Origin: Candidatus Thorarchaeota archaeon
GTDB lineage: Archaea > Asgardarchaeota > Thorarchaeia > Thorarchaeales > Thorarchaeaceae
Assembly (NCBI GenBank): GCA_048882325.1
Contig: JBHLRS010000008.1
Location: 2,056-66,055, forward strand
DNA length: 64,000 nt
Direction: 5' to 3'
Below are positions 1 through 64,000 of this stretch, in pieces. The position numbers were made by a program, and so were the translations under genes. Within the stretch, counting starts at the first letter, position 1, and each line of letters begins with the position of its first letter. Under the pieces are notes generated by a model. The model had not been told where the DNA came from, did no database searches, and saw only the letters and a list, made by a program, of their open reading frames with translations.

Positions 1-1277
1 GACCCATGGTCAATAAGATATGAAACACCAACACTGGATATGTCAGTTCGCCAGTTTGAATCAGTGAATCTGTGAGAGTGAAGACGAGTCTTATAGTCAA
101 AAGACACACTCGTGTTCGAGGTGAGGGTTACTGAAACCGGACTGGTTGTCCAGTATGATGAGTTTACAACTGAGGCATAGTAAGTACCCACACCTGTTAG
201 AGCATCAGTCACTCCACCTGTGGCAAACTCAAGTTGAACTTGTTCTGCGGTAGGAGGTGTTGCCTTGATGAAAGAAACATCATCTAGATAAACGGTAATA
301 TACGCTGCATTACCAATTCCATCTGCAATAGTATTATTGTCATAGTCGTACCTTTTGTCCAAGGTCAGGTCGCCATCTATCACCAAACCTATCTCAAAAA
401 CAAAAGATGACGGAGCTCCTATGATAGTGATTGGAATAACCCCTGAGTCTGTCCAAACTCCTCGCTGTGCAAGCGTTAGAAGACTCATATTCCAAACTGT
501 AGAACCATCAATAGAAACAGTGATACTACAGTTTCCTGTTATTGCTACGGGTACTCCTGGATTTTTATCAAGCGGACCTCTTAAATAAAAGTAATCAAAA
601 TTCAGAAGAAAATTTTCAGTATAGGGAGCATTTTGGACTGTTTGTGTCCAGACAATCCGGGTTCCAGCAACGTGTCCAAAAGCATTTTGTCCCACTTTTC
701 CTCCTTGGCTCTCCACCATAACGTATTGACGACCGGAGTCGTCATATGCGGCGAGTTGTACATCATCGCTATAGGTGGCAGTATCATTGCTGTTCGCATC
801 CCACCCGAGGGGGTAATAGTCCACTGTTTGATTAGGATTGACATTGACACCAGGAAATCCCTGATTGTAACTTCCATTAACTGCGTAAAGCTTCTCTAGA
901 TTCCAAACAGACACTTCAGCTAAATCTGCAACCCAATTGTGCGCCTCATCTAAAGGCAGGTCATATCCAAGATTCTCAAAGGTGTCAGTCCGAGCTGAAA
1001 TGTTCTCAGATGCTGGATACCCTGACTGTTCCACCAATACTGGATCTAAAATGCCATCAGCAGGAGCAGCACCTGCGACACTATAGAGGTCAACACTATC
1101 AGGTTCGACTCTCTGAATTTGTTCCGGTATGTCCAAGTTAGTTTGGGGTGGAAGAAGTTTGTCTTCTGTGTTGAAATCAGAAATCGAGGAATTTGTCACA
1201 GGTACTATAGGAAACCAACTCATTGTGACAAACAGCATTGATAATATCAGTATTGAAGACAGAGTGCGTTTGCTCAT
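1..1277 (-). CDS. Large secreted/surface protein, partial (runs off the window's left edge); paralog of 1468-5502 and 5633-9163
   Basis: Not in ORF track. Manual translation from ATG 1277 (GGTGA upstream; alternative in-frame ATG 1286): MSKRTLSSILILSMLFVTMSWFP...GILDPVLVEQSGY...SARTDT...LPLDEAHNW...VWNLEKLYAVNG...GFPGVNVNP...YYPLGWDA, matching the N-terminal motifs of the two neighbours. Confidence 0.85.
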   Translation of the reverse strand, partial: MSKRTLSSILILSMLFVTMSWFPIVPVTNSSISDFNTEDKLLPPQTNLDIPEQIQRVEPDSVDLYSVAGAAPADGILDPVLVEQSGYPASENISARTDTFENLGYDLPLDEAHNWVADLAEVSVWNLEKLYAVNGSYNQGFPGVNVNPNQTVDYYPLGWDANSNDTATYSDDVQLAAYDDSGRQYVMVESQGGKVGQNAFGHVAGTRIVWTQTVQNAPYTENFLLNFDYFYLRGPLDKNPGVPVAITGNCSITVSIDGSTVWNMSLLTLAQRGVWTDSGVIPITIIGAPSSFVFEIGLVIDGDLTLDKRYDYDNNTIADGIGNAAYITVYLDDVSFIKATPPTAEQVQLEFATGGVTDALTGVGTYYASVVNSSYWTTSPVSVTLTSNTSVSFDYKTRLHSHRFTDSNWRTDISSVGVSYLIDHG

Positions 1278-1467
1278 ATCCCTCATCACCTGGACGTTCA
1301 TTGCAACCAAAGCCATCCCAGACAGCATGTCAGTTCTTTGTGAACCCAGTAATTAGTTTAATTACATTTGCGATAAGGTTCGTTTTATCCTAGGGATGAC
1401 CTCAAGCCTGTTTTTATACCTAAAACTTGTTGAAGTAGCTTTGGTGTATCAATCAGGAGAGGTGTTC

Positions 1468-4400
1468 TTATTCTGAAGAGCTTGCATCAGAACCATTCAA
1501 GAATTTCCGTAGATCAACTTCAATTGATGGGATTTCATGTTCCTCACAGGGAATCAGGAAACGCTTCTCAATGGCTTCACTTACGAGTGTGCATCCTCTC
1601 TCTTCAGACACTCCAAATCTTGAGACTGCTTTTGCCAAATAGATCGGTTTTGAACAATGCGCAGATTCCATATCAAGTAAAACTTGTTCAATGGAGCTGT
1701 AACGTTTTGGTAAGCTCTTATCAGGATCGGCTTTGTGATGCTTGAGAAGATTGCCATCCATAGTTTCATCATACACATAATTGAGAATCTCAGAGATTCT
1801 AGTATCCATTGCTGACGGGGGTGTCTTCTCCGTATAGAAATCATCCAGATATGTGCTGACCTGCATACCGAATGCCTCCATCATTCTGTTATGGCCTAGA
1901 GAGGCGGAACGCACTGTGATGAAAGCGCAGATGAGATTTGTAGTCTGAACAGCCCGAATAATATCTGAGATAGGAATTACATTCATGGCGTCCTCTTCAA
2001 ACATCTCGAACTCTTCACGGAAGTGTGAAACAGCAGATATGAAAGCAGCAACAATACCCTCCTCGAACCCACCCTTCACGATTCTTGAGTAGATAGGAAT
2101 ACCGCTAACTTTGTGCATCACTATAACGCCGATGATATTGTCCGCATCCTCGAATCGACGCTTGTTAGCAAGGTCGACCGCGAACTCTGCTTTCTTCTTC
2201 CGTAGATAGTATGCACGTCCGGTTAATGTTACAATTGACACAATGACAAGTGCACCTATGGGTGGAAGCACCGTTCTAAGAAATCCTAAGATTACTTCTT
2301 CTGGCCTTACTCTCTGAACAACATCAAAGGTATAATCTTGGTCGAGAGCATAGTTCTCTTTTTCTGCAAAGATTCGGAGCTCATACTCAGCATCTCCTCC
2401 ATACCAATCAGGCCTGATTGAGATTGAATAGATTCCAGGTGAGATTTCTATAAGATATCCTTGAATCTCGATATCTAGATATCTCACGAGTCTGTAGGAA
2501 ACTACAGCTTCAGCGATGTATTCACTAGAATCAGTATCGATGAGTTCTAGGGTAATAGTCAGATCCTGACCCTGAATCCATTCAGGATTTGACATATTCA
2601 CATGCATAGCTCTTTCCCTGACAAAAAGAATATACGATATCGAATCATCTTGGTACCCGATTTTGCTTGCTGTAATTGAAAATTCGTATCTCCCCATCTG
2701 ATTTGTTGGAAACTGGAGAAGATATCCTTCAGTCAGTGGAGTAATCGTATATGTTAGATTCAGATAACTCGTGAAATGGACTTGCAATGTTGCTAGGCTT
2801 ATGTTGGTGGGAGGACCTCCATAAACCTCATAGAAAACAACAATGTTGAGTGTTTCAGTTTCCGAATATCCCACAGATGAAGTACTCGCTCCACCAGCTA
2901 TTCGGAGTTGAGTTGAAATTGGAGTTGCTGTGAGAGTGAACGATGTAGTATTAATGGCATGATCAAGTACTGAGGCTCTAATCAGAATGGTGCTTGACTC
3001 AATGCCAAAAGGTGTCAGGAGGAGAGAGTAGTAGCCATCACCTTCGTCGAGTGCAGCAGTGTAATTGAGACTGGCTGCAGGCACCACACTTGCAATAGTG
3101 ATATTGGCACCTTCAAGACCAAAGCCGGTATTATTGGTATATCTGATCACCAATCGATATTGTTCACCATAACTGATTATGTCAGAGGTTCCATTCTCTA
3201 TAGTTAGGTGAGATCCTCTTGCACCAACAAAGAGGAATATTGCAGCTTCAGCTGCATCATAATTATTCTTAGAAGCTGAAATAGTGATTGTATATTGGCC
3301 AGAGTGAACTGCGATGAATTCGACCGAGTAATCTCCATTACCGATTTCAGTCAAACCTGACCAGGTGACACCATCAGCTGGTCCGGAGATATCTATGGTT
3401 ATGTTTGCATTTGTGATTCCGATGTCATATGAATCAGTATAGTTGAAAGTGACGAGATATGTATCACCAATTCCAATCAGGGCTGACGGATAATCTATTG
3501 TGAGTTCATTGTTTGCATAATTTATTGTGATAACAAAGGTACATGAAGCGTTTTCATAGAATGGCCTGCTTGCATTGACAACAACAAGATGAGTACCGGG
3601 TCCAACAAGAGATGTGTTGAATACACCAACCCATTGATTGTGGATTAGATCCGGAAGAAATTCGATTGTATCAGAGGACCAGTTAGCAACTATAGAAACG
3701 GCAGGGTCCATCAAGAACTCATTGGTGTCTGAGTCTTCAAAATAGAAAAAGTTGGATATTGATTGTCCACTGTACGCATTAATGTCGCTTAAAACCACAG
3801 AAATGCTCGTTCGATGACGAAGCTCAAAACTAGTAATTCCAAATGCAACTTCTGTGCCATTCGTCCATGAAGCCACAATCTTCCATATTCCTGCAGATGT
3901 GTTGGAGGGCCCAAACTCTAGCTGGCTTCCGTTTATCTTTCCTGTGGAACCACCACTTATTTCCTCAGAGAACCAAAATGTTCCATCAGGCATCACCCAA
4001 GTGATGTTGACGTTCTGAGGAGAAACTGGAATCGGAGTCACTCCACCTATTTCAACCCTTGGTTTAGAGATATCTGAGGTTCTAAATTTCGTATCAGGAA
4101 ACCAAGAAGATGGTTCAACAAACTTGAGTGTCTGCAAATCTCGAATATAGTTTGGTGCATCAATGTGGAGTTCCCACCAGCCTAGGGTGTATAGAATCGC
4201 AGTTGGAATAGTTACTTTTCCCTGCTCAACAAGACATGATGAAGTCATTGGTGTACCTTGTGGATTGTATACAGTGACATTTTCCCAGTCTGTTGGGAAC
4301 CGTATAATGAGAGTAAAATCATCAAGGTCAGGAATTGAACCGACAAACGTATAGAATTCAAGAAGTGAACTTCCAGTTGGTGAGGTGAAATGCACACCAT

Positions 4401-5502
4401 CATCTAGAAGGCTGGTTGACTTTGTAGAATTCAGATAACGACTGGTCAACATCGTAACATTATAGTCAAATGAATAAGAGAGATTTGAAGTAAACTCAAT
4501 CGCTACGCTGCTATTGGTCCAATATGATTCATGACGGGCGATACCAGTATCTATACCAGTGACGAGCTGTGTTATAGGACCAATATTCAGATTGATACCT
4601 GCACTGTCGAATGTGGGTGTTATCTGGCCTACGAATTGTATGTTATCAAGCGTGAATTCTATAAATTGTTGTGAATGATATGTATCACCAGTAAATTTCA
4701 GTCCGATCTTGAACTCAAACTGGCTACCAATACTATCCAATTCCACCGGTATATTGCCGCTATTGTACCATTGAGCACCAATAATGGTTTCAGTGGTGTT
4801 GCTCCAAAGTAGAATGTCATTAGCATAGACTTGAAGAGTCACATTTGGGTTCGCTTCAGGGCCTCTATCATAGAAATAGTCGAAATTCAGAATGAAGTTT
4901 TCCAAGTATGGTGTGTTGTTTACAGTTTGAGTCCAGAAAAGAGACGTCCCGTTGGCATAGAAATAATCGCCTCCTATTCTGTAGCCTCTGCACTTCACAT
5001 TAACTGCTTGATCTGTGCCCAAGTATGACTGAATCATTTCCATACTCGGATCGGGACTATAGCTGATTGCATCCCAAGCGTACGGATAGAATGAAGCGTT
5101 TCCAATCGGATTAACATTATCTCCCGGAACGCCTTCGTTCAGGCTTCCATTCTCCACATAGAGTCTGTTAAGATTCCATAGATTAACGGACACCTCTTTA
5201 CCAAACCAATTATTCACAGTATCAATCGGTAGGTCAGTCTTGACATTTGTCTTTGAGTCAGTTTCTGCATGAATAGGAGATGTGGTCTTGTTTCCAGTCT
5301 GCTCAATCACTACTGGGTCAAGTGCGCCCTGAAGCTGGCTATAGGCTGAGAGAAGACTTACATCCATAGGAACTAATCCAGAAGATTGGTTTTCAGATCG
5401 ATTCTCGGTTATAGAATGAGTCTGGCGGGGATTGGAAATGATATTACTACCACTAGCTAATACCAGGAGGACAAGTATAATGACTAGTAGTACTCGTCTC
5501 AC
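1468..5502 (-). CDS. Giant single-pass membrane glycoprotein: signal peptide, Ig-like beta-rich ectodomain, TM helix, cytoplasmic longin/roadblock-like domain
   Basis: 1344 aa; hydrophobic N-terminus; many NxS/T sequons; repeated 'G.Y.i.i.AsK.gY' units; TM VLPPIGALVIVSIVTLTG followed by RKKK; tail IIGVIVMHKVSGIPIYS...EEGIVAAFISAVSHFREEF. Confidence 0.75.
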   Translation of the reverse strand: MRRVLLVIILVLLVLASGSNIISNPRQTHSITENRSENQSSGLVPMDVSLLSAYSQLQGALDPVVIEQTGNKTTSPIHAETDSKTNVKTDLPIDTVNNWFGKEVSVNLWNLNRLYVENGSLNEGVPGDNVNPIGNASFYPYAWDAISYSPDPSMEMIQSYLGTDQAVNVKCRGYRIGGDYFYANGTSLFWTQTVNNTPYLENFILNFDYFYDRGPEANPNVTLQVYANDILLWSNTTETIIGAQWYNSGNIPVELDSIGSQFEFKIGLKFTGDTYHSQQFIEFTLDNIQFVGQITPTFDSAGINLNIGPITQLVTGIDTGIARHESYWTNSSVAIEFTSNLSYSFDYNVTMLTSRYLNSTKSTSLLDDGVHFTSPTGSSLLEFYTFVGSIPDLDDFTLIIRFPTDWENVTVYNPQGTPMTSSCLVEQGKVTIPTAILYTLGWWELHIDAPNYIRDLQTLKFVEPSSWFPDTKFRTSDISKPRVEIGGVTPIPVSPQNVNITWVMPDGTFWFSEEISGGSTGKINGSQLEFGPSNTSAGIWKIVASWTNGTEVAFGITSFELRHRTSISVVLSDINAYSGQSISNFFYFEDSDTNEFLMDPAVSIVANWSSDTIEFLPDLIHNQWVGVFNTSLVGPGTHLVVVNASRPFYENASCTFVITINYANNELTIDYPSALIGIGDTYLVTFNYTDSYDIGITNANITIDISGPADGVTWSGLTEIGNGDYSVEFIAVHSGQYTITISASKNNYDAAEAAIFLFVGARGSHLTIENGTSDIISYGEQYRLVIRYTNNTGFGLEGANITIASVVPAASLNYTAALDEGDGYYSLLLTPFGIESSTILIRASVLDHAINTTSFTLTATPISTQLRIAGGASTSSVGYSETETLNIVVFYEVYGGPPTNISLATLQVHFTSYLNLTYTITPLTEGYLLQFPTNQMGRYEFSITASKIGYQDDSISYILFVRERAMHVNMSNPEWIQGQDLTITLELIDTDSSEYIAEAVVSYRLVRYLDIEIQGYLIEISPGIYSISIRPDWYGGDAEYELRIFAEKENYALDQDYTFDVVQRVRPEEVILGFLRTVLPPIGALVIVSIVTLTGRAYYLRKKKAEFAVDLANKRRFEDADNIIGVIVMHKVSGIPIYSRIVKGGFEEGIVAAFISAVSHFREEFEMFEEDAMNVIPISDIIRAVQTTNLICAFITVRSASLGHNRMMEAFGMQVSTYLDDFYTEKTPPSAMDTRISEILNYVYDETMDGNLLKHHKADPDKSLPKRYSSIEQVLLDMESAHCSKPIYLAKAVSRFGVSEERGCTLVSEAIEKRFLIPCEEHEIPSIEVDLRKFLNGSDASSSE

Positions 5503-5632
5503 ATCCGCAACCTCGAAATCTTAAAGCTAGTCCGCTTGTCTGTTTTATAACTATACTTAGTATTGAAGTAATTAGAAATATCAACGCGTTTGTCGAAAAT
5601 TCGAGAGTTGGTTGGATGAGGCGTTATTATCA

Positions 5633-8600
5633 TCATTTTAGGGATAAAGCTGGAATTATGTAGTCATCCTCAATTGCACGAAGCATTCTGATGTAGACCT
5701 CATCTTCCCCAACTCCTGATGAAGTCAGTAAACGAATAAGACGATTCAGGTTGAAGGCACCGTCTTTCTCTTCCAAAGGGATAGCTTTTTCAATGAATCT
5801 CAGTCGCTTGGGGAATTTCTTCTCACCAATTTGGTATTTTCTGATCAATATACCATCCATGAAGTCATCAAACATCATTTCGAAGGTGTTGCTCATCTTG
5901 GCATCAATTACCTGAGCACTCACTTCCGCCAGGGGTTCATCAAACATCATTCCAATCGCACGGGAGTAACTTTTCATCTTATATTCTAGGTCGACCGATG
6001 GAGAGGTCACAGTGATAAAAGCACATACCAGATTCTCAGTTGGCACAACCCGGATGACTTCAGAAATTGGAATGATCTTGTAATCTTCACGCGCACCGTT
6101 TGAATCAAACTCATTTCGAAAGTGCATGATAGCAGTGATAAATGCGGACAGCATGCCCTCCTCAAAACCGCCCTTGAAAATCCTTGAATAGATTGGTACT
6201 CCGCTGAGTTTGTGTAGAACCATAAATCCCAGGATGTTGTTGGCATCATTGAAACGATCCTTAATCGCTTGAGCTGTTGCATGTTTCTGCCTTTGCTTAC
6301 GTGTTCGGGCTCTTTGCCCAGTCACAGCACCAATGATGATAATGACACCGATACCAATCTGCCATGAGTATCTCAAGAAAGTCTGCACAAGTCTAACATT
6401 ACTATCAAAGGTTGGGACAAGAGCTGCACTATATGTCTGAGTCATCACATGATTAGGTTTTTCAACAGATATACGAACGGTGTAAGTCCCGGTGTCCGAG
6501 GGTGGCATTGGAATTGTAACTGAATAGACCCCTGATGAGGTTTCGTTCATTTGGGAATAGAAGTAGATGACTCCTCCAGGACGATACACGCCTAGTGTCA
6601 CATTTGCATCTGTGACAGGATTTCCTGTGTCAGTTTCAACAATATTCACTTCAACATCAAGAGGAGTTAGTTCTAATCCAACCAAACTCGATATTGATTC
6701 AACTTCTATAGGTACATCATCAACAAGGAACGACATAACATAGAACTCTGTTTCATATCCCGTTTTTGAGAAGGTTAGTCGTATGCTGAAATCTCCTGTA
6801 GCTGCAGGAATTATGGAGAGTTCATAATGACCATTCCCTGTATTCTCAATTGCAGCCCACTGAGACCCATCCTCTGTAAGATTGACAGTAGCTCCTTCAA
6901 TCCCAGTACCATTGTGAGACATTGAGTAGAAAAAGTCGAAACTGTATTGACGACCATAGATTAATGGAGCGAGCGGACCTGTTGGCGGATCAAGACTAGC
7001 TAATGATTGAGTCTTGACTGTAACTATCAATGGGACAGTTTCGAAAAATGGCGCCGCTGAAACAATGTTTATTGCGTAATCACCCGGACCAAGAAGTCCA
7101 GTGTCAAAGTCAGCCTGCCACCAGTTCTTGACAATGTCAGCGACGAAAGACACATTTCCTCCGGTCCAATTACCAACCACAGTGGCACCATCATTTAATA
7201 TGTACAAACCATTCTCAGCATCGAGGAACCTGAGAAAGACAGAAACAGGCTGACCTACAAGAACTTCAACGGTAGTAGAATAAACTGCTTCGAGAACAGC
7301 AATGTGATGGAGAGAGAATGCTGTATAATCATATGCTAATTCAGTACCATTTGACCATAGGTACCTGACTTCCCATATTCCAGCTGTTGTGTTTGCTGGT
7401 CCAAATGATACAGAGGAACTACTAGTTGTCCCATCTGATCCACCTGTAGTAGATGACTGATACCATATACTTCCATTGGAAAGCGCCCAAGTGAAATTGA
7501 CTGGGTCAGAAAGAGCAGGAATGTTAGTTTCAGAACTAATGGTCACAGTCAATCGAGCGTCATCCCCACTATGGAATACACTCTCATTTACCCAGTTAGT
7601 CGCAATAGAGTCGAATCTCTCAACAGCAGCTGATGCAGCATAGTTTGGTATATCACAGGTTATTTTCCACCACCCAAGCCGATCAAGAATAGATTCGGGA
7701 ATTATGATTGACTGAGAAATGAAGGTACAGCTGGAGGTCACATCAGTCAAGAATGGATCAAAAACCGTGAAGTTTGTCCAATCACTTGCATGGTACAAAG
7801 TGAGTTTGAGATCTTCGTAGACACCAAGAAATCCCAGATAAGTGAACATCTCAAGAGTGCCACTCATTCCCGTTTCGATTTTATATGCAACACCTTGATT
7901 CGAAATATCGGTTGTCGAGCTTGAGCCATTAAACCTATGATTCAGAAGTCGAGTAGAATAGTCAAATGAAATGCTGGAGTTTGATGAAATCGAATATCTA
8001 AGTGAGGTTTTCGTCCAGTAACTCTGATTTGTAATCTGACTCGACCCAATACCTGAAGTACCAGTTATAGGTGAAGTTGAACCATTTACAGAGAACTCTA
8101 GGGCAACTGAATCGCAATCAGGAGGACTCGATGCAACCAAGTTGACATCATCGATGTAGACTGTGATTATCTGGGTGTTAGGTGCACCATCGGGGAAAGT
8201 GTCCAAATCATAATCAATATCACCGTCAACAATCATAGTGTTATTTATCACAAGACCGATTGTAAATTGTGCAAGACCTGGTGAAACTGGTACGGTGATT
8301 GGAACATCGCCTGTTGAGTACCAAGACCCTCGTTCAGTCAGGGAAGGCAAATCCACTGTATAAACAGGATCACCATCAATCTCTACCTGAAGGAAAAAGT
8401 CCCCGCTAAAACTGGAGTTCAACAGACCCTGTAGATAGAGATAATCAAAGCTCAGAACAAACTGGTTAGTATATGGAGAGATGTCGATGGTCTGGTTCCA
8501 AAAAACTGAGGTCCCTGCGAAATGGGTATAGATGTGTTGTGGATTGTTGGTAACTTGAGCTTGATTCTGAACTGAAACATATCCTCGGCCACCATCATCA

Positions 8601-9163
8601 TAGGAAACTAGTTGAATTTGTTGCGGATCTGTACTGTAGCTGGCCGCCTCCCAGCCAAGGGGGAATCCCTCAAGTGTTGAATTAGGATTCAATGTGTATC
8701 CAGGGAGTCCTTGGTCGAAGGTTCCATTCACAATATACAATCTCTCAAGATTCCAGATGTCTATTTCTGCTGTACTTGCCTTCCAATGATGATCCGTATC
8801 AATTGGAAAGCTATTTTCAGTTCCTGCGGAGGTGTCAGTACGTGCGGACATATTACCTGTTGAATAATATCCACTTTGTTCAACTTGGACTGGATTCATT
8901 GTTCCTGTCTTTGAAGGAGGAGTATCTATACCAGAGGGTGTGTATTGGAAAATTGGTGATGAAGAATCTAGAACTTCAACTCCTTCTACTTTGTTTTCAG
9001 TGCTAAATATTAACTCATCGTCAAGATGAGTTGCAAAAACACCTATTTTGGTCTGCAAGACAAAAGACAGTGGAAGCAGTAGCAAGAGCAAGAGAACTGC
9101 TCTAAGATACTGCGATGTACTTGTCTGCATCCTCACAACAACCATGTGTGTGTGTTCAAACAT
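5633..9163 (-). CDS. Giant single-pass membrane glycoprotein with cytoplasmic longin-like domain (paralog)
   Basis: 1176 aa; same layout; TM IGIGVIIIIGAVTG; tail ILGFMVLHKLSGVPIYS...EEGMLSAFITAIMHFRNEF. Confidence 0.75.
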   Translation of the reverse strand: MFEHTHMVVVRMQTSTSQYLRAVLLLLLLLPLSFVLQTKIGVFATHLDDELIFSTENKVEGVEVLDSSSPIFQYTPSGIDTPPSKTGTMNPVQVEQSGYYSTGNMSARTDTSAGTENSFPIDTDHHWKASTAEIDIWNLERLYIVNGTFDQGLPGYTLNPNSTLEGFPLGWEAASYSTDPQQIQLVSYDDGGRGYVSVQNQAQVTNNPQHIYTHFAGTSVFWNQTIDISPYTNQFVLSFDYLYLQGLLNSSFSGDFFLQVEIDGDPVYTVDLPSLTERGSWYSTGDVPITVPVSPGLAQFTIGLVINNTMIVDGDIDYDLDTFPDGAPNTQIITVYIDDVNLVASSPPDCDSVALEFSVNGSTSPITGTSGIGSSQITNQSYWTKTSLRYSISSNSSISFDYSTRLLNHRFNGSSSTTDISNQGVAYKIETGMSGTLEMFTYLGFLGVYEDLKLTLYHASDWTNFTVFDPFLTDVTSSCTFISQSIIIPESILDRLGWWKITCDIPNYAASAAVERFDSIATNWVNESVFHSGDDARLTVTISSETNIPALSDPVNFTWALSNGSIWYQSSTTGGSDGTTSSSSVSFGPANTTAGIWEVRYLWSNGTELAYDYTAFSLHHIAVLEAVYSTTVEVLVGQPVSVFLRFLDAENGLYILNDGATVVGNWTGGNVSFVADIVKNWWQADFDTGLLGPGDYAINIVSAAPFFETVPLIVTVKTQSLASLDPPTGPLAPLIYGRQYSFDFFYSMSHNGTGIEGATVNLTEDGSQWAAIENTGNGHYELSIIPAATGDFSIRLTFSKTGYETEFYVMSFLVDDVPIEVESISSLVGLELTPLDVEVNIVETDTGNPVTDANVTLGVYRPGGVIYFYSQMNETSSGVYSVTIPMPPSDTGTYTVRISVEKPNHVMTQTYSAALVPTFDSNVRLVQTFLRYSWQIGIGVIIIIGAVTGQRARTRKQRQKHATAQAIKDRFNDANNILGFMVLHKLSGVPIYSRIFKGGFEEGMLSAFITAIMHFRNEFDSNGAREDYKIIPISEVIRVVPTENLVCAFITVTSPSVDLEYKMKSYSRAIGMMFDEPLAEVSAQVIDAKMSNTFEMMFDDFMDGILIRKYQIGEKKFPKRLRFIEKAIPLEEKDGAFNLNRLIRLLTSSGVGEDEVYIRMLRAIEDDYIIPALSLK

Positions 9164-9207
9164 AAGCTAGTATAAGATAATATAACGTTACTGTGGATGA
9201 GTCGTAT

Positions 9208-10023
9208 CTAGTCATCACCATTTGAGAGAACTCGACCTTGTGCAATGACATCATGCTTGTGGATGCTCTCTAAAGATCGTGCTTCAGCAAACATCTCAAG
9301 ATCTCTGTCGTTGTATTTTTCCTTTGCATGCTGGAGAATATTTCGACAGACATCCTCAACTAATAATGGATTATCATGCATCTCTTTTGTGACATGAACC
9401 TCATCTTCAAGTTTCAAGAGTGAGTATGTCTTACTAGAGAATGACTTTTCGATAATCTCAATCATGGTCCCATAGGTAGGGATGTCATCAACCTCACCAA
9501 TAAGCCGAAGCTTGCCAAAAGCACGTTGAATGTGTGTGAGGCCCTCATTGTTAGCCATGCAGTGTGGACAGACTGTATTCCCGATGACCTTCACTTCAAC
9601 ATCGTGCATGAAGGGTCTACCTTCTTCCATTTTCGTAATTGCAGTGACATCACACACTTCCCATGTACGTTTTCTGGAAACTGGCGTATGACTCTCATAA
9701 CCAAATTCGAATTCAAACTTCACTTCTCCCCGTTTGAAACTGTGTTTCTTGGAGAGACCTTCAAGTATTCGCATCTGAATATGTTCAATTGATGAATGAA
9801 CTCGGAACTGATCGCTGAGCTCTTCTGTCATTGATTCAACTAGACGAGACATATGGACTCCTTTCTGTTCAGCTGGAAGGTCGATTGTGATGTCTACTTT
9901 AGGTAGGATATGATGTCGTACCCCACTCCGCTCAGTAATCATGAATGTCTTCAGATTCTTGACTCCAACCTTACTTAATTGGATTCTATGTTCGGGCTCT
10001 TCATTTTGTGTATCAATGACCAA
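9208..10023 (-). other. GTP cyclohydrolase FolE2/MptA family
   Basis: Motifs VGV, DLPAEQKGVHMSRL, TVCPHC, H.QR, NPLLVED, ESIHKHD. Confidence 0.9.
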
Positions 10024-10057
10024 ATTGGTACGCCTCTCTATCGGTTAGGAGCTATTG

Positions 10058-10507
10058 TTAATCCTTGTAGCAGCCAATTGAGCCTGCACTCTCACACACA
10101 CAGACTTTGACTTTGAATTCTTTAGGAAATTCAAGATGTTCATGTACAAACTTGGCAAGCAGCTCAGCGGTTGTGGCTTCTGTAGGGATAATAACACAGT
10201 CCTCTTCAGGAAAGACATAGCGCTTTTCACCAACATGAACCTCAATGAATCCTTCAGATTTGTTGAGTGTGATTGACTTGGACGCACCGGGCAACAGGAC
10301 TTTGTGGTCTAATGTATTGCATATTTCAAGAGCTTTTGTTTTCACCTCTCGAAAATCATAGACCATACCATCTTCGTTCAATGGACCTGTCAATCGGATC
10401 TTCAGAGAGTAGTTGTGCCCATGAAGGTTCTCAATATCTCCTTCACTCTTCAGAAAGTGGGATGCACTGAAATGCATCCTCTGATCCTTTACCTTCACAC
10501 TATACAA
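10058..10507 (-). CDS. 6-pyruvoyl-tetrahydropterin synthase family (COG0720), PTPS-III-type active-site motif
   Basis: HFSASH, ENLHGHNY, MVYDF, LDHK, TTAELLA; start re-assigned to TTG 10507 behind GGAGG (track start 10609 overlaps lig). Confidence 0.85.
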   Translation of the reverse strand: MYSVKVKDQRMHFSASHFLKSEGDIENLHGHNYSLKIRLTGPLNEDGMVYDFREVKTKALEICNTLDHKVLLPGASKSITLNKSEGFIEVHVGEKRYVFPEEDCVIIPTEATTAELLAKFVHEHLEFPKEFKVKVCVCESAGSIGCYKD

Positions 10508-10571
10508 TTGAAAGCCTCCAAGTATATGGCTGGCTACGAACAGGGATGCTTGTAAAACTGCCGGAATAATA

Positions 10572-12329
10572 CTATTCAGAAATTCCTCGTTGTCGTTCAA
10601 AGACTTCAATCAAATCGTCCACTGTTGTGGCTTGAGTTGGGTCTTTATCATCGCGCCATCGTCCAGTGAATCGTGGAAATCGTATAGCAAGTCCACCCTC
10701 TTTGAGTATCTTGCGACCAGCAGGATGGGTGGGACTGAGTGTAATCTCATCACCCAACACCTCAATGACTTCAACGGGCTCAAACCAGACATCAGCATCG
10801 ATGTCAGAAATTACCTTCGGGTTCTTACGTTCCAACTTGTGTTCATCAAGACGCTCCTTGAACTCTGCTAACATCTCATCAGTGAAACCAGTACCAATCT
10901 TGCAAACAGTTGGGTAGGTGTCATTATCAACATCATATGCAGATGCTAAGATTGCCCCATAGAGACCAGCCCTCTTTCCTCGTCCATGAATGGCACCTAC
11001 GATGACGAGGTCAGCTGAATCGGCTAGTCCTTCTGTGTATGACGCCTTCAGTTTAATCCAAAGCCAGCTTCGAGACCCTGCTTGATAGGTTGAGTCATTA
11101 TGAGTGGCCTTTGCAATGACACCTTCATGTCCAGACCCAATAGATTCCTCAAAGATTTCATGAAGCCGTTCTGGATCATCAGTGAGTTCAGCCACCGTGA
11201 GATGTACTCTGTCAGTGGTTTCAACAATCCTCTCCATAAGCCCCCTACGTTTAAGCATCGGAAGTGATGTGACATCCTCACCATCTGAAAAGAGGATATC
11301 AAAGAAGAAAAGAGCAACAGGAACCTCAGCTTGAGTTGCTTCGATGTCGGTCTTTCGTCTTCGACGCATGAGTTCCTGAAAAGGTTTCATCCTTCCAGTG
11401 GAGGGGTCGATTGCTACACACTCACCCTCCATCACGCAAGTTTCAGCTTTGATATGTCTTTGCACAAGCTCTACAACATCGGGATACTGAGCAGTGATTA
11501 CCTCCTGTCTACGGGAATATAGAATGACCTCATTCCCATCCTTGTGGACCTGGACTCGCTCACCATCATACTTGTTCTCGACTAGGACTTTCCCGCCTGC
11601 TTTCTCGATTATCTCTTCTGGACTGGATAATTTCTTTGCTGCCATCATTCTAATCGGGATGCCAACATTCGTTTTGGTTGCTCTTACAGCATCTATGCCT
11701 TTCTCAGCAAGAACCGATGCCACCTTGCCTAAATCACTGCATACATTGAACGCAGCCTCCAAGTCGTTTCGATTCTCCTTATTATCTGTGAAAGCAATAG
11801 CAAGTGCATCAAGAAGACCCATGTGACCAAGTCCCAATCTGAGAGACCCTGTAACCGTTCTGAGAATGTATCGAGCCTCAATTGGTTTTGAGTCTGTTAA
11901 CAAGCCAACCAGTTTAGAAACTTTGATCTTATTACTACCAGATCCAGAAACTTTTGATGCTTGGTCCAAAATGTCATAGACTGTGGACACAGTTAGTTCT
12001 TCAGAAAAGAGTGTAGCTTGGGCACTCTCTTGTAGTAGTGATTCAGCTGTGCTACCGATATCCCCAGTCTTTTGTAGAATCTTTCTCACGTCACTTTCAG
12101 GAACAGATGCAGCGGATGCTACCACTTGAATGGCCATCTTCTCGGCAATTCCAATCTCAGGTTGGCTCTTCCAGTCTGGATGTAACTGTCCAATTGTGAG
12201 GGCAACTAGTTGGCGTACCTCAGATGGGTCAGCTTTTTGTAAGAGCTCGGAGAAAATTCGTATCTTCTCCAGATTTCCACTTGTAGTTTCGACCTCATCA
12301 TATGCTGTAGCCAGGGTCTCATAGAGCAA
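10572..12329 (-). CDS. lig: ATP-dependent DNA ligase
   Basis: KYDGER adenylation motif, EGVIAK, WIKLK, IRFPRF, RDDK. Confidence 0.97.
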   Translation of the reverse strand: MLYETLATAYDEVETTSGNLEKIRIFSELLQKADPSEVRQLVALTIGQLHPDWKSQPEIGIAEKMAIQVVASAASVPESDVRKILQKTGDIGSTAESLLQESAQATLFSEELTVSTVYDILDQASKVSGSGSNKIKVSKLVGLLTDSKPIEARYILRTVTGSLRLGLGHMGLLDALAIAFTDNKENRNDLEAAFNVCSDLGKVASVLAEKGIDAVRATKTNVGIPIRMMAAKKLSSPEEIIEKAGGKVLVENKYDGERVQVHKDGNEVILYSRRQEVITAQYPDVVELVQRHIKAETCVMEGECVAIDPSTGRMKPFQELMRRRRKTDIEATQAEVPVALFFFDILFSDGEDVTSLPMLKRRGLMERIVETTDRVHLTVAELTDDPERLHEIFEESIGSGHEGVIAKATHNDSTYQAGSRSWLWIKLKASYTEGLADSADLVIVGAIHGRGKRAGLYGAILASAYDVDNDTYPTVCKIGTGFTDEMLAEFKERLDEHKLERKNPKVISDIDADVWFEPVEVIEVLGDEITLSPTHPAGRKILKEGGLAIRFPRFTGRWRDDKDPTQATTVDDLIEVFERQRGISE

Positions 12330-12421
12330 AGTTTCACTCCCTGATTTAGTGGCTCACCACATGCTTTATAAACTCAGTCTGGGGCACACCCGCATTCACA
12401 GAGTTATTCGGTGAGCTGAAA

Positions 12422-12670
12422 TTGGGTAGTGTAAGACCTCGATATATTAAGAACGCTGCGAAGAACCTTCTGGCTCTTTATCCAGATACATTCACAGATG
12501 ATTTTGAAACTAACAAGAGACTGGTTGAGCAGCTCACAGATGTTAAGACCAAGAAGGTTAGGAATAGAATCGCAGGCTACCTTGTCAGACTAATTAAAAT
12601 TGGAATCGCTAGGGAAGAGGCTGAAGCTCTCGAACCCGGTGAAGAGGTCACTGATGACATGGAGATGTAG
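12422..12670 (+). CDS. rps17e: 30S ribosomal protein S17e
   Basis: MG.VRP.YIK, F..DFETNK, KKVRNRIAGY. Confidence 0.96.
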   Translation: MGSVRPRYIKNAAKNLLALYPDTFTDDFETNKRLVEQLTDVKTKKVRNRIAGYLVRLIKIGIAREEAEALEPGEEVTDDMEM

Positions 12671-12738
12671 GTTTCAGTCTACATCCCATATTTGTTGGCC
12701 TCAAAGGTATCATAAGGGTGAGTGCATAGACCGTTCCT

Positions 12739-13770
12739 ATGAGTGATTGGAAGAACCTCTTGCTCCGTGGGGACTGCTTGGATGTCATAAGAGAACATCA
12801 AGATGTGCTCAGGCAGCAGGTTCGACTAATTTACATTGATCCACCATTTCTATCTGGTACCAATTACACTCTCAAGACCCGTACTGGGGGAGATAGTCGC
12901 ACAGCAGGTACACTTCACGAAGAGAGGACATATAGCGATAGATGGGAAGGAGGTCTCGAGGAGTATCTCTCCTTCATGAAAATCCGTCTAGAAGCTATGA
13001 GACCTCTACTCAGGGATGATGGCAGTCTTTGGGTGCACATTGACTGGCATGTATCACATTATGTGAAAGTCATCCTAGACGAGATTTTCGGTTATTCGAA
13101 CTTTGTTAATGAGATTGTTTGGAGAAGGACTAACAGTCCGAAGACACAGAGCAAAGGATTTGGTAGTCAACATGATGTCATCCTCCTTTATGCAGCTGAC
13201 TCTTCCAAGTTCAGAACCAAACAGGTCTTCAGAGACCATGATGAGAGGTCTCTGAAACCCTACAGCTATGAGGATGAGAAAGGTAAGTTTCGATTGATTG
13301 AGATTGAAGCGCAGGGAATTCAGCGGACAAGTGACCGTAAGCAGTTTGAGTGGAGAGGAAGAACTGCACCGTACCTCTATAGGAGAGAAACTCTTGATGG
13401 TTGGTGGGATTCTGGTTTGATTTATACAAGCAAGAATGGTCGATATACAAAGAAACAGTACCTTGATGATGTTGCTGGTGTTCCAGTTTCCGATCTATGG
13501 ATTGACATCCATCCAATCCAGGGTTCATCGAAAGAACATACTGGTTTTCTCACTCAAAAGCCTGAGTCACTCCTTGAGCGAGTCATAGAAGCAGCGACAG
13601 ATCCTGAGGATATTGTTGCTGATTTCTTCATGGGATCAGGAACTACGCTTGTTGTTTCTGAGAAGTTGAACAGACGATGGTTTGGGTGCGACATCTCGGA
13701 AACTGCTGTGAAGCTCGCAAGAGAACGTCTTTCAGGTACCAATCAATCCATCCAAATTGGTTCATCATAA
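12739..13770 (+). CDS. Site-specific amino-DNA methyltransferase (N6A/N4C, beta class, Mod-like)
   Basis: Motif IV IYIDPPF precedes motif I DFFMGSGTT; NEIVW, TQKPESLLERVI. Confidence 0.92.
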   Translation: MSDWKNLLLRGDCLDVIREHQDVLRQQVRLIYIDPPFLSGTNYTLKTRTGGDSRTAGTLHEERTYSDRWEGGLEEYLSFMKIRLEAMRPLLRDDGSLWVHIDWHVSHYVKVILDEIFGYSNFVNEIVWRRTNSPKTQSKGFGSQHDVILLYAADSSKFRTKQVFRDHDERSLKPYSYEDEKGKFRLIEIEAQGIQRTSDRKQFEWRGRTAPYLYRRETLDGWWDSGLIYTSKNGRYTKKQYLDDVAGVPVSDLWIDIHPIQGSSKEHTGFLTQKPESLLERVIEAATDPEDIVADFFMGSGTTLVVSEKLNRRWFGCDISETAVKLARERLSGTNQSIQIGSS

Positions 13771-14849
13771 TCAGTGGTTTCCGTGAAGACATCGGCCATT
13801 GCATTCTTGTCCCACCTCCGCAGAAGTAGATACGTTATGATCCAGACAGCCCCCGCGAAAAGGAATGGCGCGTAGATGTACAACGCTACGAAGTAGTAAT
13901 AGTATCCATATGGAGTACCATACCAGAGCATACCTACATAGCCTAACACCAGAACTGGGAGCGCAACAAAGGTGCTAACTCCCATCCGTCTTCCCGCACG
14001 TTTCCTCTTCTCCCACTCACGAATAGCCCAAACAACTGTCTGTGCTTCTTCCTCATTCAATACGCGACCCTCTTCAATCTGCACTTTCGCCACATTAGGA
14101 TGGATACCATACAAACCTTGAACAGCAACGAAAGCAGGCTCATGCCTCCAAAATGTCCCTTTTGTCATTAGAACAAAGATAGCAGGAAACATCGCTATGG
14201 ATAATCCAAGGGACATCAACGAGTAGACTATCATGATGTACCCTATTGGATATCGAATGAGTGAGGCTACCATTGGAACAAGAGTGATATTTGATAGGTA
14301 TGAGATGATTGTGAACAGGATTATTGAACCCACCATATCAGCAATCCACATTGTCTGTGGAACTTTCAGAAGGTGAAATGCGAGCAAAGCCTCTGCACTC
14401 TCAGGACTCTTCAACATGAGATCAAGCATTGGTTCTGATATGATGACTGCGTTGAAAAGAGGGTTGAATGTGGTAGCAATATAGAGATTTCGACTTTGTC
14501 GAATCCAGATGTGTGTTCTTTCAGATATCACAACTTTCTGATGAATCCGTCCGACTATTTCATGAAACTCCGGACTCTCTGAAGGATTGATGAACTTCAT
14601 CCTCAGGAAAAAGAGATAGAAAAGGTGGACAAGAAAACCAACAATCAATGACACGAAAAGTGAAGTTAGGAGATTCAATCTCAGAAAAGGGAGTCCATAC
14701 ATAGGATGTGTAGCAAACGAAAATGCCAATGCTCCAATTAGTGTGATTAGAATAATGAAGCTCCTAGATACAAGTGGGACTCTGGTTCCAAACCACCTGG
14801 CATATCTATCAGAGGATTTCGTCAATCCGCCCAACCAACCCGAGGTCAT
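13743..14849 (-). CDS. Polytopic membrane protein, possibly degenerate M48/M56 peptidase-like
   Basis: About 6 hydrophobic segments; soluble loop AVIISEPMLDL...EALLAFHLLKV resembles the M48 region but lacks HExxH. Confidence 0.5.
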   Translation of the reverse strand: MTSGWLGGLTKSSDRYARWFGTRVPLVSRSFIILITLIGALAFSFATHPMYGLPFLRLNLLTSLFVSLIVGFLVHLFYLFFLRMKFINPSESPEFHEIVGRIHQKVVISERTHIWIRQSRNLYIATTFNPLFNAVIISEPMLDLMLKSPESAEALLAFHLLKVPQTMWIADMVGSIILFTIISYLSNITLVPMVASLIRYPIGYIMIVYSLMSLGLSIAMFPAIFVLMTKGTFWRHEPAFVAVQGLYGIHPNVAKVQIEEGRVLNEEEAQTVVWAIREWEKRKRAGRRMGVSTFVALPVLVLGYVGMLWYGTPYGYYYYFVALYIYAPFLFAGAVWIITYLLLRRWDKNAMADVFTETTDYDEPIWMD

Positions 14850-14930
14850 CCTTGTCTGATGCGTTATAACTTGTTTGATTCAAGTCAAGATTTCGTTCTG
14901 AAAACGAAAGATTCAGTAGTTGCTTTATAG

Positions 14931-16451
14931 ATGAAAGATTTTGTGCAAGCCCTCGGAACAATTACTCGGGATTTTCAGTTCGTATCAACCAGTACAAGAG
15001 AGATACTAAAGGAGACATTGGAAATCTCACCAAACTACCCGGAATTCACGAAAAGACTATGCAGAAGAGCTATGTCAGAATCTGCTAGTGATGAGCTAGT
15101 CCTGCTTGCAATTCAACATTCGTCATACCTCAATTTTGATGAGCTCAAATGGAAAGTTCTCGAAGCGCAAGGTAACAGAACCTTAGTACATCCCTATGTT
15201 CTCGAGATGAAAGCTGTTTCTGAGAGTGACTGGGCCACAGTCTTTGAAGCAATGGAATCTGCAATTGACCAGAGTAAATCAGAGTGGGAATCATTCTTGC
15301 AGCTCCTTCATCTGTACAAGATTGTGTCATTGAACCGAATTGGTAGTCCATTGGAGGAAAGAACACAGAAACGTATTGAGAAGGCAATGGAACTTAACCC
15401 AGCACTTGAGCTATACTCACCAAGATTCTATCTGAATTTAACAACAAGATTGAGATTGGAAGGTGATGTTAGTAAGGCACTATCGATTTGTGAAAGAGGG
15501 TTATCGCAAGCCAATAGAGTCGATGATAGACTGAGCAAAATAACCCTCTTGTGGAAAAAGGCAGAACTAATTGGAGTGTATAGCTTTGGACAGGGTACGA
15601 CAGAAATAGCAAAGCAGATCCTAAGAGACGCCATAGAGCTAAGCGAAAGTATCGATTGCGCAATCTGTCGCGCGGGAATCCTCAGCCTGATTCAAGTCAT
15701 GTGTCATATGCGTGGAGAATACTCAGAAGCCTATGACATAAGCCTCGAGAATTTGAAGGTTCTTGAATCAATTGGAAGACAAGATGACTTTAACATTCAT
15801 AATTTGTCCGCAATATGTAATGAGATGGGAAATGGACGTGAGGCTCTTGAGTGGGCTAATCAGGCTTTAATAGCCTATGATAAAACGCCACTCTTTCGTC
15901 CAATTGCATACCTGGATATTGCTTGGTCACTCATTAATCTAGGTAGGTTGGATGAGGCTGAAGAACAAGTGAGTCTTGCAAGAGAATATCTCTTCCAATC
16001 AGGATATGGGTCCATCATCGCCATTGAGCACATGGTGAGTGGACTCCTCGAACGAGCATGTGGGGAGTATGAAGAGGCCCTCATAAGTCTGGAGAAGGCG
16101 TGGGAAACGAATCTGAAAGAAAATCGTCACAACAGAGCGAACTCATGCTTGATAAAACTCGCAGAGACTGAAATTATGGCATTTGAGCCCACACCTGATA
16201 ATATGCAAGATGAGTCATCGGGTATTTGGCTGACCAGAGTTGAGGAATACGGAGAGAGGATGGATTTACCGGGTGTTATTGCTTTAGCGTTGTTTCTGAA
16301 GAGCGAGCTTAGACTGAAGCAAGGTCGTTTCAGTGAGGCTCAAGAACTTTACAATGAAGTCCAGGAGATGTCAGAATTACCTGGGTTGACATATCTGAAA
16401 GAGAAAGCACATTCTGTGGATCTAATTCTTGGTCAGAGGAAAAGCAAGTAA
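14931..16451 (+). CDS. Tetratricopeptide-repeat protein
   Basis: Repeated 'GxxxEA...A' helical units (RGEYSEAY, MGNGREAL, LGRLDEAE, GEYEEAL, QGRFSEAQ). Confidence 0.8.
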   Translation: MKDFVQALGTITRDFQFVSTSTREILKETLEISPNYPEFTKRLCRRAMSESASDELVLLAIQHSSYLNFDELKWKVLEAQGNRTLVHPYVLEMKAVSESDWATVFEAMESAIDQSKSEWESFLQLLHLYKIVSLNRIGSPLEERTQKRIEKAMELNPALELYSPRFYLNLTTRLRLEGDVSKALSICERGLSQANRVDDRLSKITLLWKKAELIGVYSFGQGTTEIAKQILRDAIELSESIDCAICRAGILSLIQVMCHMRGEYSEAYDISLENLKVLESIGRQDDFNIHNLSAICNEMGNGREALEWANQALIAYDKTPLFRPIAYLDIAWSLINLGRLDEAEEQVSLAREYLFQSGYGSIIAIEHMVSGLLERACGEYEEALISLEKAWETNLKENRHNRANSCLIKLAETEIMAFEPTPDNMQDESSGIWLTRVEEYGERMDLPGVIALALFLKSELRLKQGRFSEAQELYNEVQEMSELPGLTYLKEKAHSVDLILGQRKSK

Positions 16452-16665
16452 AGTCAACGAGATTTCACTTACCAGTTTGAGATATACATTAGCGGTTCAC
16501 AAGTATGACCGGATTTTCTCTATAATCATAATGGCAATCAGGTAAATTACATGTCATATGCTTACCTTAATTAAAGAGGTAGGGCTAGTATGAACGTAGC
16601 TGAAATCAGGAATCAGCAAAGGATGAATGACAGAATATTCCTAATTGCTGATGGAGCTGAAACCC

Positions 16666-16986
16666 ATGAGCAAGAAGAAGAGTATAACAAGAGAGTCACT
16701 AAGAGAGCAAATCATGGGTAAAAGGGAAGACAGTGATTTTGATGTGGAGAGACGAGAGGTCCACGTCATGACTCGCCTAAGTAACAATATTGTGGAAGCT
16801 ATCGATGCACTCGTTACGCTCAATGTCTTCAAAAGCCGCTCAGAGGCTGTTGCAGCCTATACTGAGAATGCAATCATCAACAACGCAGAACTCTATGAGA
16901 ATCTCATCAAGCAGGCGCAAGAGGTCTCGGAAATGAGAGATTCAGCAATGGACTCAATTCTCCAAACGCTCAAGGAGAAGAGATGA
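16666..16986 (+). CDS. Ribbon-helix-helix (CopG/Arc/MetJ-like) DNA-binding protein
   Basis: VHVMTRLSNNIVEAIDALV...FKSRSEAV pattern; start ATG 16666 preceded by GGAG (track start 16645). Confidence 0.7.
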   Translation: MSKKKSITRESLREQIMGKREDSDFDVERREVHVMTRLSNNIVEAIDALVTLNVFKSRSEAVAAYTENAIINNAELYENLIKQAQEVSEMRDSAMDSILQTLKEKR

Positions 16987-17057
16987 GAAAGAGGATTTTT
17001 GCTTTCATTCCCCGTATTATGTCTCAGCTCTTAAATCCCAGAGTAGCTGAATGAAAA

Positions 17058-17789
17058 TCAGAGATTCTTTAGTTTTCTAATTGCGCCCCCTGGTGCAACA
17101 CCCTTTGGACATGCTTTCATGCAGTTCATGACAAGATCACAAAGAGGTGCTCCTTCAGGTTGCGTCGCAGCATTTGCATATCTTTTTGGGTCAGCACTTC
17201 GTGAGTCCTCATGGAAGCGCCAAGCCTTTGCAAGTGCTGCAGGACCAACATACTCATTTTTCTTGGCGTTGACGGGACATGAACCATAACAAAGGGCACA
17301 GAGAATACAGTTGACATAACGTTCGATTTTCTTTCGTTCGTCAGGACTCTGGGTTCTCGGAGTGTCACCATCCTCAGAATCACTCCATAGCTTCATCATT
17401 TCAAGGGCATTATAGAACTTGGTCATGTCCACAATCAGATCCTTCAGGATAGGCATGTTTGGTAATGGTTCAATCAATATCTCCACATCGGGATTCCATC
17501 CGGATGGTGTATCAGAGATCGCTGGGAATGGTTTCAGCTTCATTTCAGAGTTTTTTGCCTCTGCCAATTGAGTTCGACATGCAAGACGTGGCTCTTTGTT
17601 GATCAACATCGAACAGCTCCCACAGACGGCACCTCTACAAGAGTATCTAAATGAGAGAGAGGGGTCCATCCTGTCTTGGATTTGAAAGAGAGCATCCAGA
17701 ACTGTCATTCCTCTCTTTGTGTCGACTTTGTAGAGGTCATAGTGAGTGATAGACCCACCGTTCCTACTTCTAGAAATCCTGAACATCAT
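17058..17789 (-). CDS. sdhB: Succinate dehydrogenase/fumarate reductase iron-sulfur subunit
   Basis: SCRGAVCGSC..LAC [2Fe-2S]; CILCALCYGSCP; CDLVMNCMKACP. Confidence 0.93.
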   Translation of the reverse strand: MMFRISRSRNGGSITHYDLYKVDTKRGMTVLDALFQIQDRMDPSLSFRYSCRGAVCGSCSMLINKEPRLACRTQLAEAKNSEMKLKPFPAISDTPSGWNPDVEILIEPLPNMPILKDLIVDMTKFYNALEMMKLWSDSEDGDTPRTQSPDERKKIERYVNCILCALCYGSCPVNAKKNEYVGPAALAKAWRFHEDSRSADPKRYANAATQPEGAPLCDLVMNCMKACPKGVAPGGAIRKLKNL

Positions 17790-19477
17790 CAGTACGTCCT
17801 CTCCTTCACTTCAAACATACCAACATTCACATCAATCAATTCAGTCTTGATGTAATCTTCAACCATCGTGAAAAGGGAGTGTTTCAAAAAGTTCTCATCA
17901 TCCCTCTCTGGGTAGTCCAGTCTCCAGTGCGCGCCCCTACTCTCTCGTCGCATAAGGGCACCCATAGTGATGACTTCAGCAAGATCTAGCATGTTCTCTA
18001 ATTCTAGTGTCCGGATAAGAGCGAAGTTGAACTTGTCATCACTTCTCCCGACACTGACATTCTTGAATCGTTCCTTCAGCTCTCGAATCATCTTCAATGC
18101 AGCTTCCAGAGCATCTGACTTCCTATAGACTCCAACAAGAACATCCATTGTTTGTCCAAGTGTTTCACGAATGGATCCTGGTGTGTCACCTCCTTCATGT
18201 AGGAGTAGAGTCTGCAGATGTTCTCGCATCTCGAATGCACTTTGTCCGACACATGCACTATCAGGTGATTTGGCTGATGCAGTATACTCTCCTACCTTCT
18301 GTCCAACAACACGACCGAACACCAGGGTTTCAAGCAGAGAGTTCCCACCAAGTCTGTTTGCGCCGTGAACACTCATACATGCAGTTTCACCAACAGCGAA
18401 GAGACCAGACACAGGAGTGATTCCAAACTTGTCTGTGTGGATTCCACCCATTGAGTAGTGCTGAGCAGGTTGTACAGGGATTGGTTCATCGATTGGATCA
18501 ATCCCAGCAAAGTAAATACAGATCTCACGGATGCCCGGAAGACGTTCCATTATCTTCTCCTTTCCAAGATGTCTAAGATCTAGGTGAACGTACTCATCTT
18601 CAAAACCTCTCCCCTCAAGAACTTCTGTTCTAATGGCACGGGCAACAATATCCCTGGGAGCTAGCTCCATCTTCTCAGGGGCATATTTGTCCATGAACCT
18701 TTCACCATCAGCATTAACGAGATAACCACCTTCGCCTCGTGCACCTTCTGTCATTAAAATACTCGAACCAAAAAGGCAAGTAGGATGGAACTGGACGAAC
18801 TCCATGTCTTTTAGGGGGGCTCCAGCTCGCAGAGCCAGAGCACACCCATCCCCTGTGTTAATGAGTGCATTTGTGGAATGACCATATACTCTCCCAAATC
18901 CTCCGGTCGCAAGGACAACAGCCTTGACTTTGAAGCCATGAACCTCTCCACTAGCAAGTTCCAGAGCTGTAATCCCGCAGATCCGGTCATCAGATTTCAC
19001 AAGTGAGGTAACGAACCATTCGTTGTAGAACTTGATTCCTCTTCGAAGAGCTTGTTCGAATGTAGTGTGAAGTAAGTTATGTCCGGTTCTATCTGCAGCA
19101 TAGCAGGTCCTAGGATATGCAGCACCACCAAACGGTCTCTGAGCAATCTTCCCATCTTCCGTACGGGAAAAAGCCGTTCCCCAGCGTTCGTTCTCGATAA
19201 CCGCAGATGGAGCCTCCTTAGCAAGAGTTTCAACCACATCTTGATCCGCAAGATAGTCTGATCCCTTCACAGTGTCAAATGCATGTGACTCCCAAGAGTC
19301 ATCCTCACCAAGAGAGGCATTAATTCCTCCCTGAGCAGCCACAGAGTGAGACCTGATTGGATGGACCTTAGTCACTATTGCTACATCATACTTGTTGCTC
19401 AGTTCAATAGCAACACGTAGTCCAGACAAACCTGCGCCCACGATGATGACATCATGCTCGAAAGATGAAATTGTCAC
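17789..19477 (-). CDS. sdhA: Succinate dehydrogenase/fumarate reductase flavoprotein subunit
   Basis: GAGLSG, RSHSVAAQGG (covalent FAD His), QFHPT, HYSMGG, HGANRLGGNSL, ESRGAH. Confidence 0.95.
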   Translation of the reverse strand: MTISSFEHDVIIVGAGLSGLRVAIELSNKYDVAIVTKVHPIRSHSVAAQGGINASLGEDDSWESHAFDTVKGSDYLADQDVVETLAKEAPSAVIENERWGTAFSRTEDGKIAQRPFGGAAYPRTCYAADRTGHNLLHTTFEQALRRGIKFYNEWFVTSLVKSDDRICGITALELASGEVHGFKVKAVVLATGGFGRVYGHSTNALINTGDGCALALRAGAPLKDMEFVQFHPTCLFGSSILMTEGARGEGGYLVNADGERFMDKYAPEKMELAPRDIVARAIRTEVLEGRGFEDEYVHLDLRHLGKEKIMERLPGIREICIYFAGIDPIDEPIPVQPAQHYSMGGIHTDKFGITPVSGLFAVGETACMSVHGANRLGGNSLLETLVFGRVVGQKVGEYTASAKSPDSACVGQSAFEMREHLQTLLLHEGGDTPGSIRETLGQTMDVLVGVYRKSDALEAALKMIRELKERFKNVSVGRSDDKFNFALIRTLELENMLDLAEVITMGALMRRESRGAHWRLDYPERDDENFLKHSLFTMVEDYIKTELIDVNVGMFEVKERTY

Positions 19478-19532
19478 TCACCTCTGCAAAAGGAAGATAA
19501 CTGCCCGGTTATAACGTGTACGGCTGGATGTG

Positions 19533-20936
19533 TCAGACCATCTTGGTTGGATCGAGAATCTCATCCAAATCGCCATCAATCTCAATACCAGCTTCGAGGA
19601 CAACTTCACGAATGGTCCGACCTGATGAATGAGCCTCCTTAGCAATCTCAGCAGCCTTATCATATCCGATTACAGGCGCTAGTCGAGTAACAATCATCAA
19701 ACTTTGATTCAACTGCTTCTTGATATGTTCCTCATTTACCCTAAGGCCTCTCAAGCAATGTTCTGTGAAAGAGTCGATGCCTCCAGCAAGAAGACGAATA
19801 GACTCGAGCAGGTTCACAATCATAACTGGTTTAGTCACATTAAGGTCCAGAATACTACCAAAGCCTTCAGCAGCGGCAATCGTTGCATCATTCCCAATGA
19901 CCTGCAGGCAGACCTGAATTAGAGCTTCGGACTGGGTTGGGTTGACCTTTCCAGGCATGATTGAAGAGCCAGGTTCATTCGAAGGGAGAATGAGCTCACC
20001 AAGTCCGGCACGTGGACCACTCCCCATCCAGCGAATGTCGTTTGCCATCTTCATGCAGGTGAGTGCGATGTTTCTCAGAGCTGCACTTGCTCTCACTATC
20101 ACACTGTGTGACGATATTCCTTCAGCCTTTAATGAGCTTGTCTTGAATTTCTGTCCCTCAACCATTTTGCTGAGTTCGTTTACAACAATCTTCGCAAAAT
20201 TCTTCGGCGTATTGAGACCTGTCCCGAGTGCAGTTCCACCAATCGGAAGTGTTTGAAGACCTTCTACGGCTGGCGATAGATCTCGCCCAAATGAATGGTC
20301 AATCTGAAACTTGTAAACAGCAAATTCTGTTGAAAGAGGTATAGGAACAGCATCTTGAAGATGAGTTCTTCCAACCTTCACAACACCCTCGAACTCCTCT
20401 ATCTTCTCACCAAGGACTATCCTTAGCCTATCCATCGACCCAACGAGTGTTTGTATTGATGAGAGTGCGGATATTTGCATCGCAGTAGGAATTACATCAT
20501 TGCTAGACTGTGACATATTTACAGTGTCATTTGGATGAACTGGGGAGTTTCTACCTAATGGATGACCTAGAATCTCGTTCGCTCTGTTAGCAAGAACCTC
20601 ATTCATGTTCATGTTCGTCTGGGTACCGGAACCAGTTTGATAGATATCAATCGGAAATTGATCATGATGTTTGCCCTCAAGAACCTCATCAATTGCGGTT
20701 TCAAGTGCATCATAGATTTCTTGAGAGATTAGTTTGGCTGTTCTATTCGCAATCAGACAAGCCTTCTTCACCTGAGCCAAAGCATGAATGAATTCTGGTG
20801 GAAACCTCTTTCCACTAATCTGGAAGTTCATTATAGCTCTCTCAGTGTTGATGCCCCAGTAGACATCAGCAGGAACATCTAGTTCTCCTATCGAGTCTTT
20901 CTCTCTTCTAGTCTTATCCACCTTCGTAGCCTCCAT
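19533..20936 (-). CDS. fumC: Class II fumarate hydratase
   Basis: QTGSGTQTNMN, GRTHLQDA, GSSIMPGKVNP signature. Confidence 0.92.
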   Translation of the reverse strand: MEATKVDKTRREKDSIGELDVPADVYWGINTERAIMNFQISGKRFPPEFIHALAQVKKACLIANRTAKLISQEIYDALETAIDEVLEGKHHDQFPIDIYQTGSGTQTNMNMNEVLANRANEILGHPLGRNSPVHPNDTVNMSQSSNDVIPTAMQISALSSIQTLVGSMDRLRIVLGEKIEEFEGVVKVGRTHLQDAVPIPLSTEFAVYKFQIDHSFGRDLSPAVEGLQTLPIGGTALGTGLNTPKNFAKIVVNELSKMVEGQKFKTSSLKAEGISSHSVIVRASAALRNIALTCMKMANDIRWMGSGPRAGLGELILPSNEPGSSIMPGKVNPTQSEALIQVCLQVIGNDATIAAAEGFGSILDLNVTKPVMIVNLLESIRLLAGGIDSFTEHCLRGLRVNEEHIKKQLNQSLMIVTRLAPVIGYDKAAEIAKEAHSSGRTIREVVLEAGIEIDGDLDEILDPTKMV

Positions 20937-20954
20937 TGAGAGCTGCTGATTCTA

Positions 20955-21827
20955 TCAATCTATCATCAGGTCATCAATAATTTGTTGGACGTCCTTAAGC
21001 TTCGTAGTGTGGTCCTTTAGAGGTACGTCTTCTGGCAAAGCAATGCCTGCTGCGAGGTCTGGAGCATCTGTCTTGTAGAAGACTCCGATTGGAATCCTGT
21101 CCTCCACAAAGAGCGCTTTCTCCAAGGCTGCAAGTCTGTCTGAAATGTCGTGACCATTGTCTTGCAGTGAGTATGTGTTCTCATTGTAGAATTTCCAAGT
21201 CAGTTGCTTGTTCCATGTTTTGCATGGTTGAAGAATGTCTACTACAGCAAATCCTCGATGTTTTATGGCCTCCACCATTATCTTCACTAACGCCTTCTGA
21301 TCGCCTGAGAATCCTCGAGCCACATATGTAGCCCCTCCAGTGATGGCTTGTGCAACAGGATTGGCAGGTGCCATTGGTGCACCTGGAGGTGGAGGTGATG
21401 TGTTAGAAACATATCCCCGTGGAGCAGCTGGTGAAAACTGTCCCTTTGTGAGACCCATGACACCATTATTGTGAATGAAGACTGCAAGGTTGACATTCCT
21501 TCGAGCCGCATGAATGAAGTGTCCAAGACCCTCTCCAAGAGTGTCACCATCACCAGCATGCACCACAACCTCGAGATTCTTGTTTGCCATATGGATTCCA
21601 GTTCCGACAGGGATTGGTCGACCATGGATCGTGTGGAAACTGTTGAATCCCCCGATATAGTGAGGGATTTTCCCGGAACAGCCTATTCCTGAAGATATCA
21701 CAAGATTGTGCACTGGGATCTCCAGTTCAAGCGTTGTCTTTTTCAATGCGGCTAAGATTCCAAAGTTGCCACAACCTGTGCACCATGTCACTTTCTGTGG
21801 TCCTTCTAGCTGCTCAGGAGTTGTCAT
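20955..21827 (-). CDS. 2-oxoacid:ferredoxin oxidoreductase beta subunit
   Basis: WCTGCG, SGIGCS, HGR, GDGD...NN TPP motif, GLTKGQ.SP. Confidence 0.93.
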   Translation of the reverse strand: MTTPEQLEGPQKVTWCTGCGNFGILAALKKTTLELEIPVHNLVISSGIGCSGKIPHYIGGFNSFHTIHGRPIPVGTGIHMANKNLEVVVHAGDGDTLGEGLGHFIHAARRNVNLAVFIHNNGVMGLTKGQFSPAAPRGYVSNTSPPPPGAPMAPANPVAQAITGGATYVARGFSGDQKALVKIMVEAIKHRGFAVVDILQPCKTWNKQLTWKFYNENTYSLQDNGHDISDRLAALEKALFVEDRIPIGVFYKTDAPDLAAGIALPEDVPLKDHTTKLKDVQQIIDDLMID

Positions 21828-23542
21828 TTCATTCCAGCCTCCTTGATCTCGTCAACTATCCATCTCGCTGTCATAGGCCGCCCATCATACTTGTTGATGT
21901 GATGATGGACAGATATACCCGTGGCCATCTTGACCAGTTGCGCAAACTGAGATGTGACATTCTGTTCAACAGATATGATTTGCTTTGATTTGCCAAGAAC
22001 TTCTCTGAGTTTTTCGGTCCTCAATGGGTAAACATCACAAAAGTGTAAATGATTGATAGAAACGCTAGCATCCAACAGAATCTGCATGGCTTCATTCGCC
22101 GCACCCCAAGTCGAACCCCAAGTCAGGAGTGTTATTCCAGCCTCTTCATCTCCATACAGCTGTGGAGGGTTAAGCGACTTCATTATTGCAGGAAGCTTGT
22201 TCATGAACTTGGCGACCATCTTGTTCCGAATGTCTGCATCCTCAGTTATGTGACCGTCCTCGCGATGAACATTCCCTGATGATACAACAATTTTGCCCTC
22301 ATCACCAGGAAAAGCTCGTGGAGAAATCCCATCTTCAGTCAAGAGATATCGTTTATACCCAGAATCCGGACCACTTTTTGCCAGTTTTCCACGATCGACT
22401 CTGACTCCTGAAACGTCAATCCTTGGCACATTCATTACGGAATCCGCAAGAAATTGGTCTCCGAGAATCATTACTGGAACTTGGAATTTTTCAGTCAGAT
22501 TGAAAGCTCTTGTTGCAACATCGAATGCTTCAAGAGGGTCCTTTGGTGCGAGGAGAATACGTGGAAACTCACCCTGACTCGCGAATGCCATGAAGAAGAG
22601 ATCAGCCTGTTCTGTTCGTGTTGGTAGTCCAGTGCTTGGTCCAGGTCTTTGTGCGTTATAGATAACGATAGGAATCTCAGCCATAGCTGCTAATCCTACA
22701 CCTTCAACCATCAATGAAAAGCCGCCACCAGACGTGGTCACCATGGAGCGTGCGCCTCCATATGATGCGCCAATTGCCATTGCAAGAGAAGCAATCTCAT
22801 CTTCAGTCTGAAGTGTTCCGATTTTTAGAGAGCGGCTGTAGGAAACAATATCCATGAACAGAGATGTTGAAGGGCTCATCGGGTATGACGAAACCCATTT
22901 TACATTGGCAGCCATAGCTCCAAGAGCCAATGCACGGCTACCGGTCAACAGCAATTTGTCCTTTGATGGACCAGTTTCAAGCGTGTCAAGATTGTAGCGG
23001 CATGTACCTGTGAAATTCTCCATAGTCAAGTCATAGAGGGCTTTGGCCACTGCAACATTACCAGCAACTATTTTCTCACCCTTTCGACCAAAAATCGTAC
23101 TCAACGCTTTTTCTGCTAGTTTGAAAGGAAACCTGATTACCGACAGAATGGCTCCAAGAGCAGCTGCGTTCATCATTCGAATATTGCCACCCACTTCCTT
23201 TGCTATCTTCTCTAGGGGTGCTGGATAATGACATGCTTCCAAATCGTCAAATTCAATAGTGTCTTCAAAGATGATGACGCCTTCTTCAACGAGTTTATCA
23301 CGCTGTCCAACCACTGCGTCACGTGAGAGTGCGACGATAACATCAATGTAGTCAACTGGTGCATGTACAGGTTGGTCGCTCACCCGAACCTGTGTGAAGT
23401 TGTATCCGCCTCTTATACGAGATTCGAAATCTTTGATTGTAAATGTGTAGAAACCGGCTTGTACAAAGACCTGAGTCAAAAGGTCTCCAATTGTGTCGAT
23501 TCCTTGACCAGCTTCTCCACCAATGTTGAATGTAATGTCCAC
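21824..23542 (-). CDS. 2-oxoacid:ferredoxin oxidoreductase alpha subunit (gamma-alpha fusion)
   Basis: GGEAGQG, SRIRGG, YPMSPST, EDEIA, TSGGGFSLM, QRPGPSTGLPT; 4-nt overlap with beta. Confidence 0.93.
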   Translation of the reverse strand: MDITFNIGGEAGQGIDTIGDLLTQVFVQAGFYTFTIKDFESRIRGGYNFTQVRVSDQPVHAPVDYIDVIVALSRDAVVGQRDKLVEEGVIIFEDTIEFDDLEACHYPAPLEKIAKEVGGNIRMMNAAALGAILSVIRFPFKLAEKALSTIFGRKGEKIVAGNVAVAKALYDLTMENFTGTCRYNLDTLETGPSKDKLLLTGSRALALGAMAANVKWVSSYPMSPSTSLFMDIVSYSRSLKIGTLQTEDEIASLAMAIGASYGGARSMVTTSGGGFSLMVEGVGLAAMAEIPIVIYNAQRPGPSTGLPTRTEQADLFFMAFASQGEFPRILLAPKDPLEAFDVATRAFNLTEKFQVPVMILGDQFLADSVMNVPRIDVSGVRVDRGKLAKSGPDSGYKRYLLTEDGISPRAFPGDEGKIVVSSGNVHREDGHITEDADIRNKMVAKFMNKLPAIMKSLNPPQLYGDEEAGITLLTWGSTWGAANEAMQILLDASVSINHLHFCDVYPLRTEKLREVLGKSKQIISVEQNVTSQFAQLVKMATGISVHHHINKYDGRPMTARWIVDEIKEAGMK

Positions 23543-23642
23543 CTAGCATTCCTCTCATTGCACATTGAAACTGAGTGATTTAGCAACTAGGAGCCTACTT
23601 ATCACCTTTGCTTCATGGTCGTGAATACTTGAGTTCCATAGA

Positions 23643-24923
23643 TCAAGATTTCACAAGAATGTTCATAGTGGCGTCCATGATTGTTGAGCATCCAGTCATA
23701 ATCATAGCTCTTCGAAGATCACTCTTAACATAGTTGAGGTACATCTCAACAGCTTCAGCACCTCCAGCTAGGGACATTCTAGCCAGAGGTCTGCCGATGA
23801 AAGCTGCATCTGCGCCCAGTGCTATCACCTTCAACACATCAAATCCAGTTCGGACTGCACCATCTGCTAAGACTGTAATCTTCTTCTTGCATGCCCTTGC
23901 AATATCAGGAAGGACTTCGCCAACACCTTGTCCAGAGTCCAGGACTCGTCCACCGTGATTCGATACATAAACTGCTGCTGCACCAGAGTCCATCACCTTT
24001 ATGGCATCTTCGACTGTCATGATACCTTTAAAGAAGACTGGTTTTTCAGTACAGTCAACTAACTCCTTTAGCTCACGCTCATTCTTTCGATAGACGGGTT
24101 TTCCTTTGGCTGCCCAGATAGCGGAACCACATCCATCTAGATCCACGCCAATCGCGATGGCATTACTCTCTTCTGCAATCTTGAAGAGCTCCAGTAATCG
24201 TTCCTGAGCTTGTGGCTTGAAAACAGCAATGCCATATCCACTGTTCTCCCGCACCATGTCAATCCCAAGAGTGTCAGGTACAGCGGCAGTGTTCCCCACT
24301 AGGCCAATTGCTCCAAATGCCTGGGACCCTCTCAATAGTCCACGATAGAAGTCCTCTTCCTTCATCACATCGTTCATGCTCGCCTTAACTCCTGAGATGC
24401 TGGAATTCATAACAGGCGCAACAATATCATGACCAAAGAGGGTTGAGCTGATATCAGGCTCGAAGTGGTCTTTCACAACTGTCATTCTGAACTTATAGGC
24501 TTGAAGTGCTAGAAAGTTTGCATGAAATGTTGTCCCCTGACCAGCAGCCCCAAAGCCAAGTGGAGCACCGTATTTCTGACCCATACATGTCCGATCTGGA
24601 TGTCCATCACAGACCTTGTTCTCAGAACAAAGACCAACTAATAATTCTCGTGCAATACTACGGTAGTAGTCCAGGGTTTTCTTTTCTGGTTCACCCTTTC
24701 TCTTAGCAACGAGCTCGGTAGACTTACCACTCTTCTCTCTGAATTCGTCCTCGCTGATTTCCTGAAGATAGCTTTTTGGTTTACCACAGATTGGGCACAC
24801 CCAATCATCAGGAATATCCTTGAGATTTGTTCCCGGAGCAAGTCCAGATTTCTCGTCACCAGATTCGGTATCATAGACATAGACCTTGCAATAGGTACAC
24901 ACATACCACAATATGGAAACCAC
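23643..24923 (-). CDS. Rubredoxin-fused FMN-dependent alpha-hydroxy-acid dehydrogenase
   Basis: N-terminal CTYC..YD...PGT...IPDDWVCPIC rubredoxin; C-terminal KGIM, VSNHGGRVLD, DGAVRTGFD, IGRP. Confidence 0.88.
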   Translation of the reverse strand: MVSILWYVCTYCKVYVYDTESGDEKSGLAPGTNLKDIPDDWVCPICGKPKSYLQEISEDEFREKSGKSTELVAKRKGEPEKKTLDYYRSIARELLVGLCSENKVCDGHPDRTCMGQKYGAPLGFGAAGQGTTFHANFLALQAYKFRMTVVKDHFEPDISSTLFGHDIVAPVMNSSISGVKASMNDVMKEEDFYRGLLRGSQAFGAIGLVGNTAAVPDTLGIDMVRENSGYGIAVFKPQAQERLLELFKIAEESNAIAIGVDLDGCGSAIWAAKGKPVYRKNERELKELVDCTEKPVFFKGIMTVEDAIKVMDSGAAAVYVSNHGGRVLDSGQGVGEVLPDIARACKKKITVLADGAVRTGFDVLKVIALGADAAFIGRPLARMSLAGGAEAVEMYLNYVKSDLRRAMIMTGCSTIMDATMNILVKS

Positions 24924-24974
24924 CTATTGGGAGATTATAATATAGAAATTGGATTGGTTTAAGAGGATTACTGG

Positions 24975-25586
24975 CTAGTCGCTAGACTCTATGTCATTGT
25001 CTGTCGCACCTGCTTTCTTTTCCTCTGCGAAGGGATCCCAGTCATCTTTTGGTTTAGACCTGCGCCATTTCCACCATGAAAGGTCAAGTCGCATTCCAGA
25101 CCAGGGAGAAATCACCTCGGGTCCCTCGATCCTCCACAGAATAATCAGACCAAGTATGAACTGTATGGGTATTGGATAGATGATATGGTACTCGGGAAAT
25201 GGTGCAGAATAGTAGTAGATTAGAAAGAGTGGTAAGAGATTAGCTATGACTCCCAACATGATGGTGTTATATCTCGAACTCCTCGCTTGATAGTACCGGA
25301 CCACCCAAAGGGCGAACACCCAATTTAGGACTGTAAGAGGGAGGAGAGCAAAGAGATCCATCGTCGACCATCCACAGAAAGGTAGTGTCGAGTGGAGTGG
25401 CTGTAATGAGATCTTCCATAAGAACGAGTAGATCATTGGTTCAAGATAGAACACTGGTGGGATACTCAAGTTATGGGGGACGTAACCTTGTGGAGCGATC
25501 ATTGTAATGAGAAACATAATGATTGCGATGACCCTTGGACTGACCCCATACATCTCCATCTCTGAGGAGTACTCGTCCTTCGTCAT
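24975..25586 (-). CDS. Hypothetical membrane protein
   Basis: 203 aa, about 4 hydrophobic segments. Confidence 0.6.
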   Translation of the reverse strand: MTKDEYSSEMEMYGVSPRVIAIIMFLITMIAPQGYVPHNLSIPPVFYLEPMIYSFLWKISLQPLHSTLPFCGWSTMDLFALLPLTVLNWVFALWVVRYYQARSSRYNTIMLGVIANLLPLFLIYYYSAPFPEYHIIYPIPIQFILGLIILWRIEGPEVISPWSGMRLDLSWWKWRRSKPKDDWDPFAEEKKAGATDNDIESSD

Positions 25587-25764
25587 TACAGACCCTCAAT
25601 CCAATCAGAGTATACATGTTGATAAGCGCTTTGTTCGTTGGAGTGCTGTACAGGTTTACTCGATGATACTAGATCTTCATTTTACACGACCGTTCAAAAC
25701 CATGCAATCCTCCAATGACAATAAAGCCAACAGAGGTTTTCTTCAGGGTCTAGACCAAGAACCT

Positions 25765-25844
25765 TTGTCATTTTGACAAGCTTTAAAAACGAAGTGCATG
25801 CACAGTTTTCTTGGAAGTATATGCCGAAGTGCATGTACAGTTTT
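25765..25844 (+). promoter_or_regulatory. Thermosome promoter region: inverted repeat, TATA-like box and 20-bp direct repeat
   Basis: TTGTCA-ttt-TGACAA (25765-25779); TTTAAAAA (25782-25789); CGAAGTGCATGYACAGTTTT at 25790-25809 and 25825-25844. Confidence 0.6.
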
Positions 25845-25915
25845 ACATAATGAACAATACACCATTCCATCCTAGGAACACGAATGGTGTAGACAAACCG
25901 TAAGGGGAAAACAAA

Positions 25916-27577
25916 ATGGCACAGTTGTCTGGAACACCCGTCCTGATTCTCAAGGAGGGTACTTCAAGAACACGCGGTAGAAACGCACAAGGCAACAACA
26001 TCATGGCAGGTATTGTCATCTCTGATGCTGTGAAATCCACTCTTGGACCACGAGGAATGGACAAGATGCTGGTGGACAGTCTGGGAGATGTGACCATCAC
26101 GAATGATGGAGCTTCAATCCTGAAAGAGATTGATGTACAACACCCAGCCGCAAAGATGCTCGTGGAAGTGGCGAAGAGCCAAGATCAGGAGACCGGCGAT
26201 GGCACCACAACATCAGTGGTCATTGCTGGAGAGCTCCTGAAGAGAGCGCAAGAGTTGTTGGAAAAGAAGATTCATCCAACTATCATTGTTGGAGGGTATC
26301 ACAAGGCAGCCGAGAAAGCCACAAAGATACTCAAGGATATCGAGGTGTCGATGGAAGGCATGGACAAGAAAGTCCTGACTGGAATTGCATCAACATCTAT
26401 GAACAGCAAGTCTGTTGTTGGTTCAAAGGACCACTTCGCAAAGATTGCTGTTGACTCAGTACTACAGATTGCTGAGGAGAAAGATGGCGGTGTTGTGGCA
26501 GACATTGAGATGATTGAAATCATCAAGAAACAGGGCAAGAGCCTCACTGAAACCGAGCTCGTAAAGGGCATGGTCATTGACAAGGAAGTCGTACATGCCT
26601 CGATGCCAAGGAAAGTGGAGAAAGCCAAGATAGCTCTGGTCAATGCAGCAATCGAGGTTGAGAAGACCGAGTTCGATGCAGAGATCAAGATCGACAGTCC
26701 CGAGCAAATCAAGGCATTCCTCGATGAGGAGGAGCGTATGCTTACCACCATGGTCGACAAGATAGTCAACACTGGTGCAAACGTTCTCGTCTGTCAGAAA
26801 GGTATTGACGATGTTGCTCAGCACTATCTAGCTAAAGCTGGAGTCCTCGCAATCCGTAGGGCAAAGAAGAGCACACTGGAGAAGCTCGCAAAAGCTACTG
26901 GCGCAAAGATTGCTACAAGTCTTGATGAGCTTGATGCAGATTATCTCGGTGCTGCAGGACTTGTTGAAGAGGTCAAGATTGCAGATGACAAGCTTGTCTA
27001 TGTCAAAGACTGCAAGGATCCAAAGGCTGTATCGATTGTCATTCGTGGCGGTACTGAGCATGTTGTTGACGAAGCCGACAGAGCACTGCATGATGCACTC
27101 TGTGTTGTAAGGAATGTTGTCGAGGATTCAACATACGTTGCTGGTGGTGGCTCAACAGAAGCTGAGATCTCAAAAAGACTCGAAGCTTACGCCAACAAAG
27201 TTGGCGGTCGTGAGCAATTGGCAATTGAAGCATTCGCAGAATCTCTACTCATTATTCCAAAGACACTGGCAGAGAACGGCGGTCACGATCCCATTGACAT
27301 CATTGCCGATCTGAACAAAGACCACACCAAGGTAACAGGAACTTGGTATGGTGTCGATGTCATGAAAGGTAAGACATCAGATATGATGAAGGCGGGTGTG
27401 ATTGAACCAGCTCGAGTCAAGAGCCAAGCAATCCGAGCAGCTGCAGAGGCTGCTCAGATGATCTTGAGGATTGACGATGTCATCGCCGCCAAGGCTAGTT
27501 CTGGTCCTCCACCGGGTGCTGGTGGTGGAATGGGTGGTATGCCTGGTGGAATGGGCGGAATGCCGGGTATGATGTGA
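25916..27577 (+). CDS. ths: Thermosome (group II chaperonin) subunit
   Basis: TLGPRGMDKML, ITNDGASIL, GDGTTT, GGM-rich C-terminus. Confidence 0.97.
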   Translation: MAQLSGTPVLILKEGTSRTRGRNAQGNNIMAGIVISDAVKSTLGPRGMDKMLVDSLGDVTITNDGASILKEIDVQHPAAKMLVEVAKSQDQETGDGTTTSVVIAGELLKRAQELLEKKIHPTIIVGGYHKAAEKATKILKDIEVSMEGMDKKVLTGIASTSMNSKSVVGSKDHFAKIAVDSVLQIAEEKDGGVVADIEMIEIIKKQGKSLTETELVKGMVIDKEVVHASMPRKVEKAKIALVNAAIEVEKTEFDAEIKIDSPEQIKAFLDEEERMLTTMVDKIVNTGANVLVCQKGIDDVAQHYLAKAGVLAIRRAKKSTLEKLAKATGAKIATSLDELDADYLGAAGLVEEVKIADDKLVYVKDCKDPKAVSIVIRGGTEHVVDEADRALHDALCVVRNVVEDSTYVAGGGSTEAEISKRLEAYANKVGGREQLAIEAFAESLLIIPKTLAENGGHDPIDIIADLNKDHTKVTGTWYGVDVMKGKTSDMMKAGVIEPARVKSQAIRAAAEAAQMILRIDDVIAAKASSGPPPGAGGGMGGMPGGMGGMPGMM

Positions 27578-27599
27578 TATCAGTCTACAAGCGAAACTC

Positions 27600-27631
27600 T
27601 GGAGCCTTAGGGCTCCACTCTTTTCTTTTTT
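27600..27631 (+). terminator. Hairpin plus T-tract terminator after thermosome
   Basis: TGGAGCC-TTAG-GGCTCCA followed by CTCTTTTCTTTTTT. Confidence 0.7.
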
Positions 27632-27644
27632 CAGCGAGGTTCTC

Positions 27645-28496
27645 ATGTTGACCAAGCGTGTCTTACTTGTCGGAATGAACAGCTTCGATTCAGGAAAGAC
27701 ACAGTTTGCCATTCATCTTAGTGGAGCACTTTGTAATTCAGGTGAGTCGATTGAGTACTTCAAACCTTTGAGTGGACATAACTATTGGTACAATCATGCC
27801 CACACAAAGGTCTGTTTAGAGGAGGGGCTTTTGGTTTCGAAGGATGCAATGAGAGTGAGGAAATTCTTGAACCCCAGGAGTCCTATCGAACTGGCCAATC
27901 CAGTCCATAGCTTGTTTGTACCTCTGAGAATTGATAGACCATTGCAGAAGCTGACTAACACTCTTGGTCTCTCAGGTGCTAGTTCTGTTCTGGCAATGAC
28001 ACGATTCAGTCGACCTATAGATTCAGGCATAGACACAACAGTCCTATTGGCAGATGAACTCATTGAAGAGGAAGAACTGATTATCACCCAGGAAGAAGTT
28101 GGAAAGCTGACTAAAGGAGCTGCTATTCTCTCCGTCAGCAATCTTGAGGAGGTCCAAGATTTCGAAGAACACAACTTCGAGATGCATGTTACAGACTCGT
28201 TTGCTGAGGTTGAGAAAGCAGCAGACATCACAATCATTGAGGGGTTCAATGATTCGGCATGGCCTTGGGAGGCTCTTGAGTCAGTTGATACTGTCCTGCT
28301 GGTCAGTCCAGCTCATGTCTTTTCATATGATCCCGAGAGATTTCGCAAGGCAGTTTTTCTTATGATCCGACGTAACCTACCAATCCGTGAGGTGACTTTT
28401 AGCAGAATATCCGACTTGCTGAAACCACTCAATCGAATAGAGTTTAGACCAGATAGTCACCTATCTCCTGCGGACCTCAAGATTCTTGGAATCTAG
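27645..28496 (+). CDS. Archaeal P-loop NTPase (dethiobiotin-synthase-like fold), function unknown
   Basis: VGMNSFDSGKT Walker A-like, YFKPLSGHN.WY, IIEGFND. Confidence 0.7.
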   Translation: MLTKRVLLVGMNSFDSGKTQFAIHLSGALCNSGESIEYFKPLSGHNYWYNHAHTKVCLEEGLLVSKDAMRVRKFLNPRSPIELANPVHSLFVPLRIDRPLQKLTNTLGLSGASSVLAMTRFSRPIDSGIDTTVLLADELIEEEELIITQEEVGKLTKGAAILSVSNLEEVQDFEEHNFEMHVTDSFAEVEKAADITIIEGFNDSAWPWEALESVDTVLLVSPAHVFSYDPERFRKAVFLMIRRNLPIREVTFSRISDLLKPLNRIEFRPDSHLSPADLKILGI

Positions 28497-28529
28497 TTTC
28501 GCACAGGAAAGAATGATATTGGACAAATT

Positions 28530-29516
28530 GTGATTCCAGAGTATACAACCGGTGATAATAGATTGACAGAGGACTTGAACTGGGAACTCATTGTAATTGG
28601 TGGCGGTCCCGCTGGGATGACAGCTGCTATCTATGGAGCACGATATGGACTCAAGACATTACTGTTGGAATCAAAAGTCTTGGGAGGTGCTCAGGCAACA
28701 AGTCCTGGAATAGAGAATTATCCCGGTTATACATTCATTGTTGGACTTGATTTAGCGAACAAGATGAAGGAGCAGGTCAAGAAATGTGGAGCCTTCGTTA
28801 GGGAGATCACCGAAGTCAAGAGTGTTGAAAGAGAAGCCGAGAATGGAAACTTTCTCCTTGACACCCGGAGGGGCGTCTATAGAGCACCAGCAATTATCTT
28901 CGCGACCGGAGGTGGGCACAAACATCTCAATGTTCCAGGAGAGGAGATGCTCACAGGTCGAGGTGTTTCATATTGTGCCACGTGTGATGGTCCACTCTTT
29001 CGGGAAAAAACAGTAGCAGTAATAGGCGGAGGCAATACTGCTGTCACCGAGGCACTGTATCTTGCAGAGGTTGTGGGTAAGGTCTATCTCATCCATAGAA
29101 GAGATGAGCTGAGAGCTGAGAAGATAGTACAGGACTATGTGTTCAACTCTAGTGTTGAGATTCTTTGGGAAACGATTGTCAAGGAAATCAGGGGTGATGA
29201 CCTTGTCAACGAGTTGCTGTTAGAGAGCGTCAAGACTGGAGAACAAAGCACCCTTCCAGTAGATGGAGCCTTTATTGCGCTGGGTTCTAATCCAGAGAGC
29301 TCTCTTGCTCAAAGCATTGGTGTAGAAACTAATGAGAGAGGGGAGATCATCGTCAATGCGAAACAAGCAACCAATATTCCTGGAGTGTTTGCCGCCGGAG
29401 ACGTTGTCGAATCCATGAAGCAAATTGCTGTGGCAGTGGGTCACGGGGCAATTGCCGCAGATACTGCTTATTCCTACATCAGGAAGATACAGAGAGGCCC
29501 ACTCGGGTACGCCTAG
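28530..29516 (+). CDS. trxB: Thioredoxin-disulfide reductase
   Basis: GGGPAG, ENYPG, GVSYCATCDG, GGGNTA, HRRD, FAAGD. Confidence 0.95.
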   Translation: MIPEYTTGDNRLTEDLNWELIVIGGGPAGMTAAIYGARYGLKTLLLESKVLGGAQATSPGIENYPGYTFIVGLDLANKMKEQVKKCGAFVREITEVKSVEREAENGNFLLDTRRGVYRAPAIIFATGGGHKHLNVPGEEMLTGRGVSYCATCDGPLFREKTVAVIGGGNTAVTEALYLAEVVGKVYLIHRRDELRAEKIVQDYVFNSSVEILWETIVKEIRGDDLVNELLLESVKTGEQSTLPVDGAFIALGSNPESSLAQSIGVETNERGEIIVNAKQATNIPGVFAAGDVVESMKQIAVAVGHGAIAADTAYSYIRKIQRGPLGYA

Positions 29517-29633
29517 GTCAGTATTATCTAGTACATCCTTTGTTGTGGGGAAACGTTAATAACCGAGCCTCTGTCCGATGCTCAAAGCGCTGAGCCGAAT
29601 CTCAGTGACATCCATATTGACCGTGATGACATT

Positions 29634-30848
29634 ATGAAAAGGGTCAAAGTCGTAGCATTAGCACTCACATTTACCTTTGTATTGCTTGCTTTTACAGCGC
29701 AACCGGTAGCAGCAGCATCTCGTTATGACTCTCTAAGGTCATATATGACAAGCAGGTACGACGCTGTAAGGGGTGGTTACTCAATCCCTGGTGAAGGAGT
29801 AGTACGAATCAATCCCACCTATGGTGCTATCTCGATCATGAATGCTGTTGGCACTCTTGATAATAGACCAGCGCCCGTAACCATCGTAGATGTCATGGAC
29901 TTTCTTGTGTCACACCAAATGACTAGCGGAGAAGAAGACGATCCTGATAACGTAAGATATGGAGGGCTCAGTGATTATCTATTAGGTCCAGTTTCAAATG
30001 GCATCAATTATAGAGGTCTTGTTCTCTGGCATCATCTAAAAGACCAAAGTGATATCCCAGGTACAGGCGACTATGATATTAATGCAACTGCAAATCTCCT
30101 ATGGATCAATAGGACCTACACTGAGTCGGGAGGATATGCTAGTACAGCTGAGATTGCGAGTGAAGGAGGAGACCCAGATCTATTATCCACAGCATATGCC
30201 CTCGCATCGTTTCGGATTCTAGATGATCTCTATCCACTCGAGAATGCATTGGATTGGATATTTAATGAAACCGCAACGGTAGATTGGATAGAGAACTGCA
30301 AAGTTGGAGGTGCCTACAAACTCAGTCCTGACTCAACGCTTCCCAGTGTGACCGCAACATATGCGGCGGTGTTAGCCTACACAGCACTGTACCCTGCTAT
30401 TACCGTCCCAGACTCTTCAAATCTTCATGCGTGGCTTCTTGATCGTCAGGTTCTGGATGATGACGAACTGGAGTTTATTGGAGGATTTGAGGAGGGCAAT
30501 GGAACTGAGGTTCCGAGTTTATTATCAACCTATTTTGCGCTCTCTGCAATGAATATGCTCGATACCATCACAACAGCCAATAGCACAGCAGCAGAAGCAT
30601 TTGTGCTGAACTGTCAGACTCCTGAGGGTAGTTTTGCTAATGCTCCAGGTTATAGTACTGGTAGTTTACTTTACTCAGGGTACGCTTGTCAGATTCTTGA
30701 CTTTCTATTCGATGGAGCAATGAGTAGTCTTTCATCTCAGGATCCATTCTCTCCGGGAGATACTGGCTTTGAATGGCGAACCTATGTTATTATTGGTATA
30801 TTGGTGATTGTTGTTGTACTTGCGGTTCTTGGAGTGAGAGCAGACTAG
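29634..30848 (+). CDS. Secreted, C-terminally anchored prenyltransferase/squalene-oxidase-repeat (alpha/alpha barrel) protein
   Basis: Signal peptide (VAAA); repeats GGY/GGF...STY.A; RQ...GGF; CQTPEGSF; C-terminal TM YVIIGILVIVVVLAVLG. Confidence 0.7.
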   Translation: MKRVKVVALALTFTFVLLAFTAQPVAAASRYDSLRSYMTSRYDAVRGGYSIPGEGVVRINPTYGAISIMNAVGTLDNRPAPVTIVDVMDFLVSHQMTSGEEDDPDNVRYGGLSDYLLGPVSNGINYRGLVLWHHLKDQSDIPGTGDYDINATANLLWINRTYTESGGYASTAEIASEGGDPDLLSTAYALASFRILDDLYPLENALDWIFNETATVDWIENCKVGGAYKLSPDSTLPSVTATYAAVLAYTALYPAITVPDSSNLHAWLLDRQVLDDDELEFIGGFEEGNGTEVPSLLSTYFALSAMNMLDTITTANSTAAEAFVLNCQTPEGSFANAPGYSTGSLLYSGYACQILDFLFDGAMSSLSSQDPFSPGDTGFEWRTYVIIGILVIVVVLAVLGVRAD

Positions 30849-30917
30849 AGGATACAATAGCTTTATCTCAACAGCGAGTTAAGAGGCTCCAAGGACCGAA
30901 TTATCTCGGTTCTTAGG

Positions 30918-32501
30918 GTGTATCAGATGTCAAGCTCAGAGTTCGATGAAGATTCAATTCCGAGGTATAAACGCGGATATGAATGGTTTTCACACCTTGC
31001 TAACGCGGAGCTTTCCAGAAGGTCATGGAAACGTTTAGGAATCTTCTCATTCTATGATGCGCCTTATGTGGAGAGTGATTTGCTATATCTTTCTCCTAAG
31101 CAGGTAATGCTTACTATGGCGAAAATGGCCAAGACAAAAGAAGCGGGTCTTGTCTTTGTCGTGGACGCAATGGAAAAGGACGAAATGGGACTAAGCACAC
31201 GAGCGGGGTTTGACCAGTTCATGGAGATTTTCGATGGATTGTTCCCTGTTTCATCAAAGTTCTATTTTGGACCTAAGGAATCAGATAGACAATGGTTACA
31301 TGATTTCCCATCCATCAAGATTCCTCTGAACTGGCTTGTTAAGAGACCTAATGTCTTTGCAGAGGTATTATCAGATGCGTCACCCGTAGGTGAACGAGTT
31401 GGACCCGGCGATGCTTCGTTCGAGAACTTTGAGGGTATGATTGAAGTCCTTGTTGAGAAATTAGGACCGCCTTCACTTACCGAGGAAGTCATGGGGAAAA
31501 TTCGTAGCACAGAAGCAAGCGAATATGCTGGTGAGGCAGTAGGAATGATGACTGTCTTCATCAGTCCTGCTACTGCAGTATCTAGAGGTGTTAGATACTT
31601 AGGCAAGTTCATGAGTATGATCAAGGATCGCCGAAAACAAGAAGTGAAGGATGTCTATTTGGAATGGACAGAGCGAGTGAAGAGAGGATATTCTGAGGAA
31701 AGACTAAGACGTTTCTTTGATGATGCTCCAGATTTTAACTCAGGTCTCGTTGAAGCTGTTGCATCCTTCAAACCTGTACTATTGATTCTTGAAACTCGTG
31801 GGACTCTATACGATCTCTTCCTACCTTTGATTCTTCAGCACCTTGTGCATGAGATAGGATATATACCTCCTCATCGTCGACCACGGAAGAAGGAGGATTC
31901 CAAGAAGAAAGGAAAAAAGGATGAGGAGTGGGAAAGTGAAGCACTCGCATATGAGTCAATAGAGAGTATTGAAGATGAAGACCTACCACCCGTGACCGAT
32001 CAATTGATTCAGTCTGTGATTGATGATGAGATGTCAGAATCAAAAATCGAAATCTCAAATGATGAGTTCGAAGGAAAACCGGAAACCATCCTGTTCCTAG
32101 ATGCAGCTACTCATTTGTCGAAGTTTAATAGGTCTTTCAAATTCGCGCTAAACCTTCCTGAGAAACACCCCAACATGTCAGTTGCGGCATCATTCTTCAC
32201 CGACAGGGAGAAAATAAGTCAAGCACTCCAGGAGGGAGTTCTTGAGTATATGAAAGAGCGTGCATTGATATTCGATCTCCATCCTGCACTCTTTGATATG
32301 GCAACAGCACGAATGCCCGTTTCCAAGAAAGCATGGCTCAACGGCAGATTGCAGGAAATGGAAAAGATTCGCTCAGAAGGTGAGGTCGCTTTTCTCGAAT
32401 TCTCTAGTACTGACGAGTTCAAATGGGCACTTAGAGTGGTCGACAAACCTGAGAGTGAAGCTCTAGCGAAAATTCGTAGCTGGTTTCGCCGGGGAACCTG
32501 A
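30918..32501 (+). CDS. Hypothetical protein, probable catalytically degenerate HerA/FtsK-type ATPase
   Basis: Strand/helix order fits HerA: RLGIFSF, GLVFVVD, ILFLDAATH (cf. hhhhDEAH); no GxxGxGK. Confidence 0.4.
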   Translation: MYQMSSSEFDEDSIPRYKRGYEWFSHLANAELSRRSWKRLGIFSFYDAPYVESDLLYLSPKQVMLTMAKMAKTKEAGLVFVVDAMEKDEMGLSTRAGFDQFMEIFDGLFPVSSKFYFGPKESDRQWLHDFPSIKIPLNWLVKRPNVFAEVLSDASPVGERVGPGDASFENFEGMIEVLVEKLGPPSLTEEVMGKIRSTEASEYAGEAVGMMTVFISPATAVSRGVRYLGKFMSMIKDRRKQEVKDVYLEWTERVKRGYSEERLRRFFDDAPDFNSGLVEAVASFKPVLLILETRGTLYDLFLPLILQHLVHEIGYIPPHRRPRKKEDSKKKGKKDEEWESEALAYESIESIEDEDLPPVTDQLIQSVIDDEMSESKIEISNDEFEGKPETILFLDAATHLSKFNRSFKFALNLPEKHPNMSVAASFFTDREKISQALQEGVLEYMKERALIFDLHPALFDMATARMPVSKKAWLNGRLQEMEKIRSEGEVAFLEFSSTDEFKWALRVVDKPESEALAKIRSWFRRGT

Positions 32502-32574
32502 TAATTATTGGCGCCCGCAAGAGATATAATCAGCCCGAGTTATGTTGTCAAGTGACTCCCGGAGGCAATAATAA

Positions 32575-32988
32575 GTGACTAAGGGCGACATGACGCAGGC
32601 ACGAGTTATGAAAATCGAGAAGGGTGACAAAATTACCCTGCCGGCGGAATTTGTTGAGAAAATTGGCCAGCAATATGGCCTTGTAATTCTGGTTGTCAAA
32701 GATGGTAACGTCAAGATGTACCCTGTTGACAGTAGTAGCGTGATGTATCTCAAGCTGGTCATAGAAAAACTCAGCAAAAGCTTTCTTGAGGAACTAACAA
32801 TGGTCTTCATGGAGGTCGGGCTTGAAGATATTCTGTTCACCAGTGGGATTTGTCAAGCGGCTGACGAGTGTTTCTATGAGTGCTATTTCACACCTCAGCA
32901 GCTGAATGTGGATGTCAAGAGTCTGGAGAATCGTCTGCGGGGAATAACTGGCGTAAAGGAAGTCATGCTTCACGAAGTGCAGACCTAG
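32575..32988 (+). CDS. AbrB/SpoVT-type DNA-binding domain plus ACT-like domain regulator
   Basis: KIEKGDKITLPAEFVEKIG; C-terminal LENRLRGITGVKEV. Confidence 0.65.
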   Translation: MTKGDMTQARVMKIEKGDKITLPAEFVEKIGQQYGLVILVVKDGNVKMYPVDSSSVMYLKLVIEKLSKSFLEELTMVFMEVGLEDILFTSGICQAADECFYECYFTPQQLNVDVKSLENRLRGITGVKEVMLHEVQT

Positions 32989-32999
32989 TGTTGAGCATC

Positions 33000-34376
33000 A
33001 TGGCAGGTATCGCAGGTCTGCTTGTCACGCGTGAAGGACATGATTCAGATTTCTTGCTACAGAAGATGTCAGAAGCAATCAAGCATAGAAAGTTAGAGTC
33101 TTTCCACACTGCAAAATATAATGACTTAGATTGTATGATTGTTGGACCACGTTCTTTGCAGGGACCGGATGACGAGGTCTTCATCATTGACATGAATCAG
33201 GATCTCGATTTCTCTGCAGAAACCGAGGACATCACTTCAATCTCAGAAACATCAGGGATTGCTACTGTCATTGTTGACAATAATGGTGTTAGTCTTCTCA
33301 GAACTCTAGATGGTACGCGAAGCTTATACTTTGGAAGTAAAGATGACATCTTTGCATTTGCCTCAGAAAGGAAAAGCCTTTGGAGTATTGACATTACATC
33401 AGTACATGCAGTTGAACCTGGTCAGGGAGTCAGATTCACCTGGAATGGAAAGTTAACAGTTGAGAGTTTTGCTACTCTCGAGAAACCTACCAGATCCAAC
33501 GCAACAAAGAAAGAAACATTGAGAACTCTGAAGCGAGAATTACTAGGCTCCATCCAGAGACTCAGGGAGGGCAGCAAGTGTGCAGTGTTATTCTCTGGAG
33601 GTGTTGATAGTTCTCTTGTGGCTGTTCTAGCTGCCAGACAATGCGAGAAGACTTTACTCGTAACAACTAGAGCTGAGGGAACTCATGATGATTCTGCTGC
33701 CACAACAGCAGCAGCTCAATTAGGATTACCCCTTCTAACTGTGGATATGAATTCTCAAGTGATTTGGGAGATCTTGCCTGAGGTTATCCACTCAATTGAA
33801 ACATACAGACAGATGGATGTGGAGATTGCACTACCCTTCTACCTAGCCTCAGAGAGAGCTGCTGAAGAGGGATGTACTACAGTCATCTCAGGTCAAGGAC
33901 CAGATGAGTTGTTCGCGGGGTATGCAAAACATGTCAGGACATACCTTGAGAAAGGTGCTGAAGCTTTGGCAACGCAGCTCTGGAGAGAGGTATCAATTAC
34001 ACACGACGCTAACATCGAGCGTGACGACCGTGCAATAGCAGCTAACGGAGTAGATAGTTTCTTTCCGTATCTTGACCAGAAGTTCGTCACCGCGGCATTA
34101 TCAGTTCCAGTTGAGTGGAAGGTGAACCCTAAAGGGACCCCACAGAGGAAGATCGTTTTCAGAGAGCTTGCTCAACTTATGGGAGTTCCACAGGTAATAG
34201 CTGAAGCGCCAAAGTATGCTACTCAATACAGCTCTGGATCCTCAAAGGCAATCTTAGAGTCAATCGTTGAACATGTCAAGGGATTAAAGGAAATGAGTAA
34301 GAAGACCGCGTCACAAAAAGTCCAAGAAATTCTCTATGAGATTGCTCAAGAAAGTGGGGTGCCACACAGTGAGTAA
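33000..34376 (+). CDS. Asparagine synthetase B-like protein lacking the Ntn Cys1
   Basis: Start ATG 33000 gives MAGIAG (cf. MCGIAG); FASERK, LFSGGVDSS, SGQGPDELFAGY, FPYLD. Confidence 0.85.
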   Translation: MAGIAGLLVTREGHDSDFLLQKMSEAIKHRKLESFHTAKYNDLDCMIVGPRSLQGPDDEVFIIDMNQDLDFSAETEDITSISETSGIATVIVDNNGVSLLRTLDGTRSLYFGSKDDIFAFASERKSLWSIDITSVHAVEPGQGVRFTWNGKLTVESFATLEKPTRSNATKKETLRTLKRELLGSIQRLREGSKCAVLFSGGVDSSLVAVLAARQCEKTLLVTTRAEGTHDDSAATTAAAQLGLPLLTVDMNSQVIWEILPEVIHSIETYRQMDVEIALPFYLASERAAEEGCTTVISGQGPDELFAGYAKHVRTYLEKGAEALATQLWREVSITHDANIERDDRAIAANGVDSFFPYLDQKFVTAALSVPVEWKVNPKGTPQRKIVFRELAQLMGVPQVIAEAPKYATQYSSGSSKAILESIVEHVKGLKEMSKKTASQKVQEILYEIAQESGVPHSE

Positions 34377-34378
34377 TG

Positions 34379-34597
34379 TTATCCTCCGGCTATCCGTGGA
34401 AGCACAACTACAACATCATTTTCCTTTATCTGATAATCAAGCTGGACTCGCTTACCCTTTATGAGGACAACATGGTCAGATGAAAGATTCAGTTCAATTA
34501 AGAGTTCAGCAACAGTCTTTGGTTCGGTAACAATGAGTCTTTTGATACGAGTCTTGCTGATTGCGTCCGACAAGTGAGTCACCACAGTCAAATTCAC
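34379..34597 (-). CDS. ThiS/MoaD-family ubiquitin-like protein (SAMP/sulfur carrier)
   Basis: 72 aa, TVAELL..L, C-terminal LPRIAGG diglycine. Confidence 0.85.
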   Translation of the reverse strand: MNLTVVTHLSDAISKTRIKRLIVTEPKTVAELLIELNLSSDHVVLIKGKRVQLDYQIKENDVVVVLPRIAGG

Positions 34598-34884
34598 TCA
34601 AAGGCTTATAGGGTTGCTTCACTCAGCATGGAAAATATTCGACAACATTCGAATCAAGAATCAGCAATCATCGGTTTCCATTCGAGCTATTTATTATGCT
34701 GATAGCTAGAAAACACATTGTCGGCAGACTCCAAAGGTGAATCGAAACATTCGAAGAATGCCGTTTGTACCTTGGATGTCGGACAATAAGCTTCATAAGG
34801 GCGTTCAAGCCCAAATCGTAGAATAACTAACTGACGTATAAGAATTCGACATTTAACGAATTGCTAATTGAGGAGAAGAATACT

Positions 34885-35925
34885 ATGGTTGGTATTGTTG
34901 GTTACGGTGTTTACGTACCACGCTATCGAATCAAAACCTCAGATATTGCTGAAGTTTGGGGTGAGGATAGTGCACGAATAGGAAAAGGACTTGGTGTATT
35001 TGAAAAGTCTGTGCCAGGACCAGATGAAGATGTTGCCACAATCTCAGTTGAGGCTGCAAGAAATGCTGTGAAGAGAGCTGATATTGATCCAGTAGACATC
35101 GGAGCCATATATGTTGGGTCAGAATCGCATCCATATGCAGTCAAACCAACAGGAACAATTGTGTCGGAAGCAATCGGATGTTCGCACGAGATGACTTGCG
35201 CAGACTATGAGTTTGCATGCAAGGCAGGTACTGCAGCAATTCAAACAACAATGGGACTAGTAAAGTCAAAGATGATCAAACTAGGTCTTGCGATTGGGTC
35301 AGATACCGCTCAAGGAAGACCTGGTGATGCACTAGAGTATTCAGCTGCTGCAGGAGGCGCGGCATTCATCATAGGGATGAAGAATATAATTGCCACAATA
35401 GAAGACACAGTTTCCTTCACAACGGACACTCCTGATTTCTGGAGGCGTGAGGGCGAGGACTTCCCAAGCCATGGTGCCCGATTCACTGGCGAACCCGCCT
35501 ACTTCAGACATGTTGGTGAAGGAGCACGGCTTTTATTCAAGAAGACAAAGACCACAGTCGATGATTACGATTACTTCGTTTTTCACATGCCAAATGGCAA
35601 GTTCCCAATAGCTATGGGAGGACAACTAAAAGTCCCACCTGAGAAGCTGGAGGACAGCCTTGTAGTACGTCAGATTGGAAACACTTACTCTGGATCAGCC
35701 ATGATCGGTCTTGCTCGAATTTTGGATATTGCTAAACCAGGATCCAAGATATTCATGGTTGCTTATGGTTCTGGAGCAGGAAGCGATGCATTCTCAATCA
35801 CTGTGGAGGATGCGATTGAGGATCGTCGCGGTGAAGTACCTACAGTGGACGATTACATAGAGAGGAAAACATACGTCGACTACGCGACTTATGCAAAATA
35901 CCGACGTAAAATCAAAGCATTGTAG
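34885..35925 (+). CDS. Hydroxymethylglutaryl-CoA synthase (archaeal type)
   Basis: [44 protein letters not shown]; start 34885 behind GAGGAG. Confidence 0.95.
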
Positions 35926-35933
35926 GAGGTTTC

Positions 35934-37097
35934 ATGATGAGTGAGAGAGTAGCGATTATCGGTGTAGGAATGTGCAAGTTTGGTGAACTTTGGGATCAAA
36001 ACCTTCGAGACATCACTTTGGAAGCGGGGATGTATGCAATCTTTGATTCAGGAGTGAAGGGATCGGATATCGATGGCATGGTCATTGGAAATATGAGTGC
36101 TGGTCGTTTCACTGGACAAGAACACCTTGGAGCCCAAGCTGCTGATATGGGAGGATTGGGAGATATGGCAGCCTACAGTGTTGAAGCAGCCTGCGCGAGC
36201 GGAGGTGCTGCTGTCCGTCAGGCATACATGGCTATCAAATCGGGAGAGCACAATGTCATGCTGGTCCTTGGTACTGAGAAGATGAGTGACGTCAGTCAGA
36301 CTGAAGCAATGAACACTATCTCAGTTGCCTCAGACTGGGAAAATGAAGGCATGTTTGGGGCCACTTTCCCGGCGCTTTATGCTTTTATGGCACGACGACA
36401 CATGAAAGAGTTTGGAACAACCGAAGAGCAGCTGGCTATGCCAACAGTCAAGAATCACGCAAATGCAGTGCATAATGAGTTGGCACAATTTCAGAGAGCC
36501 GTACCAATTGAGGTTGTGATGAAATCAGGATTACTAGCGGACCCACTCCGGGTTCTTCACTCAGCACCTGTAACTGATGGTGCGGCAGGTCTAGTAATGT
36601 GTAGGGAAGACCTTGCCAAGAAGTACTCAGACACTCCTGTCTTCATCGAGTCCTCAGAACAGCGAAGTGACACGCTTGCCCTTCATGATAGAGAGTCTAT
36701 CACGACAATGAACGCGGTCGTAAATTCTACACGATCTGCGTTGAAAGAAGCTAAACTAGAACTCAAGGATATAGATGTGTTCGAGCTCCATGACAGCTTC
36801 TCAATTGGCGAGATCATTCTCACAGAGGATGTAGGCATTGCCAAGAAAGGAGAGGGTGGAAAGGCTTTGGATGAAGGACTCACAGAGATTGGTGGTAAGT
36901 TCCCAGTTAACACATCTGGCGGGTTGAAAGCAAGAGGACATCCAATAGGAGCAACAGGAGTTGCTCAAATTGTCGAGCTATCTTTGCAGCTCAGAGGTGA
37001 TGCTGAAAAGCGGCAAGTAGACGGTGCAGAGAAGGGACTTGCTGTGAATATCGGAGGAACAGGTGCTACATCTATAACGCACATTCTAGGGAGATGA
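35934..37097 (+). CDS. Acetoacetyl-CoA thiolase (archaeal)
   Basis: EAACASGG, KNHANA, ELHDSF, SGGLKARGHPIGATG. Confidence 0.93.
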   Translation: MMSERVAIIGVGMCKFGELWDQNLRDITLEAGMYAIFDSGVKGSDIDGMVIGNMSAGRFTGQEHLGAQAADMGGLGDMAAYSVEAACASGGAAVRQAYMAIKSGEHNVMLVLGTEKMSDVSQTEAMNTISVASDWENEGMFGATFPALYAFMARRHMKEFGTTEEQLAMPTVKNHANAVHNELAQFQRAVPIEVVMKSGLLADPLRVLHSAPVTDGAAGLVMCREDLAKKYSDTPVFIESSEQRSDTLALHDRESITTMNAVVNSTRSALKEAKLELKDIDVFELHDSFSIGEIILTEDVGIAKKGEGGKALDEGLTEIGGKFPVNTSGGLKARGHPIGATGVAQIVELSLQLRGDAEKRQVDGAEKGLAVNIGGTGATSITHILGR

Positions 37098-37103
37098 TAA
37101 GAC

Positions 37104-37529
37104 ATGGCAGAACAAGGCGTAGCTCAAGTCTGGAGGCGAATCAGATCAATCTACAACGTTCAAGGTAATAAATGCGAAACGTGTGAAACTCACTATTTCC
37201 CGCCAAGACCCGTCTGCCCCAAGTGTAGAAGGAAGGGAAAACTTGTAGATTACCAGTTTAAAGGACTCGGTTCAATCTATTCATTCGCAATTGTTCGACA
37301 AGCTCCTGATGACTTCAAGCGACAGGTACCCTATGTCATTGCACAAGTCGAACTGGATGAAGGCACACGATTAACAGCTCAGATTGTCAACGTTGACCTA
37401 GGAGATGTTGAAATCGGAATGCGAGTTCGTGCCTGTTTCAGGAAAATCAAGGAGTTTGGTCAAGGCGGAGTCATTGTGTATGGTTACAAGTTTGAACCTA
37501 CAATGAAAGTCACTGGACATGATGATTAG
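37104..37529 (+). CDS. DUF35 Zn-ribbon/OB-fold scaffold of thiolase-HMGCS complex
   Basis: CETC..YFPPR.VCPKC, YGYKF; third gene of the canonical archaeal trio. Confidence 0.92.
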   Translation: MAEQGVAQVWRRIRSIYNVQGNKCETCETHYFPPRPVCPKCRRKGKLVDYQFKGLGSIYSFAIVRQAPDDFKRQVPYVIAQVELDEGTRLTAQIVNVDLGDVEIGMRVRACFRKIKEFGQGGVIVYGYKFEPTMKVTGHDD

Positions 37530-37660
37530 ACTTAGAAATCAGACTCTGTGATGAACCATTTACAGTGTGTAACATAATTGGGAAATTCAATCATAGCACT
37601 CAAATTGAGTAAGATTGATTCTAATGTCAATATAGGAACTCAGCAAAAGGTGAAATCGAT

Positions 37661-38938
37661 ATGATTTTTGAAACAGCCTTTACGATGGATAGCTCCAGCA
37701 TCAAATTTGGTCCTGGTGTCACCAAAGAAGTAGGCTATGACATGAAGAAACTTGGCTCAAGCCGAATTCTAGTGGTTACCGATTCAAATTTGACTGAAAG
37801 TGAACCAGTGAAGGTAGCCATCGAGTCTTTAAGAAATGAGGGTTTAGAAGCAGTTCTATTTGATCGGACTCGGGTCGAACCTACTGATGGGTCATTTAGA
37901 GATGTGATTAAGTTCGCAGCAAAAGGAAACTTTGATGGATTTCTTGGGGTTGGTGGTGGTTCGAGTATGGATACTGCCAAAGTTGCAAATTTATATTCCA
38001 CCTATCCAGCAGATTTCTTGGATTATGTTAATCGGCCAATCGGTAAAGGGATTCCAGTTCCTGGACCATTAAGACCTATGATTGCTATTCCGACTACAGC
38101 TGGAACAGGGAGTGAAACAACAGGTGTGGCCATTTTTGATTTAGAGAAGATGCATGTGAAAACAGGAATTGCCCACCGCGCATTGCGACCAGATATGGGA
38201 ATTGTAGATCCAAATAATACTAGAACCGTACCAAAGATCATCACAGCGACCTGTGGATTTGACGTTCTTTGTCACGCATTGGAATCTATAACAGCTCTAC
38301 CCTATGACAGTCGCCCTGCTCCAGAAAGTCTTGATTTGAGACCAGCTTATCAAGGTGCTAATCCAATCAGTCACTTATGGGCATCAAAAGCAGTAGAAAT
38401 GGTCTCTCAAAACATTATTCGTGTCGTCCAAAACTCTAATGATGATGAGGCACGATCTAATATGATTCTGGCTGCAACATATGCAGGGATAGGATTTGGA
38501 AATGCTGGTGTACATCTTGCTCATGGAATGTCGTATCCTGTATCTGGTATGGTCAGAGAATATATTCCTGAGGGCCTTAAATCAGACCATCCAATAATTC
38601 CCCATGGGATGGGTGTTGCTTTAGTTTCACCAGCAGTGTTTCGTTATACGTCAGAAACAAATCCAGAATTACATCTATCTGCAGCCAAATTGATGGGAGT
38701 TGATACAACTGGAGCAGATCCGAAGGATGCTGGTGAAATTCTCGTGAGCAGATTCATCGAGTTAATGAAAGCTACTGGAATGCCAAATGGTCTTTCTGCA
38801 GTGGGATTTAGCGAGAGCGATGTTGAGGATCTGGTTCAAGGTACATTGCCTCAACATCGAGTGACCAAATTATCTCCTCGACCAGCTAATGCCGAAGATT
38901 TGAGAATGATGTTTGAAGAATCGATGACAATTTGGTAG
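37661..38938 (+). CDS. Hydroxyacid-oxoacid transhydrogenase (ADHFE1/HOT-like iron-containing ADH)
   Basis: GGGSSMDTAK, PTTAGTGSETT, RPAYQGANP, GVHLAHGMSYPV, PHG, TLPQHRVTKLSP. Confidence 0.88.
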   Translation: MIFETAFTMDSSSIKFGPGVTKEVGYDMKKLGSSRILVVTDSNLTESEPVKVAIESLRNEGLEAVLFDRTRVEPTDGSFRDVIKFAAKGNFDGFLGVGGGSSMDTAKVANLYSTYPADFLDYVNRPIGKGIPVPGPLRPMIAIPTTAGTGSETTGVAIFDLEKMHVKTGIAHRALRPDMGIVDPNNTRTVPKIITATCGFDVLCHALESITALPYDSRPAPESLDLRPAYQGANPISHLWASKAVEMVSQNIIRVVQNSNDDEARSNMILAATYAGIGFGNAGVHLAHGMSYPVSGMVREYIPEGLKSDHPIIPHGMGVALVSPAVFRYTSETNPELHLSAAKLMGVDTTGADPKDAGEILVSRFIELMKATGMPNGLSAVGFSESDVEDLVQGTLPQHRVTKLSPRPANAEDLRMMFEESMTIW

Positions 38939-38950
38939 TAGATCATTCCT

Positions 38951-39637
38951 TCAGGTCATCTTCGTATCCCAATAATCTATCTCCGTGATTGATTTATTGA
39001 TAGGTAGTGCAACGTTCCAAATAGTCGTTGCACCAATCTCAACTTTCTCTCTAGGTGCATCATGAAGATGTCCATGTATAATGGCGTTTGGAGGATACTG
39101 ACTCACTGCTTCTGCGACCCACCATGTATATTCACTTGGTCTTGTTTCTTGAAGAGGACTAAAGTGCATTAACAGAATGACAATGTTTCCAGATCCTTTT
39201 GCACTTCGTAGAAGGCGTTTAAGCTGCTTTGCCCGTTCTTCGAAGACACCTCGGATTTCAACGGATGATTCTGAAGAAAGATTTGAGACCACAACTGACA
39301 TCCCTATTATGGTGACACTTGACTTTGCAATCGTGATCGTGACAGAGTCGTCATCCAACAGTGTAACTCTTCCTTCTGTCAGAGCAGCTAATTCGTCTCG
39401 ATGAATTGGAGGGTCTTCATTCCCAAAACACGCAATGAGTGGAACATCTTGACCAAATTGCACCTCAACAGCATCTAGAACATTTGTGTATTCATCGATT
39501 TTTCCACGGTTGATCATGTCGCCTGCAAAGAGGAAGAGATCTGGTTTGTTGCATTTTGAGAGTGCCAAATTAAATTCATTCAGATATCGCGGACAATGAA
39601 CATCCGCAATTGCAGCAATTCTAATTGGGTTCATCAC
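38951..39637 (-). CDS. Calcineurin-like metallophosphoesterase
   Basis: ADVH, AGD, FGNED, MH.SP, HGHLH. Confidence 0.88.
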   Translation of the reverse strand: MMNPIRIAAIADVHCPRYLNEFNLALSKCNKPDLFLFAGDMINRGKIDEYTNVLDAVEVQFGQDVPLIACFGNEDPPIHRDELAALTEGRVTLLDDDSVTITIAKSSVTIIGMSVVVSNLSSESSVEIRGVFEERAKQLKRLLRSAKGSGNIVILLMHFSPLQETRPSEYTWWVAEAVSQYPPNAIIHGHLHDAPREKVEIGATTIWNVALPINKSITEIDYWDTKMT

Positions 39638-40410
39638 TGATCAATATCCCAGATGTTCAATTCAGTGATAGCACCTACAGCAGGAAATGACACATTCCTG
39701 ATGATTGAAGCCCCTATCTTCACCTCATGTCGTGTTGAGTTGTGAACATGTCCATGAATGACAAGATCGGGTTGGTGGTTGACAACCACGCTGTAAAACT
39801 TCCGGCTGCCCAACCATGAAAATGCAGTTATGTCCTCACCCTCACAGGTTTCCAGACAGGGGCTATAATGCATTAGTAGAACCTGATAATCCACATTCCC
39901 TTTCATCTTCCTCAAAAGGGACGCAGCCCTCCGCGCCCTTCGCTCAAACACCCCTTTCACACTGGGAATGTTCCTTCGTTGCCAACTAGTCGCTTTGTCT
40001 AGAGATCCCTGTGTTCCCACAATACCTATCTTCTTCCCATCGAACGCGAACGTGTGTGACTTCTCATCGAGTAAAACCATTCGATCGCCAACAAAAGATA
40101 GGATATCTTTTCGAACCTCGTTATACTCTTCGTTTCCAAAGCAACCAATAATTGGGAATTCAGTTCCTATTGTCTGCTCAATGGTATCTAGTACATTTTT
40201 GTACTCCTCTGCATTCCCACGATTTATCATATCCCCTGCAAACAAGAACGCATCTGGTTGCTCGTGTTGAGCAAGAGCCTTTGCAAACTCGTCGAGGTAT
40301 CGGGGGCTATGAATATCTGCAACTGCTAGTAATTTCACCTTAGCCACTTGTCTGTATGATAAGGCGTAATGGCCAAACAAGGATATTAACTGTTTGAAGT
40401 GGTAATCCAA
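39634..40410 (-). CDS. Calcineurin-like metallophosphoesterase (tandem paralog)
   Basis: ADIH, AGD, FGNEE, MHYSP, HGHVH; true start probably near VAKVKLL. Confidence 0.88.
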   Translation of the reverse strand: MDYHFKQLISLFGHYALSYRQVAKVKLLAVADIHSPRYLDEFAKALAQHEQPDAFLFAGDMINRGNAEEYKNVLDTIEQTIGTEFPIIGCFGNEEYNEVRKDILSFVGDRMVLLDEKSHTFAFDGKKIGIVGTQGSLDKATSWQRRNIPSVKGVFERRARRAASLLRKMKGNVDYQVLLMHYSPCLETCEGEDITAFSWLGSRKFYSVVVNHQPDLVIHGHVHNSTRHEVKIGASIIRNVSFPAVGAITELNIWDIDQ

Positions 40411-40489
40411 CTGGACAGCAAATAGGCGTTTTCTTTAATACAAGGATGTCATTACTTGTCTTGCTAGTTTCTCATAGGTTGGGTGATTA

Positions 40490-41722
40490 ATGGTGGGTGA
40501 AAACGAAACAAGATATCATACTCCATTGCTTTTAAGATCAGGATTTCTCCATAGTTACAAACGAACAATTCCGGTGATACTTCTCTGGTTAGCTCTTAAC
40601 GTTCTAACGTATTGGCAAATGGGAGTTCTTGGATTTCTGCAGGGTGATATTTGGACCTATTTGTTCCTACCCCTCTTCATAATGGTTGTTCACATTGCTA
40701 GAAAAGCAGTATCGGGTTATGATGATCTCTTTGGTGTACTGGATCCTGAATTCGAGAAGAAATTAAAGCTCTACAAATCCCTTGATCTACCTGTGGATAC
40801 TGTCAATCAGGAAAGAATCAGAACGATCTTCATTGATGATGGAAATTATAGGAAGTTCAAGGATGATGTTAGGAGATTGCTCTTCCATGGCGTTGAACGC
40901 TACTTTGTGTTAGCAATCATCATTGCCAGTCCTTTAGTCGCATACTTCTATGTGGATGCATATCTCTTTGTGGGAGTCTATGGTGTCACTGACCCCCTGA
41001 TTTGGTTGTACATCTATATCGCGACGAACCTCACAATCGGACTCGCAATTGTTTGTTGCCTAGCATCATTAGTCTGGATTGTCTTCTCCATGATTATGAG
41101 TATTTCAAAGCTGGAGAACTATAAAGACAGTTTCAAGATATCTAACTACATCCAGCTTTTAAGAGGGGAGAAACTCGAATCTTTGGACCGTGTAATGGGG
41201 TATGATACATTCTATGAACAGACTACTGCAATCGGTTCTTTCATCTATGGTCTCACTTTGAGGTCGCTAATCATAGTGATCGCATATGCTTTGAACCTCA
41301 TATTCTTCAGTTTTCTTAATCAATTGCAACTTGGATTGGGATTGTATGGGATAGGATTGTCTATTGTTGTCTTCTCAGTAATTCTATTCATGTGGCCACA
41401 ACTGGGTCTTCACAATTTACTGAACAAGCGAAAGAAAGAGATTCTTCGAGAACTGGTCCTCAAGCAGGATTCACTTGATACAGAGGTTATGTTCATCACA
41501 TCCAAGTTCAGTGATTCCAATCAGTCAGGTCTCGCACTAGATGCAGCATCTTTGAAACGGGAGGCTTCTGAGCGTGTCGGCAGTATCTACCGAAATGTCA
41601 AAGCTAGAAGTACATGGGGATTCGAGATTACGACATTCATCAAATTCGTGAGCACCTCAGCTGTACCATTGATTTCAACTGCTTTAAGCTCTTTAGCGGA
41701 GGGTTTGTTACCGTCACCATAG
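40490..41722 (+). CDS. Hypothetical polytopic membrane protein
   Basis: 410 aa, about 7 hydrophobic segments. Confidence 0.65.
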   Translation: MVGENETRYHTPLLLRSGFLHSYKRTIPVILLWLALNVLTYWQMGVLGFLQGDIWTYLFLPLFIMVVHIARKAVSGYDDLFGVLDPEFEKKLKLYKSLDLPVDTVNQERIRTIFIDDGNYRKFKDDVRRLLFHGVERYFVLAIIIASPLVAYFYVDAYLFVGVYGVTDPLIWLYIYIATNLTIGLAIVCCLASLVWIVFSMIMSISKLENYKDSFKISNYIQLLRGEKLESLDRVMGYDTFYEQTTAIGSFIYGLTLRSLIIVIAYALNLIFFSFLNQLQLGLGLYGIGLSIVVFSVILFMWPQLGLHNLLNKRKKEILRELVLKQDSLDTEVMFITSKFSDSNQSGLALDAASLKREASERVGSIYRNVKARSTWGFEITTFIKFVSTSAVPLISTALSSLAEGLLPSP

Positions 41723-41774
41723 AACTGGGTAAGATATTTAGTGCTCCAGTGAGTCTAGGTGTGTTGTGTAACAA

Positions 41775-42767
41775 ATGACAGGCACCTGGACACTCAACCT
41801 TTTCGATCGACTACATATTGGCCACAAAGTCATGATTGACCGGCTATCAGAGATGCCAGATCCTGTTGCTTGTGTCACAGGGGGAGAACTAGTAGGAACA
41901 GGACTTGTATTGGAAGGTCTTATTCAACCCATTGAAGAACGTGAGAGATACCTCAAAGAATACATCCAGAGTGTAAAATTAGGGGAGCTGATATCAGTCA
42001 AGTCATTCACCAAAGTCGAGGACATTGTAGCAATCGAAGGAGATACTACCTTCTTGATGTATCAGGGGCCTTGTTGCACACACATTGAAACAGGCGCACT
42101 GAAAATCAGAAAGGAGAAGTTGGGAGTAACCGACACGGTCGAATATCTCAAACCGATGCGTGCACATGATGGTGAGAAAATAGCCTCCGCGAGAATCCGG
42201 TCTGGAGAGATTGATCGAGAAGGTCGCCGACTTATTGGTACAAAGGAACCACCGAGGAAACTCCAACTGGAAGGTCGTGCTGGTTTGAAGACACCAAAGG
42301 GAGTGGTATTTGCAGTGAAAGATGGACCCCCTGAAGAGCATGTTGTTCGTAAGATCTCTCAGGAAGCGCCCGAGTTGGTCATTGCAGTGGGAGATGTGAC
42401 TTCTAGTACGTTAATCAAAGCAGGATTTACTCCAGAGGTCATGATTGTGGACGGCATAACCAAGAGGGGACCTTTCCAGGAAGATTTCAAAGCTGAGCGA
42501 ATATACAAGATATTCAATCCAGCTGCCACAATCTATCCTGAGGCTTGGTCCGTCATTGAAACAGCAATCAAAAACGACAAGCATTCACTGATAATGGTAG
42601 AAGGAGAGGAGGATCTATTGGGATTTCCAGCTGTCCTCCTTGCTCCGGACAACGCAGCAGTTCTTTATGGTCAACCTGATGTTGGAATTGTCTGGATTCC
42701 AATCAACAAAGAAACGAGGAAGCTAACTCGAGAACTTCTTGAGCAGATGCCAATTATCAAATCGTAG
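41775..42767 (+). CDS. Phosphopantetheine adenylyltransferase-like plus DUF359 GTP-dependent dephospho-CoA kinase fusion
   Basis: FDRLHIGH, KIASARIR.GEID; C-terminal VGDVTS, IVDG.TKR, NPAATI, GEEDLL, YGQP. Confidence 0.85.
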   Translation: MTGTWTLNLFDRLHIGHKVMIDRLSEMPDPVACVTGGELVGTGLVLEGLIQPIEERERYLKEYIQSVKLGELISVKSFTKVEDIVAIEGDTTFLMYQGPCCTHIETGALKIRKEKLGVTDTVEYLKPMRAHDGEKIASARIRSGEIDREGRRLIGTKEPPRKLQLEGRAGLKTPKGVVFAVKDGPPEEHVVRKISQEAPELVIAVGDVTSSTLIKAGFTPEVMIVDGITKRGPFQEDFKAERIYKIFNPAATIYPEAWSVIETAIKNDKHSLIMVEGEEDLLGFPAVLLAPDNAAVLYGQPDVGIVWIPINKETRKLTRELLEQMPIIKS

Positions 42768-42778
42768 GACAGGTTGAC

Positions 42779-44299
42779 CTAGTACTTGTCAAACACTCTA
42801 TGGATGTTCTCTATACAGTCTGTAGCAACAATGTGGTTTCCGCGTTCGTTGAATGCCATCTCTCCAGCTACTCCAGAGATGAAAGCAGCTGCGGAAGCAG
42901 CCTGAATTGCTTCACGACCACTCGCTAATAACCCGGCCACGATTCCTGTCAATACGTCGCCAGTGCCACCCACAGTCATTGCAGGCACTCCCGTCCTATT
43001 CAGCTTGAAGGTACCATCTGGCGCTGCAATCACATCAACCGGACCTTTTAGCAGAATAATAGCATTATACTTCTTGGCGCACTCTACTGCTTGATCTACT
43101 CTGTTGGGCAATAAGGTGTCATCACCCAATTCGTGCTCGAGAAGAATGGACAGTTCACCCCAATGTGGAGTCATCACCATCAGTTCAGGATTGAGCTTCA
43201 GCTCAGATGAAGCCAATGCCTTAAGTCCATCAGCATCCAGAACAAGGGGCGTTTTAAGCTTCACCAAGTGTTCCACGATAGAGGTCACAGCAACCTTGGT
43301 TTGCTGTTCGAGACCTATTCCCGGACCTAGTGCAACAACATGATTGGACTTTACGTGCTCAACTACTGTATCAACTGTTTCAGGAAGTAATACTCTACTC
43401 CCAAGACTAGTCACCATCAAGTTGGGACTATATGATCGAATTGCAGAAACTACTGGGTCTGGTACCAGTACACTAACCAAGTCAGCCCCAGTTCTTAGTG
43501 CAGCCATTCCAGCAAGAGCTGGAGCTCCAGAGTATACATCACTCCCACCTATAACCAGTATCCTTCCAAAGTCGCCCTTCTTGGCATAAACGGACCGTAG
43601 TTGCTTGAATGGTCGCAGGTCGCCCGGTCCACAAGTGTATTTGGCTTCAGATGGAATGCCGATTGAAACTACATGCAGTTTTCCAAGATACTCTTTAGCC
43701 TTTGACATCCCGACCTTAGGAGCATGAAGAGTAATTGTATGGTCAGCTTTGACTGCCGCACTATATACTGCTCCTGTTTCTGAGTCAATACCACTGGGTA
43801 CATCAATCGCATACTTGATGGCGGGGGATTTGTTTAGCATCTTTACTGCTGTAAGCATAGGTTCGCGCAGTTTAGACCTAAGACCGAATCCCATTATTCC
43901 ATCAACAAGAATATCCGCTTCTTTGATTGCTCTGCATGTCTTAACGGCAGACTCTGTGGGAAGTTCTTCACTTAGGATATCATGAAGATTCCGTAGAATT
44001 TCCCAGTTGTGAAGCGTGTCTTTGTTTCGAATCATCAATTCATCGCCAAGAAGATAAACATCGACGAATGCACCAGCTTCATCCAGATACCTTGCGGTGA
44101 CCATCCCATCCCCTCCATTTCCGCCAAGACCACATAATATAGCAATGTGCTTGCCGCTGACCTTCGTGGTCTTCTCAATGATTCGAGCAACCTCACGACC
44201 TGCATTCTCCATCAACATACTAATGGTCACACCTAGATACTCAGAGTTGTATTCGAGAATGCGCATCTCTTCAGGGGTTATCGGGTCTTTCTCCATCAC
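42779..44299 (-). CDS. nnr: Bifunctional NAD(P)H-hydrate epimerase/dehydratase
   Basis: LMENAG, GGNGGDG, DVPSG, KGDFG, GPGIG, DADGL, TPHWGE, GGTGDVL. Confidence 0.95.
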   Translation of the reverse strand: MMEKDPITPEEMRILEYNSEYLGVTISMLMENAGREVARIIEKTTKVSGKHIAILCGLGGNGGDGMVTARYLDEAGAFVDVYLLGDELMIRNKDTLHNWEILRNLHDILSEELPTESAVKTCRAIKEADILVDGIMGFGLRSKLREPMLTAVKMLNKSPAIKYAIDVPSGIDSETGAVYSAAVKADHTITLHAPKVGMSKAKEYLGKLHVVSIGIPSEAKYTCGPGDLRPFKQLRSVYAKKGDFGRILVIGGSDVYSGAPALAGMAALRTGADLVSVLVPDPVVSAIRSYSPNLMVTSLGSRVLLPETVDTVVEHVKSNHVVALGPGIGLEQQTKVAVTSIVEHLVKLKTPLVLDADGLKALASSELKLNPELMVMTPHWGELSILLEHELGDDTLLPNRVDQAVECAKKYNAIILLKGPVDVIAAPDGTFKLNRTGVPAMTVGGTGDVLTGIVAGLLASGREAIQAASAAAFISGVAGEMAFNERGNHIVATDCIENIHRVFDKY

Positions 44300-44416
44300 A
44301 TCTCACTCTCTTGAGGACTAGTTCTCATTATGGTAGCTGCCTTATATCAATTCATTTCTCAGGATGCGCCACAACATTGATGCGTAAATGAAAGCTCATC
44401 ACATTGAGGCATTTAG

Positions 44417-45088
44417 TTGACACAATACTATTCTGAAAGCCTCTCAGCTGAGAAACTGAAGAGATGTTATGATATAGCTCCACCAAGAATAGTCCAATAT
44501 TTGAAATCTGAAATCGAATTCGTCATGAGTCATATCTCACCTTCAGATAGAGTTCTTGAACTTGGTTGTGGCTATGGTCGGATTCTAACCAATCTTACAT
44601 TAGTGACTCACAATATAGTGGGTATTGACATATCACTACAGAGTTTACTTTATGGTCAAGACAAGGTGGTTAGACGCGGACCATCCATGGTGCAAATGGA
44701 CGCAGCTAATACAGGTTTCAAGAATTACTCGTTTGACAATGTTGTGTGCATCCAAAATGGTATCTCTGCTTTCAAATTGGATCCAATTTCACTCTTCAAA
44801 GAAAGTCTTCGAATAACGAAGAGTGGTGGAAGGTGCTTCTATTCCACTTATTCAAGAAAGATTTGGAAAGATAGACTTGACTGGTTCCAGCTCCAGTCTG
44901 ACGAAGGGCTCATTGGAGAAATTGATTGGAGCAAGACTGGAGATGGAACGATAAGATGCAAGGATGGATTCGTAGCCACAACAGTCTCAGAACGCGACTT
45001 CGTGAGATATGCGGATAAGATATCTGCAACCTACGATATTCAAGAAGTAGATTCATCTAGCTTGTTCTGTATTTTGAGCTCTTCCTAA
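44417..45088 (+). CDS. Class I SAM-dependent methyltransferase
   Basis: VLELGCGYGR, GIDIS, SFD.VVC, LRITKSGG. Confidence 0.88.
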   Translation: MTQYYSESLSAEKLKRCYDIAPPRIVQYLKSEIEFVMSHISPSDRVLELGCGYGRILTNLTLVTHNIVGIDISLQSLLYGQDKVVRRGPSMVQMDAANTGFKNYSFDNVVCIQNGISAFKLDPISLFKESLRITKSGGRCFYSTYSRKIWKDRLDWFQLQSDEGLIGEIDWSKTGDGTIRCKDGFVATTVSERDFVRYADKISATYDIQEVDSSSLFCILSSS

Positions 45089-45145
45089 CTTTCCCTTATT
45101 CCCATTCCAAATCCTTTTAATGGAAGGAAAAGCGCAGCCGGATTC

Positions 45146-45613
45146 ATGCTCGAACCTTCTAGAGAAGCCCTTGTATCAGAGCTCATCTCTTCTCTACAAA
45201 AGATTCAGCTGCGTTTGGGGTACATTCCTCAGGAAGCCATTCATTGGCTCGCTGAGGAGTTGCATCTAAGCGAGCAGGAGATCTATGGTGTGGCTACCTT
45301 TTACAAGAATTTTCGGTTCACGCCTCCTGGAAAACATCAAGTAAAGATGTGTATGGGAACTGCATGTTTTGTTCAAGGTGGAGAGAGTCTGCTAGCAGCA
45401 ACTACTGAGAGATTAGGAGTTAAGCCTGGTGAAACATCAGAGGATGGAAGATACAGCCTAGAGCGAGTCGCGTGTCTTGGATGCTGTGCACTGGCACCTG
45501 TGACAGTTGTTGACGAGGAGGTCCATGGCAAAATGACTCAACGGAAGATATCCAGGCTCTTCGCTCAGATTGACAAGATGGATCAAGAAGAGAAGAAGGG
45601 AGAAAAACAATGA
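45146..45613 (+). CDS. NuoE/HydC-like [2Fe-2S] subunit
   Basis: GVATFY, CMGTAC, CLGCC. Confidence 0.92.
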   Translation: MLEPSREALVSELISSLQKIQLRLGYIPQEAIHWLAEELHLSEQEIYGVATFYKNFRFTPPGKHQVKMCMGTACFVQGGESLLAATTERLGVKPGETSEDGRYSLERVACLGCCALAPVTVVDEEVHGKMTQRKISRLFAQIDKMDQEEKKGEKQ

Positions 45614-47436
45614 GTGATGACATCAAGAGGACCTTGTTTATCTGCAGAGGAACAGGTTGTGAATCATCCAAGTCAGCAATCCTTCATGAGATGCTCAAAG
45701 AAGAGGTCAAAAAACAAGGGTTAGATGAGAAGGTAGAAATCAAGAAAACAGGATGTCACGGATTTTGTCAACAAGGTCCTATTGTAGCTATCGAACCAGA
45801 AGGCACATTCTACGCCATGGTGAAAGACTCAGATATCCCTAGGATTATTGATTCACACATAGGTAAAGGCGAACCTGTTGAAGACCTATATTATGTAGAA
45901 CCCAATACTGGTGAGAAGATTCCGAAGTATGATGACATACCGTTCTATTCCCATCAGCAAAGAATCATTCTCAAGCGTTGTGGTGAGATTGATCCTGAAA
46001 ATATTGATGATTATCTTAATCGAGGAGGATATGACGGTTTCAAAAGAGCAATAACAGAGATGACTCCTGATGAAGTCATTCAAGAGGTACTTGATTCAGG
46101 CCTACGTGGTCGAGGGGGTGCTGGTTTTCCGACAGGCCTGAAATGGAAACTTGGTAGAGAAGCACATGGTGAGCAGAAATATGTCGTCTGTAATGCGGAC
46201 GAAGGCGATCCTGGCGCTTTCATGGATCGTTCATTATTAGAGGCAGACCCACACAGTGTTTTGGAGGGAATACTAATTGCATGTTATGCCATCAGCGCAA
46301 GTGATGGATTCATCTATGTCCGACACGAATATCCGTTAGCAGTTAAGAGATTCAGAAAAGCTCTTGAAGATGCGACTGAACGTGGTTTTGTAGGAGAGAA
46401 AATTCTCGGTACCGAGTTTTCAGTTAAGATACATGTCAAAGAAGGTGCAGGTGCATTTGTCTGCGGAGAAGAAACAGCCCTTCTAGCATCAATCGAGGGC
46501 AAAAGAGGGATGCCAAGACCAAGGCCACCATACCCAACTGAGAGTGGACTATGGGGAAAACCAACTGTTCTAAACAACACTAAATCTTTGGCCTCAACAT
46601 CGCACATCCTTGCCAAAGGTGCAGAATGGTTTGCATCGATTGGGTCTGAAAAGAGCAAGGGTACTGCAGTTTTTGCTTTAACTGGAAAGGTAGAGAACTC
46701 TGGACTTGTGGAGGTCCCAATGGGTGTTACTCTACGAAAAATCATCTATGACATTGGTGGCGGAATTCAGGGCAATGGAGAGTTCAAGGCAGTTCAAACT
46801 GGGGGTCCATCTGGGGGGTGTGTTCCTGCAGAAATGATTGACTTGGATGTTGATTATGATTCATTGACAAAGGCTGGAACAATTATGGGTTCTGGCGGAA
46901 TGATTGTCATGGATGAAACAACTTGTATGGTAGATGTTGCACGGTTTTTCCTCTCCTTTGCTCAAGCAGAATCATGCGGAAAGTGTGCACCATGCAGAGT
47001 CGGCACGCTTCAGATGCTGGAAATCCTGGATAAAATCAAAGCAGGAGATGGAGAACCAGAGGATATCGATAAACTGGGAGAGCTTGCGATCACAGTGAAG
47101 GATGGTTCTCTTTGTGGACTTGGGCAAACAGCACCAAATCCTGTTCTAACCACTTTGCGGTATTTTAGAGAAGAGTATGAAGAACATATCAATGAGAAGA
47201 AATGTCGAGCAATGGTATGTAAGGACCTGATCAGGTATTGGATTGACGAGGAAACGTGCATCGCATGTGGAGCTTGCAAGAGAATTTGTCCAGCCACTGC
47301 CATTTCAGGCGAGAAAGATGTTGTGCACGTAATAGACCAAAATCTGTGTATCAAATGTGGAGCATGCTTTGAGGTGTGTCCACCCAAAGCTTCAGCGGTC
47401 ATTAGAGTGGCCGCATTTGATGAGGGAGGTGCTTAG
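45610..47436 (+). CDS. NuoF/HydB-like FMN/NADH subunit with N-terminal [2Fe-2S] and C-terminal 2x[4Fe-4S]
   Basis: CRGTGC..GCHGFC; GRGGAGFP; NADEGDPGAFMDR; CGEET; FKAVQTGGPSGG; ESCGKCAPCR; CIACGAC, CIKCGAC. Confidence 0.93.
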   Translation: MSDDIKRTLFICRGTGCESSKSAILHEMLKEEVKKQGLDEKVEIKKTGCHGFCQQGPIVAIEPEGTFYAMVKDSDIPRIIDSHIGKGEPVEDLYYVEPNTGEKIPKYDDIPFYSHQQRIILKRCGEIDPENIDDYLNRGGYDGFKRAITEMTPDEVIQEVLDSGLRGRGGAGFPTGLKWKLGREAHGEQKYVVCNADEGDPGAFMDRSLLEADPHSVLEGILIACYAISASDGFIYVRHEYPLAVKRFRKALEDATERGFVGEKILGTEFSVKIHVKEGAGAFVCGEETALLASIEGKRGMPRPRPPYPTESGLWGKPTVLNNTKSLASTSHILAKGAEWFASIGSEKSKGTAVFALTGKVENSGLVEVPMGVTLRKIIYDIGGGIQGNGEFKAVQTGGPSGGCVPAEMIDLDVDYDSLTKAGTIMGSGGMIVMDETTCMVDVARFFLSFAQAESCGKCAPCRVGTLQMLEILDKIKAGDGEPEDIDKLGELAITVKDGSLCGLGQTAPNPVLTTLRYFREEYEEHINEKKCRAMVCKDLIRYWIDEETCIACGACKRICPATAISGEKDVVHVIDQNLCIKCGACFEVCPPKASAVIRVAAFDEGGA

Positions 47437-47438
47437 TA

Positions 47439-49688
47439 ATGCCTACAATGACCATTGATGGAAAGAAGGTTGAGTTCAAGGAGGATGCTCGATCAGTACT
47501 GGAGGTTGTTCGTTCATCTGGAACTCAGATACCGACTCTCTGTGACCATTCGGAACTAGAGGCTTATGGCGGGTGTCGAATGTGTCTCGTGGAGATTGAA
47601 GGATGGAGAGGTTATGTGGCTTCGTGTACTACACCCCCAAAGGACGGTATGGTAGTCACCACAAAGTCAGATGAACTGTTAAAGATGAAACGCAACATCC
47701 TGCAGTTAATCTTGAGAGAACATCCAAGTGCGTGTATTGTCTGTTATGAATGGCCCGGTTGTTTGGAGTACAGGACTGAGTCTCATAGAGCAGGAGCAGT
47801 AACAGGATGCAACACATGTCCGAGTAGAGAATTCTGTGAACTCCGTGACGTTGCAGAGATGCTTGACATTAGAGATTTACATTATGACCCAGATTACAAG
47901 GCAATTGTTGTAGAACGAGAGGATCCCTTCTTTGATCGTGATTATAATCTCTGCATTCTTTGTGCAAGATGTGTAAGGATTTGTGATGAGGTGAGAGGTA
48001 CAAGTGCAATTACCTTTTCTAGCCGAGGTCACGAAACACGAGTTGACACTGCTTTTGGTTCATCCCACATTGACAGTGGGTGTTGGTTCTGTGGTGCTTG
48101 TGTGGATGTCTGTCCAACTGGAGCCTTAGAACCCAGAATGACAAAGTGGATTGGAGCATCAGACGAGTCCATTGAAACAACTTGCGCTCTGTGTGGTGTT
48201 GGTTGTCAGACTGAGCTTGATATCAAATGGGAGCGAATCATGGGATCGAGATCTGGAAGGAGAGAGAGTGCGCCAAATCATGGACATATGTGCGTTCTCG
48301 GGAGGTTCTGTATCCCATCGCTAGTTAATGCTCCTGACCGTCTCAAAACCCCTCATGTCAAACAGAAGGGAGTGGACATTCCCGTTTCTTGGGATGATGC
48401 AATCGCTGAAGTTGCTAGAATTCTGACAGAAGCCAATCCAGACAAGGTCGGATTTCTAGGGAGTCCACAGATGAGTACTGAGTCAGCATACTTGTTCAAC
48501 AAACTCGCAAGAGTAGGTGTTGAGAGTGCCAATGTTGATTTTCAGGGGTCAGATTTTGCAGCACTCGTTCACAGGGAAGTTCCTGACCTTGATAGAATTG
48601 GAACTATTGATGGTCTAAACAATGTCGATTGGATACTCTCAGTTGGTGGCGACTTTGTAAAGACTCATCAACCGGTTGCCAAAGCAGTATATGATGTTGT
48701 GAAGAAAGGGACTCCCCTCATCGTTATCGGAGAGGTGGGTGTCAATCTTCGGAGATGGGCAACTCAATATTTCAAAGCCTCTCCAAAACAGATACCATCA
48801 GTACTTGACCAGCTTTCAGAACACGATCCGAAAACCAGTAAAAGTAGGACAGGAGCCATTTTGATAGGACCAAGACTGCTGGAACTCAAAGATCCAAGTC
48901 AGGCTTTACGTACGCTGGTGAAACTTGCTGGAGATGCAGGTCTTCTATATCCATTGTTTCCATTGGGCAATGAAGCAGGCGTCATCATGGCAGGTCTGAG
49001 ACCAGAGATGTTACCTGGACCATCTTCAATCACCATGAGTGACGCAAAATCAAAAACTGAGAATACGTGGAACGGTGGTAACTTCTCTGATGGTCTGCAC
49101 CTTGTAGAGATGCGTGAAAAGGCAAAGAAAGGAGAATTAGACGTCCTTTACGTCGTAGATGGTTCAATTTCCAGTGATGGATTCGAAAAGGTTCCGACAA
49201 TCATCTATCAGTCTCCATATCCCTCAGAGTGGGTCGAATTAGCCTCAGTTAACATGCCCACCACCACTTTCGTCGAGGAAGATGGAACGTTCGTGAATCT
49301 TGAGATGAGGCCTCTCAGAATGAAAGCTACTGCAAAGCCACCAGGAGTTGCCAGGATGGATTGGGTGATTTTCTCAGAAATAGGAAAGAAGATTGGAGCT
49401 AGTGGTTTCGAATTTAACAAAGTAGAAGAAGTGTGGGATGAACTCTCACAATTTACTCGTGGTATTGAATCAAGCGGAGAAGGACTACGAGCATCATGGA
49501 AGCCAACATCAAAGGAAGAGAACGACTGGTACCCCAGATATCGAGGTGCAGCACTGGCTGAACGGATACAAGATCTTGCAACATTCATTGATGCTTTGCC
49601 AGACCGTGATAGACCTGCAACTAAGGAGTCTCTGGATCAACTGGTTAAGCGAATAGAGAAAGAGCAAGCAGAGGAGGTAGCCAAATGA
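47439..49688 (+). CDS. NuoG/HydA/FdhA-like Fe-S subunit with apparently non-catalytic molybdopterin-oxidoreductase domain
   Basis: IPTLC..GCRMC..C; HPSACIVC; CILCARC; CWFCGAC; TTCALCGVGC; no H-cluster motifs and no RxCH ligand (NVDFQGS). Confidence 0.8.
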   Translation: MPTMTIDGKKVEFKEDARSVLEVVRSSGTQIPTLCDHSELEAYGGCRMCLVEIEGWRGYVASCTTPPKDGMVVTTKSDELLKMKRNILQLILREHPSACIVCYEWPGCLEYRTESHRAGAVTGCNTCPSREFCELRDVAEMLDIRDLHYDPDYKAIVVEREDPFFDRDYNLCILCARCVRICDEVRGTSAITFSSRGHETRVDTAFGSSHIDSGCWFCGACVDVCPTGALEPRMTKWIGASDESIETTCALCGVGCQTELDIKWERIMGSRSGRRESAPNHGHMCVLGRFCIPSLVNAPDRLKTPHVKQKGVDIPVSWDDAIAEVARILTEANPDKVGFLGSPQMSTESAYLFNKLARVGVESANVDFQGSDFAALVHREVPDLDRIGTIDGLNNVDWILSVGGDFVKTHQPVAKAVYDVVKKGTPLIVIGEVGVNLRRWATQYFKASPKQIPSVLDQLSEHDPKTSKSRTGAILIGPRLLELKDPSQALRTLVKLAGDAGLLYPLFPLGNEAGVIMAGLRPEMLPGPSSITMSDAKSKTENTWNGGNFSDGLHLVEMREKAKKGELDVLYVVDGSISSDGFEKVPTIIYQSPYPSEWVELASVNMPTTTFVEEDGTFVNLEMRPLRMKATAKPPGVARMDWVIFSEIGKKIGASGFEFNKVEEVWDELSQFTRGIESSGEGLRASWKPTSKEENDWYPRYRGAALAERIQDLATFIDALPDRDRPATKESLDQLVKRIEKEQAEEVAK

Positions 49689-50560
49689 TCGGCAGAATCC
49701 TAGTGAACGAAGAGGTCGTTCCCAATACACACAAACTTGTCCTAGAGGCACCTGCAATTTCTGAACGTGCCAAACCGGGACAGTTCATCATGGTCATTCC
49801 GGATGAGGTTGGAGAAAGAGTACCATTCACTCTATCTGACTGGGATGCAGAAGCGGGGACCATTACAGTGTTCTATCTTGAAGCCGGAGTTTCAACTATG
49901 AAACTCAGTCGAATGAAGCCTGGTGAAACTGTGCATACAGTCGTAGGTCCACTTGGCAGACCTACGAAGGTTGAGAAGTGGGGCACGGTCCTACTAGGCG
50001 GTGGTTGTTATGGCCTTGGTGCCATCTACCCACTAGCCAAGGCGTTCAAAGAGGCAGGCAACAGAGTAATTGGTCTCATGGAAGCTCGAACCTCCTACAT
50101 CGTCTACAACGAGGAAACCCTTAGGGAGGTTGTTGATGACCTTTACATCGTGACAGGTGATGGCTCAGTAGGAATCAAGGGACATATGAAAGAAGCACTC
50201 CCCCACATCCTAGAGAAGGAAGGCAAGATTGACCACGCGCACTTTGTGGGTTGTACCTATATGATGATGGTGTCAAGTCGAGGAACTGAGCCTCATAACA
50301 TTCCAACAATAGTTGCTTTGAATACATTGATGGTCGATGGGACAGGTATGTGCGGCGTCTGTCGTGTGGAAGTGGACGGACAAACAAGATTCGCGTGCGT
50401 AGATGGACCTGATTTTGATGGGCACAAGGTGAACTGGGATATGGTGTTCTCAAGGAAGCGAGCATATGTAACGGAGGAGAACCTCGCGTTTCAGCTTCAT
50501 AGTTGTAGACAAGACGGCGCGATATTAGGTAAGGACACAGCCCAGAAGGAGGTTGCATAA
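49685..50560 (+). CDS. NfnA/SudB-like transhydrogenase small subunit
   Basis: AKPGQF, GERVPFT, GPLG, MVDGTGMCGVCR...CVDGP. Confidence 0.9.
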   Translation: MIGRILVNEEVVPNTHKLVLEAPAISERAKPGQFIMVIPDEVGERVPFTLSDWDAEAGTITVFYLEAGVSTMKLSRMKPGETVHTVVGPLGRPTKVEKWGTVLLGGGCYGLGAIYPLAKAFKEAGNRVIGLMEARTSYIVYNEETLREVVDDLYIVTGDGSVGIKGHMKEALPHILEKEGKIDHAHFVGCTYMMMVSSRGTEPHNIPTIVALNTLMVDGTGMCGVCRVEVDGQTRFACVDGPDFDGHKVNWDMVFSRKRAYVTEENLAFQLHSCRQDGAILGKDTAQKEVA

Positions 50561-52003
50561 GTGACTGAAAAACTATCTCCTAAGGAAAGGATGGCAATCC
50601 CGCGAGCTAAAATGCCAGAGCAGAATCCAACTGCCCGTGCAGCAAACTTCGAAGAAGTACCGTTAGGACTGACTCCCGAAATGGCTATGCGAGAAGCTGT
50701 CAGATGTCTGGACTGTAGAAAAAAGCCCTGTGTGGGTGGCTGTCCTGTGGGTGTACAGATTCCGGAGTTTCTCGATTTGGTGGTGGAAGGAAAATTCGTT
50801 GAAGCTGCACGGTTGATCAAAGAAACCAATGTTCTTCCCGCTGTCACTGGTCGTGTCTGTCCTCAAGAAACTCAATGCGAAGGATCTTGTACATTGTTCA
50901 AGCGATACGGCGGTGTGTCCATTGGTGCTCTTGAACGATTTGTGGCTGACTATGAGAGAAATAATGACCTGGTGGAAATTCCAGAAAACCCTGCACCCAC
51001 TGGTAAGAAAGTAGCAATAATTGGCTCAGGACCATCAGGACTCACGGTTGCAGGGGACCTTATCCGCCTTGGTCATGGAGTCACAGTCTTCGAGGCGCTC
51101 CATGAGGCCGGAGGGGTTCTTGTCTATGGGATCCCTGAGTTCAGACTTCCAAAAGAGATAGTCCGTGCTGAAGTCGACTACCTAGTCAAGCAGGGTGTCA
51201 AGTTCGAGATGAACATGGTCGCAGGAATGACGGTGTCGATGGAAGAGCTGCTTGAAACATATGATGCTGTATACATTGGTGTGGGAGCTGGTCTTCCATC
51301 TTTCATGAGAATAGAGGGAGAGGAGCTGAATGGTGTGTTCTCTGCAAACGAGTATCTGACAAGGTCAAACCTCATGAAGGGCTACCTCTTCCCAGAATAC
51401 GATTCGCCTCTGCCACCCGGCAAGCACACATGTGTTGTCGGAGGCGGTAATGTTGCGATGGATTCAGCCCGTACAGCAAGGCGACTTGGTGCTGAAGTGA
51501 CCATAGTCTATAGAAGGGCAAGAGAGCAACTACCAGCCCGTGGAGAAGAGGTACATCATGCTGAAGAAGAAGGCATTGACTTCCAGCTGTTGACCAATCC
51601 TGTGAGAATATTCGGTGAGGAAGGAAAGGTGACTGGAATGGAGTGCATTAGAATGGAGCTTGGTGAACCTGATGACAGTGGACGTAGACGACCATTGCCA
51701 ATCGACGGTTCGAACTTTGAGATCGCGTGTGACCAAGTGATTATCTCAATTGGAGCTGGAGCTAACCCATTACTGATTAACACAATGCCTGATCTTGAAC
51801 TCAATCGATGGGGCTACATCGTTGTTGATAAGAACAACAGAACAAGTGTTGACAGGGTCTGGGCAGGCGGCGATATCGTAACAGGATCAGCAACAGTCAT
51901 AGAAGCCATGGGAGCAGGCAGGATCGCCGCGAGATCAATTCAAGCTTACCTGACTGGGCAACCTCAACCAGGAACTGAAGAGCAAGAAGAAACGTCTGAA
52001 TAA
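50561..52003 (+). CDS. NfnB/SudA (GltD-like) transhydrogenase large subunit
   Basis: NFEEV, RCLDC..PC..GCP, GRVCPQE.QC, GSGPSG, YGIPEFRLPK, GGGNVAMD, YRR. Confidence 0.92.
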   Translation: MTEKLSPKERMAIPRAKMPEQNPTARAANFEEVPLGLTPEMAMREAVRCLDCRKKPCVGGCPVGVQIPEFLDLVVEGKFVEAARLIKETNVLPAVTGRVCPQETQCEGSCTLFKRYGGVSIGALERFVADYERNNDLVEIPENPAPTGKKVAIIGSGPSGLTVAGDLIRLGHGVTVFEALHEAGGVLVYGIPEFRLPKEIVRAEVDYLVKQGVKFEMNMVAGMTVSMEELLETYDAVYIGVGAGLPSFMRIEGEELNGVFSANEYLTRSNLMKGYLFPEYDSPLPPGKHTCVVGGGNVAMDSARTARRLGAEVTIVYRRAREQLPARGEEVHHAEEEGIDFQLLTNPVRIFGEEGKVTGMECIRMELGEPDDSGRRRPLPIDGSNFEIACDQVIISIGAGANPLLINTMPDLELNRWGYIVVDKNNRTSVDRVWAGGDIVTGSATVIEAMGAGRIAARSIQAYLTGQPQPGTEEQEETSE

Positions 52004-52009
52004 GCTAGA

Positions 52010-53746
52010 CTACTCTACGTAGACTTGTCGGACCTCCCTGATAACAAGACCAGGTAGGTCCTTTGCGGACTTTATAGGATACACGTTGGCTCCAACATCC
52101 TCAAGCGCTCTTTGTGTCTTCGTCTTCCGCTTTGAACTTCCTCCTATATGGAACAAGAACAGTTTGTGACCTCTATTGGTCAATAAACGGATGGACTCGA
52201 CAAACTTATCCCAATTTGCTATCTCCGCGTCGGTCATCATAAGAACCATGACTTTTGATTCCGCGTTCTCGCAAGCACTTTCTATCTTCTTGATTGGAGC
52301 GACCGTACCACCACCCTGATAGGCAAGTAGAATATGTTCAACCTCAAACTTAGATTTCGACCATTTACTTGACCGACTTCCACTTGAGAAGTTAATCGCA
52401 GCTACTCTAGAACCTCGTCGCAGAGCTACTTCCATAGCAGCAAAAGCAGCCACCAATGCAGTATGATATGGACCCCTCATCGTCTTGGATGTCATCCCCC
52501 ATGTCATCGACCCACTTGAATCAATCACTAATAGCATGTCAGGTAGTGACTTGGAATGCTCAAGTCCCTCTGAACTCATCTTCAGCCACTTGCGAGTTGA
52601 AAGATTGGGTATGAGAACCGGGAATGCTTGAAGTGATTGAACAATGTCCAACTCTTCGATGGGGTCGCCCATTCTCCAGACCAGTGGAGTGAGAGGAGCC
52701 AAGCCTGCGAACGTTCGCGCCTGCACCTCAATCCGAAGCATATCTTTTGCCTTTGCGCGATACCAGAAGCGTATCCATGATTCTCGAGGATCACCATATC
52801 CTGCGGTGAGATACACTCCCTCTAGATCTTGGAGATCTCCACCACGTTGCTCGACCTCAGCGGCCAATTCCTCCATTTCAGCTTCTAGATCAGAATGCGA
52901 GTCTTTCTTTAGACATCTTCGGGCCATGTCACCGTTTCTAACCTCAATTGGACTACCTATGACCGTATCGACATCTAGAGGAACCATAATCGTGGTTACC
53001 TCGCCACCAGCTTCACTCCCAGCTTCCTTTCCTTTTGTCTGTCTGCCAATTCCAGGTAACTGTTCATCTTCATCTTGGGGAAACCAATCTGCTATTATCT
53101 CAGCGATCTTCTCACAGGCCCTAGGCCATCGTTTCTCAACATCAATGGATTTCCGTGCCACGTCAGCTATAGAAGCCGCAGCTTCAGATGTTCGTTGGTC
53201 TATTTTCACTCTTGCTGGAAGGGGAAATCCCCACATCGCCCGATATATAGCAACAATAAGGTTCCAAAGCGGGCTATGGTTACGAACTCTCATCGCTGAG
53301 TCATGGATGGAATCATTGATTCTGCTATGTGTTAGTGTAGGATATCGTTTCAAGAGCTTCGAGTCGACCACCAAATCAGCGTAAAGATTGCATACAAACA
53401 TTGCCGTTGCATCATTCACCTTCTTTCGTGCTGCAGCAAACATCATCCCATTTGTGACCCCATCATAAGGACAAAGAAGATAGTGCTGAATCTCATGATG
53501 ACATACTGAGCGAAGATATGGCTCAGCCTCATTCGCATCCATGTGCAGTGGTACACCCGCAGTGTTGAGGTGGACCGTCCAGTTGCTGGAATCAATGTAG
53601 AAAAAGCTCGCTGCCTCAGCAACATTCTCTATCTCCGGCTCTGGAAGCGGAGGGTGATAAAAATCGATGAGCGCCTGACCCCATGCGCGCAGAGCAACCT
53701 CGATGAGGCTCTGTCCATGGGATGTTCCAGAAGTCGCTCGTGACAC
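52010..53746 (-). CDS. vWA-domain protein with N-terminal HExxH putative metallopeptidase domain
   Basis: HHEIQH...N..AD; MIDAS DSSGSM, GGT, MTDAE. Confidence 0.85.
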   Translation of the reverse strand: MSRATSGTSHGQSLIEVALRAWGQALIDFYHPPLPEPEIENVAEAASFFYIDSSNWTVHLNTAGVPLHMDANEAEPYLRSVCHHEIQHYLLCPYDGVTNGMMFAAARKKVNDATAMFVCNLYADLVVDSKLLKRYPTLTHSRINDSIHDSAMRVRNHSPLWNLIVAIYRAMWGFPLPARVKIDQRTSEAAASIADVARKSIDVEKRWPRACEKIAEIIADWFPQDEDEQLPGIGRQTKGKEAGSEAGGEVTTIMVPLDVDTVIGSPIEVRNGDMARRCLKKDSHSDLEAEMEELAAEVEQRGGDLQDLEGVYLTAGYGDPRESWIRFWYRAKAKDMLRIEVQARTFAGLAPLTPLVWRMGDPIEELDIVQSLQAFPVLIPNLSTRKWLKMSSEGLEHSKSLPDMLLVIDSSGSMTWGMTSKTMRGPYHTALVAAFAAMEVALRRGSRVAAINFSSGSRSSKWSKSKFEVEHILLAYQGGGTVAPIKKIESACENAESKVMVLMMTDAEIANWDKFVESIRLLTNRGHKLFLFHIGGSSKRKTKTQRALEDVGANVYPIKSAKDLPGLVIREVRQVYVE

Positions 53747-53752
53747 AGCATA

Positions 53753-55471
53753 TCAGTCTCCTATATGTTGTTCAATTTCTTTCTTCAAGTTGAGTGCATC
53801 AGTACCTCCAGATATCTCTAAGAATACAGAGGAGTCAGGGGAGTCACCTGTTGTATAAATGACCACCGTGAGACCGTCAGTTCTCACAATCTTTCTTTTC
53901 GGAGGTGACAGGGTTTCCTTCAGGATGCTTGTCAACTTAGGATACTGGAGACTAATCACAGTCCAAAGGTCTTGCCACTGCTCAAAGGTAATAGAAAATT
54001 GTGTCAGTGTTAGTCTATGCAGAGCATCTGAAACTTGCTTCAACAGCATACTCCTATTTGGAAATTCTGTGTTCACCAACAGTTCATCATAAATATCTGT
54101 GAGCTGTTCGACATTTCTATCCTTGATGCCTTTCTCGATGTTCTTCACAGTCTTTGTGTAGCCTGATTTTCTCAGTTCCTTAGCAAAGGATGTGTAATCA
54201 AGACGAACCAACAAATCACTCTTAGCCATCTCCTTGAGTTCATCCATTCCATCCTTTGACTCCTGGCCTAACTTCAACTTCTCTAGAATGGCTATTGCAG
54301 GAGTGCGTTGGGCGAATCTGGATGAGGCCAGCTCAACAAGATGTTTCGTATAGGCATAGATATCACCAAAAAATGGCGAACGTTCAAGCTCATCACGGGT
54401 CAGTCTAGTTCGGTGCCAGAAAACAAGCGGTGCTAAGGACTTGACAATCTCAACACTAACCTCCTGAGCACCCACTAGCCATGCAGCAGCTTTGGAGTAT
54501 CTATTGAGGTCCTTCGCAGCTCGGACGCTCAGGGGAATTATCACCTTGTTACATACACTCTTGCCCGTATTGAAATGACAGCCATCGCACAGACCAGTTT
54601 CTACTGTCAGACCGGAAGACTGGCTCTTATCGGCACGGATACACGCTCCAAACTCTCGAACCAATGATCGCATGAACTCTGATGCCTCTGTTGAAACATG
54701 AACCTTGTCCGCCAAATTCCAGATTGTCAATAAGTTCTCTTCTGTGAGCATTGCAGGAACCTGCCAGAGCTCGTCAAAACCAAAGAGTCGTTCATCGCGA
54801 GCTGCAAGAATAAGTTCCAAGTCATTTACAGTAGGCATTGTGATAGGTACAGCAAGTCCAAACCGGTCAAGGAATGGAGGTCCCATATCAAAGGTGCCTG
54901 CATCAGCAGGGTTCAGTGTTGCATAGAGACAGTATTCCTCACACCTTTTAATCTCATCGTAGTACTTTACCTCTCCCTCAGCCAATAATGAGAGCAGGAT
55001 GTTTTGAGCATGCGGAGTGAGTCGGTTAACCTCGTCAATTATCTTCCAGAAGTCGGTGACGAAACGACGCCAGACAACAACCTCAATCCCATCTTTCATG
55101 AGTGGACCAGGTTTTAATGTTGCCACCATTTTCTCTTCTGTAAGTTGCGGATGTCCTCGTAGAATGCCGTCCTCGATATCATCAAGTTTCTTTCCTGTCA
55201 TCATTCTTCCTAACAACTTCACAAGTGTAGTTTTCCCACCACCATGACCCCCTACTAAGAGCATAGCTGATCTCGGAACAAGAGCATTCAACACGCATGA
55301 ACCTACAATCAAAGGGAATCTAGTTGTTTTGATGGACCTCTTCTTTGAGCTTGGATCGTTATACTTGACCTCAAGATCTGACGAGTGGACAAAGAGACCC
55401 CTACTTTCAACCGTGGACATCACACTCAATACTAGCTCTCGAAGCTTCTCACTCTGACTCATAAGAACCAC
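53753..55471 (-). CDS. MoxR-type AAA+ ATPase
   Basis: GGHGGGKT, IIDEVNRL, QNILL, ATLNP, FLDRF. Confidence 0.88.
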   Translation of the reverse strand: MVLMSQSEKLRELVLSVMSTVESRGLFVHSSDLEVKYNDPSSKKRSIKTTRFPLIVGSCVLNALVPRSAMLLVGGHGGGKTTLVKLLGRMMTGKKLDDIEDGILRGHPQLTEEKMVATLKPGPLMKDGIEVVVWRRFVTDFWKIIDEVNRLTPHAQNILLSLLAEGEVKYYDEIKRCEEYCLYATLNPADAGTFDMGPPFLDRFGLAVPITMPTVNDLELILAARDERLFGFDELWQVPAMLTEENLLTIWNLADKVHVSTEASEFMRSLVREFGACIRADKSQSSGLTVETGLCDGCHFNTGKSVCNKVIIPLSVRAAKDLNRYSKAAAWLVGAQEVSVEIVKSLAPLVFWHRTRLTRDELERSPFFGDIYAYTKHLVELASSRFAQRTPAIAILEKLKLGQESKDGMDELKEMAKSDLLVRLDYTSFAKELRKSGYTKTVKNIEKGIKDRNVEQLTDIYDELLVNTEFPNRSMLLKQVSDALHRLTLTQFSITFEQWQDLWTVISLQYPKLTSILKETLSPPKRKIVRTDGLTVVIYTTGDSPDSSVFLEISGGTDALNLKKEIEQHIGD

Positions 55472-55640
55472 CTACCACGATGTATTGTCAGTCTTAACCG
55501 TTATGAACTTAGCACAGAACGGCGCGAATGTGCGGAAAAGTTGCGAAGAAAGCGTGTAGCAAGGTACAAAAGGAAGACAATAGGCCTATTGGAGCCTCGT
55601 GAAGTGGACATTTGAGGCAAAATAGTTAGGATGGATTTTC

Positions 55641-56627
55641 GTGCAACCACTGATTTTTGAGTTCTCTACAATTGTCTTAATCGCAGTTGGAGTGGGAACT
55701 CTCTCAGCTATGACAGGCATCAGTGGTGGAGCTTTTAAAACACCAATCCTTATCATTTTCTTCTCGGTCACTGCTGAAATTGCAGCTGCGGCATCTTTGT
55801 TGTCTGCTCTGTTCGTATCAATTGTTACAGCACCGGGATATTATCGACAGAATCCTGAACTTATCGAGTTACGAATTGGTTCTCTAGCAGTAATAGCTAC
55901 AATTCCAGGAAGTTATCTGGGTGTTGCATTGCGAACCATCGCGGCTCACGCAAACCTCTTGCATCTGGTCTTTGGGATTATTCTATTTCCGGTTGCTGTG
56001 AAGCTTTTGTTTGCTATGCCAGAAGACAAGGAACATGCTAACGGAAGGAAGAAGTTACGATCTTTTTCTGAACTAAGTCCTGTGCGTCGCGTCGTTTCAA
56101 TCCTAGCTATTTTCCTAGCTGGAGTTTCAGCCGGATTGCTTGGGTTAGGTGGGGGAATTATTATCGTTCCGGTATTTTGCATCATCCTCGAATTCCCAAT
56201 ACTCAAGGCTGCAGCAACATCATTGTATATTATGATTTTTACAACAACTGCAGGTTCGATTATCAATTACTATGTACTGGCCCCAACTGACGGGCTCAGT
56301 ACATTCTTGTATTACGGACTTGCAATGGGACTGGGGATGGTTATTGGAGGTCTTATTGGTACAAAGTATGCTTCTAGGTTAGATGCTGCATGGCTACAAA
56401 GACTCTTTGGATTTCTGCTAATTTTCCCTCTAGTCAAAATGATGCGACTGGGACATATGTGGTTAGATCCCGGTGGTTCAGATTACATTCTTGCTACAAT
56501 TGGAGATGCAATAATCTGGCTATTGCTTGCCATTCCACTCTGGTTATTATCAGACCTTCAGAGAATGTATATTCGAAGGAAGGCTAAAGCCAAAGCAAAT
56601 AGTGATATGACAAGCCCATGTGCATAA
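55641..56627 (+). CDS. TauE/SafE-family sulfite exporter-like membrane protein
   Basis: Duplicated G.SGG/GLGGG..VP motifs, AAATSL, multiple TM segments. Confidence 0.85.
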   Translation: MQPLIFEFSTIVLIAVGVGTLSAMTGISGGAFKTPILIIFFSVTAEIAAAASLLSALFVSIVTAPGYYRQNPELIELRIGSLAVIATIPGSYLGVALRTIAAHANLLHLVFGIILFPVAVKLLFAMPEDKEHANGRKKLRSFSELSPVRRVVSILAIFLAGVSAGLLGLGGGIIIVPVFCIILEFPILKAAATSLYIMIFTTTAGSIINYYVLAPTDGLSTFLYYGLAMGLGMVIGGLIGTKYASRLDAAWLQRLFGFLLIFPLVKMMRLGHMWLDPGGSDYILATIGDAIIWLLLAIPLWLLSDLQRMYIRRKAKAKANSDMTSPCA

Positions 56628-56651
56628 TACCGAACGGCGCGGAATTATACC

Positions 56652-57791
56652 TTGTCCGAAGACGTAATATGCCTTCAGACGAACGACCGAAAAGCCAGCA
56701 GTCAGTGGGGAAGAAAGTTGGGTGATAATAAGGAATTCATAGAAACAGTAACCCTCACCACTCCGGAACAGGTTCCAACAGAGAGAGTAAGCCAGTACTC
56801 TGTGGTGACTTTTGCAACTGAATTTCTTCAACGTCTCAGAAGATATGATGTCCTGAAAGTGCAGATGAATGAACGCGGGTTAGAATTTGGAGGAAGAGTT
56901 TTACTGATAGGACCTTCGGGTACTGACTTTGGAGCCTTTCCACACTTTCTTGCGCGGGAGGTACCAGTCAAAATCATCCGTTTCAAAATGGAGGGTTTTT
57001 TTGACGAGAACAAAAGGAGTAATGCTGCACTAAGAGAAGGGTTTGAGTTCGCAAGACGAAACTCACCCGCTTTGCTCTATATAGAGAAACTCGAGGCACT
57101 TGCACCAAGAGATTCAGTGCAGTCAATTGTGTTTCAAGATGAACTCAAGACCACAGGATGGAGTGGGGAAGAAGTGGTGGTGGTCACTGCTACAACACGA
57201 CCTGAAAAGGTTGACAGGGAACTCCTTGCACTGTATGATAGAACCTACATTGTAGAAGGTACAACCATAGACGACCGGATTAGGATTCTTGAACAAGTCC
57301 TGAAAGACCGTGATGACATTGATGTGACGACTATAGCAGAGCTTACTGAGGGATGGGGCTTTTCCGATATAACCCATCTCGCAACAAGTCTCTACATGCA
57401 AGAACCATCAGAGGGTGGTGAGATGCCGCGAGATATGATCGAGGAATTGATTGAACACAGTCGTGTAGGAGCTTTCGGTGATTCCAAGTTCCTTGATTCA
57501 GTCGTAAGAAAGACTAGGGGTACTAAGCAACCTGAAATTAGTAAGTTGAGTGAAGAATATCCGGATGACTTTCTTGATCAGCTGTACTTGATGGCGGTCG
57601 GGGATGATTATTCAGAAACTCAACGTGTGATTGAGGTCCTTAATGAAGGACTACCTCTATCAGCAAAAGACAGGGAGTTTCTTAGTAGGCATCCATTCCT
57701 CTTAACTGGAACCGCAGAGGACAGACTGACGAGGCTCCTTAGAGCAAAGAAAAGCAGCGATAGACTTCATAGGATAATGGGAAGACAGTAG
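56652..57791 (+). CDS. Degenerate classical-clade AAA+ protein (pseudo-ATPase)
   Basis: VLLIGPSGTDF (Walker A without GKT), ARRNSPALLYIEKLE (Walker B without DE), TATTRPEKVD, IAELTEGWGFSDI lid; alternative start TTG 56718. Confidence 0.75.
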   Translation: MSEDVICLQTNDRKASSQWGRKLGDNKEFIETVTLTTPEQVPTERVSQYSVVTFATEFLQRLRRYDVLKVQMNERGLEFGGRVLLIGPSGTDFGAFPHFLAREVPVKIIRFKMEGFFDENKRSNAALREGFEFARRNSPALLYIEKLEALAPRDSVQSIVFQDELKTTGWSGEEVVVVTATTRPEKVDRELLALYDRTYIVEGTTIDDRIRILEQVLKDRDDIDVTTIAELTEGWGFSDITHLATSLYMQEPSEGGEMPRDMIEELIEHSRVGAFGDSKFLDSVVRKTRGTKQPEISKLSEEYPDDFLDQLYLMAVGDDYSETQRVIEVLNEGLPLSAKDREFLSRHPFLLTGTAEDRLTRLLRAKKSSDRLHRIMGRQ

Positions 57792-60700
57792 ATGAGTGAA
57801 ACGAAGGTAAATATCGAATCAGTGAGGTTGGGAAATTTCCTGTCCTTCTACGAAGGAACCGTTGAGTTTGACAAAGGGCTCACTGTATTAGCTGGTCCTA
57901 ACGGATCCGGAAAAACCTCAATCTTCCATGCAATGAAATTTGCCCTTGGATCAAACCAGAGAGAGAATCGATACAGCAAATGGAGTGACTTTATCAGACA
58001 TGGAGCGAGCACAGCCGAAGTGGAAATAAGAGTCAGGGTGAACGGTCAGAGTCGCAAATTCCTTAGACGAATTGATAGAGATGGCATCCCACGAGCATAT
58101 ACAGATGGACGCCGTGTCAAGGCTGCAGAACACAAGCAGATGATTAGTGCACTTGGTCTTGAAACTGACAATCCTTTGGTCTTTATGCCTCAAGAAAGAA
58201 TTAATGCTGTTCGAGATATGGACCCATTTGAGGTCAGACGCTTGGTGGAAGAGGGAACGGGCCTTGATATTCTCAGAGATAGAATTGGATTACAAGAAAC
58301 TGAGGTGACCCAGAGTCGACTCAAACTGGAAGCAGCATTGACAGAGTCTAGAACAGTTGAACGAGAACTCGAACTTCTACAACACGATCTCTCTCGGTTA
58401 GAAAAGAAGAGAGCTTTACAAGAACAAGAAAGGGAGCTGGAACAGGAGCTAAAGTGGGCCAGCTTTGATGACCTATCAGAGAGAATTCGGCAGACAAAGG
58501 AGGAGATAGAAACAAAGGAGTCAGGACTTGTTGGCGTTCTTGAAGAGCAAACGACCATTGAAGGACAAATCTCAGAGCAGGAAGAAGTGAGTTCTGAGCT
58601 GGAAAGTAATCTCTCGGGCTTACAGACAGAGATTGGTAGAATTGATGCGAAAATAGAGGAAGAAGAGAAGAATCTCGCGAAACTCAAAGGTGACTCCAGA
58701 CAGCAAGTGGCTGAGCTAAAGCAACTTGAAACTAGTATCAAGTCTGAAAAGAGTAAAGAGGAGAAACTCAAAGAAGATCTGGAACGTGTTTCAGCAGCTA
58801 GGGAGCAGTATATGGACCAGCAGAAGATGCTCCGCGAGGAAATAGCAGAGCTAGAGGACGAGCGAGCGAGAATACGTGATGAACTCGCTGCATTCGCAGA
58901 GTGGAACACAAAAAGAGCAGAGGCACATGGGCACTATAAGGCACTTCAAGTAGAGATTGAGGGCAAAGACCTACTGACGAGAAGCCTTCGTGAAAGACTC
59001 CAGGTTGAGGAGGCTGAACTTCAAGCAATAGAAAGCAAGTGGTCACACGTATGGGATAAGATAGAGGCTACAGATGCCAAAGAGTTGGAGCGAAAGAAAT
59101 CACAACTGGAAAGAGAAATCGCATCTCTCAATGAAGAACGATTCAGAAAGACGAGTCTTGTTGCACAACTACAGAAAGACATTGATGATATTAAGGTCAG
59201 ACTGTCTGAAACTTCAAAGCGCATCCCAGAGTCTGTGAGAAGTCTTAAGGAAGCAGTTTCCGAACACAATCTAGAAACTGTTAGGGGTCCACTGATTAGT
59301 CTCTTCACAGCAAATGATGATATTTCAGCGGCCGTGGAAGGAGTCCTCTCAGGTAATCTTCCACTCGCCTTTGTCACCACAGAGTACTCTGACTACCAGC
59401 TTCTCCTCAAACTTCGCAACAAAGAAGAAGCTCCCGCGCCAGTAATCCTACTGAGAGAAGAGGTGAGCAAAGAGAGACCGGATATACCTCAAGGGGCAGG
59501 TGTTGAGGACTGGTTGTGGGACAGACTCAACGCAGACCCTGATGTTCAGAAGCTTCTAGCAAGGGTGTTTGGAGATTTCATACTAGTCAAGAATTCTCAG
59601 ACAGCATCAAGACTTGCGACAAAACATAATCTTAGAGTTGTTACTCTCGATGGAGCAGTCACAATTCCAGATGATACCCAGGTTGTCAGTCACCCTAAAA
59701 GTGAGCCATCAGGAATGGTTTCAACCGCACCACTTCAAACCAGATTGGCAAAGATGGAGAAGGATCTTACGTTTGAACGAAAGAAAGTCACTGAGATAAT
59801 GACGAAACTTGAAACTCTTTCAAATGAACGTGAGGAAACAATGGACCTGATTAGTCAGATGACACGGTGGGGGTCAACATGGGAGCGACGTCGAAAGCTC
59901 AACGAGAGTATTCCGGAGCTTGAGGAACGAATTGTTTCCATCGATGATGAGCTGAAGACTCTGCAACGCGACTATGGCAAAGCGGAAAGAAACCTAAGAA
60001 AACTCGACAGCACACAACCTCCTGAACGGAGTAGATTGGTGGGACAAGAGGCTGCTATCAGGACAAAACACAGACGTCTTCAGAGTGACCTCAATAAAGT
60101 TGACACAAAGGCCCATGCATCGGAAAAGGACGAGGAACTCAAGCGACAAGAATTGAGGAGAGTCAAAGAGAATATCACTGTCCTGTCAGACAGCCTGACG
60201 GATCTACGTCAGGAGATTAAGGATTCAAAGGATGCAACATCATCAATCCTAGAAAGAATCGAGGTGATGCGTGAGGGTAGAGAAGAAACACACAATAGAC
60301 AGATTCAGATTAAGGAAGAGCTGACCCAGATACGATCAACAACTCGAACATTGAGTGAGCGATTAGTCGAACTGAATCTTCTCATTAAGAACCGTAGACT
60401 CGAAGTACTACAATCGAAAAGGCAACTTTCAAACCTAGAATATGACCTTGAATTGATAGAGCAAGAGCTTCAGGGTAAAAATCGACCAGAGAGTGTTCGA
60501 GCTATTGATCTCGTCAGGAGTGAACTCGTAAAGCTTAGACATATCTTGGATGACTATCAGGATGTTTCTGAAACAGTGGCTCACACAGAGAACCAATTGA
60601 AGGACAGACTAAAGGAACTTGTCGAGCGTGTTGCAGAGCTGGGTGAGGAACTAGATGAGGCTGAGTCTGCTGTACGTAACATCAAGGAGCAGTACCACAA

Positions 60701-61160
60701 TGGAATGAATGAAACACTTCGGAAAGTAGAGAAGGGAGTGAATGAGGTTTTAGGACGAGTCCAGTTTCCAGGGAGTGTTAGATTCGAACTCGCACTGAGA
60801 GATGGCAGGTATGGGGTTGAGTTCAAGTCGAGAATCAAGACTGAGGGTTTTGGTTCAATCAGTGCAGGTTCAGGCGGCGAAAGGTCTCTCATCGCAATCG
60901 GATTAATTTTAGCTCTCCAGGGTTTTAATCCTGCACCAGTGTACGTAATGGATGAGGTTGATACATTTCTAGATGCAACAAACACCGAGCTGGTCAGTCG
61001 ATTATTTCATGATGCGTCACGTCGCAGTCAATTTATCATTCTCACACCTGCAAAGAGTACCCACTTGTTGAAACATGCTGACAAAATCCTTGGGGTTGTT
61101 TCACCTAATGGAGTGGATCCTTCTGTGATTATTGAGAGTCCTAAGTTCAAAGCGCAATAG
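57792..61160 (+). CDS. SMC-family ATPase with hinge, SMC5/6-/coalescin-like
   Basis: GPNGSGKT, DNPLVFMPQERI Q-loop, long coiled coils, central hinge (VRGPLISL...VVTLDG), SGGERS, VMDEVDTFLD. Confidence 0.92.
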   Translation: MSETKVNIESVRLGNFLSFYEGTVEFDKGLTVLAGPNGSGKTSIFHAMKFALGSNQRENRYSKWSDFIRHGASTAEVEIRVRVNGQSRKFLRRIDRDGIPRAYTDGRRVKAAEHKQMISALGLETDNPLVFMPQERINAVRDMDPFEVRRLVEEGTGLDILRDRIGLQETEVTQSRLKLEAALTESRTVERELELLQHDLSRLEKKRALQEQERELEQELKWASFDDLSERIRQTKEEIETKESGLVGVLEEQTTIEGQISEQEEVSSELESNLSGLQTEIGRIDAKIEEEEKNLAKLKGDSRQQVAELKQLETSIKSEKSKEEKLKEDLERVSAAREQYMDQQKMLREEIAELEDERARIRDELAAFAEWNTKRAEAHGHYKALQVEIEGKDLLTRSLRERLQVEEAELQAIESKWSHVWDKIEATDAKELERKKSQLEREIASLNEERFRKTSLVAQLQKDIDDIKVRLSETSKRIPESVRSLKEAVSEHNLETVRGPLISLFTANDDISAAVEGVLSGNLPLAFVTTEYSDYQLLLKLRNKEEAPAPVILLREEVSKERPDIPQGAGVEDWLWDRLNADPDVQKLLARVFGDFILVKNSQTASRLATKHNLRVVTLDGAVTIPDDTQVVSHPKSEPSGMVSTAPLQTRLAKMEKDLTFERKKVTEIMTKLETLSNEREETMDLISQMTRWGSTWERRRKLNESIPELEERIVSIDDELKTLQRDYGKAERNLRKLDSTQPPERSRLVGQEAAIRTKHRRLQSDLNKVDTKAHASEKDEELKRQELRRVKENITVLSDSLTDLRQEIKDSKDATSSILERIEVMREGREETHNRQIQIKEELTQIRSTTRTLSERLVELNLLIKNRRLEVLQSKRQLSNLEYDLELIEQELQGKNRPESVRAIDLVRSELVKLRHILDDYQDVSETVAHTENQLKDRLKELVERVAELGEELDEAESAVRNIKEQYHNGMNETLRKVEKGVNEVLGRVQFPGSVRFELALRDGRYGVEFKSRIKTEGFGSISAGSGGERSLIAIGLILALQGFNPAPVYVMDEVDTFLDATNTELVSRLFHDASRRSQFIILTPAKSTHLLKHADKILGVVSPNGVDPSVIIESPKFKAQ

Positions 61161-61173
61161 GAGGCGAGGAATC

Positions 61174-61833
61174 ATGAATGAAACTATGAGCCTTGCTGAA
61201 AGCGTGTTCAATATGGTGCAAGCAGTTCGCGCAGGTGAGATTGATCCGCTGGAAATGCGATTGACTCAGGCATACAAGAACCTCCAGGAACTGGTTGCCA
61301 AGATTGACAGGCGGATTGACATAGACGAGATGTTAAACGAGATTCTTAGTACAAAGGTGGATCGAGTGCAGGAGCTTGCACGTATTCTTGCTGCACCTGA
61401 ACTATATGTCAGCCGACTCAAGGATATCTCAATGAGAAACCTCGCAAAACTCGTGACACCGAAGCAACCTGTCGTTATCGGACATCTTGATCACGAATCA
61501 CTTGATGATGCCCTCAACCGAGTGGTGACATTAATCGATGCAATGCAGAGAGAGCCTCCTGAAGACGAGGTCCCGAAGATAGCAGAACTTCCCAATGGTT
61601 TTACACTCGATACAGAAGACTCCGTGTTTTTAGAGGACCTAGACAGTTTTCTTGCTACAATCCCAAATGGCGACAGAACAGAGTTTGATGACCTTGTGAT
61701 GAATGAAGAGCTCGATCTTTTTCTGAAACATTTCCTTTACGTGGTCATCCTAGTTTCAAAGGGAAGACTGAACTATGACCCAGAAACTCGCGAAGTCTGG
61801 AGACCCTCAGTCTCCGAGATTGATATGACATAA
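61174..61833 (+). CDS. Kleisin (ScpA/Nse4-like) partner of the SMC
   Basis: N-terminal VRAGEIDPLEMRL, C-terminal FLYVVILVSKGRL winged-helix-like; ATG 61174 behind GAGG, 13 nt after the smc stop. Confidence 0.7.
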   Translation: MNETMSLAESVFNMVQAVRAGEIDPLEMRLTQAYKNLQELVAKIDRRIDIDEMLNEILSTKVDRVQELARILAAPELYVSRLKDISMRNLAKLVTPKQPVVIGHLDHESLDDALNRVVTLIDAMQREPPEDEVPKIAELPNGFTLDTEDSVFLEDLDSFLATIPNGDRTEFDDLVMNEELDLFLKHFLYVVILVSKGRLNYDPETREVWRPSVSEIDMT

Positions 61834-61856
61834 AAAAAGGAGGTCTGCTTGATTTC

Positions 61857-63197
61857 TCAAGCAGGAACCTCGACTAGGAACTCTTGTGAAATATCTGACT
61901 CTTCATCAACTGGTTTTGATAAACCTGCGTGAAGATTCAGTTTGGAAACAACTATGAAACCTAGGAGTGAAACTAGTACAAGTACGAGAGCTGCGCTTGT
62001 CATAGGGGGTCCTGTTGCTGCGACAGTCTCCGCCCAGACTCCGCCAATAGTCATTCCAACAACTTGCAGAGCAGTAAAGACTAAACTTAGGAGTGAGAAG
62101 ACACGTCCTCGAAGTTCATCCTCAACAAGCTCTTGCATGAGTACGTTAAGGGGAATAATCAGAACTACATCCACTGCACCAATAATTGCCCAAGGTAGCA
62201 TAACTGTCACAAAGTCAAATGCAAGGACAAGTCCCAAGATCGCAATACCAGCCAAAAATTCTGCAAATACTACCAGATAGAGAGGTCTATCGATCTCTCT
62301 CTTGCGACTGAAGTAGACTGCCGCAGTGGCTCCTGAAGCAGCTCCTGCACTCAACACAAGACCGACCTGGACTGAACCCAAACCAAGCTCACCCTCTAGG
62401 TATGGCATGAGCAGAGCGTTCAAAATACCCGATGACACTGCAAGGAGCATTGCAAAGACAAAGAGGAATGACAGAATCGAATTTCCAATGACGTAGCGAC
62501 CGCCTTGCTTTATCTGTGCCATCAAGGACTCCTTGTCATCTAGATCTCTATTCGGGATGAGATTAGTCCTGATTCCACGAAGTGCAAGTGCAGAGAAAAG
62601 GAAAGTTGCAGAGTTAATGGCGAACGCGAGGAAATAATCTGGGGCAAGGAGTGCAACGAGAATTCCACCGATTGGAGGGACTACCAACTGAACAACTTGG
62701 AATGTCATCTGAGAGAGAGAGTTCGCTGCTACTAACTCATCACCTTCTACGAGATTGGGGATTGCTGCACTCCTTGCAGGAAAGAACCATGCATTTGCAG
62801 TAGCATAGAGAAATGTGAGTAAGTAAACCCAATAGATTGTTGGCATAGATGTGGGGAAATAAATTGTGAGAGGAATGAGTAGAATTGTGATTGCTCGTAC
62901 TACATCTGATGCAACCATGATCTTCTTGCGGTTCCATTGATCAATATAGACACCAATGGGACCAGCAAAAACAACAACAGGTAATGTCTGAGCAATGGCA
63001 AGAAGCGCCATGGATATGGCAGAGCCTGTTAGGTCGTAGGCATAAAACATGAGAGCAAGATATGCAATCGCTGTTCCAATGTTAGATACTAGTTGACCAG
63101 ACCAGAGCAATGAGAAGTCACGATGAGCTAGAACTGCTCTGAATCCTTTCGGATCATCGTGACTTTCACTTTGAAGTTCTGTGACGACTTCGGTCAT
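61857..63197 (-). CDS. MFS transporter, DHA3/macrolide-efflux-like
   Basis: FSLLWSGQLVSNIG, GVYIDQWNRKKIM, PARSAAIP, ELRGRVFS; about 12 TM. Confidence 0.9.
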   Translation of the reverse strand: MTEVVTELQSESHDDPKGFRAVLAHRDFSLLWSGQLVSNIGTAIAYLALMFYAYDLTGSAISMALLAIAQTLPVVVFAGPIGVYIDQWNRKKIMVASDVVRAITILLIPLTIYFPTSMPTIYWVYLLTFLYATANAWFFPARSAAIPNLVEGDELVAANSLSQMTFQVVQLVVPPIGGILVALLAPDYFLAFAINSATFLFSALALRGIRTNLIPNRDLDDKESLMAQIKQGGRYVIGNSILSFLFVFAMLLAVSSGILNALLMPYLEGELGLGSVQVGLVLSAGAASGATAAVYFSRKREIDRPLYLVVFAEFLAGIAILGLVLAFDFVTVMLPWAIIGAVDVVLIIPLNVLMQELVEDELRGRVFSLLSLVFTALQVVGMTIGGVWAETVAATGPPMTSAALVLVLVSLLGFIVVSKLNLHAGLSKPVDEESDISQEFLVEVPA

Positions 63198-63202
63198 TCA
63201 GT

Positions 63203-63301
63203 TTATCTCCGGAAGTAAGCACGGGCCACTGCATCAGTGGAAACGACATTCCTTGTCTTCTTCCAAACTCGAGGAGTTCCATTGATCTTTGCAAGTGCCA
63301 T
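63203..63301 (-). CDS. Small peptide 2 (32 aa) MALAKINGTPRVWKKTRNVVSTDAVARAYFRR
   Basis: ATG 63301 to TAA 63203; preceded by GGAGG inside the end of peptide 1; homologous to peptide 1. Confidence 0.8.
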   Translation of the reverse strand: MALAKINGTPRVWKKTRNVVSTDAVARAYFRR

Positions 63302-63306
63302 TCGAT

Positions 63307-63408
63307 TTACCTCCGATAGGTGTACGCATGAGTAATGGCATCGGTGGAGACCATTGCCTTGTTGTTCTTCAGCACAGATTTAGTTCCTGAGTTAGTTGTT
63401 AAAGCCAT
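63307..63408 (-). CDS. Small peptide 1 (33 aa) MALTTNSGTKSVLKNNKAMVSTDAITHAYTYRR
   Basis: ATG 63408 to TAA 63307; 16 of 33 positions identical to peptide 2; TATA-like box upstream. Confidence 0.8.
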   Translation of the reverse strand: MALTTNSGTKSVLKNNKAMVSTDAITHAYTYRR

Positions 63409-63440
63409 GATATTTCACAAAAATCACTGCTCAGATTTAG

Positions 63441-63448
63441 TATATATA
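63441..63448. promoter_or_regulatory. TATA-box candidate for the peptide-peptide-MFS unit (or the divergent gene)
   Basis: TATATATA 33-40 nt upstream of the peptide-1 ATG. Confidence 0.5.
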
Positions 63449-63524
63449 GCGGAGCCACTTCATAGGGTCACAGAAAGAAGTCACATATTGTTACTACTCA
63501 TAGGAAGCAGGTGGTAGAAAAATC

Positions 63525-64000
63525 ATGACGAAGTCGATACTAATTGATGAGAAGACCTTGCAAGTATTTGCTCACTTTGAAGAGTTCTACTTCAATGCGT
63601 TTGGTCAACAGAAAGTACCAAACCCTGCTTACAAGAATAGACTCTCCAAGTTCTTCGAGATTATCAAAGAGAATCACAGCGAAGAGGAACTGGTTGTTGG
63701 ACCAATAACAAGGGAAAACCTGGGAGATGCTTTATGTTTAGTTATATTGACAAGAATTCACGCTTTTTCAGAGGATGAACTGAGGGCGACAGTCGATTTC
63801 CTGCAAAACCCAGAACACAGTCTCCTGTTAATGTCTAATCATAATCCGTTTGAGATGCACGATAACGAACTTACAAGCAAGTTGGGAATATCACTGACAG
63901 GAGGATACTACAGTGGTGAAAGAGGAGTGTATACAGAGATCAGTGAAGATTGCATGACACATCATCCGATAATCGAAGGAGAAGAGTCTGAGAAACCAAT
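63525..64000 (+). CDS. Partial hypothetical protein, possibly DUF4350/GATase-like fold
   Basis: Open frame from ATG 63525 to the window end: MTKSILIDEK...LVILTRIHAFSEDELRATVDFL...SLLLMSNH...KLGI...HHPII. Confidence 0.6.
   Translation, partial: MTKSILIDEKTLQVFAHFEEFYFNAFGQQKVPNPAYKNRLSKFFEIIKENHSEEELVVGPITRENLGDALCLVILTRIHAFSEDELRATVDFLQNPEHSLLLMSNHNPFEMHDNELTSKLGISLTGGYYSGERGVYTEISEDCMTHHPIIEGEESEKP

What the first reader, a model, noticed from the sequence alone, without database searches (positions are those of the whole stretch)
61857..63448. Unannotated tandem homologous micropeptides translationally chained to an MFS exporter
Seen: the apparent intergenic gap upstream of the MFS holds two minus-strand ORFs, MALTTNSGTKSVLKNNKAMVSTDAITHAYTYRR (63408-63307) and MALAKINGTPRVWKKTRNVVSTDAVARAYFRR (63301-63203). 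They share MAL-x4-GT-x2-V-x-K-x4-VSTDA-x3-AY-(x)-[YF]RR (16/33 identical). Several conserved residues use different codons (GCT/GCA, TTA/CTT, GTG/GTT, GTC/GTT, ACC/ACT, GCC/GCA, GCG/GCT), which indicates selection on the peptide. A TATA-like box lies upstream. Both peptides are cationic and Cys-free, and no modifying enzyme is adjacent. Inference: a peptide-plus-exporter system (signalling or antimicrobial peptides, or RiPP precursors modified in trans), small-protein regulators of the transporter, or ribosome-sensing leader peptides as known for macrolide-efflux MFS genes.
Basis: partly seen in the sequence, partly recalled or inferred. Interest (0 to 1): 0.88.

Follow-up and report, generated by a model that had tools for sequence, protein, structure and literature searches.

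The report
Tandem micropeptide cassettes of Thorarchaeota
Two tiny back-to-back genes in front of a membrane pump are real, conserved members of an undescribed micro-protein family that Thorarchaeota (Asgard archaea) carry in several copies under one shared control sequence; what the peptides do is still open.

Summary
On the minus strand, ORF A (63408-63307, 33 aa) and ORF B (63301-63203, 32 aa) precede a DHA3-type MFS gene (63197-61857). Each ORF ends in an SD-like GGAG(G), and the next start lies 5 nt after its stop.

They are not a chance pair. An HMM finds 9 members in 4 loci of this genome and members in 24 of 24 congeneric genomes. Across the class it finds them in 75 of 87 genomes, and in 0 of 15 genomes of other Asgard classes. 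Of 36 archaeal MFS-orthologue loci, 33 carry the ORFs upstream; the other 3 lack upstream sequence.

Pooled dN/dS is 0.48 (A) and 0.28 (B), against 0.93-1.3 in shifted frames. The invariant T-x-A...A-Y columns use 3-5 synonymous codons.

The family is not MFS-specific. The same promoter, with a GTCACA-N3-TGTGAC palindrome, and the same A-B module precede a third micropeptide "C" (13 of 28 loci), this MFS (7), another MFS (2) or a GNAT protein (1). Natural B-C fusions exist.

No Pfam, NCBIfam or Rfam match was found.

Best reading (0.5): translated small proteins that form the constant 5' module of a Thorarchaeal regulon, translationally coupled to variable cargo. Main rival (0.27): cis-acting nascent-peptide leader ORFs.

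The parts
63480..63494 (-). Palindromic operator-like site, GTAACA-ATA-TGTGAC (family consensus GT[C/A]ACA-N3-TGTGAC), upstream of the TATA box
   Evidence: Read. Conserved at >=80% in the 45 canonical promoter regions. A PWM scan of the genome gives only 4 hits at >=80% of the maximum score: the C8, C14 and C18 cassettes, plus one site with no TATA box or family ORF downstream, judged by eye to be a chance match.
63465..63472 (-). Third half-site, TGTGACCC
   Evidence: The same half-site, as GGTCAC/GTGACC, recurs three to four times in the conserved ~150-nt spacer element of other cassettes.
63441..63458 (-). GTGGCTCCG followed by the CTATATATA box: inferred BRE/TATA promoter. The transcript start is inferred to lie about 10-15 nt before the A start.
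   Evidence: Sequence; conserved in 45 promoter regions. No transcript data were available.
63307..63408 (-). Micropeptide A, 33 aa + TAA (MALTTNSGTKSVLKNNKAMVSTDAITHAYTYRR)
   Evidence: Family HMM E = 4e-19. Pooled dN/dS 0.48 against 0.93/1.32 in shifted frames. Codons 1-16 show almost no synonymous change, whereas the S-T-x-A and A-Y columns use 3-5 synonymous codons.
63310..63314 (-). GGAGG Shine-Dalgarno-like sequence inside the last two Arg codons of A, serving B
   Evidence: 91 of 97 distinct family ORFs have an SD-like tetramer in their last 11 nt plus stop. Nearly all of the 44 aligned A ORFs end in AGG + TAA/TGA.
63203..63301 (-). Micropeptide B, 32 aa + TAA (MALAKINGTPRVWKKTRNVVSTDAVARAYFRR), of the MFS-linked 'PRVW' subtype
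   Evidence: Pooled dN/dS 0.28, and 0.23 in the 17 MFS-linked loci, where the first 300 MFS codons give 0.09. Synonymous variation runs along the whole ORF.
63207..63210 (-). GGAG Shine-Dalgarno-like sequence inside the last codons of B, serving the MFS gene
   Evidence: The next ORF starts 4-7 nt after the stop for 70 of 97 family ORFs.
61857..63197 (-). MFS transporter, 446 aa, DHA3-like
   Evidence: Pfam MFS_3 1.1e-32 and MFS_1 1.1e-29. NCBIfam TIGR00900 2.6e-64 (217.8 bits, below its 319.6 cut-off); weaker matches to EntS and Mef(A).
61832..61838 (-). T7 run 19 nt after the MFS stop: inferred archaeal terminator
   Evidence: Sequence; the function is inferred.

Best explanation
A and B are genuine, translated micro-proteins of a multi-copy family restricted, as far as searched, to one archaeal family (Thorarchaeota). 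Each is about 30 residues, strongly basic, Cys-free and hydrophilic. Each has a conserved C-terminal motif, S-T-x-A-[ILV]-x-x-A-Y-x-(Y)-R(R), which is predicted with modest confidence to be a short helix. Together with a dedicated promoter and operator, the A-B pair forms the constant 5' module of a small regulon of 4-6 operons per genome. The third position of these operons varies: a third micropeptide C, this DHA3-type MFS pump, a second MFS, or a GNAT protein. In the window the unit is one tricistronic mRNA. The SD for each downstream cistron lies inside the last Arg codons of the preceding micro-ORF, and the next start follows 5 nt after the stop, so B and the MFS are made by translational coupling to A and B. 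Shown: the ORFs, their conservation, peptide-level selection, the SD-in-ORF layout, the shared operator, the variable cargo and the B-C fusions. Inferred: transcription from the TATA box, coupling, and that the peptides act in trans as small proteins (for example as a basic A/B pair that works with the acidic C peptide or another partner) rather than only in cis.
For: Family and distribution:
- 9 members in 4 loci of this genome.
- 24 of 24 congeners hold 3-14 matches each.
- 74 of 85 genomes of the family and 15 of 17 genera of the class hold it; 2 of those genera rest on a single weak hit.
- 0 of 15 genomes of other classes of the phylum.

Synteny: 33 of 36 archaeal MFS-orthologue loci, down to 55% MFS identity, have the ORFs upstream.

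Coding signature:
- The third codon position is the most variable. dN/dS is 0.48 (A) and 0.28 (B) against 0.93-1.32 in shifted frames.
- In the 17 MFS-linked loci the values are 0.39 (A), 0.23 (B) and 0.09 (MFS).
- Invariant residues are encoded by 3-5 synonymous codons.

Acting in trans:
- 13 of 28 genus loci are A-B-C units with no large gene after them.
- The two A-B-C units of this genome are followed by a T5 run and a convergent gene.
- B and C occur as single 70-72-aa proteins in 5 clusters that are 54-87% identical to the first of them.
- The conserved residues (T, A, A, Y) are small or aromatic and fall in a predicted helix (residues 19-35 of the fusion; block-mean pLDDT 66-77).

Coupling layout: 91 of 97 ORFs carry an SD-like tetramer at their 3' end, and for 70 of 97 the next start is 4-7 nt after the stop.

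Dedicated operator.
Against: - There is no expression or peptide evidence.
- The fold model is poor overall (mean pLDDT 62, pTM 0.22).
- A is always the first cistron after the promoter, and its first 16 codons are constrained at the nucleotide level. Conservation in A, B and C is concentrated in the roughly 12 residues before the stop. The large cargo genes (two MFS types, a GNAT protein) are of the kind that bacteria put under leader-peptide control. All of this also fits a cis-regulatory role.
- The GNAT locus of this genome keeps the promoter and spacer element but has lost A, so A is not needed everywhere.
- No partner or target of the peptides is known.
Confidence: 0.5

Rival explanations
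1. Cis-acting sensor leader. A and B (and C) are tandem nascent-peptide leader ORFs. The conserved C-terminal dozen residues would interact with the ribosomal exit tunnel at termination, perhaps in response to a translation inhibitor or metabolite. A ribosome paused on the stop would cover the SD and start 5 nt downstream, or would re-initiate there, and so set expression of the cargo (efflux pumps, acetyltransferase).
For: - A is always the first cistron, directly after a conserved promoter.
- Conservation in A, B and C sits just before the stop.
- The SD is embedded in the last codons and the spacing is 4-7 nt.
- The 5' end of the A ORF is constrained at the nucleotide level.
- The constant A-B module sits in front of varied cargo, including two MFS types and a GNAT protein.
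- The MFS is related to Mef(A)/EntS-type pumps, and mef(E)/mel is controlled through a leader peptide (PMC4335068; search listing and start of the abstract seen).
- The MFS446 orthologue and the peptides are absent together from 5 of 5 near-complete peptide-negative genomes.
Against: - 13 of 28 loci have no large cargo, and in this genome they end at a T-run facing a convergent gene.
- B-C fusions abolish the stop of B yet persist in 5 diverged clusters.
- No alternative RNA structure was found: the alifold energy is about zero and single-sequence z-scores run from -0.5 to +0.3. A candidate hairpin is paired in only 55.8% of cells.
- The N-terminus of B (M-A-L-A-K) is conserved through synonymous change, which a tunnel-only function does not need.
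- To my knowledge, which I have not checked, no nascent-peptide sensor has been described in archaea.
Confidence: 0.27
2. Exported peptide system. A and B would be a leaderless two-peptide effector (antimicrobial or signalling). The third gene of each cassette (C, an MFS pump, a GNAT protein) would provide export or self-immunity.
For: - The peptides are tandem, homologous, cationic and of about 30 aa, with no signal sequence. A small-xxx-small spacing (A-x3-A) lies in the conserved helix.
- The third gene varies in the way an immunity gene would.
- MFS and GNAT genes belong to the regulon.
- Several diverged cassettes occur per genome.
Against: - Mean GRAVY is -0.5, and no 15-residue window exceeds 1.5 on the Kyte-Doolittle scale.
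- The helical hydrophobic moment is not above that of shuffled sequences (A 0.38 against 0.45; B 0.44 against 0.49).
- Most cassettes have no transporter.
- As far as I recall, MFS pumps of this type carry small molecules, not 3.7-kDa peptides.
- A is the most conserved part, whereas effectors in such systems usually diversify.
Confidence: 0.1
3. RiPP precursors modified by enzymes encoded elsewhere in the genome.
For: The ORFs are short, with a conserved C-terminal 'core' rich in Ser/Thr/Tyr.
Against: - No radical-SAM, YcaO, lanthipeptide or similar Pfam domain was found in the 55 ORFs I scanned around the five loci of this genome.
- The peptides are Cys-free (0 of 51 A, 1 of 44 B).
- The neighbourhoods are unrelated to one another.
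Confidence: 0.04
4. Not peptides at all: conservation reflects DNA or RNA elements (operator sites, an sRNA), and the open frames are incidental.
For: - The first 16 codons of A are frozen at the nucleotide level.
- The neighbouring spacer element is conserved as nucleotides, while its open frame differs between loci.
Against: - The frame, ATG and length are kept in 97 distinct sequences.
- dN/dS is well below 1 only in the annotated frame.
- Invariant residues are spelled with many synonymous codons.
- No conserved RNA structure was found, and there is no Rfam match.
Confidence: 0.03

Closest known systems
Leader-peptide control of inducible efflux genes in bacteria, e.g. mef(E)/mel (PMC4335068: only the search listing and the start of the abstract were seen). 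The leader ORFs of tet(L), cmlA and cat are recalled, not checked.
   Same: Short ORFs lie on the same transcript directly upstream of an MFS efflux gene of the Mef/EntS-like branch, and the downstream ribosome-binding site lies next to or inside the leader ORF.
   Different: - Here there are two or three homologous ORFs of about 30 aa in tandem.
- No attenuator or alternative RNA structure was found.
- The module also stands alone without cargo.
- The organism is an Asgard archaeon.
- There is no sequence similarity to any library family.
Two-peptide (class IIb) and leaderless multi-peptide bacteriocin operons
   Same: Tandem homologous cationic peptides of 25-40 aa are followed by a small third gene or a transporter, and several diverged cassettes are possible.
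   Different: The peptides are hydrophilic and not amphipathic. Most cassettes have no export or processing genes. A dedicated promoter and operator is shared by all cassettes.
Microcin C-type loci, in which an MFS pump and a GNAT acetyltransferase serve a peptide antibiotic (recalled, not checked)
   Same: MFS and GNAT genes belong to one unit together with a ribosomal peptide.
   Different: Here the MFS and GNAT genes lie in separate operons. No adenylating enzyme lies next to them. The peptides are about 30 aa, not 7.
DHA3 family of MFS transporters (NCBIfam TIGR00900; EntS, Mef(A))
   Same: The 446-aa protein aligns over positions 1-363 of the 364-position TIGR00900 model (E = 2.6e-64) and passes the Pfam MFS_3 threshold.
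   Different: It scores below the curated TIGR00900 cut-off (217.8 against 319.6 bits). The substrate is unknown.

Membership tests
Any curated protein family (Pfam-A, NCBIfam) for peptides A, B, C and the B-C fusion | Score at or above the family's curated cut-off | tested here: not met
   The best match for A is DUF6275, E = 0.02, 15.2 bits against a cut-off of 22.6. B has none. There are no NCBIfam hits for A, B, C or the fusion, and nothing significant in Pfam for the fusions or C. The ESM Atlas gave no usable hit.
Drug-sensing leader peptides of efflux or resistance genes | Short ORF on the same transcript immediately upstream of the regulated gene | tested here: met
   The A-B-MFS layout with 5-nt gaps is conserved in 33 of 36 orthologous loci. 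That they share one transcript is inferred.
Drug-sensing leader peptides of efflux or resistance genes | Alternative mRNA structures (attenuator or SD sequestration) switched by the stalled ribosome | tested here: not met
   The alifold energy of 45 leaders is about -0.6 kcal/mol and single-sequence z-scores run from -0.5 to +0.3. The candidate hairpin is paired in 55.8% of cells.
Drug-sensing leader peptides of efflux or resistance genes | Always attached to a regulated cargo gene | tested here: not met
   13 of 28 genus loci are A-B-C micropeptide-only units. In this genome they are followed by T-runs and convergent genes.
Drug-sensing leader peptides of efflux or resistance genes | Effector-dependent ribosome arrest on the leader | not testable with these tools
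   This needs toeprinting or Ribo-seq.
Two-peptide / leaderless bacteriocins | Amphipathic or hydrophobic membrane-active helices | tested here: not met
   Mean GRAVY is -0.51 for both A and B. The maximum 15-aa Kyte-Doolittle window is <=1.5. The hydrophobic moment is not above shuffled controls.
Two-peptide / leaderless bacteriocins | Tandem homologous peptide genes with an adjacent immunity or transport gene | tested here: inconclusive
   Tandem homologues: yes. A transporter follows in 9 of 28 loci, and the small C peptide in 13 of 28. An immunity role was not tested.
RiPP precursor peptides | A modifying enzyme encoded in the cluster | tested here: not met
   No such Pfam domain was found among the 55 ORFs scanned around the five loci of this genome. 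Enzymes encoded elsewhere were not excluded.
MFS transporter, DHA3 subfamily (TIGR00900) | Score at or above the curated cut-off of the subfamily model | tested here: inconclusive
   217.8 bits against a cut-off of 319.6, although E = 2.6e-64 and the alignment is full length. Pfam MFS_3 scores 113.6 bits against its cut-off of 27, which is met.

The most novel reading that the evidence does not exclude
The A-B(-C) module would be the first nascent-peptide sensor described in archaea. It would be a relay of two or three homologous arrest peptides whose conserved C-terminal helices stall the terminating ribosome on an SD-embedded stop. This would gate re-initiation on the next cistron and switch on a Thorarchaeal detoxification regulon (two MFS pumps and a GNAT protein) in response to a translation inhibitor or metabolite.
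Probability: 0.2. Interest if true: 0.85.

Novelty: new variant of a known kind. Interest (0 to 1): 0.66.

Why it matters
Small proteins are largely missing from archaeal annotation, and none of these ORFs carries a name in the collections searched. This is a micro-ORF family with unusually strong comparative support: hundreds of copies across one Asgard family, peptide-level selection, a dedicated operator, fixed coupling geometry and natural fusions. It defines a compact, lineage-specific regulon that includes two efflux pumps and an acetyltransferase. It also gives a concrete operator motif and peptide set for experiments in Asgard enrichments or heterologous hosts. If the peptides prove to be nascent-chain sensors, that would extend this kind of regulation to archaea. 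If they are trans-acting, they are a new small-protein complex in the closest prokaryotic relatives of eukaryotes.

Tried and rejected
- **Complex prediction.** The A+B job (alignments A3 and A4) gave 'no answer' (score 0.01, mark 0.32). It is not used as evidence either way.
- **RNA runs.** No RNA holder was listed for window 61857-63560.
- **Queries too short.** I used the MFS protein, the 70-aa natural fusion, the genome search and the representative library instead.
- **Structure.** AlphaFold2 of the B-C fusion gave mean pLDDT 62 and pTM 0.22, too poor for a fold search, so none was run.
- **Hairpin in A.** An 8-bp hairpin over the S-T-x-A codons was rejected: it is paired in 55.8% of cells and shows little advantage over slid controls.
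- **A fourth micropeptide in the spacer.** This was rejected because three different frames are open in different loci. RNAalifold found no compensatory pairs there (0 of 13). I read the spacer as a nucleotide-level element with GGTCAC/GTGACC half-sites.
- **Long hits in the representative library.** 42 of 66 hits were 102-1633 aa with 4-10 stretches. The 5 I looked at are translations of short repeats or a repeat protein and were discarded as spurious.
- **Divergent upstream genes.** They are not homologous between loci, so none is a conserved partner.
- **Viral contigs.** No relative of the fusion was found.
- **tRNA search.** ARAGORN found no tRNA near the cassettes; Rfam did.
- **Literature.** Four full-text searches returned nothing on this family. 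Only listings and abstract starts were read. Supplementary files were not consulted.
Full report
**Observation**

On the minus strand of the window there are two small ORFs. A runs from 63408 to 63307 (33 aa) and B from 63301 to 63203 (32 aa). They are followed by a 446-aa ORF at 63197-61857.

- A and B are 47% identical.
- The last two codons of A plus its stop read CGG AGG TAA. Those of B read CGG AGA TAA. A GGAGG or GGAG therefore sits inside each ORF's 3' end, and the next ATG follows 5 nt after the stop.
- A CTATATATA box lies 32 nt upstream of the A start. A T7 run follows the large ORF.
- The large ORF matches Pfam MFS_3/MFS_1 and NCBIfam TIGR00900 (DHA3; E = 2.6e-64 but below the curated cut-off). 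It has weaker matches to EntS and Mef(A).
- A and B have no significant Pfam or NCBIfam match. Their exact sequences are not in a collection of about 15 billion predicted proteins.

**Not a chance pair: a family within the genome**

The window is contig C8 of a 3.6-Mb, 89-contig genome.

- Peptide A finds 8 small ORFs in this genome.
- An HMM of nine members recovers the nine at E <= 6e-8 among 114,099 six-frame segments. The next hit is at E = 0.055.
- The nine lie in four loci:
  - C8: A, B, MFS.
  - C18: A, B, then a 34-aa ORF 'C'.
  - C31: a variant A, B, then a 39-aa C.
  - C14: A; then a roughly 150-nt conserved spacer; then A, B, small ORFs and a 520-aa MFS_1 protein.
- About 95 nt upstream of A is 86-89% identical between C8, C18 and C14.
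- A fifth locus, on C5, keeps this promoter and the spacer element but has no A ORF. There it precedes a 1102-aa protein with an N-terminal GNAT domain.

**Distribution**

Titles of related contigs name the organisms as Thorarchaeota MAGs.

- With the nine-member alignment, 24 of 24 genomes of the same genus have 3-14 matches each. None of 16 other genomes matches (1 from the same order, 15 from other classes of the phylum).
- With a 49-member A alignment, 75 of 87 genomes of the class match. That is 74 of 85 in the family and 0 of 1 in the sister family. Matches fall in 15 of 17 genera, two of them by one weak hit only.
- A profile search of 1.84 billion representative proteins gave 66 hits at E <= 1e-3.
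  - 24 are single-stretch proteins of 29-70 aa. The ten of these that I read are all family members or B-C fusions.
  - 42 are longer proteins with 4-10 matched stretches. The 5 I inspected are translations of short DNA repeats or a repeat protein, hence spurious.
- No relative was found on viral contigs.

**Linkage to the MFS**

A scan of one genome per species with the MFS protein returned 36 archaeal loci, at 55-88% identity apart from a few partial hits, plus one unrelated actinobacterial hit.

- In 33 of the 36 loci the HMM finds family ORFs on the same strand directly upstream. Typically a B-type ORF ends a few nucleotides before the MFS start.
- The other three lack upstream sequence or are fragments (L063, L076, L079).
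- In the most diverged loci the second ORF is recognisable only by eye.
- Five near-complete genomes that lack the peptides also lack an orthologue of this MFS. The only hit is a 27%-identical paralogue.

**Coding evidence**

From 68 loci I collected 112 HMM hits, which gave 97 distinct nucleotide sequences.

| Set | n | dN/dS |
|---|---|---|
| A, annotated frame | 51 | 0.48 |
| B, annotated frame | 44 | 0.28 |
| A and B, read in shifted frames | same | 0.93-1.32 |
| A, in the 17 MFS-linked loci | 17 | 0.39 |
| B, in the 17 MFS-linked loci | 17 | 0.23 |
| MFS, first 300 codons, same loci | 17 | 0.09 |

- These values are pooled Nei-Gojobori estimates. In the annotated frame the third codon position varies most.
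- The pairs are not phylogenetically independent, so the values describe the data rather than test it.
- In both A and B, the invariant or near-invariant S, T, A, A and Y of the C-terminal motif are spelled with 2-5 synonymous codons.
- In A, codons 1-16 show almost no synonymous change (for example GCT 51/51, AAG 45/45). This implies an extra nucleotide-level constraint on the 5' end of the mRNA or DNA.

**Coupling geometry**

- 91 of 97 ORFs carry an SD-like tetramer in their last 11 nt plus stop.
- For 70 of 97 the next ORF starts 4-7 nt after the stop.
- Nearly all of the 44 aligned A ORFs end in AGG + TAA/TGA.

**Architecture and regulon**

Among 28 loci fetched from other genomes of the genus, my reading gives the counts below. 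These are best-scoring loci, not a random sample.

| Architecture | Loci |
|---|---|
| A-B-C | 13 |
| A-B-MFS446 | 7 |
| Cassettes leading to the 520-aa MFS | 2 |
| A-spacer-GNAT | 1 |
| Other or cut by contig ends | 5 |

- C peptides are 34-40 aa. Only their C-terminus is conserved, ending in E-V-L-x-[LMW]-E-A-T.
- B subtypes go with the cargo type.
- 45 of 65 distinct upstream regions share a promoter. Its >=80% consensus includes a palindrome GT[C/A]ACA-N3-TGTGAC, a further TGTGACCC, GTGGCTYCG, CTATATATAC, and a conserved stretch up to and into the A ORF.
- A PWM of the palindrome hits this genome only at the C8, C14 and C18 cassettes, plus one site with no TATA box or family ORF downstream, which I judged by eye to be a chance match.
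- The spacer element found after '...TVVR'-type A ORFs holds three direct GGTCA(C) repeats about 11 nt apart and one inverted GTGACC.
  - It is conserved as nucleotides.
  - Its open frame differs between loci.
  - It shows no compensatory pairs.
  - I read it as a further set of binding sites for the same, unidentified regulator. This is an inference.
- Divergent upstream genes differ between loci.
- No RiPP-type enzyme was seen among the 55 neighbouring ORFs scanned.

**Fusions**

- B and C occur as one 70-72-aa protein in five clusters, which are 54-87% identical to the first of them. A Gln replaces the B stop.
- In 11 of 11 full-length metagenome loci of this cassette type, B and C are in frame. 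They are separated by TAG and two codons, and C ends in TGA.

**Physical properties**

- A and B have mean GRAVY of -0.51, net charge +5 to +6, and no hydrophobic segment.
- They have essentially no Cys: 0 of 51 for A and 1 of 44 for B.
- Their helical hydrophobic moment is no higher than that of shuffled sequences.
- AlphaFold2 of the fusion predicts two short helices over the conserved motifs (residues 19-35 and 61-68) but no confident fold (mean pLDDT 62, pTM 0.22).
- No conserved RNA structure was found in the leader or the A region. There is no Rfam family match there.

**Interpretation**

The ORFs are real and are selected as peptides. They form the constant front end of a lineage-specific regulon, and they are laid out for translational coupling.

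Whether they act in trans as small proteins or in cis as nascent-chain sensors is not settled.

- I favour a trans-acting role (0.5). The commonest cassettes contain nothing but micropeptides and end at terminator-like T-runs facing convergent genes. B-C fusions are also maintained, although they destroy the stop of B.
- The cis-leader model stays a serious rival (0.27). A always comes first, conservation sits next to the stops, the 5' end is constrained at the nucleotide level, and the large cargo genes are efflux pumps and an acetyltransferase.
- Export as antimicrobial or signalling peptides (0.1), RiPP precursors (0.04) and a purely non-coding element (0.03) are less likely, for the reasons given under the rivals.

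**Comparison with known systems**

- The nearest functional analogues are bacterial leader-ORF-controlled efflux genes such as mef(E)/mel (PMC4335068; only the listing and the start of the abstract were seen).
- More loosely, two-peptide bacteriocin operons are comparable (recalled, not checked).
- Membership in either is not supported. The attenuator structure and the always-with-cargo features fail for the first. Amphipathicity fails for the second.
- Four literature searches returned nothing describing this family. I read only listings and abstract starts, and supplementary files were not consulted.

Noticed in passing
L082-L092 (metagenome contigs), L011:7831-8038 (own genome, C31): In the C31-type cassette, B and C are always in the same frame, separated by TAG plus two codons (11 of 11 loci; C ends in TGA). 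Five protein clusters have Gln in place of that stop. Besides showing that fusion is tolerated, this could point to programmed TAG read-through that yields a B-C product.
   Followed up: partly
L012:7263-7440 (own genome, C5), upstream of L012:3955-7263 (-): A copy of the cassette promoter and the GGTCAC spacer element, with no A ORF, sits in front of a 1102-aa protein with an N-terminal GNAT domain. In another genome (L023) the orthologous gene is preceded by an intact A ORF plus the spacer.
   Followed up: partly
L018:318-432, L030:574-690, L042:1914-2028: A tRNA gene of about 115 nt, presumably intron-containing, lies convergent and roughly 100-200 nt downstream of one A-B-C cassette type. 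Rfam found it and ARAGORN missed it.
   Followed up: partly
window 63525-63998 (+), continuing to L013:3581-4363: The divergently transcribed neighbour is a 260-aa protein with no Pfam or NCBIfam match. It shares the 116-nt intergenic region that holds the operator. The divergent neighbours at the other cassettes are unrelated (a glyoxalase-fold protein, an ATC_hydrolase protein, an unknown protein).
   Followed up: partly
window 57792-61160 (+): An 1122-aa ORF has a Walker-A N-terminus and a long charged, coiled-coil-like middle. By eye it looks like an SMC/Rad50-type ATPase. It was not scanned.
   Followed up: no
proteins P0002, P0004, P0011, P0015: The public protein collection contains 'proteins' that are six-frame translations of short direct-repeat arrays, probably CRISPR. 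They match the micropeptide profile through a recurring ISTHAL-like word. This is a source of false positives for short-profile searches.
   Followed up: yes
window 63360-63408 and homologous positions of 51 A ORFs: The first 16 codons of A are conserved at the nucleotide level across the whole family, with almost no synonymous change, and no RNA structure was detected there. The cause is unexplained. It could be binding sites downstream of the promoter, initiation-region constraints, or an sRNA target.
   Followed up: partly
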